A DNA stretch of 64,000 nt from Eledone cirrhosa (Eukaryota), in NCBI GenBank assembly GCA_964016885.1, contig OZ024742.1, positions 143,158,001 through 143,222,000 of the forward strand, written 5' to 3'. Position 1 is the first letter of the stretch. Each line of letters starts with the position of its first letter. A program made the translations under genes and the position numbers. This document shows, in pieces, positions 1-64,000 of this stretch. A model generated the notes under the pieces. That model did not search any database, was not told the origin of the DNA, and saw nothing but the letters and a program-made list of their open reading frames with translations.

Positions 1-1689
1 ATGAAATATTCTTTATATTAAAGTCCAAAAATTCCCTTAATCTGAGGAACAATTTATTCAGTTGCTGCAGACATAGATTGAACTCAACGTTTAAATATAA
101 ATATAAATTTAAAATGTAGTATAATTAATTAAGTAATTTTAGTTAATATATGGAACCTGTCGATAATCCATTAGATTCCTTCACCTTTTTCTTTTTAAAC
201 TTTCTTCCTAAATATAAACATGGATATAATAAACTACTCTAAAATGTCTATACTTCCAATGTATAAAATATACGTAAGGTAAATTTCTATATTAAATATA
301 AGGTTATCTATAGAATCATTGGGTTTTTTAAATTTTTTAAATCTTTAAAATTATTTTTATTTATTTGTTTTGATTATGATAGCTTCTCATAACTTTCACA
401 AGTCTACCCTCTCAATATCTTGATTGAGATATACGTAGGATAAATTTCTATACTAAATATATAAAACATATTATTTTAACTTAAGATACTCTATACTGTT
501 TTAATGATATTTAATGCTCTGATATTTCTAGATTTCTTTTGACTATATAGTTGCATTTCCAAAATATATTCCTTTGGTATTTTAAATTTGTATTGTTATG
601 GTTATATTTACAAATTATAATCCTTTGGTAATTTATTGATATTGGATTATCTCTATACAGATGCATATGTGTGTATTAACATGCATAGAAAGTGTTATAG
701 ATTTTTTGTGTTTGTATATGTGTCTGTATATATACATGAGTGATGCATGAGGACGCACGCAAATATTTATTTATACATACGTATGTGTATATATGTATGT
801 GTATATATGTGGTTGAGAAGTATGTTGCAGATGTGCATAATATTAAACACATGAATGGTAATCGTATATATGAGGACATGATTGTTAATCGTATATATTT
901 GTATATATATACTGTGAAATTTTTATAACACAATGAGTGTATAGCAGTGATTAAGAGAAATCATTTACGGTTTGTATGGCTATATTGTTGGCTTGAGTAA
1001 ACATAATTTCTATTTTCAGGACGTGCGTATCTATATGTATGTATATATACATATATATCTGTATGTCTTTGCATAAAATACTAATCTCTATAACAAGGGT
1101 ACATTTTGAACTCAGATTTTAGTATATTGATCTCAAGTTTCTAAACTAAACACGTGGTCATTATTGAACAATGTTTGGTTTCTCATATTATATATCTATG
1201 TCCCATTCATGAATATTGATACTTATATTTTTATTATTCATTTCATATAAATTGTTAACTCAACTTAATATGACATGACGTAAAGTTGTCACTGTCCCTC
1301 TCTCTCTCTATATAATATCTCTCTCTCTTGAGTTTTTCTTTCTGTATGATGACTTGATATCTCTCTGTTGCTTTCCTTTGTTTTTCTTATTCCTTCCTTT
1401 TCTTTCTTTTTTATTTCCTCCTATATTTATCTATCTCTTTCTTTTCTCCATACATTTCTCTCTCTCTCCGATATTTCTCCAGGTTTTCTTTCTCTTTCTC
1501 TTTTCTTTCTCTCTCTCTGTCTTTGTTCTTTTCTCTCTCTCCGTCTTTTTTCTTTCTCTCCGTCTTTTTCTAATTGTGCTTAACAATATGACTTATTATA
1601 TAAACAAATCACTATCCAGACAGCCTCCAAAAGTAATGGTTGTATTTTAAAGGGTACGTCAAACCTATTTGTAAAACTGTTATATATTG

Positions 1690-1754
1690 TATTTTGTCTG
1701 ATGAAGGCATACCATAATTTAATGTGGTATCCCTGAAATATGTATAATGAAATA
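1690..1754 (+). ncRNA. Minimal type I hammerhead ribozyme motif (Penelope pLTR type)
   Basis: TATTTTGT-CTGATGA-[AGGCATACCA..TGGTATCCCT helix II]-GAAA-TATGTA-TA-ATGAAATA: conserved core, helix I of 8 bp (with G.U pairs), very short near-palindromic helix III. Confidence 0.7.
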
Positions 1755-1883
1755 AATATGGTTTTATAAATATAGTTTCCATTTATTAATATCGTATATC
1801 TACTCCAAAAATTTGTTCGAGTGCTTTATATCAGTTATAAAAATATTTACTTGTTGTATCCCAACAACTTTAAATAGAACTTT

Positions 1884-1886
<3 letters not shown>

Positions 1887-1962
<76 letters not shown>

Positions 1963-1964
1963 CG

Positions 1965-2036
<72 letters not shown>
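1887..2036. repeat. (TA)n microsatellite
   Basis: Directly visible. One of many (TA)n tracts (also ~2296-2460, 2710-2800, 6695-6757, 7045-7102, 7660-7751, 8738-8812, 54686-54779, 63238-63315). Confidence 0.98.
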
Positions 2037-2038
<2 letters not shown>

Positions 2039-2290
2039 GTAATAAATGGAAAATATATCACTATAGCATCATAATTTATTTCGTTATATATATTTCAGGG
2101 ATACTAAGTTATAGTATGCCTTCATCAGACAAAATACAGTATTAGATGTATAAAAATGTGACCCATAAAATAGAACGCATGCGATTAATTTAAAATGGGG
2201 TTCCGACTCTTTTCCTACTACCCACTCTACTACCCTAAGTATCGAGTACTCTGGTGGGTTATGGTCCACCTAGTTCCTTACCACATGTTC
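2037..2290 (-). mobile_element. Short hammerhead-bearing dispersed repeat (Penelope-derived non-autonomous element or pLTR), flanked by (TA)n
   Basis: Its ~130-bp segment TGTGGTAAGGAAC..GGACCATAAC..GAGTACTC..GAACCCCATTTTAAATT recurs at ~8823-8900 and ~9222-9347; this copy carries the hammerhead. Confidence 0.55.
2077..2136 (-). ncRNA. Minimal type I hammerhead ribozyme, same family as 1690-1754, inverted
   Basis: Reverse complement reads TATTTTGT-CTGATGA-AGGCATACT ATAACTT AGTATCCCT-GAAA-TATATA-TA-ACGAAATA; 8-bp helix I, palindromic TATATA helix III loop. Confidence 0.78.
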
Positions 2291-2293
2291 TTT

Positions 2294-2333
<40 letters not shown>

Positions 2334-2336
<3 letters not shown>

Positions 2337-2366
2337 AGAAAGGGATTTCGCTTCAAGCATAGCTTT

Positions 2367-2463
<97 letters not shown>

Positions 2464-2708
2464 AATGTATATATAGAATATTTTGCAATTATGCTTAATT
2501 AAAAACACTTTGAAGACCTTGCGTTATTATTTTAAAGTAGTGACTATGTAACTTACTTCTTTTTTCAACAAACAAAGGGAGATAAGCTGACAGATCTGTT
2601 TCATACTGTTGGTAATCATCAGAGCTTAGCACTCACCGATGTCGGTTGAACATTATAGATGTTGGATTCTTATAGAATTCCAGTAATAATCAGGAACTGA
2701 TTATACAG
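2334..2708 (-). mobile_element. Diverged single monomer related to the 310-bp retrozyme-like unit, with an internal (TA)n expansion
   Basis: Shares blocks in the same order with the 310-bp unit (ATAGC..TATAT-GTGAAT..TAGAATATT, TTTGAAGACCT, AAGGGA, hammerhead, TTATAGAAT, CAGGAACTG). Confidence 0.65.
2583..2628 (-). ncRNA. Type I hammerhead ribozyme
   Basis: Reverse complement TAAGCT-CTGATGA-T TAC CAACA GTA T-GAAA-CAGATCTG-TC-AGCTTA: perfect 6-bp helix I, palindromic helix III (ACAGATCTGT), GUC cleavage triplet. Confidence 0.85.
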
Positions 2709-2716
2709 ATATATAT

Positions 2717-2802
<86 letters not shown>

Positions 2803-2825
2803 GTATAATCAGTTCCTGATATATA

Positions 2826-2975
2826 TCTTGTATTCGTCTTATTCGGGAAACCTCTGGTAATGAGGTAATTATATTGTATTGTTTATTATACATTAAATTT
2901 AGCTCTGGTACTTACATAGAGCACTCTTCACTCCTATGACTTTTTCAATTTTCAATGGAAACTTCAATACTTATA
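2826..2975 (+). repeat. 5' pseudo-LTR (truncated) of the Penelope-like element
   Basis: Near-identical to 6548-6698 (about two differences seen). Confidence 0.9.
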
Positions 2976-3107
2976 CAGCTCCCAAGGGAATGATCGTTGC
3001 ATATTCTACATTTTTATGAGATTGGCACCTTTCAGCCCTTTTAAAGTCGAACACTCTTCAGTCAAAAGGATTCCTAACCAATACTGAACATGGATAGACA
3101 TCATTTG

Positions 3108-5228
3108 GATTACTCCATCAAGAATATCCCAACACCTTCTAACACTTCCTACACTAAAATGTTGATAGACAAAGTAGAGAAAAGAATGTGTTAAAAGAAT
3201 GAGATGGAAAGCTTTGATTTTCGATGGACACTTTAACACGGACTCTACAGAATATTTTGATATCAAGTCTCATAAATACCCGCAAAGAGTAAAATATATG
3301 ACCGCTTTTGAACTAGACTTAGTTAATTTAATCCACCAAATCAAATTCCGTAAGTACTCTAACCCTTTTCAATCTAAACTATCTATCGATATTTCAATAT
3401 TAAAATCTTCTAAAAATAAGTTCATTTTCTCTGACAAAACTAAAAACGTATACGAAGTTAATAATAACTTACATGACCAACTCTTAACAGATAACATCAC
3501 CTCTAAATACCAAATAGCTAATATAAGCACCTATAATACTATAAATAAGGAAGCTAAAGAATTAGCTAGTTTTTTAAAAATAGACAATAGAACAGAAAAA
3601 CTTGCTAAACGTAATGCCTATATCACCCTCAAAGATCACAAACCTGATTTTATTAATCGTCCTAGTTGTAGATTAATCAACCCTGCTAAGACTGAAATCG
3701 GTCTTGCTAGCAAAAAAATATTAAATAATATAAACAAACATATTAGAAGTAAGTCTGAATTACTCCAATGGATAAATAGCTCTTCTGTAGTACATTGGTT
3801 TAATAATATTAAAGATAAAAATAGTTCTAGATTACGCAATTTGACATTGTAGACTTCTACCCATCTATTACTCACCCTCTTTTAACGAAAGCCTTACATT
3901 TCGCTAGAAAGTTTATCAATATTTCTGATATTGAAGAGAATGTCATTTTGCATGCTAGAAACACTTTACTTTTTACTAATAATGACACTTGGGTAAAAAT
4001 ATCTAACCCAGAGAACCCATTAGAAGTCTCAATGGGTTCTTTTGACAGTGCTGACGTATGTGATTTAGTCGGCCTATTCCTCCTACACACACTTAAAGAG
4101 AAACTCCTTAACCATACCTTTGGGCTTTATCGCGACGATGGTCTAATACTTTCCCATACCACCATAGGCCATAACTTAAATAGATTAAGAAAAGACTTAA
4201 TAAAAACCTTCGCTAGTTTAATCTTAAAATTACCATTGACACTAACCTTTCCAATCTTAATTTTCTAGATATAAACCTAGATCTGCCTACTGCTTCTTAT
4301 AAACCATACCATAAACCTAATGAAAATTTAAAATATATAAATAAAGGCTCTTGCTATCCTCCTATAGTTTTTAAAAATCTTATCCCTAATATTAGCAGTA
4401 GGATCTCCACCCTCTCTTCCTCAGAAGCTATTTTCAATAAGGCATCCTCCTACTATAATAAAGCCCTTCAAAATAGCGGATTTAGCGAACCGATTAAGTA
4501 TATACCCAACAATACTAACTCCTCTAAACATAATAATAGGAAAAGAAAAATAATCTGGTTCATCCCCCTACTCTTTAGCAGTTAAAACTAATGTAGGCAA
4601 AAAATTCCGAGAGCTCTTAGATAAACATTTCCCTAGAACACAAAGATACTATAAGATCTTTAATAGAAACTGTGTCAAAATCAGCTACTCCTGCGGTCCT
4701 CCTATTAAATCTTATATCCTCAATAAGAAAATACCCAGAGAACATCAAAATTGCTCCTGTAGAGTCAAAAGTGAATGCCCATTACAAGGTAAATGCAACA
4801 GCAAAGCCATTGTATATGCGGCTAAAGTGACAACCACCAGCAACAATCTACCAGCCACCAGCGAACGATATGTGGGTATGACACAAGACAAATTCAAAAC
4901 GCGTTATTACTCACATGTCGCATCTTTCCGACAGCCTAAAAAAAGATTTACAACAGCTCTGGCTAGCAGAATATGGCATTTGAAAGACCAAGGTATCCAA
5001 TATAAATTAGATTGGTCAATTTTGAACCAATCTAAAGAATATGTAAGAGGAACAAGAAGATGCGCACTCTGCATAAGTGAAAAATATTGGATTTTACAGA
5101 ATCTTAAATCACCAAAAACCTGCCTAAATGCAAAAACAGAAATTTTCACCAGTTGCCCACACATGAAATCACACTTGCTTTCTAGCTCATATAAAATTAA
5201 CTCACTTTCAGATACTTATCCTCCATAA
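3108..5228 (+). pseudogene. Frameshifted Penelope-like reverse transcriptase / GIY-YIG endonuclease
   Basis: Motifs across frames: YSIKNIP, KRMRWKA, TLKDHK..CRLINPAK, QFDIVDFYPSI, MGSFDSADVCDLVG, GLYRDDGL, FLDINLDL, KIIWFIPP, CSCRVKSECPLQGKC linker, IVY..YVGMT..RYYSH, CALCISEK..LN..E...CPH. Confidence 0.9.
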
Positions 5229-6514
5229 ACTCTTGTTCTTCACTTTCCTTAAATTACCCTCTTTACAGACTTCTCTTTCTGATTTACTTTTATTTTTATT
5301 TTTAACTTTATTTTTACTTCACATCCACCAGTAACCCCACCCCGCTGCTTTTTGATTCACTTACCTTATATCTTCACAATTCCACACATTTTATTTCCAC
5401 ATTTTCTTTCACTACCTGATATCACATGGCACTTGCGTTTTCAACTCCAGATATATTCTGCTGTCTCTCATCCGCTTTTATGTATGGTTACTTGCGTATA
5501 ATTTGTACTCATTTATTCATACAGTTGGTTTTAAATTTTTTAATTTGTATCTATGCGTGTGAGTGTGCATGTGTGTGTATGCATGTTTGTATATGTATAC
5601 GGCATTCGTATGTGCGCGTGTGTGTGTATATGTGTGTGTGTATATGTGTGTGTGTATGTGTGTTTTTATATCTATGTTTTTACATACTTATATATACGTG
5701 TGTGTATGTATGTGTGTGTGCATATGTATATATATATGTATGTGTATATATATATATATATTGAGTCGCGTGCGTGCGTGTGATTAGATATACATGTGCG
5801 TATATATATATGTGTGCTTCGTGTGTATGTATGCACGCCTTTGTATGTACGCATGTATGTACTTTTGTCTGTACGTATTTATATATATATTTATATATAT
5901 ATATGTGTACGTACGAACCTATGTTTGTTTTCTATTTTTTCTAGTGTTACTTTATAATTGATAACCCCTCCCTCTTACTTTCTCTTTGATTTAAAATTTT
6001 TTTATTCTCATATATTTTTTCATTTTTCTTTTTTTATATATGTATCGACCTTCAGACTGACACTGCTTTGACTGATACACTCCCTTCCCTGTATATATCA
6101 CTCGCATGTATGTGGTTGCGCGCGTGTGTGTGTTTATACGCGTGCTTTCATACTTGTATGTGTATATATTTCAATCCTTATTCCCCGAGTCTGTATGTAC
6201 GTTAACTCTATTATCTTACAATTTTTTTTTAACATATATTATATACGTATTTGTGGTCACACATACACTGATATGCTTGCTCTCATATATGTACTTACGC
6301 ACACATTTTTTCACTATACACATGCATTTGTACATACACATATATGTACATTTGTGAGTGAATATACACACATTTATACACATACCCTAACTATATTTCC
6401 TTATTTTATTTTTATATATTTCTTGCATTACTTTTATTTATATATATTATTTTTTTTGCCCGTTAAACTTTTGCCTTTCTTGAGGAGATTTTTCAAATAT
6501 TTCACTATGTTTTA

Positions 6515-6692
6515 AATTGTCTTGTCCGACGAACGAATGAGGACGTTTCTTGTATTCGTCTTATTCGGGGAAACCTCTGGTAATGAGGTAATTATATTGT
6601 ATTGTTTATTATACATTAAATTTAGCTCTGGTACTTACATAGAGCACTCTTCACTCCTATGACTTTTTCAATTTTCAACGGAAACTTCAATA

Positions 6693-6698
<6 letters not shown>
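6515..6698 (+). repeat. 3' pseudo-LTR containing a degenerate hammerhead-like motif
   Basis: CCGACGA-(CGAATGAGGACG..CGTCTTATTCG helix II)-GGAAA-CCTC..GAGG-TA; core deviates (CCGACGA) and helix I is weak. Confidence 0.7.
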
Positions 6699-6761
<63 letters not shown>

Positions 6762-6827
6762 ATAGATAGATATAGATCTCCCCCACATATATATATAAAT
6801 TGAGTGAGTGTGCAAGACTAAAGTTCA

Positions 6828-7041
6828 TTATTATTGAAAGTCTCTGGATTTCGTAAAATACATAATATTTTTTATTGGAGAAGGTAAGATATTTTTCCGC
6901 AAACATTTGATTGTACTGTTTGTTTCCACTTATGTAATTTTTGAAAATGTTATTTTGTTCATTATAAAAATTAAATGATAGCATTCTATATGTAGGTGGG
7001 CCTCCTTCATCCGGCAACCAAATTTTTAGACCTAGTCCACG

Positions 7042-7045
<4 letters not shown>
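6828..7045. mobile_element. Dispersed repeat / MITE end, second copy at 8518-8737
   Basis: ~215-bp similarity between the two loci; the second copy ends in ..CCAGTCCGCCACTG (reverse complement CAGTGGCGGACTGG, TIR-like) abutting (TA)n. Confidence 0.55.
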
Positions 7046-7104
<59 letters not shown>

Positions 7105-7240
7105 CAACAAACACATATAAACACACACTAGTAAGCAAACATAGAGCACAAAAACCAAAACACATACACTCAAACGCGAATACACACACACCAAACATTA
7201 TACACACACGCAAACGCATGCGCAAAGACGGAGACAAAAA

Positions 7241-7275
<35 letters not shown>

Positions 7276-7416
7276 GATAAAAATGGCGTAAACATTACAA
7301 TGCAATACAATAGAAGGGAACATGATAAAAGTACAACTGAAGAACTTTGTTAGACTATATATATATATCAGCATGGCCTCAGCCGGATGGCTGAAACAGG
7401 TAAAAGTGTAAAAGAG

Positions 7417-7451
<35 letters not shown>

Positions 7452-7660
7452 CTGTATTTTTAACCGTTGGTCAGTCAAACATTGATTGCCAAATAAATTA
7501 ACTATGGAGATATAAAAGATACAGAAGCGAACACTAACCAAACAGTGAGTCTGTTCTGTTATTATTTCTGGCAATATTATTACAACAATATGACGCTCCC
7601 CAAGTATAACAATATTTGTTTCGACACACGAATTCATATAAAAAACCTTGCAAAACAAAT

Positions 7661-7754
<94 letters not shown>

Positions 7755-7845
7755 GGCAATCATTGTAAGTTTGAATCTGACATACAAAAACATATATATA
7801 TATGAATAAATTAAGCCCAAATCGTAGTAGATTCAAATATCACAA

Positions 7846-7869
7846 AGAGAGAGAGAGAGGGAGAGAGGA

Positions 7870-7951
<82 letters not shown>
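7846..7951. repeat. (GA)n microsatellite
   Basis: Directly visible. Confidence 0.97.
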
Positions 7952-7954
<3 letters not shown>

Positions 7955-8095
7955 GTGGTTGAGTGGAGAGTGAGGTTCAACAGAAATGAAACATGGATTA
8001 CAGGTTAAAATATAGATGTGAAACAAAACGAGGATGTTTTGTATGGAACACCCAAATGATTTAGAAGTAGACCTCAAGTAGGAGCAATAACATTA

Positions 8096-8482
8096 AGAAA
8101 GACATGAACGATACCACAACACTTTGTTTTGAAAATTTTTAAAGTAGGTTTATAAGTATGAATTTCATAAGATTTTCGTAGTTGCCTCTGTAGCCTAGCG
8201 GTAGGTACTAGAGACGGTGGAATACCTGAACTTGGGTTCAATCCTGGTCAGCATGTAACCTTTTTCAGTTTTTATTTTACAACCAATACAAAAAAAACTG
8301 AAAAGGTTCACTGGGAACCCTACTCCCGACCAGGTTTGAACTTTAGACCAGGATCACCATTCTCAATGATTCCTCCAAGTAGGCCACCGAGACAGCTACA
8401 ATAGTATAATGAAAATTGATAATTATAAACCTACTTTCAAAATAAAAGTAAAAAAAATGTGGTGTCGTTCATGGCTTTCCTA
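8096..8482. mobile_element. Degenerate palindromic (fold-back) element with tRNA-like arms
   Basis: GAAAGACATGAACGATACCACA mirrored by TGTGGTGTCGTTCATGGCTTTC; AAAGTAGGTTTATAA mirrored by TTATAAACCTACTTT; left arm has A-box-like TAGCCTAGCGG and B-box-like GGTTCAATCC. Confidence 0.55.
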
Positions 8483-8734
8483 GAGCTATTAGTCATAATT
8501 ATGGCCGACTTCTGGTCATTATTGAAAGTCCCTGGATTTCGCAAAATACATAATATTTTTTATTGGAAAAAGTAAGACATTTTCCCGCAAAAATTTGATT
8601 GCACTGTTTTGTTTCCACTTATGTATTTTTCTAAAATGTTATTTATTCATTATAAAAATTAAATGATAGCATTCTATATGTAGGTGGGTCCCCTTCAATT
8701 CCTGGCAACCAATATTTTTATATCCAGTCCGCCA

Positions 8735-8814
<80 letters not shown>

Positions 8815-8890
8815 CGAAGGAGTTGTGGTAAGGAACCAGATGGACCATAACGCACCAGAGTACTCAATACTTCGGGTAGTAGAATGGGTA

Positions 8891-9000
8891 ATAGGAGAAA
8901 GTATGACCCCGACAGCAGAGCTCAAGCCGTTTGGACTAAAGTCCAGAAATAGCCGTCGAAACGGCTTCAGCTCTGCCGTCGGGGTCATACTTTCTCCTAT
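8891..9000. repeat. Hairpin with 42-bp inverted arms
   Basis: ATAGGAGAAAGTATGACCCCGACAGCAGAGCTCAAGCCGTTT / AAACGGCTTCAGCTCTGCCGTCGGGGTCATACTTTCTCCTAT (2 mismatches). Confidence 0.9.
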
Positions 9001-9412
9001 ATATATATATATACTTACACATACCCAACCACACGCATATATATATATATATACACACATTTATGTTGTTAAGTACATGTGTATTTTGTTGGTCCCACTT
9101 CCCGTCACATGTTCACATAAATGCATTATACGAATACACAAACAAACACGTACAAGCATTTAAGACGTGCAAATATGTATCTATCTATCTATCTATGTAT
9201 CTATCTATCCAAGAAAGAGGGTGTGGTAAGATACCAGGTGGACCATAACGCATCAGAGTACTCAATACTTAGGGTGTTAGAGTGGGTCGTAGGAAAATAG
9301 TCAGAACCCCATTTTAAATTGATCGCATACGTTCTATTTTATGAGCTCCGGCCGTTTCGATAGTTAGATTCGAACTATCTATCTATCCATCCATCTATCT
9401 ATCTATCTATCT

Positions 9413-9935
9413 TTCAATTCCTTTGGAAGAAGCAGGCTCCACTGGTGAGGGGATCCGTCTGTTGTCAGCACCCTTCCAACGGAGGGCTAGGAATGCCGTG
9501 GCTGATGTTGTGCAAACATGCACTGAGGCTACGGCATCTCCAGGTATTCCTCACCGACCAACCGGTGTGGGAACCGTTTGTGAGACAAGCCTTTCCGCAA
9601 CTTGTCTCGCTGACGGAGCTGCATTCCTGGGTCAAGCAGAGACGGAAGAAAATGGGCGCCTCGCACATCGAATGCACTCAGGCGCTCACAGTCCTCTGTC
9701 AAGCGGCCACAGCAATCAGTGGAGACTCCACTTCGACATTCTATAGAGGGTTAGTACAGAACAAGTGCGACGACGTTCTCGGAGAGACTCTGGGCGTCGA
9801 AGAAGACGAACTGACCAGTCTGTTCGGTAGGACTTTCCACCCAAGGCCTATGGACAACGTCCAGAGGTCCCCGGCCTGGCAATGCTACCGAGGAGCTTTA
9901 CCAGTACGCGACATGATCTACAGACACGGACGCCC
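9413..9935 (+). pseudogene. L1/Tx1-type ORF2 fragment (post-RT region), diverged paralogue of ~13778-14300
   Basis: CCQHPSNGGLGMPWL..HALRLRHL..SPAWQCYRGALPVRD aligns by eye with the downstream ORF2. Confidence 0.85.
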
Positions 9936-10119
9936 CGCACGCAATTCAACAATCGAAATCCCCAATTCAACAATCGAAATCCCCAATAGTGGGTAGGCGT
10001 TACAAATGGGTTGTTTTTTACAACGAGAAAGCCAATATTTGTGAGTCAAGGAGACATAGAAGCCACCTTGAAGTATTTCCGTACTGTTTAAAAGCGAGGC
10101 ACTCGCCCCAAAACATTCT

Positions 10120-10691
10120 GTGACACCAATGGTGTCAAAAGCATTCACCTTTTTCCCTACGTACATGGGAAAAAGGACACAGAAAATAAAAAATATATAT
10201 ATATACCACCAAACATTAACATCTGGTGGATCTTGGCTGGCTTCGTGGAGCCAGAGACTGATGCTATTCTTTCAATACGAAAGTCTATTAGACAAAGGTG
10301 GGCGGGTACTGATTTGGAGACTCTGATTCAGATGAGGTCGGAGAGAATCTCCAAAATACCCGAAATAAACATTTCGGTGGAGGGGTGTAAACCTCATTGC
10401 TTTCGCTGTGGTAGCACAACACATCTAAAGGCCTCCTGTCCTTCACAAACACACCACAACAACATCATTAAAAAGCACCAAACACCAACACCAAAACAAC
10501 CACCACTACAAGTACATCAACAGACGAAACGAGCAAACACACCAAAACAAACAGCCACTCAACCAACAACAACAGAAAAAACAGACAACAGAGAACACAG
10601 CCCCACCCCATCCCACTCCATCAAACACTACCACAAACACACACACCGAAACACCACCACCACACAACATACCCCTACCCCACACTCCTGA
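10120..10691 (+). pseudogene. LINE ORF1 remnant with a zinc knuckle
   Basis: CFRCGSTTHLKASC (CX2CX4HX4C), upstream FPTYMGKRT, downstream Thr/Pro/Gln-rich low-complexity tail; frameshifted. Confidence 0.7.
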
Positions 10692-11313
10692 CGATGATTA
10701 TTCATCGACAGATGAGGCTGCTTCTCCTTCTTTAAGTGAAGAAGGAGAGCCTCGGAAATCTAAAATACACAAAAAGAGACACCACAAAACCCCCAAAACT
10801 CCAATCACCAACACTAACACACAACCACAGACACAAACAACAACACAAACAATACCACAGTCAAACATCCCCCTACCAGCAAAAACAACACCAACACCAC
10901 CCAAACACAAGCACCCACCATAAAAAGAAAACCCCCGGACGAACAACAAACTAAAACAACACAACAAAAACACAAACAACAATACGCATACATCAACACA
11001 AACAACAAGAGTTTAATGGAGGTCATCTCCCAAAACCCCAAGGTGGAGACGGGGGCAAAACTTTCGTCAAAGCAGAATCGTCTCCACACCTAAAACTAAT
11101 AAGGGTTTCTATAGAAACCTATCAGAAATTGAAAGAACAGTTTTCGCAGGATGTTGGCAATCCCTGTCAAAAACCTATTAACCGCGTCTTATTAAAATGT
11201 TTCCCCACCCCACCCAACACCCCTACCAGAACTAAAATTGAACAACCCGATCTCCAGGAAACGAAAAGGTAAGTGCACCTTTCCGTCCTTTTCGCCAACT
11301 CTTCTCCACCAAC

Positions 11314-14300
11314 ATGGCTAGTTTACGAGTTGGAAGCGTGAATGTGCGGGGCCTAGGGATGCCCTGGAAACAGGGCCAACTTTTAAACGACCTTAGGTCA
11401 CACGGTATGGATGTGATAGCCATCACCGAGTCCAGGATCCACAGCAGGCAGCAACTAACCCCCATCTTCGACGACTTTGAGATCTACGCATCTCTCTGTC
11501 AGCCAGGAGGTGGAGGGGGAGTGGCTGTCATGTTTCGGAAGAACCTGGACCTCGAAGTACAGCAAGTACACTTGGACCCGGAGGGTAGACTGGTAGTTCT
11601 AGACGTGAACAGTATTGGAAGTGGAGCCTTCAGACTGGTGGCCGTTTATGCCCCGACCGGGTAATCGCAATCACGGCCAGACTTCTTTAAGTGTCTAGAG
11701 TCTTTTCTGGGAACGTCTCGCTCCTACTCTTAGTGGGGGACTGGAATGGTATCCTAGATGCACGATGGGACTATGTGGGAGCATGTCCCAGTAGAGGGGG
11801 GTGCAACAGCCTCAAAATTTTAATCGGCCAATTCAAACTGGCCGATAGGTATCGACTGGATTTCCCGACTGCACCACAGTGGACGTGGGCAAACCGCAGC
11901 GGGATATCTAGAACGTATTTAGATAGGTTCTTCATTAGAGAAAGGGACAAGGAGATGTTAAGCTGTCCACGAATGCACATGGTTGCCTATTCAGGTCACA
12001 AATTAGTCGTCTGCATAGTCAACCGTGACAAAACACATAGACAGGGACCCGGATACTGGAAGCTGAACGTGTCGTTGCCGGCACGTAAAGCTTACAGTGA
12101 ACGGATAAGTAGACTAGTCAAGCAACAGTTAACGGGAGCCATCGTGAACAATAGATGGTGGTACTCTCTCAAGAAAGCAATTAGAGTAGAATCAATAGGG
12201 TTTAGCAGAGAGTTAGCCTTAGAGAAAAACAAAATAGAAAGAGAACTAGTAGCCAAGGTAGAGGAGGCGCCTAGAAGTGGCAACGCGGCTAGAGTGTTAG
12301 CGTCGAGAACGGCACTGGACCAGTTCTTCGATGCGAAACACGAAGGCTGCGTGGTCAGAAGCGAAACACGTGCTCTAGGAAACGAAGGAGCGAAAGCTGT
12401 CAGCTGGGCCCGAGTGGCGGAGGCAAAAAGTGGCAACAAGTCCACGATTCGGTCTTTGAAAGACCAAAACGGACGCGTGCTACTTGACCCCAAGCAAATG
12501 TGCGCGGCCTTTCAGCAGCACTTTGCGCGACTGTTTGAGCAGAACGACGGTGAGCCGAACGGGGCAATGGACTTTAGTTCATACCTGGACGGCCTGCGCG
12601 TCTCTCGAACACGGACGCCGAGTTCTGCGAAAGACCGATCACGGACACTGAAATACGGGACGCTCTGGGCCGCAAGTCACCCGGTCTAGATGGTCTACCC
12701 TATGAGTTTTACATAGGCATGCCGGACTTGTTCTCTGGCGTCACCGAAGCCGTCTACTGCAATTGGCAGCAGAACGGGAGAATTCCCAGTTCTGCAGGCA
12801 AGGGCGTAGTAACGCTTATCAGGAAAGACGAGAACACGGGGGACGAAATTAACAACTTCAGGCCCATAACTTTGCTCAACACAGAGTTATAGATTTTGGC
12901 CAAGGTGCTAGCGACGAGGTTGGCGCTTGTCGTTGGGAACCTGGTAGGGAAAGCGCAAACGTGTGCAATCCCGACCAGGTCCATACACGACAACCTCCAC
13001 CTCATGAGATACATCATAGAGAGGGTGGGTAGTAAACCCGGCTTCGGTGGGGCTCTGATAAATTTAGATCAGTCTAAGGCATTCGATAGGGTCGACCATC
13101 GATACTTGGAAGCGGTTCTCAAGGCGGCCTGTTTCGGTCTCGTTTTCAGAGGCTGGATCGAGGCGATGCACACCAGCATCTGCTCGAGGGTCAAGGTGAA
13201 CAGCTACCTATCGGAGCCGTTCGCAATCACGCGTTCCATTCGACAGGGGTGCCCTCTCTCTTCCATCCTGTATGTATTGACTCTAGAACTACTACTGCGG
13301 AAATTGGAGCTGCTGCAGGGCATCCCTCTAGAACCGGGACTGCGCAAAGCGGCGTCGGCTTATGCCGATGACGTGACAGTAATGGTATCGAGCACCTCGG
13401 AAATCGGGGTGATCGGCAACTTACTGAAAGAATACGAAACGCTGACGGGAGCAAAACTAAACCCGGACAAGTCTGTCGGTTTGCAACTCCGTATGTGGAG
13501 AGGCAAACCGATGACGGCCGACAGCATCGTTGGACGCTGGACGGACGGGCCGGTGAAATTGCTCGGGGTTTGGTTCGGTCCAGACCTCCAGTTGGAGAAA
13601 AACTGGAACGAGGTCACGGCGAAAGTATTTGCGCTCACCCAGAAGTGGCCAGAGTGCAAACTATCCTTGAAAAGTCGAGCGGAGGTGGCGAACACTTTTA
13701 TAGCGTCCGCCATCTACTACCGCTTGACCGTCGTGCCTTGTCCAGCCAAAACGCTTGCCAAAATGGAGCGCGCGCTCTTCCAATTCCTTTGGAAGAGGCG
13801 GGCTTCCTTGGTGAGAAGATCCATCTGCTGCCAACACCCTTCCAACGTAAGGCTGGGGATGCCGTGGCTGACGATGCGCAAACACGCGCTCAGGCTGCGG
13901 CATCTCTACGTATTCCTCACCGGACAACCGGTGTGGGCCTCGTTCGTGAGGCCAGCCTTCCCACGACTCGTCTCGCTGACCGAGCTGCAGTCCTGGGTCA
14001 AGCAAAGACCGAGGAAAATGGGTGACTGGCACATCGAATGTGCTCAGGCGCTCACAGCCCTCTGGCAGGCGGAACCGGCGATCAGTGGAGACTCCACTTC
14101 GTCATTCTATAGAGGGTTGATCAGCAGCAAGTGCGACGACGCGCTCGGTGAAACTCTAGGCGTAGAGGAAGATGAACTGGCCAGTCTGTTCAGTAGGACC
14201 TTCCGCTCGGGACCGATGGACAACTTCCAAAAGTCCCTGGCCTGGCAGTGCTACTGAGGAGCTCTACCAGTTCGAGACAAGCTCTACAGACATGGGCACC

Positions 14301-14743
14301 CGGGCAGGGACCCTGCAAAAAAGATCTGTCCGAGGTGCGTGCGAGACGAAGAAACCGTCGCGCACGCATTCATACACTGCCCGGGCTTCACCGACTTGTG
14401 GGGCTATGTAGAACGACTATTGTCGCGGGTGGGACCAATCCGGTTGACCACCGAGTCCATTGTCATGATCAAACCTCCACCCTCCTTCAAAAACGAAGGA
14501 GAGGCGGTTTCCCTTTGTGTGATAGCTATGGCGAAAGAGGTTGTATGGTGGACAAAGTTGAAAGAGCTGAGGTCAGACACCTTTCTCTCCGGCCAACAAC
14601 TGATTCTTTTTTTCAAATACCACTTTGGAAGAAGAATCAGGATGGAGAGAGAGGTGCTGTACCCCAGCAAGTTTTATGAAAGGTGGGTGAAAGTGGCGAG
14701 AATGGCCCGAGTGAATGGGCCTTCTCTCTATATCAGCCTGTAG
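11314..14743 (+). pseudogene. LINE ORF2 (AP endonuclease + reverse transcriptase + C-terminal zinc finger) with stops and frameshifts
   Basis: SVNVRGL, AITES, AVYAP, VGDWN, TYLDRF, GPGYWKLN, KSPGLDGLPYEFY, FRPITLLN, DQSKAFDRV, RQGCPLS, AYADD, LLGVWF, CPRC..ETVAHAFIHC. Confidence 0.93.
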
Positions 14744-14994
14744 GTTGAGGAAAAGGAGGAGGAGAGGAAAGGGGTACAAACTCTTCGTACTCCTGGAGAT
14801 GAGGGTTGCACATTTTTTCGGGGGTATGTGTTACCCATATGAACTGTCTGTCTCCTCCCATTTGTGGAAAATCGACTAATTTTTTAAATTGCATTTGTGA
14901 TAACATTTTACACGTTTTTATGGTATGTAAACTTCCCCCTTTGTATTTGTCCCCTTCTTTTGTGCCCCTGTGGCTAATAAAGAAACATATCTAT

Positions 14995-15074
<80 letters not shown>

Positions 15075-15159
15075 CTATATATCTATCAACACACATAAAC
15101 ATGCACGCACACACATACCAGCGATTTCTTTTATATATATATATAGGGATTTTTGTAAA

Positions 15160-15759
15160 TGTATATGTCTGTCTGTCTGCCAGCCTGCCTGCCTGTCTGC
15201 CTGGCTGTCTGTATGTCCGTCTGCCTGTCTGCATGTCTGTCTGTCTGTCCGTATGTCTGTCTGTCTATCTGTATGTATGTATGTCTGTCTGTCTATCTGT
15301 ATGTATGTATGTATGTATGTATGTCGGTATGTCTGTATGTATGTATGTCTGTCTGTATGTATGTATGTATGTCTGTCTGTCTGTCTGTATGTCTGTATGT
15401 CTGTCTGTATGTATGTATGTATGCATGTATGTATGTATGTATGTATGTCTGTCTGTCTGTCTGTATGTCTGTATGTCTGTCTGTATGTATGTATGTATGC
15501 ATGTATGTATGTATGTATGTATGTCTGTATGTATGTCGGTATGTCTGTATGTCTGTATGTATGTATGTATGTATGTATGTATGTATGTATGTCTATCTGT
15601 ATGTATGTATGTATGTCTGTATGTATGTATGTCTGTATGTATGTATGTATGTATGTATGTATGTCTGTATGTCTGTATGTATGTATGTATGTATGTATGT
15701 ATGTATGTATGTATGTATGTCGGTATGTCTGTATGTATGTATGTATGTATGTATGTATG

Positions 15760-15793
<34 letters not shown>

Positions 15794-15871
15794 TGTATGT
15801 ATGTCTATCTGTATGTATGTATGTGTGTATGTATGTATGTATGTCGGTATGTCTGTATGTATGTATGTATG

Positions 15872-15905
<34 letters not shown>

Positions 15906-16420
15906 TGTATGTATGTATGTATGTATGTATGTATGTATGTCGGTATGTCTGTATGTCGGTATGTCTGTCTGTATGTATGTATGTATGTATGTATGTATGT
16001 ATGTATGTATGTATGTATGTCTGTCTGTCTATTTGTATGTATGTCTGTATGTATGTATGTATGTATGTCTGTCTGTCTGTATGTATGTATGTATGTCTGT
16101 ATGTATGTATGTATGTATGTATGTATGTATGTATGTATGTATGTATGTATGTATGTATGTATGTATGTCTGTCTGTCTATTTGTATGTATGTATGTCTGT
16201 ATGTATGTATGTCTGTATGTATGTATGTATGTATGTATGTATGTATGTATGTATGTATGTCTGTCTGTATGTATGTATGTATGTATGTATGTATGTATGT
16301 ATGTCTGTCTATCTGTATGTATGTATGTATGTATGTATGTATGTATGTATGTATGTATGTATGTATGTATGTATGTATTTATATTATGTATGTATGTATG
16401 TATGTCTGTATGTATGTGCG
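15160..16420. repeat. (TATG/TCTG)n tetranucleotide microsatellite
   Basis: Directly visible. Confidence 0.98.
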
Positions 16421-16594
16421 CTACATACATAAGTATAAGCTATACATGTAAAGATAGATACACAGAACGGGAAAACAGGACAAGATATATATTCTCCGGA
16501 TGTCATGCGCTCGGGAATTAACGATGTAGAAAATGATGAAAATTAAATTCTAAGCCAACTGTACTGTAGCTGTCGTCTGCTAGCTACTATAGGC

Positions 16595-17216
<622 letters not shown>

Positions 17217-17554
17217 ACCAGGATAACTGTTCCCTACAACTTCCGGATTTCAACTATCCCGGAAAATTTATTCTTTAAGAGAAGATTAATAAAAGATGCC
17301 ACAAGGCCGTACAACTAAAAGGTTCTCCGTCACTCTCAACGACGAGTCTCCAGTTGTTCTATCAGCTGAATTCTCGTACGTGACATTAACGTGTAAGTGG
17401 TTGAGTATTCCGCTAACAGGCATGGCTATATTAATCCGGTAGCCGAGCTCCTAGACTTTCAGGTATTTACGGCACTACAATCTTTTACCCCCACATAACA
17501 GCAATAAAAAAAACAAAACCTCCACAAAAAACAAAAACAAAATAAAAATGTCTG

Positions 17555-18055
17555 ATGGGTCCCTAGAGAAAGAGTTGACACCAGTACTGAGGTGAAAGGC
17601 TAAGTTGATTTCGGAGGGATTTGAACTCAGGGTGTTGAAAGTTGGAACGAATACCGCAAGGCGTTCTGTCAGATGCTCTGGCGTAGGCATGTCAAACAAG
17701 CGGCCCGCGGGCCGAATGCGACCCTTTACAAGCACACCTGTGACCCGCACAAAGGTTTTTTACAGCTCGAGTATGTTTTATCTTCATAAAATTAATTGTA
17801 ATGGGCGCAATTAGTTGTCGTACGTGGCCCTCAGACAACACAGATGTGACCCACGTGACCCACGGGGGACCCACAGTCCGGCATCTCTGTCAATTCAAGA
17901 TGGGTCACTAGAGAAAGAGTTGACGCCAGTACAGTACTGAGGTGAAAGAGCAAGTTGATTTCGGCGGGGTTTGAACTCAGAGTGAAGATAGTTGGAACGA
18001 ATACCGCAAGGCGTTCTGTCAGACGCTCTAGCGTCTTTGTTAATTCGACGCCTTT
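17555..18055 (-). mobile_element. Two tRNA-derived SINE copies separated by an hAT/Charlie-like MITE fragment (~17684-17890)
   Basis: Repeated GAGAAAGAGTTGAC..GGTGAAAG..GATTTGAACTCAG..GAATACCGCAAGGCG blocks; between them AGGCATGTCAAAC..GGCCCGCGGGCCG, typical of hAT-Charlie ends. Confidence 0.55.
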
Positions 18056-19554
18056 GGCATAGCTATAAAGGAAATGAATAGTAATAAAACGACTCAATGT
18101 TTTATTTTCATAAAGAGAAATAAAATAACAGAAATACAGCTATAACTATAGAAGAGACAATAAATGCTAATTAATTTAATTAATATTTAATTAGTGTTTC
18201 ATTTTCTCCTCTATACTTGTACCTGTGTTAATGTTATATTATGTTAATTCTCTTTATTAAAATAAAACAGTAATTTTAAATAAACAAGTAATTTTATTTG
18301 TATTTATTTCCTCTAAAGTTGTACCGTGTTATGCTATCTTAATCTTCTTTTAATGAGGGCAATTGTGCACAGTGGAGAGTGGGGAGTTGTGCTAGAGGCG
18401 ACGAATTGGTAGACTCATTAGAGCGCATGATAAAATACATTGCATTGTTCTGGCTCTTTGAGCTCTGAGATCAAATCCTTCCGGGGTCAACTTTATTTTT
18501 TTAATCTTTAGGGGTCTATAAATTATAGTAGCTGTCCGGGGAGATGGATGAAAGAATAGTAAGGGTGAACATATTTATTCAACAAATTTCAATTAAATTA
18601 TATAATGTTTGCAATAAAAAATAAAAACAAAAATTAAATTTAAATGGCCAAAGTAAAAAGAAGCGTGGGGGAGGGCTCTACAATTCAGTCTAGGCGGTCT
18701 ATCTAAATTGCACACCACTAGAGTGTGAAACAAAATGCCTTGTAGTATCTGTTCCGGCTCTTTGCGTTCTGAGTTACTGGATGGTAGATTTAAGCTATCG
18801 CCCGGTTTAACTCCACCACCTTGTCCTTGTGTGTCTTTAGAGAAGTCCACTCTTTTGCAAGCATTTGAGAACTGTCTCTAGCTTAGGGCTAACTCCTTCC
18901 TTTCCTTCCATCATTCTCCGAGTTCCTGAAATAGTAAAGTGTCGTGGACGTTGACTTACTCGCTCAGATTAAATGGTAAAAAAAAAAAATTTCTATTTTG
19001 CTAACACGCTTTAAGAAAGTGTGAATGGTTATATTTCATGTTATCACAACGGCCGTAACTCTAAAATTTCATGTAAGGTTTAAGGTTCATAGAGACATAA
19101 CTCTAAGGTTCCATGTCTAAATAGGTAACATTCTTTATTGGTATCTAAACCTAAATAGAAAGACAGGAATATAACGATGGGTAGTAGGAGAATAACGTTG
19201 TTATTGTAATGTTGACAACTCTGATCTATGACCAAAGGTATTCAACTTGTGACAATTAACACCCGTTTAAAGTTATGTAGGACTACATTATCTAAAGTGT
19301 TCTTCGTAGGCTTAAAGACAATATGGAGTGTGGTTGGAGGGACATTTGTTAGCTGTTTCTAGCAGGACAACTTATTAAATAGAAGCTCACTTGTTGACTC
19401 GAGGAAGATACCATCTGCCAGTCTGATGAGCATTGGTAACTTTAGTGAAATGAAGTGCGTTTCGATGGAGAATTGGTATAACTTAATCTGTTTGTAAAAA
19501 GAGAGACATAGTAAACTGAATCAACCCCGGTAAACTGAATCAATCCCGGTACAA

Positions 19555-21850
19555 GTCCTTATACACGTGTCCTAGTACAGAACTGTCCCAGTACACAACT
19601 GTCCTAGTACACAACTGTCCTAGTACATAACTGTCCTAGTGCATAACTGTCCTAGTACACAACTGTCCTAATACATGTGTCCTAATACATGTATCCTAGT
19701 ACACAACTGTCCTAGTACATAACTGTCCTAGTACTTAACTGTTCTAGTACATAACTGTCCTAGTACTTAACTGTCCTAGTACATAACTGTCCTAGTACAC
19801 AACTGTCCTAATACATGTGTCAAGAGTACACAACTGTCCTAATACAAGTGTCCTAGTACACAACTGTCCTAATACATGTGTCCTAGTACAGAACTATCCT
19901 AGTACACAACTGTCCTAGTAGACATTTGTCCTAGTACACAAGTGTCCTAGTACATAACTGTTCCAGTACACAACTGTCCTAGTACATAACTGTCCCAGTA
20001 TACAAATGTCCTAGTACACAACTGTCCTAGTGCACAACTGTCCTAGTACATGTGTCCTAGTAGATAACTGTCCAAATACATGTGTCCCAGTACACAACTG
20101 TTCTAGTACATAATTGTCCTACTACATAACTGTCCTATTACACAACTGTCCTAATACATGTGTCCTAGTACACAACTGTCATAGTACACAACTGTCCTAG
20201 TACAGGTGTCCTAGTACATAACTCTCCTAGTACATAACTGTCCTAGTACATGCGTCCTGGTACATAACTGTCTCAGTACACAACTGCCCTAGTACATAAC
20301 TCTCCTAGTACACAACTGTCCTTGTACATAACTGTCCTTGTACACAACTGTCCTAGTACACAACTATCCTAGTACACAACTGTCCTAGTACACAAGTGTC
20401 CTAGTGCACAACTGTCCTAATACATGTGTCATAGTACACAGCTGTCCTAATACATGTGTCCTAGTACACAACTGTCCTAATACAATTGTCCTAATACACA
20501 ACTGTCGTAATACATGTGTCCTAATACATAACTGTCCTAGTACACAACTGTCTTAGTACACAACTGTCCTAATACATGTGTCCTAGTAAATAACTGTCCT
20601 AATACATAACTGTCCTAGTACACAACTGTCCTAGTACATAACTGTCCTAATACATAAATGAATAGTTCACAACTTCTTAGTACACAACTGTCCTAGTGCA
20701 CAACTGTCCTAGTACATGTGTCCTAGTAGATAACTGTCCAAATACATGTGTCCCAGTACACAACTGTTCTAGTACATAATTGTCCTACTACATAACTGTC
20801 CTATTACACAACTGTCCTAATACATGTGTCCTAGTACACAACTGTCATAGTACACAACTGTCCTAGTACATGTGTCCTAGTACATAACTCTCCTAGTACA
20901 TAACTCTCCTAGTACATAACTGTCCTAGTACATGCGTCCTGGTACATAACTGTCTCAGTACACAACTGCCCTAGTACATAACTCTCCTAGTACACAACTG
21001 TCCTTGTACATAACTGTCCTTGTACACAACTGTCCTAGTACACAACTATCCTAGTACACAACTGTCCTAGTACACAAGTGTCCTAGTGCACAACTGTCCT
21101 AATACATGTGTCATAGTACACAGCTGTCCTAATACATGTGTCCTAGTACACAACTGTCCTAATACAATTGTCCTAATACACAACTGTCGTAATACATGTG
21201 TCCTAATACATAACTGTCCTAGTACACAACTGTCTTAGTACACAACTGTCCTAATACATGTGTCCTAGTAAATAACTGTCCTAATACATAACTGTCCTAG
21301 TACACAACTGTCCTAGTACATAACTGTCCTAATACATAAATGAATAGTTCACAACTTCATAGTACACAACTGCCCTAGTACATAACTGTCCTAGTACATA
21401 ACTGTCCTAGTACACAACTGTCCTAGTACACCACTGTCCTAGTACATAACTGTCTTAGTAATAACTGTCCTAGTACACAACTGTCCTAATACATGTGTCC
21501 TAATACATAACTGTGCTAGTACACAACTGTCCTAATGCATGACTGTCCTAGTAATAACTGTCCTACTACACAACTGTCCTAGTACATAACTGTCTTAGTG
21601 CACAACTGTCCTAGTACATGTGTCCTAGTAGATAACTGTCCAAATACATGTGTCCTAGTACACAACTGTCCTAATACATGTGTCCTAGTATACAACTGTT
21701 CTAGTACACAACTGTCCTAGTACACTACTGTCCTAATACATGTGTTTTAGTACACAACTGTCCTAGTAATAACTGTCCTAGTACATAACTGTCCTAGTAC
21801 ACAACTGTCCTAGTACACAACTGTCCTAATACATGTGTCCTAGTACATAT
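19555..21850. repeat. Minisatellite of 14-16 bp units (TCCTAGTACACAACTG / TCCTAATACATGTG) with a higher-order duplication
   Basis: Directly visible; rare marker AATAGTTC occurs at 20661 and 21343. Confidence 0.95.
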
Positions 21851-21979
21851 CTACTGTTAAATCATGAAAATGCAAGACAATTCTCAAATATAAACCTAAT
21901 TATGTAGATAAATATAGACTCAATGAAAATCTATATTTCAAATCAAAACAAATCGTCGTTAAACATTGTCATCAACGAC

Positions 21980-22482
21980 AATATATGTAGCAGAACAGAT
22001 AGTAAAGTATTTGTGTGTATATGAGGTAGAAAAGTGATAAGGCACTCGTGTGATATGTGTGGTAGAACTGTTGTAGTAATGTACCTGTGTGATATATGTG
22101 ATAAAACTGTTGTAGTAAGGCATGTGTGTGGTATGTGTGGTAGAACTGTTGTAGTAAGATATCTGTGATATGTGTGGTAGAACTGAAGTAGTAAGATATT
22201 TGTGTGATACGTGTGATAAAAATGCTGTATTATGGTACCCGTGTGCTATTTGTGGTAGAACTGTAGTAGTAAAGTCCCAGAGATATATATGTGTTAGAAC
22301 TGTGGTAGTAAGGTACCAGAGATATATGTGGTAGAACTGTGGGTTAAGGTACCAGTGGGTCAATGTGTGGTAGAACTGTAGTAAAGTTCCACTAATATAT
22401 TTGGTAGGACTGTTAGTAAGGTACCAGTGCTATATGTGTGTGTGGTAGAACAGTGCGAATGTACCAGTGTGATATTTGTGGG
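21980..22482. repeat. Degenerate ~37-39 bp minisatellite (GTGTGGTAGAACTGT..GTAAGGTACC..GATAT)
   Basis: About a dozen imperfect units visible. Confidence 0.85.
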
Positions 22483-23261
22483 TCCAATGCAAAGCAAAGT
22501 GTATTTGGCATTCCTGCCCGGTTTGAATTTCCAACTATCAACATTTTACATGACTTATAACATTAACAGGAAGTAGAGTGGATGAGATGACCGAGAAAGG
22601 AGAACGGTTTATTTTTGTTCTCATTAACGATTTCAATAATTCTATAAAGATCGACTTTGCCTTTCTTCTTTAATGCATCGCCAAAATGAATAGAACTGGT
22701 AATGTGGAGTCTATTCAATAGACTATTAATGGATAAGAAAATAAACAGTAGTTTTACACATAACCCAACCTGATTTTTATATGGTGATTCAAAGATGAAA
22801 TATACTGAAATTAATTCTCATTGTCTTGACTTAGAATGCCTGAATTCAACTCTGTAAACTAACAACGTATCATCAATTCTACCACACAATCGCTTGATCA
22901 TTTTTAAATAGAATATTTAGAAGAGAAAAGAAAGAACCCATGTCATTTTTCGTAGCTTCCGAAATTGTTTTCATGTCGTAGCCCTAGCCAGAATATTTGC
23001 AACAGAATAGACACCATTAAAATATTTAAAAAAAAGTAGGTAGTGATGTTAAACTAGGTAAACAGTCCCTCTGCCAAACATTTACCCAGTTTCAGTTCAC
23101 CAAGTTAAACTCACAGGGCTCTGGTCGACCCGAGACTTTGGAAGAAGACCCTTGATCAAAGTTCCACGCAGTGCCAAGACCATATAATTGGGAAGCAAAC
23201 TTCTTAAACATACAGCATGGTCTGATAGAAATAGTAATCAAATATCCATCAAATTACCTTC

Positions 23262-23344
23262 TATTGGATCGTCAAGTATGAAATTTGTAGAAATTTGTAG
23301 AAAAAAAACAAATTTCTACAAATTTCATACTTGACGACCCAATA
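23262..23344. repeat. Near-perfect palindrome, ~37-bp arms
   Basis: TATTGGATCGTCAAGTATGAAATTTGTAGAAATTTGT / ACAAATTTCTACAAATTTCATACTTGACGACCCAATA. Confidence 0.92.
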
Positions 23345-23899
23345 CTAAAAAAAAAAAAAAAATCACTTTAAATAATTAGAAGATTCTCTATAATAATATT
23401 ACGTATATACCTATATACATACGTGGTTATGAACAATATAAAAGTGATCGTTTAACATTGCTATTCATTTGTTTCGATTTTCCATTTTCGGTAAGTTGGA
23501 CATCTAAAATACGGAATGGTAACCGCTGGAATGCTTTTGATTGTAGGTCTCCTTGTTAAAGGCTGATACGAGACTCAGCAACAATTTGCCCAGAACTTGA
23601 TAAATGAGGCTCTTAGCAGTAGCTATAGTAATCAATGGATATAATCTGATTAACTACTGACTTGGCCAAACTTGATCTTTTCGGTTAAAATACCACCTCA
23701 ACTGTGGCCAGAAAATTTTACAGAAAAACATAACTAGATTGGATGTGGAATAGAGGCTGCTATACTACACCGTATATAGTTCATCTCAGCATGACGAGAT
23801 GTGCAGTGTAGCTCTTTGTTAGGTGGAGAGATAGTATAATTGAGAAGATGGACCCATGGGTCATGTATTATTGTTCGGCTACTTACCTGCTTGTGAAAT

Positions 23900-24230
23900 C
23901 GCATGGCTTAGTGGTTAGAGCATTGGGCTTGCAATTAAAAGGCTGTGAGTTCTATTCTAGGACCGGGTGATGCGTTATGTCCTTGAGCAAGACGCTTTAT
24001 TTCACATTGGTCCAGTTTACTCAGCTGTGCAAATGAGTTGCGACATCACTGGTGCCAAGCTGTATCGGCCATAGCCTTTCCCTTGGACAACATCGGTGGC
24101 ATGGAGAGAGGAGACTGATATGTATGGGCGACTGCTGGTCTCCCTCAAACAACCTTGTCCTGACTTGTGTTTCAGAGAGAAGCTTTCTGGGTGCAAATCA
24201 TATGGTCATTCGTGATCGAAGGGGGTCTTC
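23900..24230 (+). mobile_element. tRNA-derived SINE with TCCTTGAGCAAG core
   Basis: A-box TGGCTTAGTGG, B-box-like GAGTTCTATTC, then GTCCTTGAGCAAGACGCTTTAT..TTTACTCAGCTG. Confidence 0.65.
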
Positions 24231-26349
24231 GACTTACCTGCTTACCAAATAGCTGCTCGGATAGAGCTGTTGTAGAGCAACGCAACAGCAAAAAGAAGCG
24301 TGCTGGAACCTCTGTGTGGTTGCCCGACCTAAAGAAATAGTAATCAAATCTTCCTCAAATCACACCCCAACGCCATATATATATAAAAAAAAAGACATGT
24401 TAGATAATGTAGTCCTAGATATGATTTGCTTGATAAAAGATGCTATGTTGAATCGATCAGACCTTGGCTAACCACGACGACGACGACGACGACCACCACC
24501 ACCACCACCACCACCAACACCAATAACAGCAGCAGAAACAGCATCACCACCAACAACAGCAGCAACAGCATAAACAACATAAACATTTATTACTGACATT
24601 CTAACAATTCATCCATCTGGAATTGCGAAGCCAACCTCTAATAAAGTCCTCTTTTTCTCTCTCTACATGAAGCATTCCTGCTTTACGACCTAAATTTGTT
24701 GAATAAAACAACAACCACCGAAATTGCATTGATATCTTTGTAGAAAGAGAGAGAAATCAAATTATTTCTAGTAAATTTAATTTATTTATCTTTACTTTAT
24801 ATTATTTAACTAATGTTTGTTTCTTAAGAGAATAAATAAATCTTTGTTTCTTAATGTCGCTATAACTTTTTTCTGAATTGTTTTCATTCCTTTGTGATGA
24901 TATTTCAAACAATCTCTTGAATTAACTGTTTGATTCCTTGCTTCTCCATATATATTACCAGTTCTGATGTTCAGCAAATTCCAGCGGTTGATGTACAATT
25001 CCTAATTACAGTGGGCCAACATAGACGTAGCTGCAGCTACAACCAACTGGCTGAAGTCAGTAAAAACGAAATAAAAAGTACCGTGAAAGAGTAAATACGA
25101 GTGAATGTGAAGAAAACTTTACAGTAGTTTATCAAGATTTTAAACTATGACACAAATATCCAGAACAAATAATAATAAAAAAATCAAAATAAAATATCAA
25201 ACGTAACAGCAATTTTCTCTAATTATTTATTACAATCATCCTAAAATTACATCTTAATTTTTCCTGCAATTATTAAACGGATGGTCCGCAGACATCGTGA
25301 ATGGAATGGCAACAACAACAACAACAACACCAGCATCAAAACAACAATAACTAAATAAAGAGATTGAAAATAAGCGACAGTTATGTGAACAACGTTTAAA
25401 TGAAATCAAAACTAAAACAAACTGAACTAGAAAACGAGAAGTGTCAGTGGTGGGTGAAGGAGAGAAAAAACAAGAGAGAGGACGAGAGAGAAAGCAAGAA
25501 AGAAAGAACGTGAAAGAAAGAGAGTGATAGATAGAAACAGATGGTGTGAGGGAAAGACAGGCAGATAGATAGTGTGTGTGTGTCTGTATGTGTATGTGTG
25601 TGTCTGTATGTGTATGTGAGTGTTTGTGCGTGTTGTATGGCGGAGAAGGTTCCCAAATATCACGAGATTTATTTTTCTCTGGCATTAAATTTATTTTTCA
25701 AAACACCTTAAAGTACCAATGCTAACTGAGAAATACATGTTTAACCCGATGTCATTAACCCGCGGTCGTTAAAAGATAGAGGGACTCATTCGTAGATAAT
25801 TTACTATTTAGTTGCACTAATTAAAACACAATTATACTAGAGGACAGAAACCACATTTTATATCCTTTACTGTTTTAATCTAAACCTGTGACGGAAGAAG
25901 AATCAACTCTTGCCTCGCTAACTTGATAAAAGCCAAGTTCATAATTTTTATTTTTATTTTTTATGGCTTAGTCAGAAAAAGAAATGGCAGCTTCTTGCAG
26001 GGCCTCTTGCAGGGCCTCTGTGATGGGGTGGGAAAAAGGGAAACAGAAACTACGATTGATGGGTTGGTGCAATAGGAAGCAACAGATCACAAATGATCCG
26101 AATGGTTGCAATGGTAGCCAAAAACTAGGACGTGCTGTTAAACAGGGTGACATATTATGTCCTGATTCAAGAACATATACAGTTCGATGGGCTTTCGCAC
26201 AGTTTCCATCTATTTAGTTTCACCCATAAGGATTTGACCGATTTGATGCTATGGTATAAGACACTTAATAGAAGTTCTGCACTGTCGGCTGGAACTTGCC
26301 AAAAATCTCTCCCTCTTTCTCAATGTCTTTACTTCGTGTTACAAGGGCC

Positions 26350-27990
26350 ATGAGTTGTTTGTTGGCTCTCCTTAGTAACACGAAGTTGGGTGTGTCTGTC
26401 GTTGTTGGTGTCTGCGCGTGTTTTCTTTTGTTTGGGATGACTTGTGCTTGTGCCGGTGTTGTTCACAGTTGTGGAGTTGGTGTTGCTGTGGGGGTGTCTG
26501 TGTTTGCTATGGGTGTGTTTTGTGTGCTTGTTAGTGTGTGGAGTTGATTTTTCTTTTTCGTTTTATGCTTTCTTTTTTGCTTTTTAGATTTTTGGGGTTC
26601 CCCCTCATCTTCACTCGGAGAAGTGGAGGAACTGGTGTATGGGGACTCTGTGTCAGAGGGGAGTGGGAGTGTGTTTACGAGTGTGTGCGTTTTGCTCTGT
26701 GTGTATGTGTTTGAATGAGGGGGGCAGGCAGAGATTGTTTGAGCGACAACCTGGATGGATTTAATTGTCCTTGTTGTTAATGGCGCTGTTTCATTTTCTG
26801 TTGCTGCTGGTGTTGTCCCTCCTCCCGACACCTCTGTTGGCAGCAACGGAGGTTTGCGGGCCCCTGCTGTTTTCAATTGGGGGCAAAAGGCTCTCAGGTA
26901 TGTGACTTCACCACACACGAAACAATGCGGCCGTTTACCCTCCGTGACTACCTGGATTGTATGTTTTTTATGTCTTCAGGTCTGATTTAGAGAATAATCT
27001 CCAAACCAGTCCCAGACCACCTATCTCTCTTTATGAATTTAGCGTCGAGAAGGGTGCCAGGGTCCTCTACCGCCACGCATCCCAGGAGCCACCATAAATC
27101 CAGTCCTGGTGGAATCCTGGGAACACGGACCCTTACTGTTCTTCTCCCCATGTAGGACGGGTAAGAAATGATTTGGTCCGTTTTGCAGGGGATCACAGAA
27201 TGCTTTATAGCAAGGGCTTCAGTTTTGGAAAGCACAAAGATGCTCCCAAATTGTCTGGCCCTTGTATGGTCTATGTCATCATTTTAGATGCATTTCAGTG
27301 CTGCCTCTACCTGTCCTGCGGAGCCATTCTCGGCTTTTCGAGATTTGACCGAAATGCATCGATATTTTAGAGTTCTCCTCTCCTTTGCTGCCATTACCTC
27401 TGCCGGGCTTTTCTCTCTTGTTATACATTTTTCCGCTTGCGCCAAACGTTCCCTTTTCTCTGTAAGGTTAAAATCGTACAGCTTTTGGCTTTTTGCTACT
27501 GTGGCCACGAAAGTACTCTTTTTGTTGATGCTGCTGTCGTTCTTTTTGTTGTTGCTGTTTTGCTATTTTTCGTTGACTATATTGTTGATTGGTATTGTCG
27601 TCGTTCTTATTATTGTTGGTGTTGTCATTATTGCAGTTATTGTTAGTGTTGCTGTCGTTGTTCTTGTTGGTGTTGTCGCTGTTGTTGTTGTTCTCGGTGC
27701 AGTTGATGCTTTCTTTGTTACTGTTGGTGCTATTACTATTCATGTTCTTGGTGGTGTTGTTCATTCCGTGGTGGTTTTTGTTGTCATTGTTTCTGTTGTC
27801 TGTGTTTTAGTTGTCGCTGTTACAGCTGTTGTCGTTGTTTTTAACGTTAGTGTTTTCACTGTTGCTGTTGCTGTTACTGCTGTCGTTGTTCATGTTGTTT
27901 GTGGTGGTGTTGCTAAATTTATTGTTGCTATATGTGTTTGTGGTATATATTTTTGTGTCTGCCGTGTCCTTCCTCTTAACGTTTAAGCCG
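26350..27990 (-). pseudogene. Second LINE ORF1 (zinc knuckle) relative of 10120-10691, without an adjoining ORF2
   Basis: SYPSYMGRRT, R.RW.GT.LE and CFVCGEVTYLRAFC parallel the 10 kb ORF1 motifs; downstream S/E/K-rich tract is similar. Confidence 0.7.
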
Positions 27991-28199
27991 CTGTCACACG
28001 ATAGCAGACTTAAGGTTGGGAGGAGTGGCCCAGCCATGTTTTGTTTTGTTTTGTTTTGTATTTTTCACAAAAAAACAAATGTTTATACAAAGTTCAAATA
28101 TTTGGGCCAAAAGGCTCAAATATTATAGCGTCTCCCCTTCACAGGACAAAGACGGAAGTCTTACGACACTTTTGCAAAATAATATAGCAACTAATACAA

Positions 28200-28430
28200 G
28201 AATAATAATAATGATAATAATAATAATAATAATAATAATGATGATGATGATGATAATGATGATGATGATGATGATGATAATAATAATGATAATAATAATA
28301 ATGATGATGATGATAATGACGATGATGATGATGACGACGAAGAAGAAGAAGAAGAAGACGAAGAAGAAGAAGAAGAAGAAGAAGAAGAAGAAGAAGAAGA
28401 AGAAGAAGAAGAAGAAGAAGAAGAAAGAAG
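28200..28430. repeat. Compound (AAT)(GAT)(GAA)n repeat
   Basis: Directly visible. Confidence 0.97.
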
Positions 28431-28747
28431 ACAAATAGGAAAAGAAATGAATAAAAGAACCAACAATATTAAGATAACGGCGAAAAAGAAGTTAAAAGCT
28501 ATACAAGGAAGGAATATAAAAAGAAATCTCTTCTTGAAATGTAGAATTGGTTCCTCTCGATGTTGCCATATATTAGCCTGCTTCATAACGTTTCGAAATT
28601 CTTACGAGGAAATGTCAACTTAGTCACAAGTGATGAGTAGAAGTTGTTGATATTCATCACTAGCTGATGTTAAAGCTCATACATACGTGCCTATATACTT
28701 TTACACACTTACCCTTAGAGACGACCAGACATACGCAGTCACACACC

Positions 28748-28786
<39 letters not shown>

Positions 28787-28877
28787 CACACATACAAAAG
28801 ACTACACATACTCATAGTAATATAGGTAAATATATATATCGTTTGCTTTGTCATTCCCGTTTACTTTTTGCATACAC

Positions 28878-28919
<42 letters not shown>

Positions 28920-28948
28920 TTCTTGCTACAATACTTTCTATACCTTTC

Positions 28949-29052
<104 letters not shown>

Positions 29053-29059
29053 TTATATA

Positions 29060-29126
<67 letters not shown>

Positions 29127-29147
29127 ATATATATATATATATGTATG

Positions 29148-29209
<62 letters not shown>

Positions 29210-29813
29210 CGTGCGTGTATGTGTGTATGTATGTGTGTATGCATGTGTGTGTATGTATGTGTGTGTACACGCAACACATATAACACACCACACACACATA
29301 CAGACACACACTCAATGTGTACCACAAATGTAGCTGATACACATTTTCTTTTGTGTTGACCGCAGTGATTTTCTTTGAGTGTCAGGAAATTTGTAAACTT
29401 GTGATTCTTCGTGAAAAGACAACATTGGTTTCTTGTTATTTATATACGTCTTGCCCAAAGGAAAGCTATCCTAAAGCTTGGAAGGGAACCCAACGCATTC
29501 TTAAATAATTGTGCAACAAAAGACAAACAAAACGAAGTAGGTGTAGATAAATAACCATAGTGACAACTTGACAGGCATTTCCTATCAAATGAAGATGAGT
29601 TGAATTTGTAATATGAAGGTAGAAGCTGTTGATATTTTCCGGCAAAGCCAAATTTCCTAACAATTTTATTCAGTAAGTTGTTACACTGTCATAACATAAT
29701 AACATAACGTAACATGTTTACCCTGCTTTGTTTCTCTCGTTTCTTTTTGTTCAAGGACATTGGTCGATGTAAATCTTCTTGAGTTGGTATATATATATAT
29801 ATATATATATATA

Positions 29814-29912
29814 CAGGGTGTCTCCAAAAATGTATACACAATTTGATTACATGTACAGGCAATCTTTTTTAGAATGCTGTTGAAGTGTGTATACATTTTT
29901 GGGGACACCCTG
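29814..29912. mobile_element. Tc1/mariner-type MITE, 99 bp, in (TA)n
   Basis: TIRs CAGGGTGTCTCCAAAAATGTATACAC / GTGTATACATTTTTGGGGACACCCTG flanked by TA. Confidence 0.85.
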
Positions 29913-30000
<88 letters not shown>

Positions 30001-30124
30001 GTGTGTGTAATACAAATTGGCAGAGTATAGGCATTTTTATTTTATATAGAAATGACTTCTACAGGACTAGAACTGTTTCATTCGTATGAAATCATCATGA
30101 AATCCTGTACATATATATCTTTTT

Positions 30125-31590
30125 CTTCATCCACTTATTCCTGAGAGAGTCATGGGGGAAGAAGCAACCATTTCCAACTGATCCGGCTGGATCCCCAAGC
30201 GAGAGCAACCGAACTCACTCATGGATGTTATCCAAACATCTTGCTCAGGGTCTACCCCTGAGTCTCCTGCTAGTTGGCTTAGAAAGTAAACTCTGTCCAG
30301 CGATTCTTTCCTGAGACATTCTAACCACATGCCCATAGTACTGGAGCTGTCATTTCTCAATTCGGAGAAATAGCAGCTCTACCTAGAGCGACTCTCTGAT
30401 ATATCAAGTAACGTTACTTCAGAGACCCTTCGGAGGAACCCCATTTCGGCCGCTTGTATTCATGTTCGTGTTCTTTCGGCCATTACCCAAGACTGATGAC
30501 CATAGGTAAGGATTGGCACGAATATTGAACATAGGGAATTTGGCTTTTATACCTACCTCCATACTTCTGATTACCGAATGCTGAAGCTGAAACATTACTG
30601 CACGAGCTCCAGCAATTATTGCACTTAATTTAGCCTCCTGCTTTCCATCACTCGTGAACACGGTCCCCGTGATACTTGAAATTCTCCAGCTGCTTCAGTG
30701 GAACTCCATTCACATGTAGAGTACACTGTTCAGGCTTTCTTGAGAGGACAAGTGTCTCAGTATTCGCAGCACTGATTTACATTCCAGTCATGCAGCCCTC
30801 GGCATCAAAACTATCAAGTGCAAGTCGGAGATTACCTTCTGTAGAGTTACGTAAGACCATGTCGTCTGCAAATTTCAGCCGACTGATTTTACAATTGCCA
30901 GTCTTAATATTACTTCCAACTCGTCTGCGCATGTCAATCCTGTTCATGAAAATAATGAACAGGAGAGGTGACAGTACGTACCCTTGGTGGAGTCCGACCT
31001 CCACATTGGAAAGTTTCGATTTAGTATAATTTATCCGAATACAAATTCTCGGGAATTCATATAGAGACATCAGGGCAGTAAAAAGCTCATCACCAATTCC
31101 ATACTCCTGCACAGCCTTCCACAGCGGGCCCCGAGGAATGCGGTCATATGCCTTCTCGAAGTCTACAAAGAAAGAATACACTTCTTAGCAATACTCCCAC
31201 GATTTCTCAAAGACCTGCCACAATGTGAATATTTGGTCGGCTGTGCTGCGTCCTGGGCGAAAATTACACTGTTCATCAGTTAACCTGGACTCGACAATCT
31301 TCATACATCTCTTTGTCATACACTTAGCATAGACTCTATTGGGGAGGCTTAATAAGGAGATCCCTCTATAATTGGAGCAATATCTTTTGTCTCCCTTCTT
31401 GAAAATTGGGATTATCACTCACGGCTGCCATTGATTAGGTGCCTTTCCAGAGATCCAGGCCACCCGATACACACATGTCAACCAGAGAAAATCCCTCTCT
31501 ATTTAAGGCTTTTAACATATCGGGCCGAATTCCACCCTCCCTAGCGGCCTTGCCACATTTGAGCTTTTTAATTGCACTTGTACATGCGCA
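30125..31590 (-). pseudogene. RTE-clade LINE reverse transcriptase fragment, 5'-truncated and decayed
   Basis: KKLKCGKAA, PIFKKGD..CSNYRGISLL, QCNFRPGRST.DQIF, FVDFEKAYD, GLHQGYVLSPLLF, FADD. Confidence 0.88.
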
Positions 31591-32029
31591 CACACATACA
31601 CCCCACACATATGGAGTAAATAGCGTGGTTAGACACTGTATCTTTATTTCGTGTAAAATATGAAAATTATATGTATGTATGCACTTTGCTAGCAGAAAGT
31701 GTTTTAAGTGGTTCAAGTGTTTCAAGGGTTACCCTGCATTGACGTTTATTCAGCGACAGTTAAAGTTGTTGGCGGTATAGAACAATTCAGTGTGATATGC
31801 AAGCACTTTCGTACTTAAACTAAAGCCGAGGTGGAGGTAAAATATTGTGAGCAAACGTTTAGTGCTTGAGCTAGTGGTATCGACCTCAAAATACCGAAAC
31901 AAAGAGGACCTCCAGAGGTCGACTAATGAGAATTGTCTGTCCAGTGTCTCGTCCGCTTTCCCGTTGTCTCCACTCACCTGTTCTTTTAATCCTTTTGCAT
32001 GATCTTAGCCACGCGGAACACTTTTTCAA

Positions 32030-32121
<92 letters not shown>

Positions 32122-32303
32122 ACATATATATATATATATATATATACACATACATGCGCACGCACAAACTAACACACACACACACACACGTATATGCGTG
32201 TATATATTTTATACAATTAGACGACAGTTATGTTTCACTTTAATGCAACCCCGGATGATACATACATATATACATACGACCCCCCACACACACACACACT
32301 CTC

Positions 32304-32349
<46 letters not shown>

Positions 32350-32366
32350 TCACACACACATATAAA

Positions 32367-32398
<32 letters not shown>

Positions 32399-33392
32399 GC
32401 GTTATGAATTGGTCAAGTTAAAAATATTTCATTTGTGATATAGTGATCGTGATGATCAGTGCAGTTGACAGGAAGGGTAGAGTATGATTGGAATAAAATA
32501 ATAATAGTGGAGGTGGGGGTCTAAATTGGAAAATAACAGCTCAAACCTTAAGGTGGGTGAAAATAACATTATTAATATTGTCTGAGTTCAAATCCCGCCG
32601 AGGTTAATTTTGCCTTTCATCCTTACGGGGTTCGATAAAATAAAGTACCAGTAATGTACTGGATAATTGCTGGCCCCTTGTGCCTAAAGTAGAAACAATT
32701 ATTAATAATGAACTTTTTAACATTTGTTTTATGATTAACGAGGCCGTGAAACGTCGGATAAAAGGCTTAACGATATTTGTTCCGGCTCGCTGCTCTCTGA
32801 GTTCATTTCCCGTCGAGGTCAACTTTGCCTTTCACCCTTCCAAGGATAAAAAATGTACCAGTGCAGTATTGGGGTCGAATCTTCCTCTATATCTCTTTCT
32901 CCTTTCCTCTCTATCACTCCCTCTCTCATTCTCTGGAAGAAATCAGCTGTGTTCAGTGCTGGAGCGGGAATGGCTCCGCCAAGTTTAAAATGCCCAAGAA
33001 ATGATGTATGTCACTACGGTGCAGACACAACTTCACCAGGATTTATGGTCCTATACATACTATGATTAACGAGACGGACTTAATGGTAGACACTGAAACG
33101 TACAAAGTGTTACAAATAATTAAACAATTGATACCAAATGCAATGTAGACCATACGAGGAAAGCAAAAATATTCCGTCATTTACTGACTGTGTGTAAAAT
33201 ATTTTATGGAAACATTCACATTAAATGACATAGTATTAACATTTATATATAACCTGGAAAAAGCAAGAAATATTAATAGAATAAAATGCAGTGCTTTAAA
33301 AACATTGACAGAATAAATGGACAGCATTGAGGAACACGTAGAAGAAAATATTTATACACAAATATGAGCACAAATATACATACACAAATAAA

Positions 33393-33463
<71 letters not shown>

Positions 33464-34877
33464 CACATACATACATATATACACATACACACATATACAT
33501 GCATACACAACACATACATACTTGCATACACACACAAACACATATATATATATAATAAATACTTACATATATAATATATACATACATCTATATATAACAA
33601 ATATATACATACATACATACAAAACACACACATATATGCATACATACATATATACATATATAATAAATACATAATACATACATACATAAATTACATAATA
33701 TTTTGAAGGCTATACTTTTACATTCCAAGAACAACAAAGAAATATAAAATAGCTGTAAAAAAACCCCACAAAACCCCCCCAAAAAACAAAAAAAAAACCC
33801 ACAATAAAGCCCTAAAAATCCTCCATATATTTCGGAAAATGTTTGTCGATTAAATTCTCATAACTGTGAAAGACATTATATGGATTGTAAAGAATGATAT
33901 GCGATAAGACTTTGTTGCTCAAACAATATACTATGCCTTTCGTAGGAAGGATCACTCTGAAAGGCATATTTCTGATGTTGAATATATCAACAAGTTTCAA
34001 TACAAGAAATATTGGTGAAACATTTCCAGCAAACCTTGTGCCAGATGCAAACAACACTCATGATATAAATATATTTTTGGACAAAAAAATCCAAACAAAA
34101 CCTCATGTACAGTTGTGGTGATCAGACCCTTAACGGATGCAAATGTATTTAAAATCAGTGAGAAAGAGAACAAATATGGTGGACAACTGATTCGATATTT
34201 GATTTCTAATTTCGGTACAAGACCAGTATATTTGGTGGAAAAACAAAGTTGATTACAACATCCCCAAGTATTTGACTGGTACTTTATTTTATCGATGCCG
34301 GAAGAATGAAAGGCAAAGTTGATCACCACCACCACCACCACCAACTCAGAATGTATAAAAAACCGGAACAAAACCCCAATGATACCCCAATGATCCGATG
34401 CTCTAGCAACCCTGCTAATCCACCACCCTTATGTTACTAAGTATTGAAGTAGTACTCTAAATAAGCTGGCGTTTTCAGACAAAGAATAAAAACCATCTAA
34501 TGCGTATTCTTCGAATCCAACCCTTAAAACCTTTCTAAAGTTTAGCAAGGCAACTATTTAAAGTTGTTAATTAAATTCCAACGATGGCGCTTCTTTCTTT
34601 GTTATACATATAACAACATATATATGTATGAGTGCATATAACTCAACACATACAGATGCACATGTGCAATAACATCTATACCTGCACTCTCACACCTATA
34701 TAAAGACATATATACATAATGTCCTAGTTGATGTCTACATTCAAATGAAAGAGTGTTGTTTCTGTGTTAAAAACTATTGGTGAAAATAAAAAAAACAAAA
34801 AATAAAACAAAACCATACATTCATACATACATACATACATACATACATACATACATACATACATACATACATACATA

Positions 34878-35852
34878 CATGATGGCTGCCCCCCCCCCCC
34901 CCTCGTTTTCGAGTATGGCCATTGCACGATATAACATTATTAATAATTATTAATTAATTCCATCGTGCAATGCCTGTGCGTGAAGGTATTTTTTAAAGTG
35001 AGGAAAGACTGTGCACTGAGCCAATCCCACTCTCTGAGCGACTAGCTATAACCGGAAAAGAAGAAAAGATCAACATCATCGGTAACTACTGAGCCGCAGG
35101 TTTTATATCGGAGTTATCCCAGTTTCCTGAGTTGCCTTCTCCTAGAAGAATGCCCTGACAAAGGCTAGGGGTCCTTCACTCCAAGTGGTTTAACCGCGCG
35201 GTACATGTGTATAGACATATTTACACACTTTCAGATGGCCGTTGACTCTTATGAATTCTTCCGCCCTTTGTCAGGTTTTATTATTTGTCCTGCAGGGTGT
35301 CCAAAATCACCCCCCTCACCAAGCAAACTTGGTGGGGTTGCCGGTTTAGTCGCCGACGACCCGATCATGCGCCAGGTTGTACTGGGTTACATGTTACCAG
35401 TAACACTCAAGAGTGACCCGACATAACATATATACATACATGGTGGCTGCCAACTCGTTTTCGAGTACGGACACTACTTTATATCCATGTAGGAGAACCC
35501 CTACTGATGCGCTGAACGAGTGTGACTTTTTAGTCCAGCCAGCGACTTGAAAACTCTGGTACACACACTACACTTGTGACAATTATTGACACATAGTGCT
35601 GGGCCCATGGTACCATGTGATGACAAGTGCAGAGAGATCTCCAGATATAAAGCAATGCCTGTGCCGTGAAGCTTTTATAGTGAGCAAAGGCACTGCACAA
35701 AGCCAGTCCCACTCTCTTAACCAAGATGATATTTACCAAAAAGAAGAACAAGTCAACATCATTGGATACCATCAGGGTTGCAGGTGTTATATCAGAGTTT
35801 TCCTTCTCCTAGAATTCTGCCTTCAAAAAGGCTAAGGGGTCATCTCTCCCGG
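34878..35852 (-). mobile_element. Two tandem copies of a ~0.55-0.6 kb non-coding repeat with (CATA)n-associated ends
   Basis: Reverse complements of 59240-59797 and 60993-61602; copy A 34878-35426 is diverged, copy B 35437-35852 is truncated. Confidence 0.8.
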
Positions 35853-35950
35853 TGATATACATACATACATACATAAATACATACATATATGCATACATAA
35901 ATGCATACATACTGAAATACATACACACACTCACACACACACACACACAT

Positions 35951-36044
<94 letters not shown>

Positions 36045-36248
36045 CTATATGATATAAAGGTAATATTAAAATGATATTAAAATATATAATATCATGTGTA
36101 TTATGTATTACTGATGTGACCTTTCCATTGAGTTAAAATCCATTCACCATAATAGCAAAAGCACTAAAAAAATCCAAGAAACTATTCATGATAAGTCTGT
36201 AAAAGATGTGAATACACACACACACATATATATATATAAGTATTTATA

Positions 36249-36305
<57 letters not shown>

Positions 36306-36428
36306 ATATGTGTGTGTATATATATATATGTATATATAAATACACGTATATGTATGTATATATGTATATAATATATGTATGTATATATATGTATATATGT
36401 ATGTATGTATATATGTATATAATATATG

Positions 36429-36470
<42 letters not shown>

Positions 36471-36514
36471 TGTGTGCGCGCGTGTGTATATATGTATATA
36501 TATATATATATATG

Positions 36515-36551
<37 letters not shown>

Positions 36552-36704
36552 ATAAATGCTCTGAAATAGCGATATATATGTGAATATAGACATAGAATAT
36601 TCGAAAATATTCTGTATGTTTATAATAAACATTTTGAAGACCTAATCGCTATAGAATAGAATACGTCACGTATTACAATTAGATTCTCGATAAAAGCAAG
36701 GGAA

Positions 36705-36747
36705 GTAATCTACGCGTTTCATTCTCGTTAGAAATCATCAGGACTAC
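36705..36747 (-). ncRNA. Minimal type I hammerhead ribozyme (first of 10 minus-strand copies, +310 bp each, last ends 39537)
   Basis: Reverse complement GTAGTC-CTGATGA-T TTCT AACG AGAA T-GAAA-CGCG-TA-GATTAC. Confidence 0.88.
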
Positions 36748-39700
36748 ATATCCAGTGCTTTTATCGAGAATGACACAGCTAGAGACTTATAGAATACTTA
36801 GCTGTGTACAGGAACTGGTTTGAAAGAGCGGTTGCCGGTCCGGCAGAAATTAGAAATTGGAATAAATGCTCTGAAATAGCGATATATATGTGAATATAGA
36901 CATAGAATATTCGAAAATATTCTGTATGTTTATAATAAACATTTTGAAGACCTAATCGCTATAGAATAGAATACGTCACGTATTACAATTAGATTCTCGA
37001 TAAAAGCAAGGGAAGTAATCTACGCGTTTCATTCTCGTTAGAAATCATCAGGACTACATATCCAGTGCTTTTATCGAGAATGACACAGCTAGAGACTTAT
37101 AGAATACTTAGCTGTGTACAGGAACTGGTTTGAAAGAGCGGTTGCCGGTCCGGCAGAAATTAGAAATTGGAATAAATGCTCTGAAATAGCGATATATATG
37201 TGAATATAGACATAGAATATTCGAAAATATTCTGTATGTTTATAATAAACATTTTGAAGACCTAATCGCTATAGAATAGAATACGTCACGTATTACAATT
37301 AGATTCTCGATAAAAGCAAGGGAAGTAATCTACGCGTTTCATTCTCGTTAGAAATCATCAGGACTACATATCCAGTGCTTTTATCGAGAATGACACAGCT
37401 AGAGACTTATAGAATACTTAGCTGTGTACAGGAACTGGTTTGAAAGAGCGGTTGCCGGTCCGGCAGAAATTAGAAATTGGAATAAATGCTCTGAAATAGC
37501 GATATATATGTGAATATAGACATAGAATATTCGAAAATATTCTGTATGTTTATAATAAACATTTTGAAGACCTAATCGCTATAGAATAGAATACGTCACG
37601 TATTACAATTAGATTCTCGATAAAAGCAAGGGAAGTAATCTACGCGTTTCATTCTCGTTAGAAATCATCAGGACTACATATCCAGTGCTTTTATCGAGAA
37701 TGACACAGCTAGAGACTTATAGAATACTTAGCTGTGTACAGGAACTGGTTTGAAAGAGCGGTTGCCGGTCCGGCAGAAATTAGAAATTGGAATAAATGCT
37801 CTGAAATAGCGATATATATGTGAATATAGACATAGAATATTCGAAAATATTCTGTATGTTTATAATAAACATTTTGAAGACCTAATCGCTATAGAATAGA
37901 ATACGTCACGTATTACAATTAGATTCTCGATAAAAGCAAGGGAAGTAATCTACGCGTTTCATTCTCGTTAGAAATCATCAGGACTACATATCCAGTGCTT
38001 TTATCGAGAATGACACAGCTAGAGACTTATAGAATACTTAGCTGTGTACAGGAACTGGTTTGAAAGAGCGGTTGCCGGTCCGGCAGAAATTAGAAATTGG
38101 AATAAATGCTCTGAAATAGCGATATATATGTGAATATAGACATAGAATATTCGAAAATATTCTGTATGTTTATAATAAACATTTTGAAGACCTAATCGCT
38201 ATAGAATAGAATACGTCACGTATTACAATTAGATTCTCGATAAAAGCAAGGGAAGTAATCTACGCGTTTCATTCTCGTTAGAAATCATCAGGACTACATA
38301 TCCAGTGCTTTTATCGAGAATGACACAGCTAGAGACTTATAGAATACTTAGCTGTGTACAGGAACTGGTTTGAAAGAGCGGTTGCCGGTCCGGCAGAAAT
38401 TAGAAATTGGAATAAATGCTCTGAAATAGCGATATATATGTGAATATAGACATAGAATATTCGAAAATATTCTGTATGTTTATAATAAACATTTTGAAGA
38501 CCTAATCGCTATAGAATAGAATACGTCACGTATTACAATTAGATTCTCGATAAAAGCAAGGGAAGTAATCTACGCGTTTCATTCTCGTTAGAAATCATCA
38601 GGACTACATATCCAGTGCTTTTATCGAGAATGACACAGCTAGAGACTTATAGAATACTTAGCTGTGTACAGGAACTGGTTTGAAAGAGCGGTTGCCGGTC
38701 CGGCAGAAATTAGAAATTGGAATAAATGCTCTGAAATAGCGATATATATGTGAATATAGACATAGAATATTCGAAAATATTCTGTATGTTTATAATAAAC
38801 ATTTTGAAGACCTAATCGCTATAGAATAGAATACGTCACGTATTACAATTAGATTCTCGATAAAAGCAAGGGAAGTAATCTACGCGTTTCATTCTCGTTA
38901 GAAATCATCAGGACTACATATCCAGTGCTTTTATCGAGAATGACACAGCTAGAGACTTATAGAATACTTAGCTGTGTACAGGAACTGGTTTGAAAGAGCG
39001 GTTGCCGGTCCGGCAGAAATTAGAAATTGGAATAAATGCTCTGAAATAGCGATATATATGTGAATATAGACATAGAATATTCGAAAATATTCTGTATGTT
39101 TATAATAAACATTTTGAAGACCTAATCGCTATAGAATAGAATACGTCACGTATTACAATTAGATTCCCGATAAAAGCAAGGGAAGTAATCTACGCGTTTC
39201 ATTCTCGTTAGAAATCATCAGGACTACATATCCAGTGCTTTTATCGAGAATGACACAGCTAGAGACTTATAGAATACTTAGCTGTGTACAGGAACTGGTT
39301 TGAAAGAGCGGTTGCCGGTCCGGCAGAAATTAGAAATTGGAATAAATGCTCTGAAATAGCGATATATATGTGAATATAGACATAGAATATTCGAAAATAT
39401 TCTGTATGTTTATAATAAACATTTTGAAGACCTAATCGCTATAGAATAGAATACGTCACGTATTACAATTAGATTCTCGATAAAAGCAAGGGAAGTAATC
39501 TACGCGTTTCATTCTCGTTAGAAATCATCAGGACTACATATCCAGTGCTTTTATCGAGAATGACACAGCTAGAGACTTATAGAATACTTAGCTGTGTACA
39601 GGAACTGGTTTGAAAGAGCGGTTGCCGGTCCGGCAGAAATTAGAAATTGGAATAAATGCTCTGAAATAGCGATATATATGTGAATATAGACATAGAATAT

Positions 39701-39996
39701 TCGAAAATATTCTGTATGTTTATAATAAACATTTTGAAGACCTAATCGCTATAGAATAGAATACGTCACGTATTCTATTCTATAGCGATTAGGTCTTCAA
39801 AATGTTTATTATAAACATACAGAATATTTTCGAATATTCTATGTCTATATTCACATATATATCGCTATTTCAGAGCATTTATTCCAATTTCTAATTTCTG
39901 CCGGACCGGCAACCGCTCTTTCAAACCAGTTCCTGTACACAGCTAAGTATTCTATAAGTCTCTAGCTGTGTCATTCTCGATAAAAGCACTGGATAT

Positions 39997-40039
39997 GTAG
40001 TCCTGATGATTTCTAACGAGAATGAAACGCGTAGATTAC
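39997..40039 (+). ncRNA. Minimal type I hammerhead ribozyme (first of 6 plus-strand copies, +310 bp each); predicted cleavage after 40033
   Basis: Helix I GTAGTC/GATTAC, core CTGATGA and GAAA, helix II TTCT-AACG-AGAA, palindromic ACGCGT helix III, GUA triplet; enclosed by 16-bp stem 39973-39988/40046-40061. Confidence 0.88.
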
Positions 40040-41707
40040 TTCCCTTGCTTTTATCGAGAATCTAATTGTAATACGTGACGTATTCTATTCTATAGCGATT
40101 AGGTCTTCAAAATGTTTATTATAAACATACAGAATATTTTCGAATATTCTATGTCTATATTCACATATATATCGCTATTTCAGAGCATTTATTCCAATTT
40201 CTAATTTCTGCCGGACCGGCAACCGCTCTTTCAAACCAGTTCCTGTACACAGCTAAGTATTCTATAAGTCTCTAGCTGTGTCATTCTCGATAAAAGCACT
40301 GGATATGTAGTCCTGATGATTTCTAACGAGAATGAAACGCGTAGATTACTTCCCTTGCTTTTATCGAGAATCTAATTGTAATACGTGACGTATTCTATTC
40401 TATAGCGATTAGGTCTTCAAAATGTTTATTATAAACATACAGAATATTTTCGAATATTCTATGTCTATATTCACATATATATCGCTATTTCAGAGCATTT
40501 ATTCCAATTTCTAATTTCTGCCGGACCGGCAACCGCTCTTTCAAACCAGTTCCTGTACACAGCTAAGTATTCTATAAGTCTCTAGCTGTGTCATTCTCGA
40601 TAAAAGCACTGGATATGTAGTCCTGATGATTTCTAACGAGAATGAAACGCGTAGATTACTTCCCTTGCTTTTATCGAGAATCTAATTGTAATACGTGACG
40701 TATTCTATTCTATAGCGATTAGGTCTTCAAAATGTTTATTATAAACATACAGAATATTTTCGAATATTCTATGTCTATATTCACATATATATCGCTATTT
40801 CAGAGCATTTATTCCAATTTCTAATTTCTGCCGGACCGGCAACCGCTCTTTCAAACCAGTTCCTGTACACAGCTAAGTATTCTATAAGTCTCTAGCTGTG
40901 TCATTCTCGATAAAAGCACTGGATATGTAGTCCTGATGATTTCTAACGAGAATGAAACGCGTAGATTACTTCCCTTGCTTTTATCGAGAATCTAATTGTA
41001 ATACGTGACGTATTCTATTCTATAGCGATTAGGTCTTCAAAATGTTTATTATAAACATACAGAATATTTTCGAATATTCTATGTCTATATTCACATATAT
41101 ATCGCTATTTCAGAGCATTTATTCCAATTTCTAATTTCTGCCGGACCGGCAACCGCTCTTTCAAACCAGTTCCTGTACACAGCTAAGTATTCTATAAGTC
41201 TCTAGCTGTGTCATTCTCGATAAAAGCACTGGATATGTAGTCCTGATGATTTCTAACGAGAATGAAACGCGTAGATTACTTCCCTTGCTTTTATCGAGAA
41301 TCTAATTGTAATACGTGACGTATTCTATTCTATAGCGATTAGGTCTTCAAAATGTTTATTATAAACATACAGAATATTTTCGAATATTCTATGTCTATAT
41401 TCACATATATATCGCTATTTCAGAGCATTTATTCCAATTTCTAATTTCTGCCGGACCGGCAACCGCTCTTTCAAACCAGTTCCTGTACACAGCTAAGTAT
41501 TCTATAAGTCTCTAGCTGTGTCATTCTCGATAAAAGCACTGGATATGTAGTCCTGATGATTTCTAACGAGAATGAAACGCGTAGATTACTTCCCTTGCTT
41601 TTATCGAGAATCTAATTGTAATACGTGACGTATTCTATTCTATAGCGATTAGGTCTTCAAAATGTTTATTATAAACATACAGAATATTTTCGAATATTCT
41701 ATGTCTA

Positions 41708-41758
<51 letters not shown>

Positions 41759-41763
41759 TTGTG

Positions 41764-41794
<31 letters not shown>

Positions 41795-42085
41795 ATATGT
41801 GTGTATATGTGTGTGTGTGCGAATACTTTCTAAAGATGAGGTTGGTTGTGAGTGATTGCTTAAAGGGGTATGATGGCTAAGGTAGAAAGTCAAATGAGCA
41901 AGATAATTAAGACAAAGTCAACGGGTGCAATGTGTGAACAGACGCAGGCGATTGTGCTGCATTAAAAAAGGATGAAATGTTGAAAAAAAGATGTTGCTAG
42001 CAGTTGTTCGAACAAACTGAAGACGTCTGCTTTAAATGAATATGGAAGACCACAAAGATTCTTCTGAACTATTATAGGATTCGAC

Positions 42086-42101
42086 GTCATCATCATCATC
42101 G

Positions 42102-42136
<35 letters not shown>

Positions 42137-43780
42137 GTCTCGCCATCATCATCAGAATTATCATCATCATCATCATCATCATCATCGCTATCATCATCAG
42201 AATTATCATCATCATCATCATCATCATCATCGCTATCATCATCAGAATTATCATCATCATCATCATCATCGCCATCATCATCATCAGAATTATCATCATC
42301 CTCAACGCCATCATCATCATCATCATCATCATCATCAGGATTATCATCACCGCCACCACCGCTACCACCACCACCACCGCTACCACCACCACCACGACGA
42401 CGACCACCACCACCACCACCACCACCACCGCTACCACCACCACCACCGCTACCACCACCACCACGACGACCACCACCACCACCACCACCACCACCACCGC
42501 TACCACCACCACCACCACCACCACCACCACCACCACCACCACCACCACCACCGCTACCACCGCTACCACCACCACCACCACCGCTACCACCACCACCACC
42601 AACATCACCACCACCACCACCACCGCCACCACCACCAACACCACCACCACCGCCACCACCACCGCTACCACCACCACCACCACCACCACCACCACCACCG
42701 CTACCACCACCACTACCACCACCACCACCACCACCACCACCACCACCACCACCACTACCGTTACCACCACCACCACCGCTACCACCACCACCACCACCAC
42801 CATCACCACCACCACCACCACCACCACCACCACCACCACCACCACCACCACCACCACCACCACCACCACCGCTACCACCACCACCACCACCACCACCACC
42901 ACCACCGCTACCACCGCTACCAGCACCACCACCACCGCTACCACCACCACCACCAACATCACCACCATCACCACCACCACGGCTACCACCACCACCACCA
43001 TCACCGCCACCACCGCTACCACCACCACCACCACCACCACCACCACCATCACCACCACCACCACCACCACCACCACCACCACCACCACCGCTACCACCAC
43101 CACCAACATCAACCACCACCACCACGGCTACCACCACCACCACCACCACCACCACCACCACCACCACCACCACCGCTACCACCACCACCAACATCAACCA
43201 CAACCACCATCACCACCACCACGGCTACCACCACCACCACCATCACCGCCACCACCGCTACCACCACCACCACCACCACCACCACCATCACCACCACCAC
43301 CACCACCACCACCACCACCACCACCACCACCGCTACCACCACCACCAACATCAACCACCACCACCACGGCTACCACCACCACCACCACCACCACCACCAC
43401 CACCACCGCTACCACCACCACCAACATCAACCACAACCACCATCACCACCACCACGGCTACCACCACCACCACCATCACCGCCACCACCGCTACCACCAC
43501 CACCACCACCACCACCACCACCACCACCAACATCAACCACCACCACCACCACCACCACGGCTACCACCACCACCACCATCACCGCCACCACCGCTACCAC
43601 CACCACCATCACCACCACCACCACCACCACCACCACCACCACCACCACCACCACCACCACCACCTCTACCACCACCACCACCACCACCACCACCACCACC
43701 ACCACCAACATCAACCACAACCACCACCACCACCACCACCACCACCACCACCAACACCACCACCAACACCACCACCACCA

Positions 43781-43815
<35 letters not shown>
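42086..43815. repeat. (CAT)n then (CCA)n trinucleotide repeat with higher-order motifs
   Basis: Directly visible. Confidence 0.97.
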
Positions 43816-43969
43816 GTTAACAACTGCAATAACGACAGCAATAAGAATCTCCTTTTAAACTTAAGGATATGATCGATTTGATTTTTACTCAGGATTTTAC
43901 AACAAAATTCTCTGGAACTATTTTGAGTTACAACAATAACAAAACAACAACAACAGCAACTGCAATAAT

Positions 43970-46130
43970 AATGATTTCTACTTTAGGCACAAGGCCAGCA
44001 ATTTTTTTTGGGGGGGGGGGGGGGGGCAGGAGAGAGTCGTTTAAATCGACCCCAGTGCATTACTGGTGCTTTATTTTATCGACCCCGTAAGGATAAATGG
44101 CAAACCTAACCTCGGCGGGATTTGAACTCAGAACGTAAAGGGCCATAACTCGATACTGCACAGCATGGCATCTGTCGCTCTCCCGATACTGCCAATACAC
44201 CGCCCTCCAATCCACCGACAACTATAACAATATGTTTCTACTTTTGGCACAAGGCCAGCAATTACCCCAGTGTATTACTGGTACTTTATTTTATCAACTC
44301 CCGTAAGGATGAAAGGTAAAGTTGACCTCGGCGGGATTTGAACACAAACCGTAAAAGGATCATAACCCTATGTTGCACAGCATGGCGTCTGGCGCTCTAC
44401 CGATACTACCAATACAACTACAATAATAATAACACTACCACCACCACTACCACCACCACTACCACCGCCAACAACAACATCACCACCACCACCACCACCA
44501 CTACCACCACCACCACCACCACTACCACCACCAATAACAACAACATCACCACCACCACCACCAATACCACTACCACCACCAACAACAACATCACCCCCAC
44601 CACCATTACCACCACCACCACAACCACCACTACCACCACCAATAACAACAACATCACCACCACCACCACCAATACCACTACCACCACCAACAACAACAAC
44701 ATCACCACCACCACCAATACCACCACCACCCACACCACTACAACCACCACCACCACTACCAATACCACTACCACCACCAACAACAACATCACCACCACCA
44801 CCACCACCAATACCACCACCACCACCACCCACACCACTACCACCACCAGCACCACCAACACCACTACCACTACCAACAACAACATCACCACCACCACCAA
44901 TACCACCACCACCACTACCACCACCAATACCACCACCACCACCACCAATACCACCAATATTACTAGTATTTATTTCATCATGCCCAGAGGGATGTAAGAG
45001 AAAACACGACTCCGAAAGAATTCGAACTCAATACGTGGTAAAAAGCAAAATACAACTTATTGCCATATTTATTGCATTTATTAATTTAGAAACTTTTGAA
45101 CAGAAGTGTAGGCGGTGCCTTCAGACAAAGCAGAGTGACCGGTCTTCTTCAGACGTCTAAAATAATTGATTGTTTCTACTTTAGGCACAAGGCCAGCAAT
45201 TACCCAGTGCATTACTGGTACTTTATTTTATCGACCCTGTAAGGATGAAAGGCAAAGTTAACCTCGGCGGGATTTGAACTCAGATCGTAAAGGGACGTAA
45301 CTATGCTGGAAAGCATGGCGTCCGACCCTCCACCGATACTGCCAATCCACCGAAAATAATGAATGAGAAATGACAGTATCGGTAGAAGGTCGGACGCCAT
45401 GCTTTGCAGCCTAGAGTTACGCCCCTTTATAGTCTGAGTTCAAATCCTGCCGGGGTTCACTTTGCCTTTCATCCTTACGGGGTCGATAAAATAAAGTACC
45501 AGTCACGCACTGGGGATTGATTTAATCGACTTTCCCCTTGTCCCAAAATTACTGGCCTTGTGCCGAAATCAGAAACCATTACCATCGACCTTACGGGGTC
45601 GATAAAATAAAGTACCAGTAATACACTGGATAATTGCTGGCCTTGTGCCTAAAGTAGAAACAATTAATATTATTATTATCATTATTATTATTACCATTAT
45701 TATTATTCTCATTATTATATTAGGGTGGATTGGCAGTATCGGTAGAGAGTCGGACGCCATGCTTTCCAGCATAGTTACGTCCCTTTACGGTCTGAGTTCA
45801 AATTCCGCCGAGGTTAACTTTGCCTTTCATCCTTACAGGGTCGATAAAATAAAGTACCAGTAATGCACTAGGATAATTGCTGGCCTTGTGCCAAAAGTAG
45901 AAACAATTATTATCATTATTATCATATGGCGGTGGATTGGCAGTATCGGTAGAGGGCCGGACGCCACGCTTTGAGGCATAGAGTTACGGCCCTTGCTATT
46001 CTGAGTTCGAATCCCGCCGAGATTAACTTTGCCTTTTATCCTTACGGGGGTCGATAAAATAAAGTACCAGTAATGCACTGGGATAATTGCTGGCCTTGTG
46101 CCAAAAATAGAGACAATTATTATCATTATC
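43970..46130. mobile_element. Cluster of at least seven full or partial tRNA-derived SINEs in both orientations
   Basis: Recurring GAGTTCAAATCCCGCCGAGGT.AACTTTGCCTTTCATCCTTACGGGGTCGATAAAATAAAGTACCAGT. Further copies at ~32580-32860, 34200-34430, 47145-47360, 49205-49372, 50400-50530, 55400-55610. Confidence 0.85.
44410..44960. repeat. (ACC/AAC/ACT)n trinucleotide repeat
   Basis: Directly visible. Confidence 0.95.
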
Positions 46131-46352
46131 ATTGGTGTTTGAATTGAGAAGACATTTTATTGTGAGCTCGGGTAAGTTTTTATGTATTTTAAATCTTTTT
46201 GAAGTTAGATTCTTTGTTACAAGGAGGGGAGCGGGGGAATAAGGCTTTATTTAGTCTTTGCCCTCAAGAAGACCCCATAATATTTGAACTTTTTATTTTT
46301 GAAGTATTCAAATAGATGTTTATTTTTAAAATAAAATTTAGTAAGAAAAAAT

Positions 46353-46604
46353 GGGCTGAGAAGCGGAGCGGAGGCAGGCGAGGCAGCGTTGGTTCAAGCC
46401 AGACTCGATCCGCCTGACAGAAGACCTGCAATTGATGTCGTCCCAGTTACGTTGGACTGTGGTATACTGGGGGATAGAGAGGCCTTCGCGTGTCCAGTAA
46501 GCCAGAGCCTGTTCCAGCTCGGGAGCCAGGTCAGGTTCGGCCGTCTGGTTGAGAACCTCGCTGATGAGAACGCGACAGGAGGAGATAGAGGAGAGGTAGG
46601 CAGG
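46353..46604 (-). pseudogene. Open 84-codon fragment resembling the post-RT region of CRE-clade non-LTR retrotransposons
   Basis: My translation: PAYLSSISSCRVLISEVL..EQALAYW..PQYTTVQRNWDDINC..QRCLACLRSASQP; pattern PA(F/Y)LSS..Q..WD..RL..S.P recalled for CRE elements; GC-rich island in AT-rich flanks. Confidence 0.55.
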
Positions 46605-49600
46605 TTTTGAATTTTACGCTCACAAGCGTTTTTTTTTTTTGTAAAAATTGATGTGATACGCTCCCCCCTCCTCTACTTACAACCAAAGCAGCCAAAGTTG
46701 CGCGTCTCGTGTCAGCGTCTCGGATTCTAGTCAATAGGTGACCACCTCCACCACCTCAAACGTCATCACTGTCAACATAACCACTACAGACAACAAAGCA
46801 ACCAACTAAAACAGTAACAACAGCAACAGCAGCAACATCAACGGTAACGACAACAAAAAAAGTGGGGGTTGGGTGGTGGGTAGAAAAATTTGAAAAATTA
46901 ATAAGCGGGGTGAGGGAGTGGGGTGGTGGTGGGGGGGGGGGGATTTTTCGAGACGTGTGAGTATATATTTCGTCTCCCTTTCCACACATATTCACAGGTT
47001 CACACACACATACACTGGACAAACGCATACACACACACACCATACACACACAAACACACCACACAAACGCACTCACACAAATGCACTCACACACCAAATA
47101 CACGCGTACACATACATACGTATATATATATATATATATATAATGGTTTCTACTATAGGGACAAGGCGAGTAATTTGAGAGGAAGGGAAAGTCGATCAAA
47201 TCGAGCCCAGTACATTACTGGTACTTTATCTTATCGACCCCGTAAGGATGAAAGGCAAAGTTAACCTCGGCGGGATTTGAATTCAGATCATAAAGGGCCG
47301 TAACTCTATGCTGCAAAGCATGGCGTCCGACCCTCTACCGACACTGCTAATCCATCGCCCTACGCGTATATATAAAATGAAAGACTTCTGCGTAGTTTCA
47401 GTCAATCAAATTTCTCTCAAAACTCACTGGCGCAAGTTTCACGCAGTTATCTCGAACCCGTAATCTCATGTATGCCAGAAAACCCTTTTAACTAACAACC
47501 ATGTTTCCATCTAAAATAGTTTTGGGGAACGTAGCGATGTTGACAATAATGGCGACGATAATGATGATGATGATTGGTGTTGGTGGTGGCCCAATGACTA
47601 CTTAAATAAATTAGAATGATACAGGGGGGCCGGGAATTGGTAAATTAAAAAAAAAAGCTTACAATGCGCCCGATCGGAGGTTCTGTAACAACGTTAAAAG
47701 GTCATAGGACAAGCTACAAAAGAAATCAATGACAACATTGTTCAACAGTGTTCTGTTAACCTAATAACATTCAACAATGATAATATGACAGACATTCAAC
47801 GATAATACATCGAAAACACATTATCTTCCTCCAAAATACCAACCATTCTCTCTACTTCTGTGTATGGAATACTTTACAAACGCCAGGACTTACAATCTCC
47901 TAAAGCTATTCCCGAAAAAAGAAAAAAATTGAAAAGAAAAAGAAAAAGAGGAACAACTAATATATATTCAACATAATCAAATTCTATTCCAAGTGACAAA
48001 AGTTTCCATAACTAAAAGTACTTATGCCTGGAAATGCTTCCACTTCTTTAACAGTCTGAAATCTAATAAAATCTCATCAACGATGGCGTATCCTTCTTCA
48101 TATATAGGAGTATATATTATTTCGTTTGAGTGTATTTTTTCCTTTTATATTTGTATTTGTTACCTATTCTACTCATAAAGCATATTTTAAGCTGCCGGCT
48201 AGATTCACACACGTCTGTATTCTCAACTCTCTCCTTTTTTTTCTTTTAGTTTTTCTTCTCTTAAGCTTGAGTCTTACTAGTTAACTCTGCGATGAATATT
48301 TCTACACATTACATCTATAATCATTGATGGAAACTGTGGTAGTTTAATGATATTCCAACAGATGAGAAACAAAGTTCGTTATGGATAGAACGCCAGCTTG
48401 ATTGTAGGAAAAAATATATTTGAAATAGTTACACTGTTTATTATAGTAAAATATTCTTGACAATGATATAAAGAAAAGCTTATAGTAAATATCCCGAGAC
48501 ACAGATCCAACAGTGTACTTATTCAACTCCTTAGTATCTGTTATGATCAAATATCTCGGAAAAAAGTAAGAACAAAGGGAAACTACACACATGGTATATA
48601 AATTCAATAAGTTTGCAAAACAGAACGGCTATTTTGCTTTGAGGAAGATGTGAGTAGGGGAGAAGATATCGGTTTTCGCCACTCTCCATTTTTCCAATAT
48701 GTTGTTTGCCGAAGAAATAATCGAACGCCTTTTTTGCCGTTAGCATATTGGATAATATATCTTTTCTTATCACCTCTTCTAAAATGCTAACTATCCCACT
48801 CTAATACGTTGCTCTCCATCGCTACTTCTTTCTTCATTATATCGACTTTATCCTAAAGGCTCTCTTCAAAGAGACCCACCAACGGTTATTATTCATCTTT
48901 CTCGAGAACTTCTGGTTAACTAGTTTGCTAATCCTGGAACATGGAATTCAGTTCCAGCAACCGAGCTTTTTGTAGATCACAAACTGTGGTTTGTATAGTT
49001 GACTAACCGAAACCGTCACCCTGTTCTCCTAACAAACACGCTATCTAGGTTTGATTTAGACGACCTTATAAAGTTTGTCGCGTTCACATTGGAATATTCA
49101 GAAAATCTGGTCGGCATCTGTCAAACTGAATGAGCTGGTTTGTGAGACTTTTACACCTCCTCTTCTAACACATACTCCCACAATATTTAAACATGTGTCT
49201 ATAATTGTTTCTACTTTTGGCACAATTATTCCAATACATTACTGGCACTTTATTTTATCGACCCCGTAAGGATGAAAGGCAAAGTGAACCTCGGCAGGAT
49301 TTGAACTGAGACTGTAAAGGGGCGTAACTCTAGGCTGCAAAGCATGGCGTCCGACCTTCTACCGATACTGTCATTTCTCATTAATTATTTTAGACGTCTG
49401 AAGAAGACCGGTCACTCTGCTTTGTCTGCAGGCACCCCCTACACGTCTGTTTATATTCACGACAATTGCCAATTTATCACTCAAATCCAGTGATAAAAAA
49501 CAACGCTGCCACCCCGCCGCTATAATCAAGCTGATCAAAAAATGCGTACATTTAGTAATCATTGAGAAGTATGGGTGACTGCGTGCAGGACATCTTGGTT

Positions 49601-52600
49601 TCATTGATTGTCAATACATCCAAATCCGATGCTAACTACTAGGTTATATGTATTTATAGAACCAACTCCCAGTACGGTCATATTGGTCGGAAAGAAAGAG
49701 ACTAGATTCATTAAAATTCATCTGAAAAAATGCGTCTCCATGACGTAGAGGGGTTTCTTGAAAGCCACCCTAAGAGTTGCTTGCATCTTATTTTTAAGAA
49801 GATTTTTGAAATTTTCCCTTGAAGTTATATATTTTCTTCGTGGACGAGATCCACAAAGCATTCTGTTTATATTTTGTCGTCGAGTTGTTCTTTTTTCTTA
49901 GAACAATGAAGTTGAATATGAGAGAGTGCTGTGTATTTAGCTATTTAGCTGTTGGTGTTGCTGTTGTTGTCTTAGTTGTTGAATAATCTACAACACAGTC
50001 ACCACCATCTCTCATAGCTCTTATACTACACGACTGCCAATCGAGTCTATACCCCACTACCACACACTAGATAGTCAACAATACAAGCCCTATAACAAAC
50101 CGATAACAGACGTATCATAAAAATATAATTTATACCCACAGAAGAGAAGGCTGCACATCTCAGAAGGTGCACATGGTGGTACAGTAGAAATCCGTATAAA
50201 ACTGTCGAAAACAATAAGGATTTCTTACATTGGCATAAGGGCAGATATTTTGGAAGGGTTATTATAAATTAATTCGACTACAGTACCTTACTGGTATTTA
50301 TTTTATCAACTGCAGGATGATGAAAGTCAAAGTGAGACCCAGCGGGATATCAGGTCGTAAATGTACGTTAATATATATAGGCAAAGGAGGGGACAAATTG
50401 GCAGAGTCATTAGAACGTCGGATAGAATGCTTTGCGGTATTCGTTCCGGCTCTCTGCTCTCTCAGTTCAAATACCACCGAGGCCAACACTGCTTTTCATC
50501 CTTTCGAGGTCGATAAAAAAGTACCAGTCTAGTACCGGGGTCAATTCTCCCCCTTTCTCTCTACCTCTATCCTTCTCTGTAAGAAATCTGCTGTGTTCAG
50601 ACCTAGAGAGGGATAAACTCTGTCAGACTTAAAAGTGCCCTAGAAACGCCGTACTGGCACCATCGATCTTGGTATTGAGTTTTTTAAAGAAGTAAAAAAA
50701 AAAATGATCATAATAATGATTTCTCTACTAGCTATAGGAGCTCTCACATAAAATACAGTAAACATCATAAATATAGCAGTCACAATCATAATAATGCAAA
50801 TGTTTAGAGACACTTTTTCTTGAAACACACGAATTTGCAAAAGATGCGTAGATCATTATTCGAATGTTGCCCACTTTCTTGAACAGTAGTTTCAATGTTG
50901 TTTCTCACGAAGTTTCAATTTTCTGACCAAGTATTTTAAAACTTTACTGCTCTTTTACATTCTCCTATCATATGGTATTGTAAAATTCTCCCTCTCCTGT
51001 ACTCCCTTCATTTTCCGCCCCCTCCTCTCTATTAGCAAATTACATCCAACTCCCTTGTCTTTATTTATGATCAGTTTGTACTGAAAAATATCACATGATT
51101 ACGACGGGTGGATTAGATCAACGCAAAAACTGGCTCATGAAATTAGCTTGCAAGCAATTGAGTATTCTACAGACACGTGTACTCTTTGAATTACAGGTAG
51201 CTCATTCTTTCCAGCTGAATAGACTGAAACAACGCAAACTAAAGATTCTTGATCAAGGGTACAACGCATTGCCGGGAATCGAACATCCTAACCACTAAGC
51301 CATTTAATAACAGTTGCTGATTGTAACATTTTCGACTACTTTGAGTTCAAATTTTCTGTTAACCTCCTAAAGTGTCATTTGTCTTATCTTGCTGTACCTT
51401 GTATATTATTTTCGAATCTTCTTGCTATTTTCACATATTTCGTGTATGGTTAGTAGTTTTATCGGCATTGTCACTAACATAATAAGACGTAACACATTCA
51501 CCACAGTTTTAGTTTCCTTCTTTAGTTGTCCATCTTCAAGTAAAGCTCATTACACTTCTCTTGTTTTATCTTCGGTTTTGCCGGATAAATTTCTCCGTAA
51601 TAATGCTCTTTTCCATGTTTTCCAATGTATCGTTATTATTCCTTTATTTTTTAAATTTCTTATTTGTTCTTGTATGTCAGTGATCTTATTGGCTGCACAT
51701 ATCAATCTTCTTTTCAATTTTCCAGCATACTTCTCTAGTACTATAAATGTTAAGTTGCTGTTGTTGTTTGTTCCAACTATGACCATTCTGTATTTTCCTG
51801 TATCTAAGATTAGATTGTCCAATGCGTCCCTTCTCTATTTAGACGGCAGTGAGCGGTTTAAAAGGATTGGGATGCCATGATTAAAAAAATACTCCAGTCT
51901 TGATAATATATTTTATAGGTATCTAGGGCTTCATCATTCAATGTGCCCTCCTGTTACAGATAATAGTGTGTACTTTAAGGGGAATTTAGTTGCTAAGTCT
52001 AGCATATCAAGTGTCCACACAAATGCTCCCTCACTGGTTCGTCTCAATTTTGTAGTTATTTGAGGTAATTAGAATGTTGATACCGTCAACTGTCATAGTT
52101 GATGTTGTCATCGCATTCATCGCCACCGCCGTCGTTGTCATCATCGCTGTAGTCACTGAATGTAGTCGGAGATGTCATTGTCATCCCCGTTATCACCACC
52201 ACCACCACCACCACCACCACCATCACCACCATCACCATCCGTACTATCACAATTGGTTACCTATGTTCTACAGCAATGTTACCATCTCCGGCCAGTGTTG
52301 TTACCGTTCGTAAGATGTGGGTTGTCATTAAGTAAAATGAAATGAAAAGTAGAACTCGCGGAGTAAAAATAAAAATAAATGAATGAATAACTAAATAAAC
52401 AACTGTGTCATACGACAAAACAACATTGTAAAAGAGAAGACGACACCTACAGCAGTGCTGTATAAGCCAAGTCAGTAGACAACCTATTATCAACATGTAT
52501 TCATGTGTCAGGGAGAGGAAATTGTTCACTGTAAATTTCAATGTTCCAGACATGAATACATAGACATATATACATATACTTACGTATGCTTACATATACT

Positions 52601-54677
52601 TACATATATACATATACTTACATACGCAAATACATACAGTTTACACACACACACATACACACATACATACCCACACACAGTCATAGACAGACAGACAGAC
52701 ACTCTCACACACGCATATACACACGTAGACAGAGAGACAAACACGCTATCACAGACAGAAACACAGACAGACATATACACATGTTTACCTACACTTCTCT
52801 ACACTCATACCTATACATAAATTTTCAAACGCAGGCAAGCAAAAAAAGCGAAAGAGACGTAAAGATGTATATACAGACATTCAAACCCACATAAACATAC
52901 ACATTTATACAGATGCATACATATACTAACATAGACATATACGTCACAATTACACAAAGATATATGCACATATGTTGCTGCAGTTGAAATAGCTCAAGGT
53001 GAATACTGATTGCGCCGAACTATGATGAAAGAAATTTTAATCATACGCATTTCATCTTTATTCGAGATATTGTGTCCCGTATTTCAGACATTGTGTTCTT
53101 TCTCTTTTTTTTAAAGATGGTAGAGCATAATTCAATGAGATATTGCCGCTCTCTCTAGCAGGTCAATCGACTAAACAGATGCTTCCATATACATAAGTAT
53201 TCCAAGTATTTTCATGCAGATAACATTTTAGTTTCACCTTTGTCACGTTTGTTATTTTAGCCAGTGAGAAATTTTAGCTTACAGACTAGTAAGTCATTTT
53301 GACAAGTTTAACCAGAACACATCCATTTTAGATTCACCGTTGTGTAGGAAATTTTAGCCAAACAGAAACCAGTAGATTGTGGAGCCTAATTTGGACAATA
53401 AAAAACAAATTTTCGCTCTATTGGCTCATTCGCTCGACACATACACCAGACCTGTTAACTCTCCCCGTGAGTCTTCTTTTGTGAAAATGGGTATAGCTCT
53501 CATTATGTAAAATCTCCCCATTTTGTCTAATTTCTCCTCGTTTTGGGGGTACTTTTTTTCATGGTACTGCCCGTTTCTGGTCATCTTTTTTTTTCTCACA
53601 TTTTAGCTGGTCTAAAATATAGCTGGAATGGCTTTTCCAGCGCGTCTCCCTCACCATCCCCCGGGGAAACGCCTTCTCCATTCTGTCCGCCGGGGCCGCT
53701 GGGCGGTCAGCGCGTTGACCCCTATTTGCTCATAGTGAGATATGGGGAGAGCGGGAGCGACAGAGGCAGTGACAGTGGGAGTTTGGGTCTTTTCTGTTCG
53801 GATCTTGTATATATGTATCACGGACACACACTCATGTATGTGACCCTAACCCCTAGACCACATTACTTAGTTCCAATAAGATGAGAGTTATTTCCAGTAT
53901 TAAGTCGAATAAGAATGCAGGTTGCAGTATCATATTTTCTCCCAGCATATATACGTTGATAACCATATCTTGCCTCACACTATTATCACAAATGACTGCA
54001 AAGATGAACATGTTTCTATGAACGTTCACTACAATAGCTTATACACATCTCGTTATTATTTGACGCTGCAAATCGAATTCTGTTGAGTTTAGCTGTGTGT
54101 TGCTGTATTCCGTTGTATCAACATGTGATGCATCATTACATTGAATCTTTGAACCACTTTGATCGATAGTGATTAAAACTGCCAAGTGTTACGTCGAAAA
54201 TTAAAGTATATTGATATACGAGCTATTGTTGTTATTTTTTAAGAACTCATTAATTTATCTACATCAGACAGAGCTTTCCAAATTTTTCACATTGGCGACA
54301 TGTTTTTTGAAAATAAAATTTTTCGTACACACATTAAGTTTTCTTAGCAACAAGAAATTATATAAATTAATAAACAATTAAACATCAAATAACATTTCAT
54401 CTTTATGCAGAGTTGATGGCATCTCAAATATTCTATAAAGTCAAATATTCGAAACAATCAATCAAATTTGAATTAATTTCGTGGCACACTTTGAGATTAT
54501 CAACACAGTTAGAAACCTACCATCTATATATTAATACTGAGTGTGAATATATTCTATTAAAACTACGTGAACATATACTATAAAATAGCGAGTCTAACAA
54601 AAGACGCTTTGTTTCGTTTCAGCGTGGCCTCGATTTTCCGTTTTAATAAACTATATGTATGAGTTTATATGTATCTT

Positions 54678-54781
<104 letters not shown>

Positions 54782-56054
54782 AGGATAGGCTGAACATTTC
54801 ACAGGCTGACTATGAAGGAGTGATGCTAGAGCTGTGAAATCTTGCATGCTTTAATTTCAACTATCCTTATCAATAACTGCATTGTTTCTTTCCAAGGACT
54901 ATGTTGAAAAATAAACCTTATTTGGTCATTCCATGAGAGTATCTTGGTCAGCCTATAAACTTTCAGCCGACCTTTGTATATGACTGTAAGAGGGTATTCG
55001 GTTGCTGAGGAAGTTCCAGCACAGGATTGAAACTAGTCCGTTTGATCCCTCTTTTTCAGTCCATGGAGATATTGTATATAACAACATGTTTTCATCTGTT
55101 TATTACATAAAATATTCTATAGCACAATATAGAATGTATGTGACCTTGATAATTAAAGTTTCAGAGGTTATTTTCAGGGCTACTTACTCGGGACAATTTT
55201 GTGGAAAAATGGGTCTTGTTTTATTCGTCATTTGTTTTTAATCATTCGGTCTTTAGATTTTAAGAAAGGTTATTATTGTCCCAGATATCAAGATCATCTG
55301 AAGTGTATGGATTAAGGAGTTACCTTCCCTTTCTAAGAATCCAAGTTCAGCCATATGTTATTCCTGGCGGCTTGGTGCATATACAATCCTTCCAATAATA
55401 ATTATTTGAAGCATTGGCTCAAAGTCAGAAATTTGGGGGAAGGGAAAATATATTATATCGACCCCAATATTTAACAGATACTTTATATTATCGACCCCGG
55501 AAGGATGAAAGGCAATGATGGCTTTTGTGGGATTTGAACTTGGAACGTAAATGGCTGTGACTAAATGCTGCAATTCATCTTCTCCGTCTCTAATGATTCT
55601 GGCAATCCACAGCCTTTTAGTAACCACAATAATAATGAGAATGAAACTGAAAGTAGATCATGAGTACTGAATTTGAAAATTCCTCATCAATGATCCATAA
55701 ATGTCTTCTTTTTTCTCTATTTTTTTTTATTACATTGATATCAAGTGAGTCGTTAACTTCCACAATATGTTTTTCTTTGGGATTTGATATAAGTTTTTTG
55801 GCAGAATTCAACACAGTTACTAACAAAGTGACGAAACTTTTTTCTGTGAGTCAAGGCATTTCCAAGGATTTGTAAACATGTGAGAGAGCTACTGTGTGCA
55901 TATATGCAAATGCCTCTCTAGTACAAGAGCACAAGTGTGTACGCGTGTGAGCATGGTTACTTTTTATGTATGTGTATGTGTGTGTATGAGTGTGTGTGCC
56001 TCATATGCATGCATATAGATATGTGCATATATTCATTCCAGAAGACTCAAATAG

Positions 56055-58720
56055 AGAATGTTTGAAATGTCAGGCATATATTCACTGTACCACCAATCTA
56101 TTGGGTTGTTAAGGATGTGGATCAGTTAGATTTGTTGTTTCTTGGAAAAGCCCAGGATTTCCAAGTTTTTATTCATGTCTTATATATAGCCCAGTGCATT
56201 TATGATAATAGATGTTAATGGAAATCTACGTCAGGATACAAAAGTTCCGCAATTTTGATGATAAATTCACATATATTCTACAAGTGCATGACTTTAAATA
56301 GTCTCATACAACTATATCAGTACTGCCGTGTTTGTACCGGATTGCTGTTTTTATTTGAATGTTCAACTAGTTGTCCTTATTTTTAAAGCTATGAATACAT
56401 TCTGGTTCTGATATGTTTTTGGCATGATTGTCAAAGCGATCCTTCCTTCGAATTTCATTGTAAATACTTTTCGGAAGCACTTCTTGTCTCCTGGAAAGGC
56501 AGTATCTTGCAGACATTATTGGGATACAGATAATTATCTAAGTGATATCTTCTGCGCTGGTATAGTACAATCGAAATTTTTTTATCGCAACATGGATGAT
56601 TGGAGGCATCCTTATCTCTTATTAACCAAGAAATTAGGAGCCATCTCATGATAGCGAAGGTATATCTTTTCAGGTGGGAGTGCGATACTGCTATCATAGA
56701 TTGAAGAGAAGCTATTCTTTCTGTCAATGACGTTGGTATTCTGTAGCTTGAAGGATATATATCCATGAATTACTGTCTCTTGATACGATGAGTACTTCTA
56801 TTCCACGTTTCTGTTTAAGTAAATTAGTCCAGCTACCTTTGGATCACATTGAGGTGCTGAATACACACGCGATGTACTCGTTTTCTCCTTTACTCTTGTC
56901 TAAGTTATATAATGCGACACTTAAATGACGTTTCAACTGACCTTATGTCTTTGCTTCCATCCTTTCGTTTTACATAGATCATGTCAGTGTTAGTGTTGTT
57001 GTGAAAGTTACCAGTGGTAATTAGTATCTTCTTTGCCTTGATATTCAACATGGGGATTTCTTCAAGTGTTCAGTCCGATATCTCAAACGTCAAACACTAG
57101 TACTAACAATGCAAAAGCATTATGGGCAGTGACTTTATTGAGTGCGGATAGCTCTGACTTTCATTTTACTTACAGCACTAACATACACCACATTCTCATC
57201 CACTCCAACTTACGTATAGCATTCGATATTGGAGACAGGGGAGAATGCTGGGAGACTGTTGTGACCAGAGATAATTGTCTCTTAGTCTTTATGTAGCTTA
57301 ATGTCATCGATGAAAAGGATGTGAGTGATATTAATTTTTCTCTCTTCTGAAGAGTCTAAAAGGTAGCCTTGTCAATATCGCAATAGGGATGTCAAGGGGC
57401 TTAATGCTAACACGGAAAGAATTAAAGACAAACTGTTAGCCTAGAATATTCATGTTGATAATTCTCTCTGTGACTACAGCTGTTCTAGCTTTTATAGACA
57501 GTTGAGTGGGCCAAGTAACAGTAAGTCTCTGAATGTCTTCAATTATGACACATGGATTTTTAACAAGGAGTAGTGACACTAGTATCCATGAGAAAGAAAC
57601 AGAGTCAAACACTTTCTTATAGTCCAGTCAATTTCGGTGACACTGCATCACTGTTTTATCACAGCTTTGGTGAGGAGCTACTCAGCAGAACTCAATTTCT
57701 CTTTCTTTCCTTCCGCGTGCGCCTCAGTAACCATATTATTTATTTAGCATTGGTCTTGAAGAAATATTTTCAAACCTGTAAACAATTCATATATAACACT
57801 GTCTGTAGGGTTTTGCCATTTGTGTCTCTTAGGTGCAAGTGTTGTCTGCGTCACTAACAATCAGTCGGGTACATGAGATTATTCAGTAACCATTGTGTCT
57901 TTGAACATCTCAACGAGAGATAGCATATAAAACCTAACCAACTATAAAGTCTTTGTAACAACGGTCTGGGGAGTTTCACAGGTGATGTCATGTTTGGAGT
58001 GAGACGTTTGTACAATAATCACTTCGTAGCTCATTTAGCCATACAGCGCTGCGGCTGTGTTGTTTGTTTACAAATTATTCATGTCATCCAGTGGTAGTGA
58101 TTTTACAGTCTTGATGTTATAGCCTTTCCTGCTGTGATATACGGCTTGTAAATTTCTTGTAAATTTACGCTTGATAGCCTAACGTTCTTGTAATTTCTTG
58201 CGACAACTTTTTCACTTATCGTTCGAAGTTTGTGTTTAAGGACTATTATTTTATTTGCCAGTGTCTCTCGTCTGCATTTCCCATCCATCTTGGAGAGTCT
58301 ATCTCAGTCACAGCTGGTGATTCGTGAATCTAGCACTCACTTTGCATCTGATGAGTTTATCCAATTGTCTGAGGTTTTTTCTGCAGGCAGTAAATTCTCC
58401 TTTCAAGAAATGTTATCAACTGCAATTGTGTCTTTCTTTCATATCAATCTCTGTTACCTCCTCTTGTTGATGAATGACTACAGAAACACAATATAGTAAA
58501 CTATTCAAAGTCCAAAAGCTGAGAGCTTTGATTTGTGCTAGATGTTCTTTAATAGCTTGATCGATCGTAGCTAACATCAAGTTAGTAGGTATACTATCGG
58601 CTCGTGTCATAATTATTCTTTCTCTAGTGATTTGTCGACGTAAATAGTGAAGTTTTGCTTTAATTTTGCTGTGAGCTCCCTTTTAAGTTGTTTGTAATTC
58701 TCCCTTAATTCTATAAGTTC
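56055..58720 (-). pseudogene. Heavily decayed R4/Dong-like non-LTR retrotransposon (RT + restriction-like endonuclease)
   Basis: Reverse-strand motifs LDYKKVFDSV (~57601-57627), ITHILFIDDIKL (~57294-57329), IIINALG (~56190) and GTVNICLTF (~56062-56091); the last matches the C-terminus GTFKICKTF of 60223-60648. Confidence 0.7.
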
Positions 58721-58779
58721 ACATGTGCTCTCTTCCTGTCAGTGTAATGGCGGCAGTTGATTGTATTCGATGCCATTTA

Positions 58780-59083
58780 TATATGCATGCCTGTCTGTCT
58801 GGTTGTATCTTTATCTGTCTGTCTCTATGTATGTATGTATGTATGTATGTATGTATGTATGTATGTATGTATGTATGTATGTATGTATGTATGTATGTCT
58901 GTATGTATGTCATGTCTGTCTGTCTGTCTGTATGTATGTATGTATGTATGTCTGAATGCATGTATGTATGTATGTATGTATGTATGTATGTATGTATGTA
59001 TGTATGTATGTATGTATGTATGTATATATGTCATATGTCTGTATGTATGTATGCATGCCTGTCTGTCTGGTTGTCTCTCTGTA

Positions 59084-59130
<47 letters not shown>

Positions 59131-59240
59131 ATGTCTGTCTGTCTGTATGTATGTATGTATGTATGTATGTATGTATGTATGTATGTATGTATGTATGTCT
59201 GTACGTATGTATGTATGTATGTATGTATGTCTGTATGTAT
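58780..59240. repeat. (TATG/TCTG)n microsatellite
   Basis: Directly visible; further tracts at 59798-60138, 60649-60906, 61603-61800. Confidence 0.97.
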
Positions 59241-59797
59241 GTCAGGTCACCAGTTGGTGCTACTGGTAACATGTATCCCAGTACAACCTGTCTCATGGTC
59301 GGGTCGTTCGCGACTAAACTGGCAACCCCACCAAGGTTTCTTGGTGAGGAGGGTGACTTTGGACATCCTGCAGGACTAAAAACAAAACCTGTCAAAGGGC
59401 AAAGGAGCTCTTAAGAGTCAATGGCCATCCAAAATCACTGGGAGAGATGACCCCTTAGCCTTTGTCAAGGCAGAATTCTAGGAGAAGGAAAACTCTGATA
59501 TAACACCTGCAACTCTTATGGTATCCAATGATGTTGACTTGTTCTTCTTTTTGGTAAATATCATCTTGGTTAAGAGAGTGGGACTGGCTTTGTGCAGTGC
59601 CTTTGCTCACTATAAAAGCTTCACGGCACTGGCATTGCTTTATATCTGGAGATCTCTCTGCACTTGTCATCACATGGTACCATGGGCCCAGCACTGTGTC
59701 AATAATTGTCACAAGTGTAGTGTTTGTACCAGAGTTTTCAAGTCGCTGGCTGGACTAAAAAGTAGTGGCCGTACTCGAAAACGAGTTGGCAGCCACC
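59240..59797 (+). mobile_element. ~0.56 kb non-autonomous element ending GGCAGCCACCA(TGTA)n
   Basis: Highly similar to 60993-61602 and to the 35 kb copies; lacks ~50 bp present in the 61 kb copy. Strand inferred from the tandem-repeat tail. Confidence 0.8.
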
Positions 59798-60138
59798 ATG
59801 TATGTCTGTCTGTATGTCCGTATGTCTGTCTGTATGTATGTATGTATGTATGTATGTATGTATGTATGTATGTATGTATGTATGTATGTATGTTTGTATG
59901 TATGTCTGTCTGTATGTATGTATGTATGTATGTATGTATGTGTATGTATGTATGTATGTCTGTCTGTCTGTATGTCTGTATGTATGTATGTAGGTCTGTC
60001 TGTCTGTATGTATGTATGTATGTATGTATGTATGTATGTATGTATGTATGTATGTATGTATGTATATGTATGTATGTATGTATGTGTGTCTGTCTGTCTG
60101 TCTGTATGTATGTATGTATGTATGTATGTATGTATGTA

Positions 60139-60648
60139 CGTTTTCTCTTTCTCTTAATTTCGAGTATATTTTTTTTGACCGGCCACCTTCCTGGTGGCAA
60201 GGTTGTAAAAGAAAAGAAATTGTCATCCCTTGAATCGCAAGAATGTTTTGCATATTTTGAAGGTGCCAGCTATCGCAGCCATTTGTAGACTATGAATTAG
60301 GGAGCTGCGCTTTTTGTCCGCAAATCCAAGTTCAGTCATACTTTGGTCCAAGCGGGTTGGTATATAACCCGTAGCACCAATAATGATGGGTATGAAGCTA
60401 AAGGTGTATCTTGGATACTGGATTTGTAAGCTCCTCATCAATGGTCCGTAGATGTCCTCCTTCTCCTGTATTTTTCTGACAACGTTTACATCAAGTGGGC
60501 AGCTGATCTCCACAACAGAACACGTTTTCAATGTGTGGTCCCAAACTACAATATCAGGCCGGTTGTGCTTTAATTTGGTGGCAGTTTTTATTTTCAGGTT
60601 CCACCAGTATTCCTTAGTGCCATCTGTCTCAATATATTCTTCCTCGTT
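60139..60648 (-). mobile_element. 5'-truncated R4/Dong-like element: restriction-like endonuclease domain + 3' UTR, embedded in (TATG)n
   Basis: EYWWN..HNRPDIVVWD..VVEISCP.D..K..EK..Y..L..FIPIIIGATG (PD-(D/E)xK RLE), stop at 60223, short UTR with hairpin GCCACC-TTCCT-GGTGGC. Confidence 0.85.
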
Positions 60649-60905
60649 ATGTATGTATGAATGTATGTATGTATGTATGTATGTATGTATGTATGTATGT
60701 ATGTATGTATGTATGTATGTATGTATGTCTGTCTGTCTGTATGTCTGTATGTATGTATGTATGTATGTAGGTCTGTCTGTATGTATGTATGTATGTATGT
60801 ATGTATGTATGTATGTATGTCTGTATGTATGTATGTATGTGTGTATGTATGTATGTACGTATGTATGTATGTATGTATGTATGTATGTATGTATGTATGT
60901 ATGTA

Positions 60906-61602
60906 TGCGACCTGCGGACACCGCGCTGGATGGCGCGCGGTGTCCGCAGGTCGCAGAGCGGCGTCCCGCCTAGAAAACGAACCGTTCCCATATGTCAGGT
61001 CACCAGTTGGTGCTACTGGTAACATGTATCCCAGTACAACCTGTCTCATGGTCGGGTCGTTGGCGACTAAACTGGCAACCCCACCAAGGTTTCTTGGTGA
61101 GGAGCGTGACTTTGGACATCCTGCAGGACTAAAAACAAAACCTGTCAAAGGGCAAAGGAGCTCTTAAGAGTCAATGGCCATCCAAAATCACTGGGAGAGA
61201 TGACCCCTTAGCCTTTGTCAAGGCAGAATTCTAGGCGAAGGAAAACTCTGATATAACACCTGCAACTCTTATGGTATCCAATGATGTTGACTTGTTCTTC
61301 TTTTTGGTAAATATCATCTTGGGTAAGAGAGTGGGACTGGCTTTGTGCAGTGCCTTTGCTCACTATAAAAGCTTCACGGCACAGGCATTGCTTTATATCT
61401 GGAGATCTCTCTGCACTTGTCCTCACATGGTACCATGGGCCCAGCACTATGTGCCAATAATTGTCACAAGTGTAGTGTTTGTACCAGAGTTTTCAAGTCG
61501 CTGGCTGGACTAAAAAGTCACACTCGTTCAGCGTATCGGTAGGGGTTCTCCTACATGGATATAAAGTAGTGGCCGTACTCGAAGACGAGTTGGCAGCCAC
61601 CA
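60906..61602 (+). mobile_element. Longer copy of the same non-autonomous element, starting with a GC-rich hairpin
   Basis: 60993-61602 matches 59240-59797; 60906-60955 is a 21-bp-arm inverted repeat. Confidence 0.8.
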
Positions 61603-61914
61603 TGTATGTATGTATGTATGTATGTATGTATGTATGTATGTATGTATGTATGTATGTATGGTTGTGTGCCAGTATGTATGTATGTATGTATGTATGTATG
61701 TATGTATGTATGTATGTATGTATGTATGTATGTATGTATGTATGTATGGTTGTGTGCCAGTATGTATGCCTGTATGTATGCATGCTTGTGTGTATGTATG
61801 ATAATTCCTCGTTAATATATATTAAACAAACATCGTGGATACGTAACCGATCTCTCAGACTTTTACGAAGCGCTGAGGGATGAACATGATATAAGGAGTG
61901 ATGTGCTTATTCGT

Positions 61915-62132
61915 GGAGATATCATGAAATATCTTATAAAATAAGGGTGAAGACCCTTAGGGCTGGAAAAAAGGAATGGAACCTCGTATCTCCCAGATAC
62001 CGTCTAGACACTTTGAACCAGTAGCCGGTATCTGAGAGATACGATTTTCGACTTCTCTCAGATACCGATAGCAACAGTTTTTTCTATCTTTAAGGGTCTT
62101 CATCCTATTTCATAAGATATTTTATAACATTT
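61915..62132. mobile_element. Imperfect palindromic MITE-like element
   Basis: AAATATCTTATAAAATAAGGGTGAAGACCCTTA mirrored by TAAGGGTCTTCATCCTATTTCATAAGATATTT; inner hairpin TCGTATCTCCCAGATACCG / CGGTATCTGAGAGATACGA. Confidence 0.65.
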
Positions 62133-62637
62133 CTGCGCATGATCATACCACTATTTTTATTGTTATATTATATTATTTTACTAGTCTCAATCAATCAACT
62201 GCAACATTGCTGGCACTAGAGAGTTTAGTCGATCATATCAACTGGTGTGTTTATTTCAGCCCAGACCTTACATATCTATGTTTATTTAGTGGATGACCTT
62301 TTGGCAGAATAGGGGTTTTACAGCTGATTTAAACATGATCACAGAACGAATACATATATATACAGAGGAAAAACACATGCATATACACAAATACATATAC
62401 ACACGCACAAACACACGGAGACACAGTCAGCCTCATATTGGTATAATGGTAGCATAACCATCTCGCATACCACAGGTGTGAGTTGGAGTCACACAGGCGA
62501 TAATGTGCACATTTTCCCGTCTTTTGTGGGTTTTATGCCCAACTTAGACTATTTTTCATAATCAAAAGCGTTCGTTGGAGCAACTTACTTTAAGCTAACA
62601 GCATTAATTCATAATTTGGTCAACTCATAAATACGAA

Positions 62638-62706
<69 letters not shown>

Positions 62707-63236
62707 AGAGAGAATGTGTGTATGTATTGTATTGGGGAGTGATATAAATATATAGATTGGGGAATATATATTACATATATCTATTACATGTTATACTAGT
62801 ATTATATATGTGTAGGTGTGTTTATTAAATGCAATATCGCATAATTGCTTATTTCCACGGGCGTTTTAAGTTAACTCTATACTGGCTGGTAAATAAATAT
62901 ATAAACGCTAATTCTCTGATTTTGCGAGTGTCAGATATCTACTTTCCATAAGTGATTACTATTTACTGTGGTTTTAGTACGTTTGTGTTTAACTGATTTC
63001 TCCAGCTGTTCGACCAAAGGTACAACCTGTTCATGAAATTAATGTAGAAGTGGTTCAGCTTCCCACACACATGTACACTTAAAGTAGTTCTCAGTAGGCT
63101 CAGCATGAGACTGTAAGTGAAAAGGCAGGTCCCCTTTGAATTACAGGTAGACATAACACGCCACCGGGAAACAGAGTCACGACCCTAGGATGGTGAGCTG
63201 AACACCCCAACAACTAGACCACGGGCCTTCACAATA

Positions 63237-63320
<84 letters not shown>

Positions 63321-63711
63321 GTTAATATATATATAAATAAATATATATATATAAATGGAATAGAATGAAACGAAATTTCATTTCTCACTCTTAGTACGGC
63401 ACTTACTAAGTATATACTTTCAGACGTTCAAGCATCTGGCAGGAAGGTATACGATGCTGACGATAGCCAATAATCTTGAAACTAGTACATCGTTCCTGTG
63501 TCAGTGTTGAACAAAAAGGTGACGTGGTTGCCTAAACACTGTACGGCGTAATTCGGGCTGTTTGTTTGTTTAAAAACAAACAAACCGAGCATTATAATAA
63601 ATGTTCGGTAAACCGATACGTGCATATATATATGTGTGCATGTATGTATATATATATACATACTACTGTACGTCTGTATACATATATGTATGTACGTATA
63701 CATACATACTT

Positions 63712-63765
<54 letters not shown>

Positions 63766-64000
63766 TATAAGGGCCAGACACATTATAAAAATGGCTGTGA
63801 AGTGACAAGTCAGGCAGCCGAAAAAACGAGCAAGCTAAACAGGTTAACAAAAATTACCTGGACCTTCCTGGGTGGTTTCTGTGACTTCTAAATCAAGTAT
63901 ACTGTCTGATTTCGTTGTAAGCTTTTGGTATAATGATCGAACAAGGTAGACACTTTGTTAACAGGTTTTTGCTCTCAACCGCCTACGCTTTTTTTTCGGC

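What the first reader, a model, noticed from the sequence alone, without database searches (positions are those of the whole stretch)
2334..2708. Diverged sister monomer of the array whose hammerhead shows compensatory changes
Seen: the same block order as the 310-bp unit, and a hammerhead with different stem sequences but the same architecture: helix I TAAGCT/AGCTTA vs GTAGTC/GATTAC; extension GAG-TGC/T-CTC vs GGA-TAT/T-TCC (same 3/1 internal loop); palindromic helix III ACAGATCTGT vs ACGCGT; the same unusual T..T apposition at the base of helix II. Inference: structure conserved while sequence diverged implies selection on the ribozyme and an old, diversified family. The T..T replaces the usual purine-pyrimidine 10.1-11.1 pair and may be a family-specific core variant.
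Basis: partly seen in the sequence, partly recalled or inferred. Interest (0 to 1): 0.75.

Follow-up and report, generated by a model that had tools for sequence, protein, structure and literature searches.

The report
Truncated retrozyme copy, covarying hammerhead lineage
This is one cut-short copy of a roughly 317-base repeat found thousands of times in this animal genome, whose predicted self-cutting RNA keeps its fold while stems and even core base pairs swap between subfamilies, which likely records past selection for cutting in an already known kind of jumping element.

Summary
A type I hammerhead lies on the minus strand at 2579-2634. Kinship with the 310-bp array is significant outside the ribozyme (0 of 1000 shuffles). 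The copy spans only about 2453-2708; 2334-2452 is unrelated DNA and (AT)n. It is 96% identical to its own 317-nt subfamily, one of 12 sister subfamilies I defined (over 6,000 ribozyme motifs in the genome). Selection on the lineage is well supported: 20 of 27 pairs covary, nine core bases never change, and the tertiary C3-G8 pair switched to U3-A8 (6,345 of 6,468 motifs Watson-Crick). This copy is likely a dead insertion. U10.1.U11.1 is published (Perreault 2011; axolotl retrozyme) and is not family-specific: sisters carry A-U or G-C. Fixed 3' ends, head-to-head arms and (AT)n targets point to Penelope-type mobilisation. One lead is mine: U.U occurs with none of 4,285 U3-A8 cores, which suggests epistasis. 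The scan has already reported this clade, its U3-A8 branch and the two-armed arrays on other DNA. Verdict: new member of the metazoan non-LTR retrozymes. Cleavage and expression are untested.

The parts
2453..2708 (-). 5'-truncated solo copy of retrozyme subfamily B1 (about 250 of 317 nt); the RNA 3' end merges with (AT)n at about +134 to +142 after the cleavage site
   Evidence: 10 substitutions and one 6-nt deletion in 256 aligned nt vs the B1 consensus; end mapped
2579..2634 (-). canonical type I hammerhead: distal helix 2634-2632/2581-2579, 3/1 internal loop, helix I 2628-2623/2588-2583, core 2622-2616 and 2602-2599, U10.1 2615 facing U11.1 2603, helix II 3 bp, helix III 2599-2590 (palindrome: 3 bp plus tetraloop alone, 10 bp as a dimer), predicted cut 2589/2588
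   Evidence: sequence; covariation; constrained fold
2564..2650 (-). long hairpin that carries the ribozyme (outer 10-bp stem 2650-2641 with 2573-2564)
   Evidence: 7 of 10 outer pairs change on both sides across subfamilies
2377..2452 (.). (AT)n microsatellite, likely the insertion target at the RNA 3' end
   Evidence: 70 of 91 canonical arm ends run into (AT)n
   Evidence: 860 of 1000 shuffles score as high; absent from the subfamily consensus
2801..2820 (+). 20-nt exact inverted copy of the element's 5' end (2689-2708), across an AT/AC microsatellite; likely a fold-back remnant
   Evidence: sequence
2826..5228 (+). neighbouring broken Penelope-like element (RT plus C-terminal endonuclease in four frame pieces) with Hydra-clade motifs; it starts inside its own, unrelated pLTR hammerhead; context, not part of the retrozyme
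   Evidence: ORF pieces; motifs checked against PMC8557442 section 11; many genomic copies; pLTR
36546..41722 (.). sister 310-bp array (subfamily A): two head-to-head arms, ribozymes on the minus strand in the left arm and the plus strand in the right arm; 14 of 15 full units identical

Best explanation
This is a 5'-truncated, single-ribozyme genomic copy of a 317-nt hammerhead repeat subfamily related to the 310-bp array, likely a non-LTR retrozyme pasted into an (AT)n tract by a Penelope-type reverse transcriptase and now decaying without function. Shown: homology, subfamily structure, covariation, fixed 3' ends, head-to-head arms and (AT)n targets. Inferred: multimeric copies are transcribed, the hammerheads cut out unit-length RNAs that are likely circularised, and a Penelope-like RT/endonuclease opens (AT)n and primes on both DNA ends at two fixed internal RNA sites (+142 and +168). 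Only RNAs with a working ribozyme would found new subfamilies, so compensatory changes accumulate between subfamilies while inserted copies decay. With one ribozyme and without the conserved block between the two start sites, this copy could not release a unit-length RNA.
For: Flank homology to the array. Copy number: 4,006 exact matches of a non-ribozyme 20-mer and 6,468 clade ribozyme motifs, controls 0. On a sequence-only alignment of 13 real copies, 20 of 27 pairs change on both sides vs 10.4+-1.9 shuffled (0 of 500), and 90.7% of cells pair vs 31-47% when slid. Across 12 subfamily consensuses, 0 of 9 invariant core columns vary, against 53 of 84 other hairpin columns and 45 of 184 columns elsewhere. 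The tertiary 3-8 pair is U-A in 4,285, C-G in 2,060, C.A in 67 and U.G in 56 motifs. In 66 loci chosen without using the ribozyme, 91 of 117 arms end at +142 or +168, 40 of 47 adjacent arm pairs are head-to-head, and 23 of 24 fully canonical pairs use one end each (p 1e-6). This copy ends at the +142 site. 51 of 117 arms exceed 330 nt. Penelope tails and inverted 5'-truncated copies are described in PMC8557442 (passages); internal initiation and extension of both strands in PMC11167929 (section 3 part 1).
Against: No cleavage or expression data. Rfam models miss the motif. The hammerhead fold of this copy lies 4.3 kcal/mol above its minimum-energy fold. No autonomous element carrying this unit was found: 29 copies of the neighbouring element hold no retrozyme unit beyond a 30-nt piece in one locus. 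The U3-A8 switch is one evolutionary event however many copies carry it. The covariation controls ignore relatedness, and the structure was drawn from this copy. In 79 unbiased segments the core differed less than the rest (2.6% vs 4.3%, p 0.016), which could mean some constraint after insertion, although unresolved subfamilies inflate the second figure. In the Xenopus preprint 8 of 9 predicted retrozyme dimers did not cleave in vitro.
Confidence: 0.85

Rival explanations
1. The unit is the pLTR of an autonomous Penelope-like family that I did not sample, and the copy is an ordinary 5'-truncated insertion of that element.
For: Same ends, inversions and targets as Penelope-like elements. Retrozymes resemble pLTRs in Xenopus (preprint 10.64898/2026.07.22.740005). 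The genome holds very many such elements (67,953 candidates, 150 scored).
Against: Arms run on into further copies of the same unit, up to 1,107 nt, and 5' ends are spread round the whole unit. The neighbouring element has its own unrelated long-helix-II hammerhead. The ribozyme is the canonical type found in retrozymes, not the minimal pLTR type (PMC4209133). Only one Penelope family was checked.
Confidence: 0.08
2. The compensatory changes come from DNA hairpin repair or template switching in a fold-back-prone repeat, with no selection on RNA catalysis.
For: Fold-backs are common in these loci. Hairpin columns change faster than the rest of the unit.
Against: Positions 3 and 8 do not pair in the secondary structure, yet both changed and no other of 10 core columns did on a branch with 33 differences in 278 sites. 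G-U pairs and U.U are kept across subfamilies. Private changes are as frequent in the hairpin as outside (0.47% vs 0.54%).
Confidence: 0.04
3. This particular copy has been kept by the host as a working ribozyme that cuts a minus-strand transcript.
For: None of its 10 substitutions falls in the 56-nt ribozyme.
Against: At 3.9% divergence a clean 56-nt stretch has about an 11% chance, and the copy was noticed because it is intact. 59 of 79 unbiased segments also keep all 11 core sites. No host gene was identified here.
Confidence: 0.03

Closest known systems
Metazoan non-LTR retrozymes, especially axolotl Rtz353 with HHR_Amex2 (Cervera and de la Pena 2020, PMC7229834; sections 14, 15, 17 and passages read)
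   Same: Canonical type I hammerhead in an AT-rich unit of about 300-350 nt, tandem and solo copies, Penelope-like elements in the same genome. Amex2 has the same U.U at the base of helix II with a sturdier helix III; it cleaves 22% in 1 h as a monomer and better as a dimer.
   Different: Unrelated host and unit. Here U.U alternates with A-U and G-C, and a U3-A8 branch arises inside one lineage. Two-armed insertions with fixed ends are not in the parts read (the word 'inverted' occurs 0 times). Expression and cleavage are not shown here.
Natural hammerhead core variants U10.1-U11.1 and U3-A8 (Perreault et al. 2011, PMC3088659, passages; U3-A8 in Schistosoma Penelope-like elements, PMC4209133, parts 1-2 of 4)
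   Same: Both variants are described in nature. U-U is reported as the best tolerated mismatch at 10.1-11.1, and U3-A8 as active in vitro.
   Different: The passages read give them as separate examples, not as ordered steps in one family. I saw no statement that the two exclude each other.
Dolichopoda pDo500 satellite hammerheads (PMC2837043, passages)
   Same: Satellite-borne hammerhead with compensatory changes in stems I and II, including 10.1-11.1, read as constraint.
   Different: There the ribozyme region is more conserved than the rest of the repeat; here the stems change faster than the rest while the core stays fixed.
Penelope-like elements, Hydra clade (PMC8557442, section 11 and passages; PMC11167929, section 3 part 1 and passages)
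   Same: (TA)n targets, inverted 5'-truncated partner, a short tail between two ends, internal initiation.
   Different: The unit encodes no protein, its tail is about 26 nt (30-40 described), and it has no significant sequence match to the neighbouring element.

Membership tests
Metazoan non-LTR retrozyme | type I hammerhead in each unit | tested here: met
Metazoan non-LTR retrozyme | unit of about 150-450 bp, GC below 50% | tested here: met
   units of 310-318 nt; GC about 0.35 in the array and 0.26 around this copy
Metazoan non-LTR retrozyme | tandem copies giving two ribozymes per transcript | tested here: met
   met by the family: 51 of 117 arms exceed 330 nt, six-unit arrays in a young subfamily; not met by this copy, which is a solo fragment
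Metazoan non-LTR retrozyme | non-coding | tested here: met
   no frame of 150 aa or more over the copy; the only such frame touching the array mostly spans the flanking microsatellite
Metazoan non-LTR retrozyme | no LTR, primer-binding site or polypurine tract | not tested
   not searched for explicitly
Metazoan non-LTR retrozyme | self-cleavage in vitro | not testable with these tools
   needs a bench assay
Metazoan non-LTR retrozyme | expressed as linear and circular monomers | not testable with these tools
   no suitable RNA data were reachable (see Tried and rejected)
Metazoan non-LTR retrozyme | autonomous Penelope-like elements in the same genome | tested here: met
Canonical type I hammerhead | conserved core C3-A9, G12-A15.1, U16.1 and an NUH triplet | tested here: met
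   intact, GUC triplet
Canonical type I hammerhead | 6-bp helix I and short palindromic helix III | tested here: met
   6 bp; helix III 10 of 10 paired as a dimer
Canonical type I hammerhead | paired 10.1-11.1 (consensus trait with published exceptions, not strictly defining) | tested here: not met
   U.U here; published as a natural active variant
Canonical type I hammerhead | tertiary contact between loops 1 and 2 | tested here: inconclusive
   the 3/1 loop and a loop-2 AA are kept in most subfamilies; the contact was not modelled
Canonical type I hammerhead | match to an Rfam hammerhead model | tested here: not met
   a detection failure rather than a structural feature
pLTR of an autonomous Penelope-like element | unit joined to an RT/GIY-YIG frame | tested here: inconclusive
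   absent from 29 loci of the neighbouring family; other families not examined
Hydra-clade Penelope-like element (the neighbour at 2826-5228) | RWK, DKT, CxCX5C linker, CxxC and CxH motifs, no CCHH, C-terminal endonuclease | tested here: met
   read by eye in the translations against PMC8557442 section 11; no tree built; Pfam gave no RT or endonuclease hit

The most novel reading that the evidence does not exclude
This lineage is a natural, ordered mutagenesis of the hammerhead core. Starting from U10.1.U11.1 with C3-G8, it reached A-U three times and G-C once, and U3-A8 only after G-C and a longer helix III were in place. U.U and U3-A8 never meet (0 of 4,285). The two weakening changes would then be incompatible, and successful subfamilies would be tuned to cut sub-maximally so that the RNA circle survives to be copied; the subfamily with neither handicap (C3-G8, G-C, 4-bp helix III) stayed small.
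Probability: 0.25. Interest if true: 0.65.

Novelty: new member of a known kind. Interest (0 to 1): 0.36.

Why it matters
The copy itself is ordinary retroelement debris, and both unusual core states in its family are in print. Its value is as a test set. One genome holds a dozen related subfamilies, with thousands of copies, that differ at the two core pairs and in helix III length. That allows a direct test of whether retrozyme success tracks ribozyme speed or favours slower cutting. The source paper leaves open how these circles avoid self-cleavage (PMC7229834 Discussion). The fixed ends add genomic support for Penelope-type mobilisation, which that paper proposes but does not show.

Tried and rejected
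Rfam scans found no hammerhead. A DNA search of the genome with the 310-bp unit returned no candidates and is uninformative. Sequencing runs: no RNA holder listed. Laying two runs gave only contigs; the second organism's run held one 151-nt contig at depth 2, which I do not use. RNA-editing scar: an A>G excess in the hairpin (96 of 1,654 vs T>C 48 of 1,884) came with the opposite bias outside it. It vanished in 116 full-length units (72 of 3,194 vs 61 of 3,123, p 0.43; private changes 3 vs 4, a different set chosen with a ribozyme pattern), so I rejected it as subfamily misassignment. My idea that a weak helix III explains long arrays was rejected because six-unit arrays also occur in a U3-A8 subfamily with a 4-bp helix III. 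A 6-7-nt word shared by the retrozyme tail and the neighbouring element's pLTR is too short to count. The first tree of single copies included trait columns and ragged flanks and was replaced by consensus trees. The 'D13/D14' U.U and A-U groups were partly defined by the trait itself, and mosaic copies could add apparent changes. Two papers on core pair mutants (PMC1986816, PMC2271363) are not held, so rates for U3-A8 and U.U rest on PMC3088659's summary. Literature searches: hammerhead/Penelope-like/retrozyme, octopus plus hammerhead ribozyme (29), 10.1-11.1 terms (33), C3-G8/U3-A8 (58), G8A/C3U (70), cephalopod/Penelope/ribozyme (71). No listing described this family or a U.U versus U3-A8 exclusion; subscription papers and all supplements were unseen, and the supplements of PMC3088659, PMC7229834 and PMC4209133 may hold such variants. 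No covariance model was built; patterns and BLAST against subfamily consensuses served instead.

Full report
Setting. The window lies in a 3.0-Gb animal genome rich in microsatellites. I did not identify the species; earlier scan notes call it a cephalopod, which matches my recall of its repeats but was not tested.

Observation. Homology to the 310-bp unit is real: score 109 vs 32.1+-5.8 (0 of 500 shuffles) overall, and 81 vs 30.8+-5.3 (0 of 1000) without the ribozyme hairpin. The best single block is 2461-2560 (0 of 1000). The piece 2334-2375 is not homologous (860 of 1000), and 2655-2708 alone is not significant (67 of 1000). Rfam misses the motif, and this copy does not fold better than shuffles.

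What it is. A genome search with 2461-2708 gave 2,241 candidates, 40 scored, with the best at 90-93% identity. From these and from pattern hits I built subfamily consensuses. The copy is 96% identical to subfamily B1 (317 nt) and 58% to the array unit A; B1 and A are 63% identical. It carries 10 substitutions and a 6-nt deletion in 256 aligned nt, none inside the 56-nt ribozyme (about 11% expected by chance). It lacks about 60 nt that include the blocks best conserved between A and B. An exact non-ribozyme 20-mer of the clade occurs 4,006 times, control 0. From 130 full-length units out of 267 candidates I defined A plus 12 sister subfamilies; three single units were left out. Median divergence from their own consensus is 1% for A (5 units), 3-5% for most B and E groups (1% for a two-unit group) and 7-9% for D. 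In the window, 14 of 15 full array units are identical, so A is very young and this copy is older.

Selection on the ribozyme. On a sequence-only alignment of 13 real copies, 20 of 27 pairs change on both sides (shuffled 10.4+-1.9, 0 of 500) and 90.7% of cells pair, against 31-47% when partners are slid. These controls ignore relatedness, and the structure came from this copy. Across the 12 consensuses, 0 of 9 invariant core columns vary, while 53 of 84 other hairpin columns and 45 of 184 columns elsewhere do. The strongest sign is tertiary: the largest branch reads U3-A8 instead of C3-G8. Genome-wide in clade context the counts are U-A 4,285, C-G 2,060, C.A 67 and U.G 56, controls 0, so 6,345 of 6,468 are Watson-Crick. 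This is one event (support 100/100), but on that branch only positions 3 and 8 of ten core columns changed, and DNA hairpin repair would not pair them. After insertion, copies decay: 20 of 79 segments chosen without the ribozyme have a damaged core, and private changes are as frequent in the hairpin as outside. Selection therefore likely acts while the element replicates, not on this copy.

The U.U pair. It is not new. PMC3088659 (passages) reports natural U10.1-U11.1 and cites it as the best tolerated mismatch. PMC7229834 (section 15) describes about 60,000 axolotl retrozyme ribozymes with it, cleaving 22% in an hour as monomers and better as dimers. It is not family-specific either. In this clade the first 100 of 1,200 rows are 55 A-U, 37 U.U and 8 G-C (hand count). 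With all ribozyme columns removed, the tree needs three changes for U.U and three for A-U, and one clade is rejected for each (p-AU 2.6e-60 and 1.6e-6). Rooted on A, a long branch and therefore unsure, the order is U.U, then A-U three times, G-C once (88/86, not starred), then U3-A8. A separate family of about 480-500 bp also has U.U without flank homology; the 14-nt U.U pattern matches 23,530 times vs 3 controls. Among U3-A8 motifs, 94 of the first 100 rows have G-C (hand count), and genome-wide only 4 lack G at 10.1 while having U at 11.1, all A-U, none U.U. Helix II changed several times on that branch while 10.1-11.1 stayed G-C. This suggests epistasis, but shared descent from one event explains it equally well.

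How it moves. I examined 66 loci: the first 30 listed places plus 40 further ones from the first 100 rows, all on one contig, with 4 overlapping loci dropped; two look like segmental duplicates. Of 117 arms, 51 end near +142 and 40 near +168 after the cleavage site; 70 of these 91 run into (AT)n; 40 of 47 adjacent pairs are head-to-head; and 23 of 24 pairs with two canonical ends use one each (p 1e-6). This copy ends at the +142 site. The window's array ends at the matching places (+165, and +128 merging with an AT-like stretch). PMC8557442 (passages) describes inverted 5'-truncated partners, 30-40-bp tails and (TA)n targets for Penelope-like elements, and PMC11167929 (section 3 part 1) shows internal initiation and extension of both strands in vitro. 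Arms longer than one unit (51 of 117) need a circular or multimeric template, and my data do not separate the two. The element next door at 2826-5228 is broken, has the Hydra-clade motifs and its own pLTR ribozyme. It is a plausible helper class, not a shown partner.

Predicted activity. Helix III of this copy can form 3 bp alone or 10 bp in a dimer; the array's forms 1 bp alone and likely needs a dimer. The active fold lies 4.3 and 6.7 kcal/mol above the respective minimum. I expect modest cleavage if the copy is transcribed, but a single ribozyme cannot release a monomer.

Comparison and verdict. It works like, and on the features tested is, a metazoan non-LTR retrozyme; cleavage and circular RNA are untested. 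The preprint 10.64898/2026.07.22.740005 (parts 1-3 of 5 read) already notes solo monomers and a Penelope origin. The scan has reported the 310-bp two-armed arrays, the U3-A8 branch of this clade, and a similar series in another genome; these are unchecked notes, not support. Novelty: new member of a known kind. Interest 0.36, resting on the ordered core series and its cheap bench test.

Noticed in passing
window 1698 (+) and 2128 (-): A second hammerhead family with a long helix II, A10.1-U11.1 and an AT-only palindromic helix III; the two copies face each other across a (TA)n tract. Fragments of it recur near several B loci.
   Followed up: partly
window 63457 (+): A decayed copy of the roughly 480-500-bp U.U hammerhead family (clusters with it).
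   Followed up: partly
window 55005 (+) and 19423 (+): Two further hammerhead-like cores; 55005 shares the helix III palindrome of the 480-500-bp family, and 19423 has a weak helix II.
   Followed up: no
window 39026-39335: The only variant among 15 full array units is one change in a single unit, A>G on the ribozyme strand within the long stem. A change in one unit only argues for a later mutation or copying error rather than an edit in a circular template.
   Followed up: no
window 39760-39774: The array's two arms meet at a near-palindrome of the unit itself, so the junction uses built-in microhomology.
   Followed up: no
L198:1007-1610: Tandem array of a 163-nt sub-unit of the retrozyme that lacks the ribozyme (positions +54 to +219), ending at the canonical +168 site: a possible deletion derivative copied as a smaller circle.
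   Followed up: no
window 2689-2820; L054, L002, L009: Short exact fold-backs across (AT)n tracts are common at insertion ends, for retrozymes and Penelope-like elements alike.
   Followed up: no
window 12893-14740 (+): A LINE-type reverse transcriptase (Pfam RVT_1, E 1.2e-18; weak zf-RVT hit).
   Followed up: no
window 45702-46129: Two tandem copies of a 210-bp SINE-like unit; the tRNA-like reading is from recall.
   Followed up: no
subfamilies B1, B3, B4, E: Helix III lengthens by a 2-nt insertion that breaks the palindrome (B3, B4), and the palindrome is restored in E1-E3, suggesting that dimer pairing was regained.
   Followed up: partly
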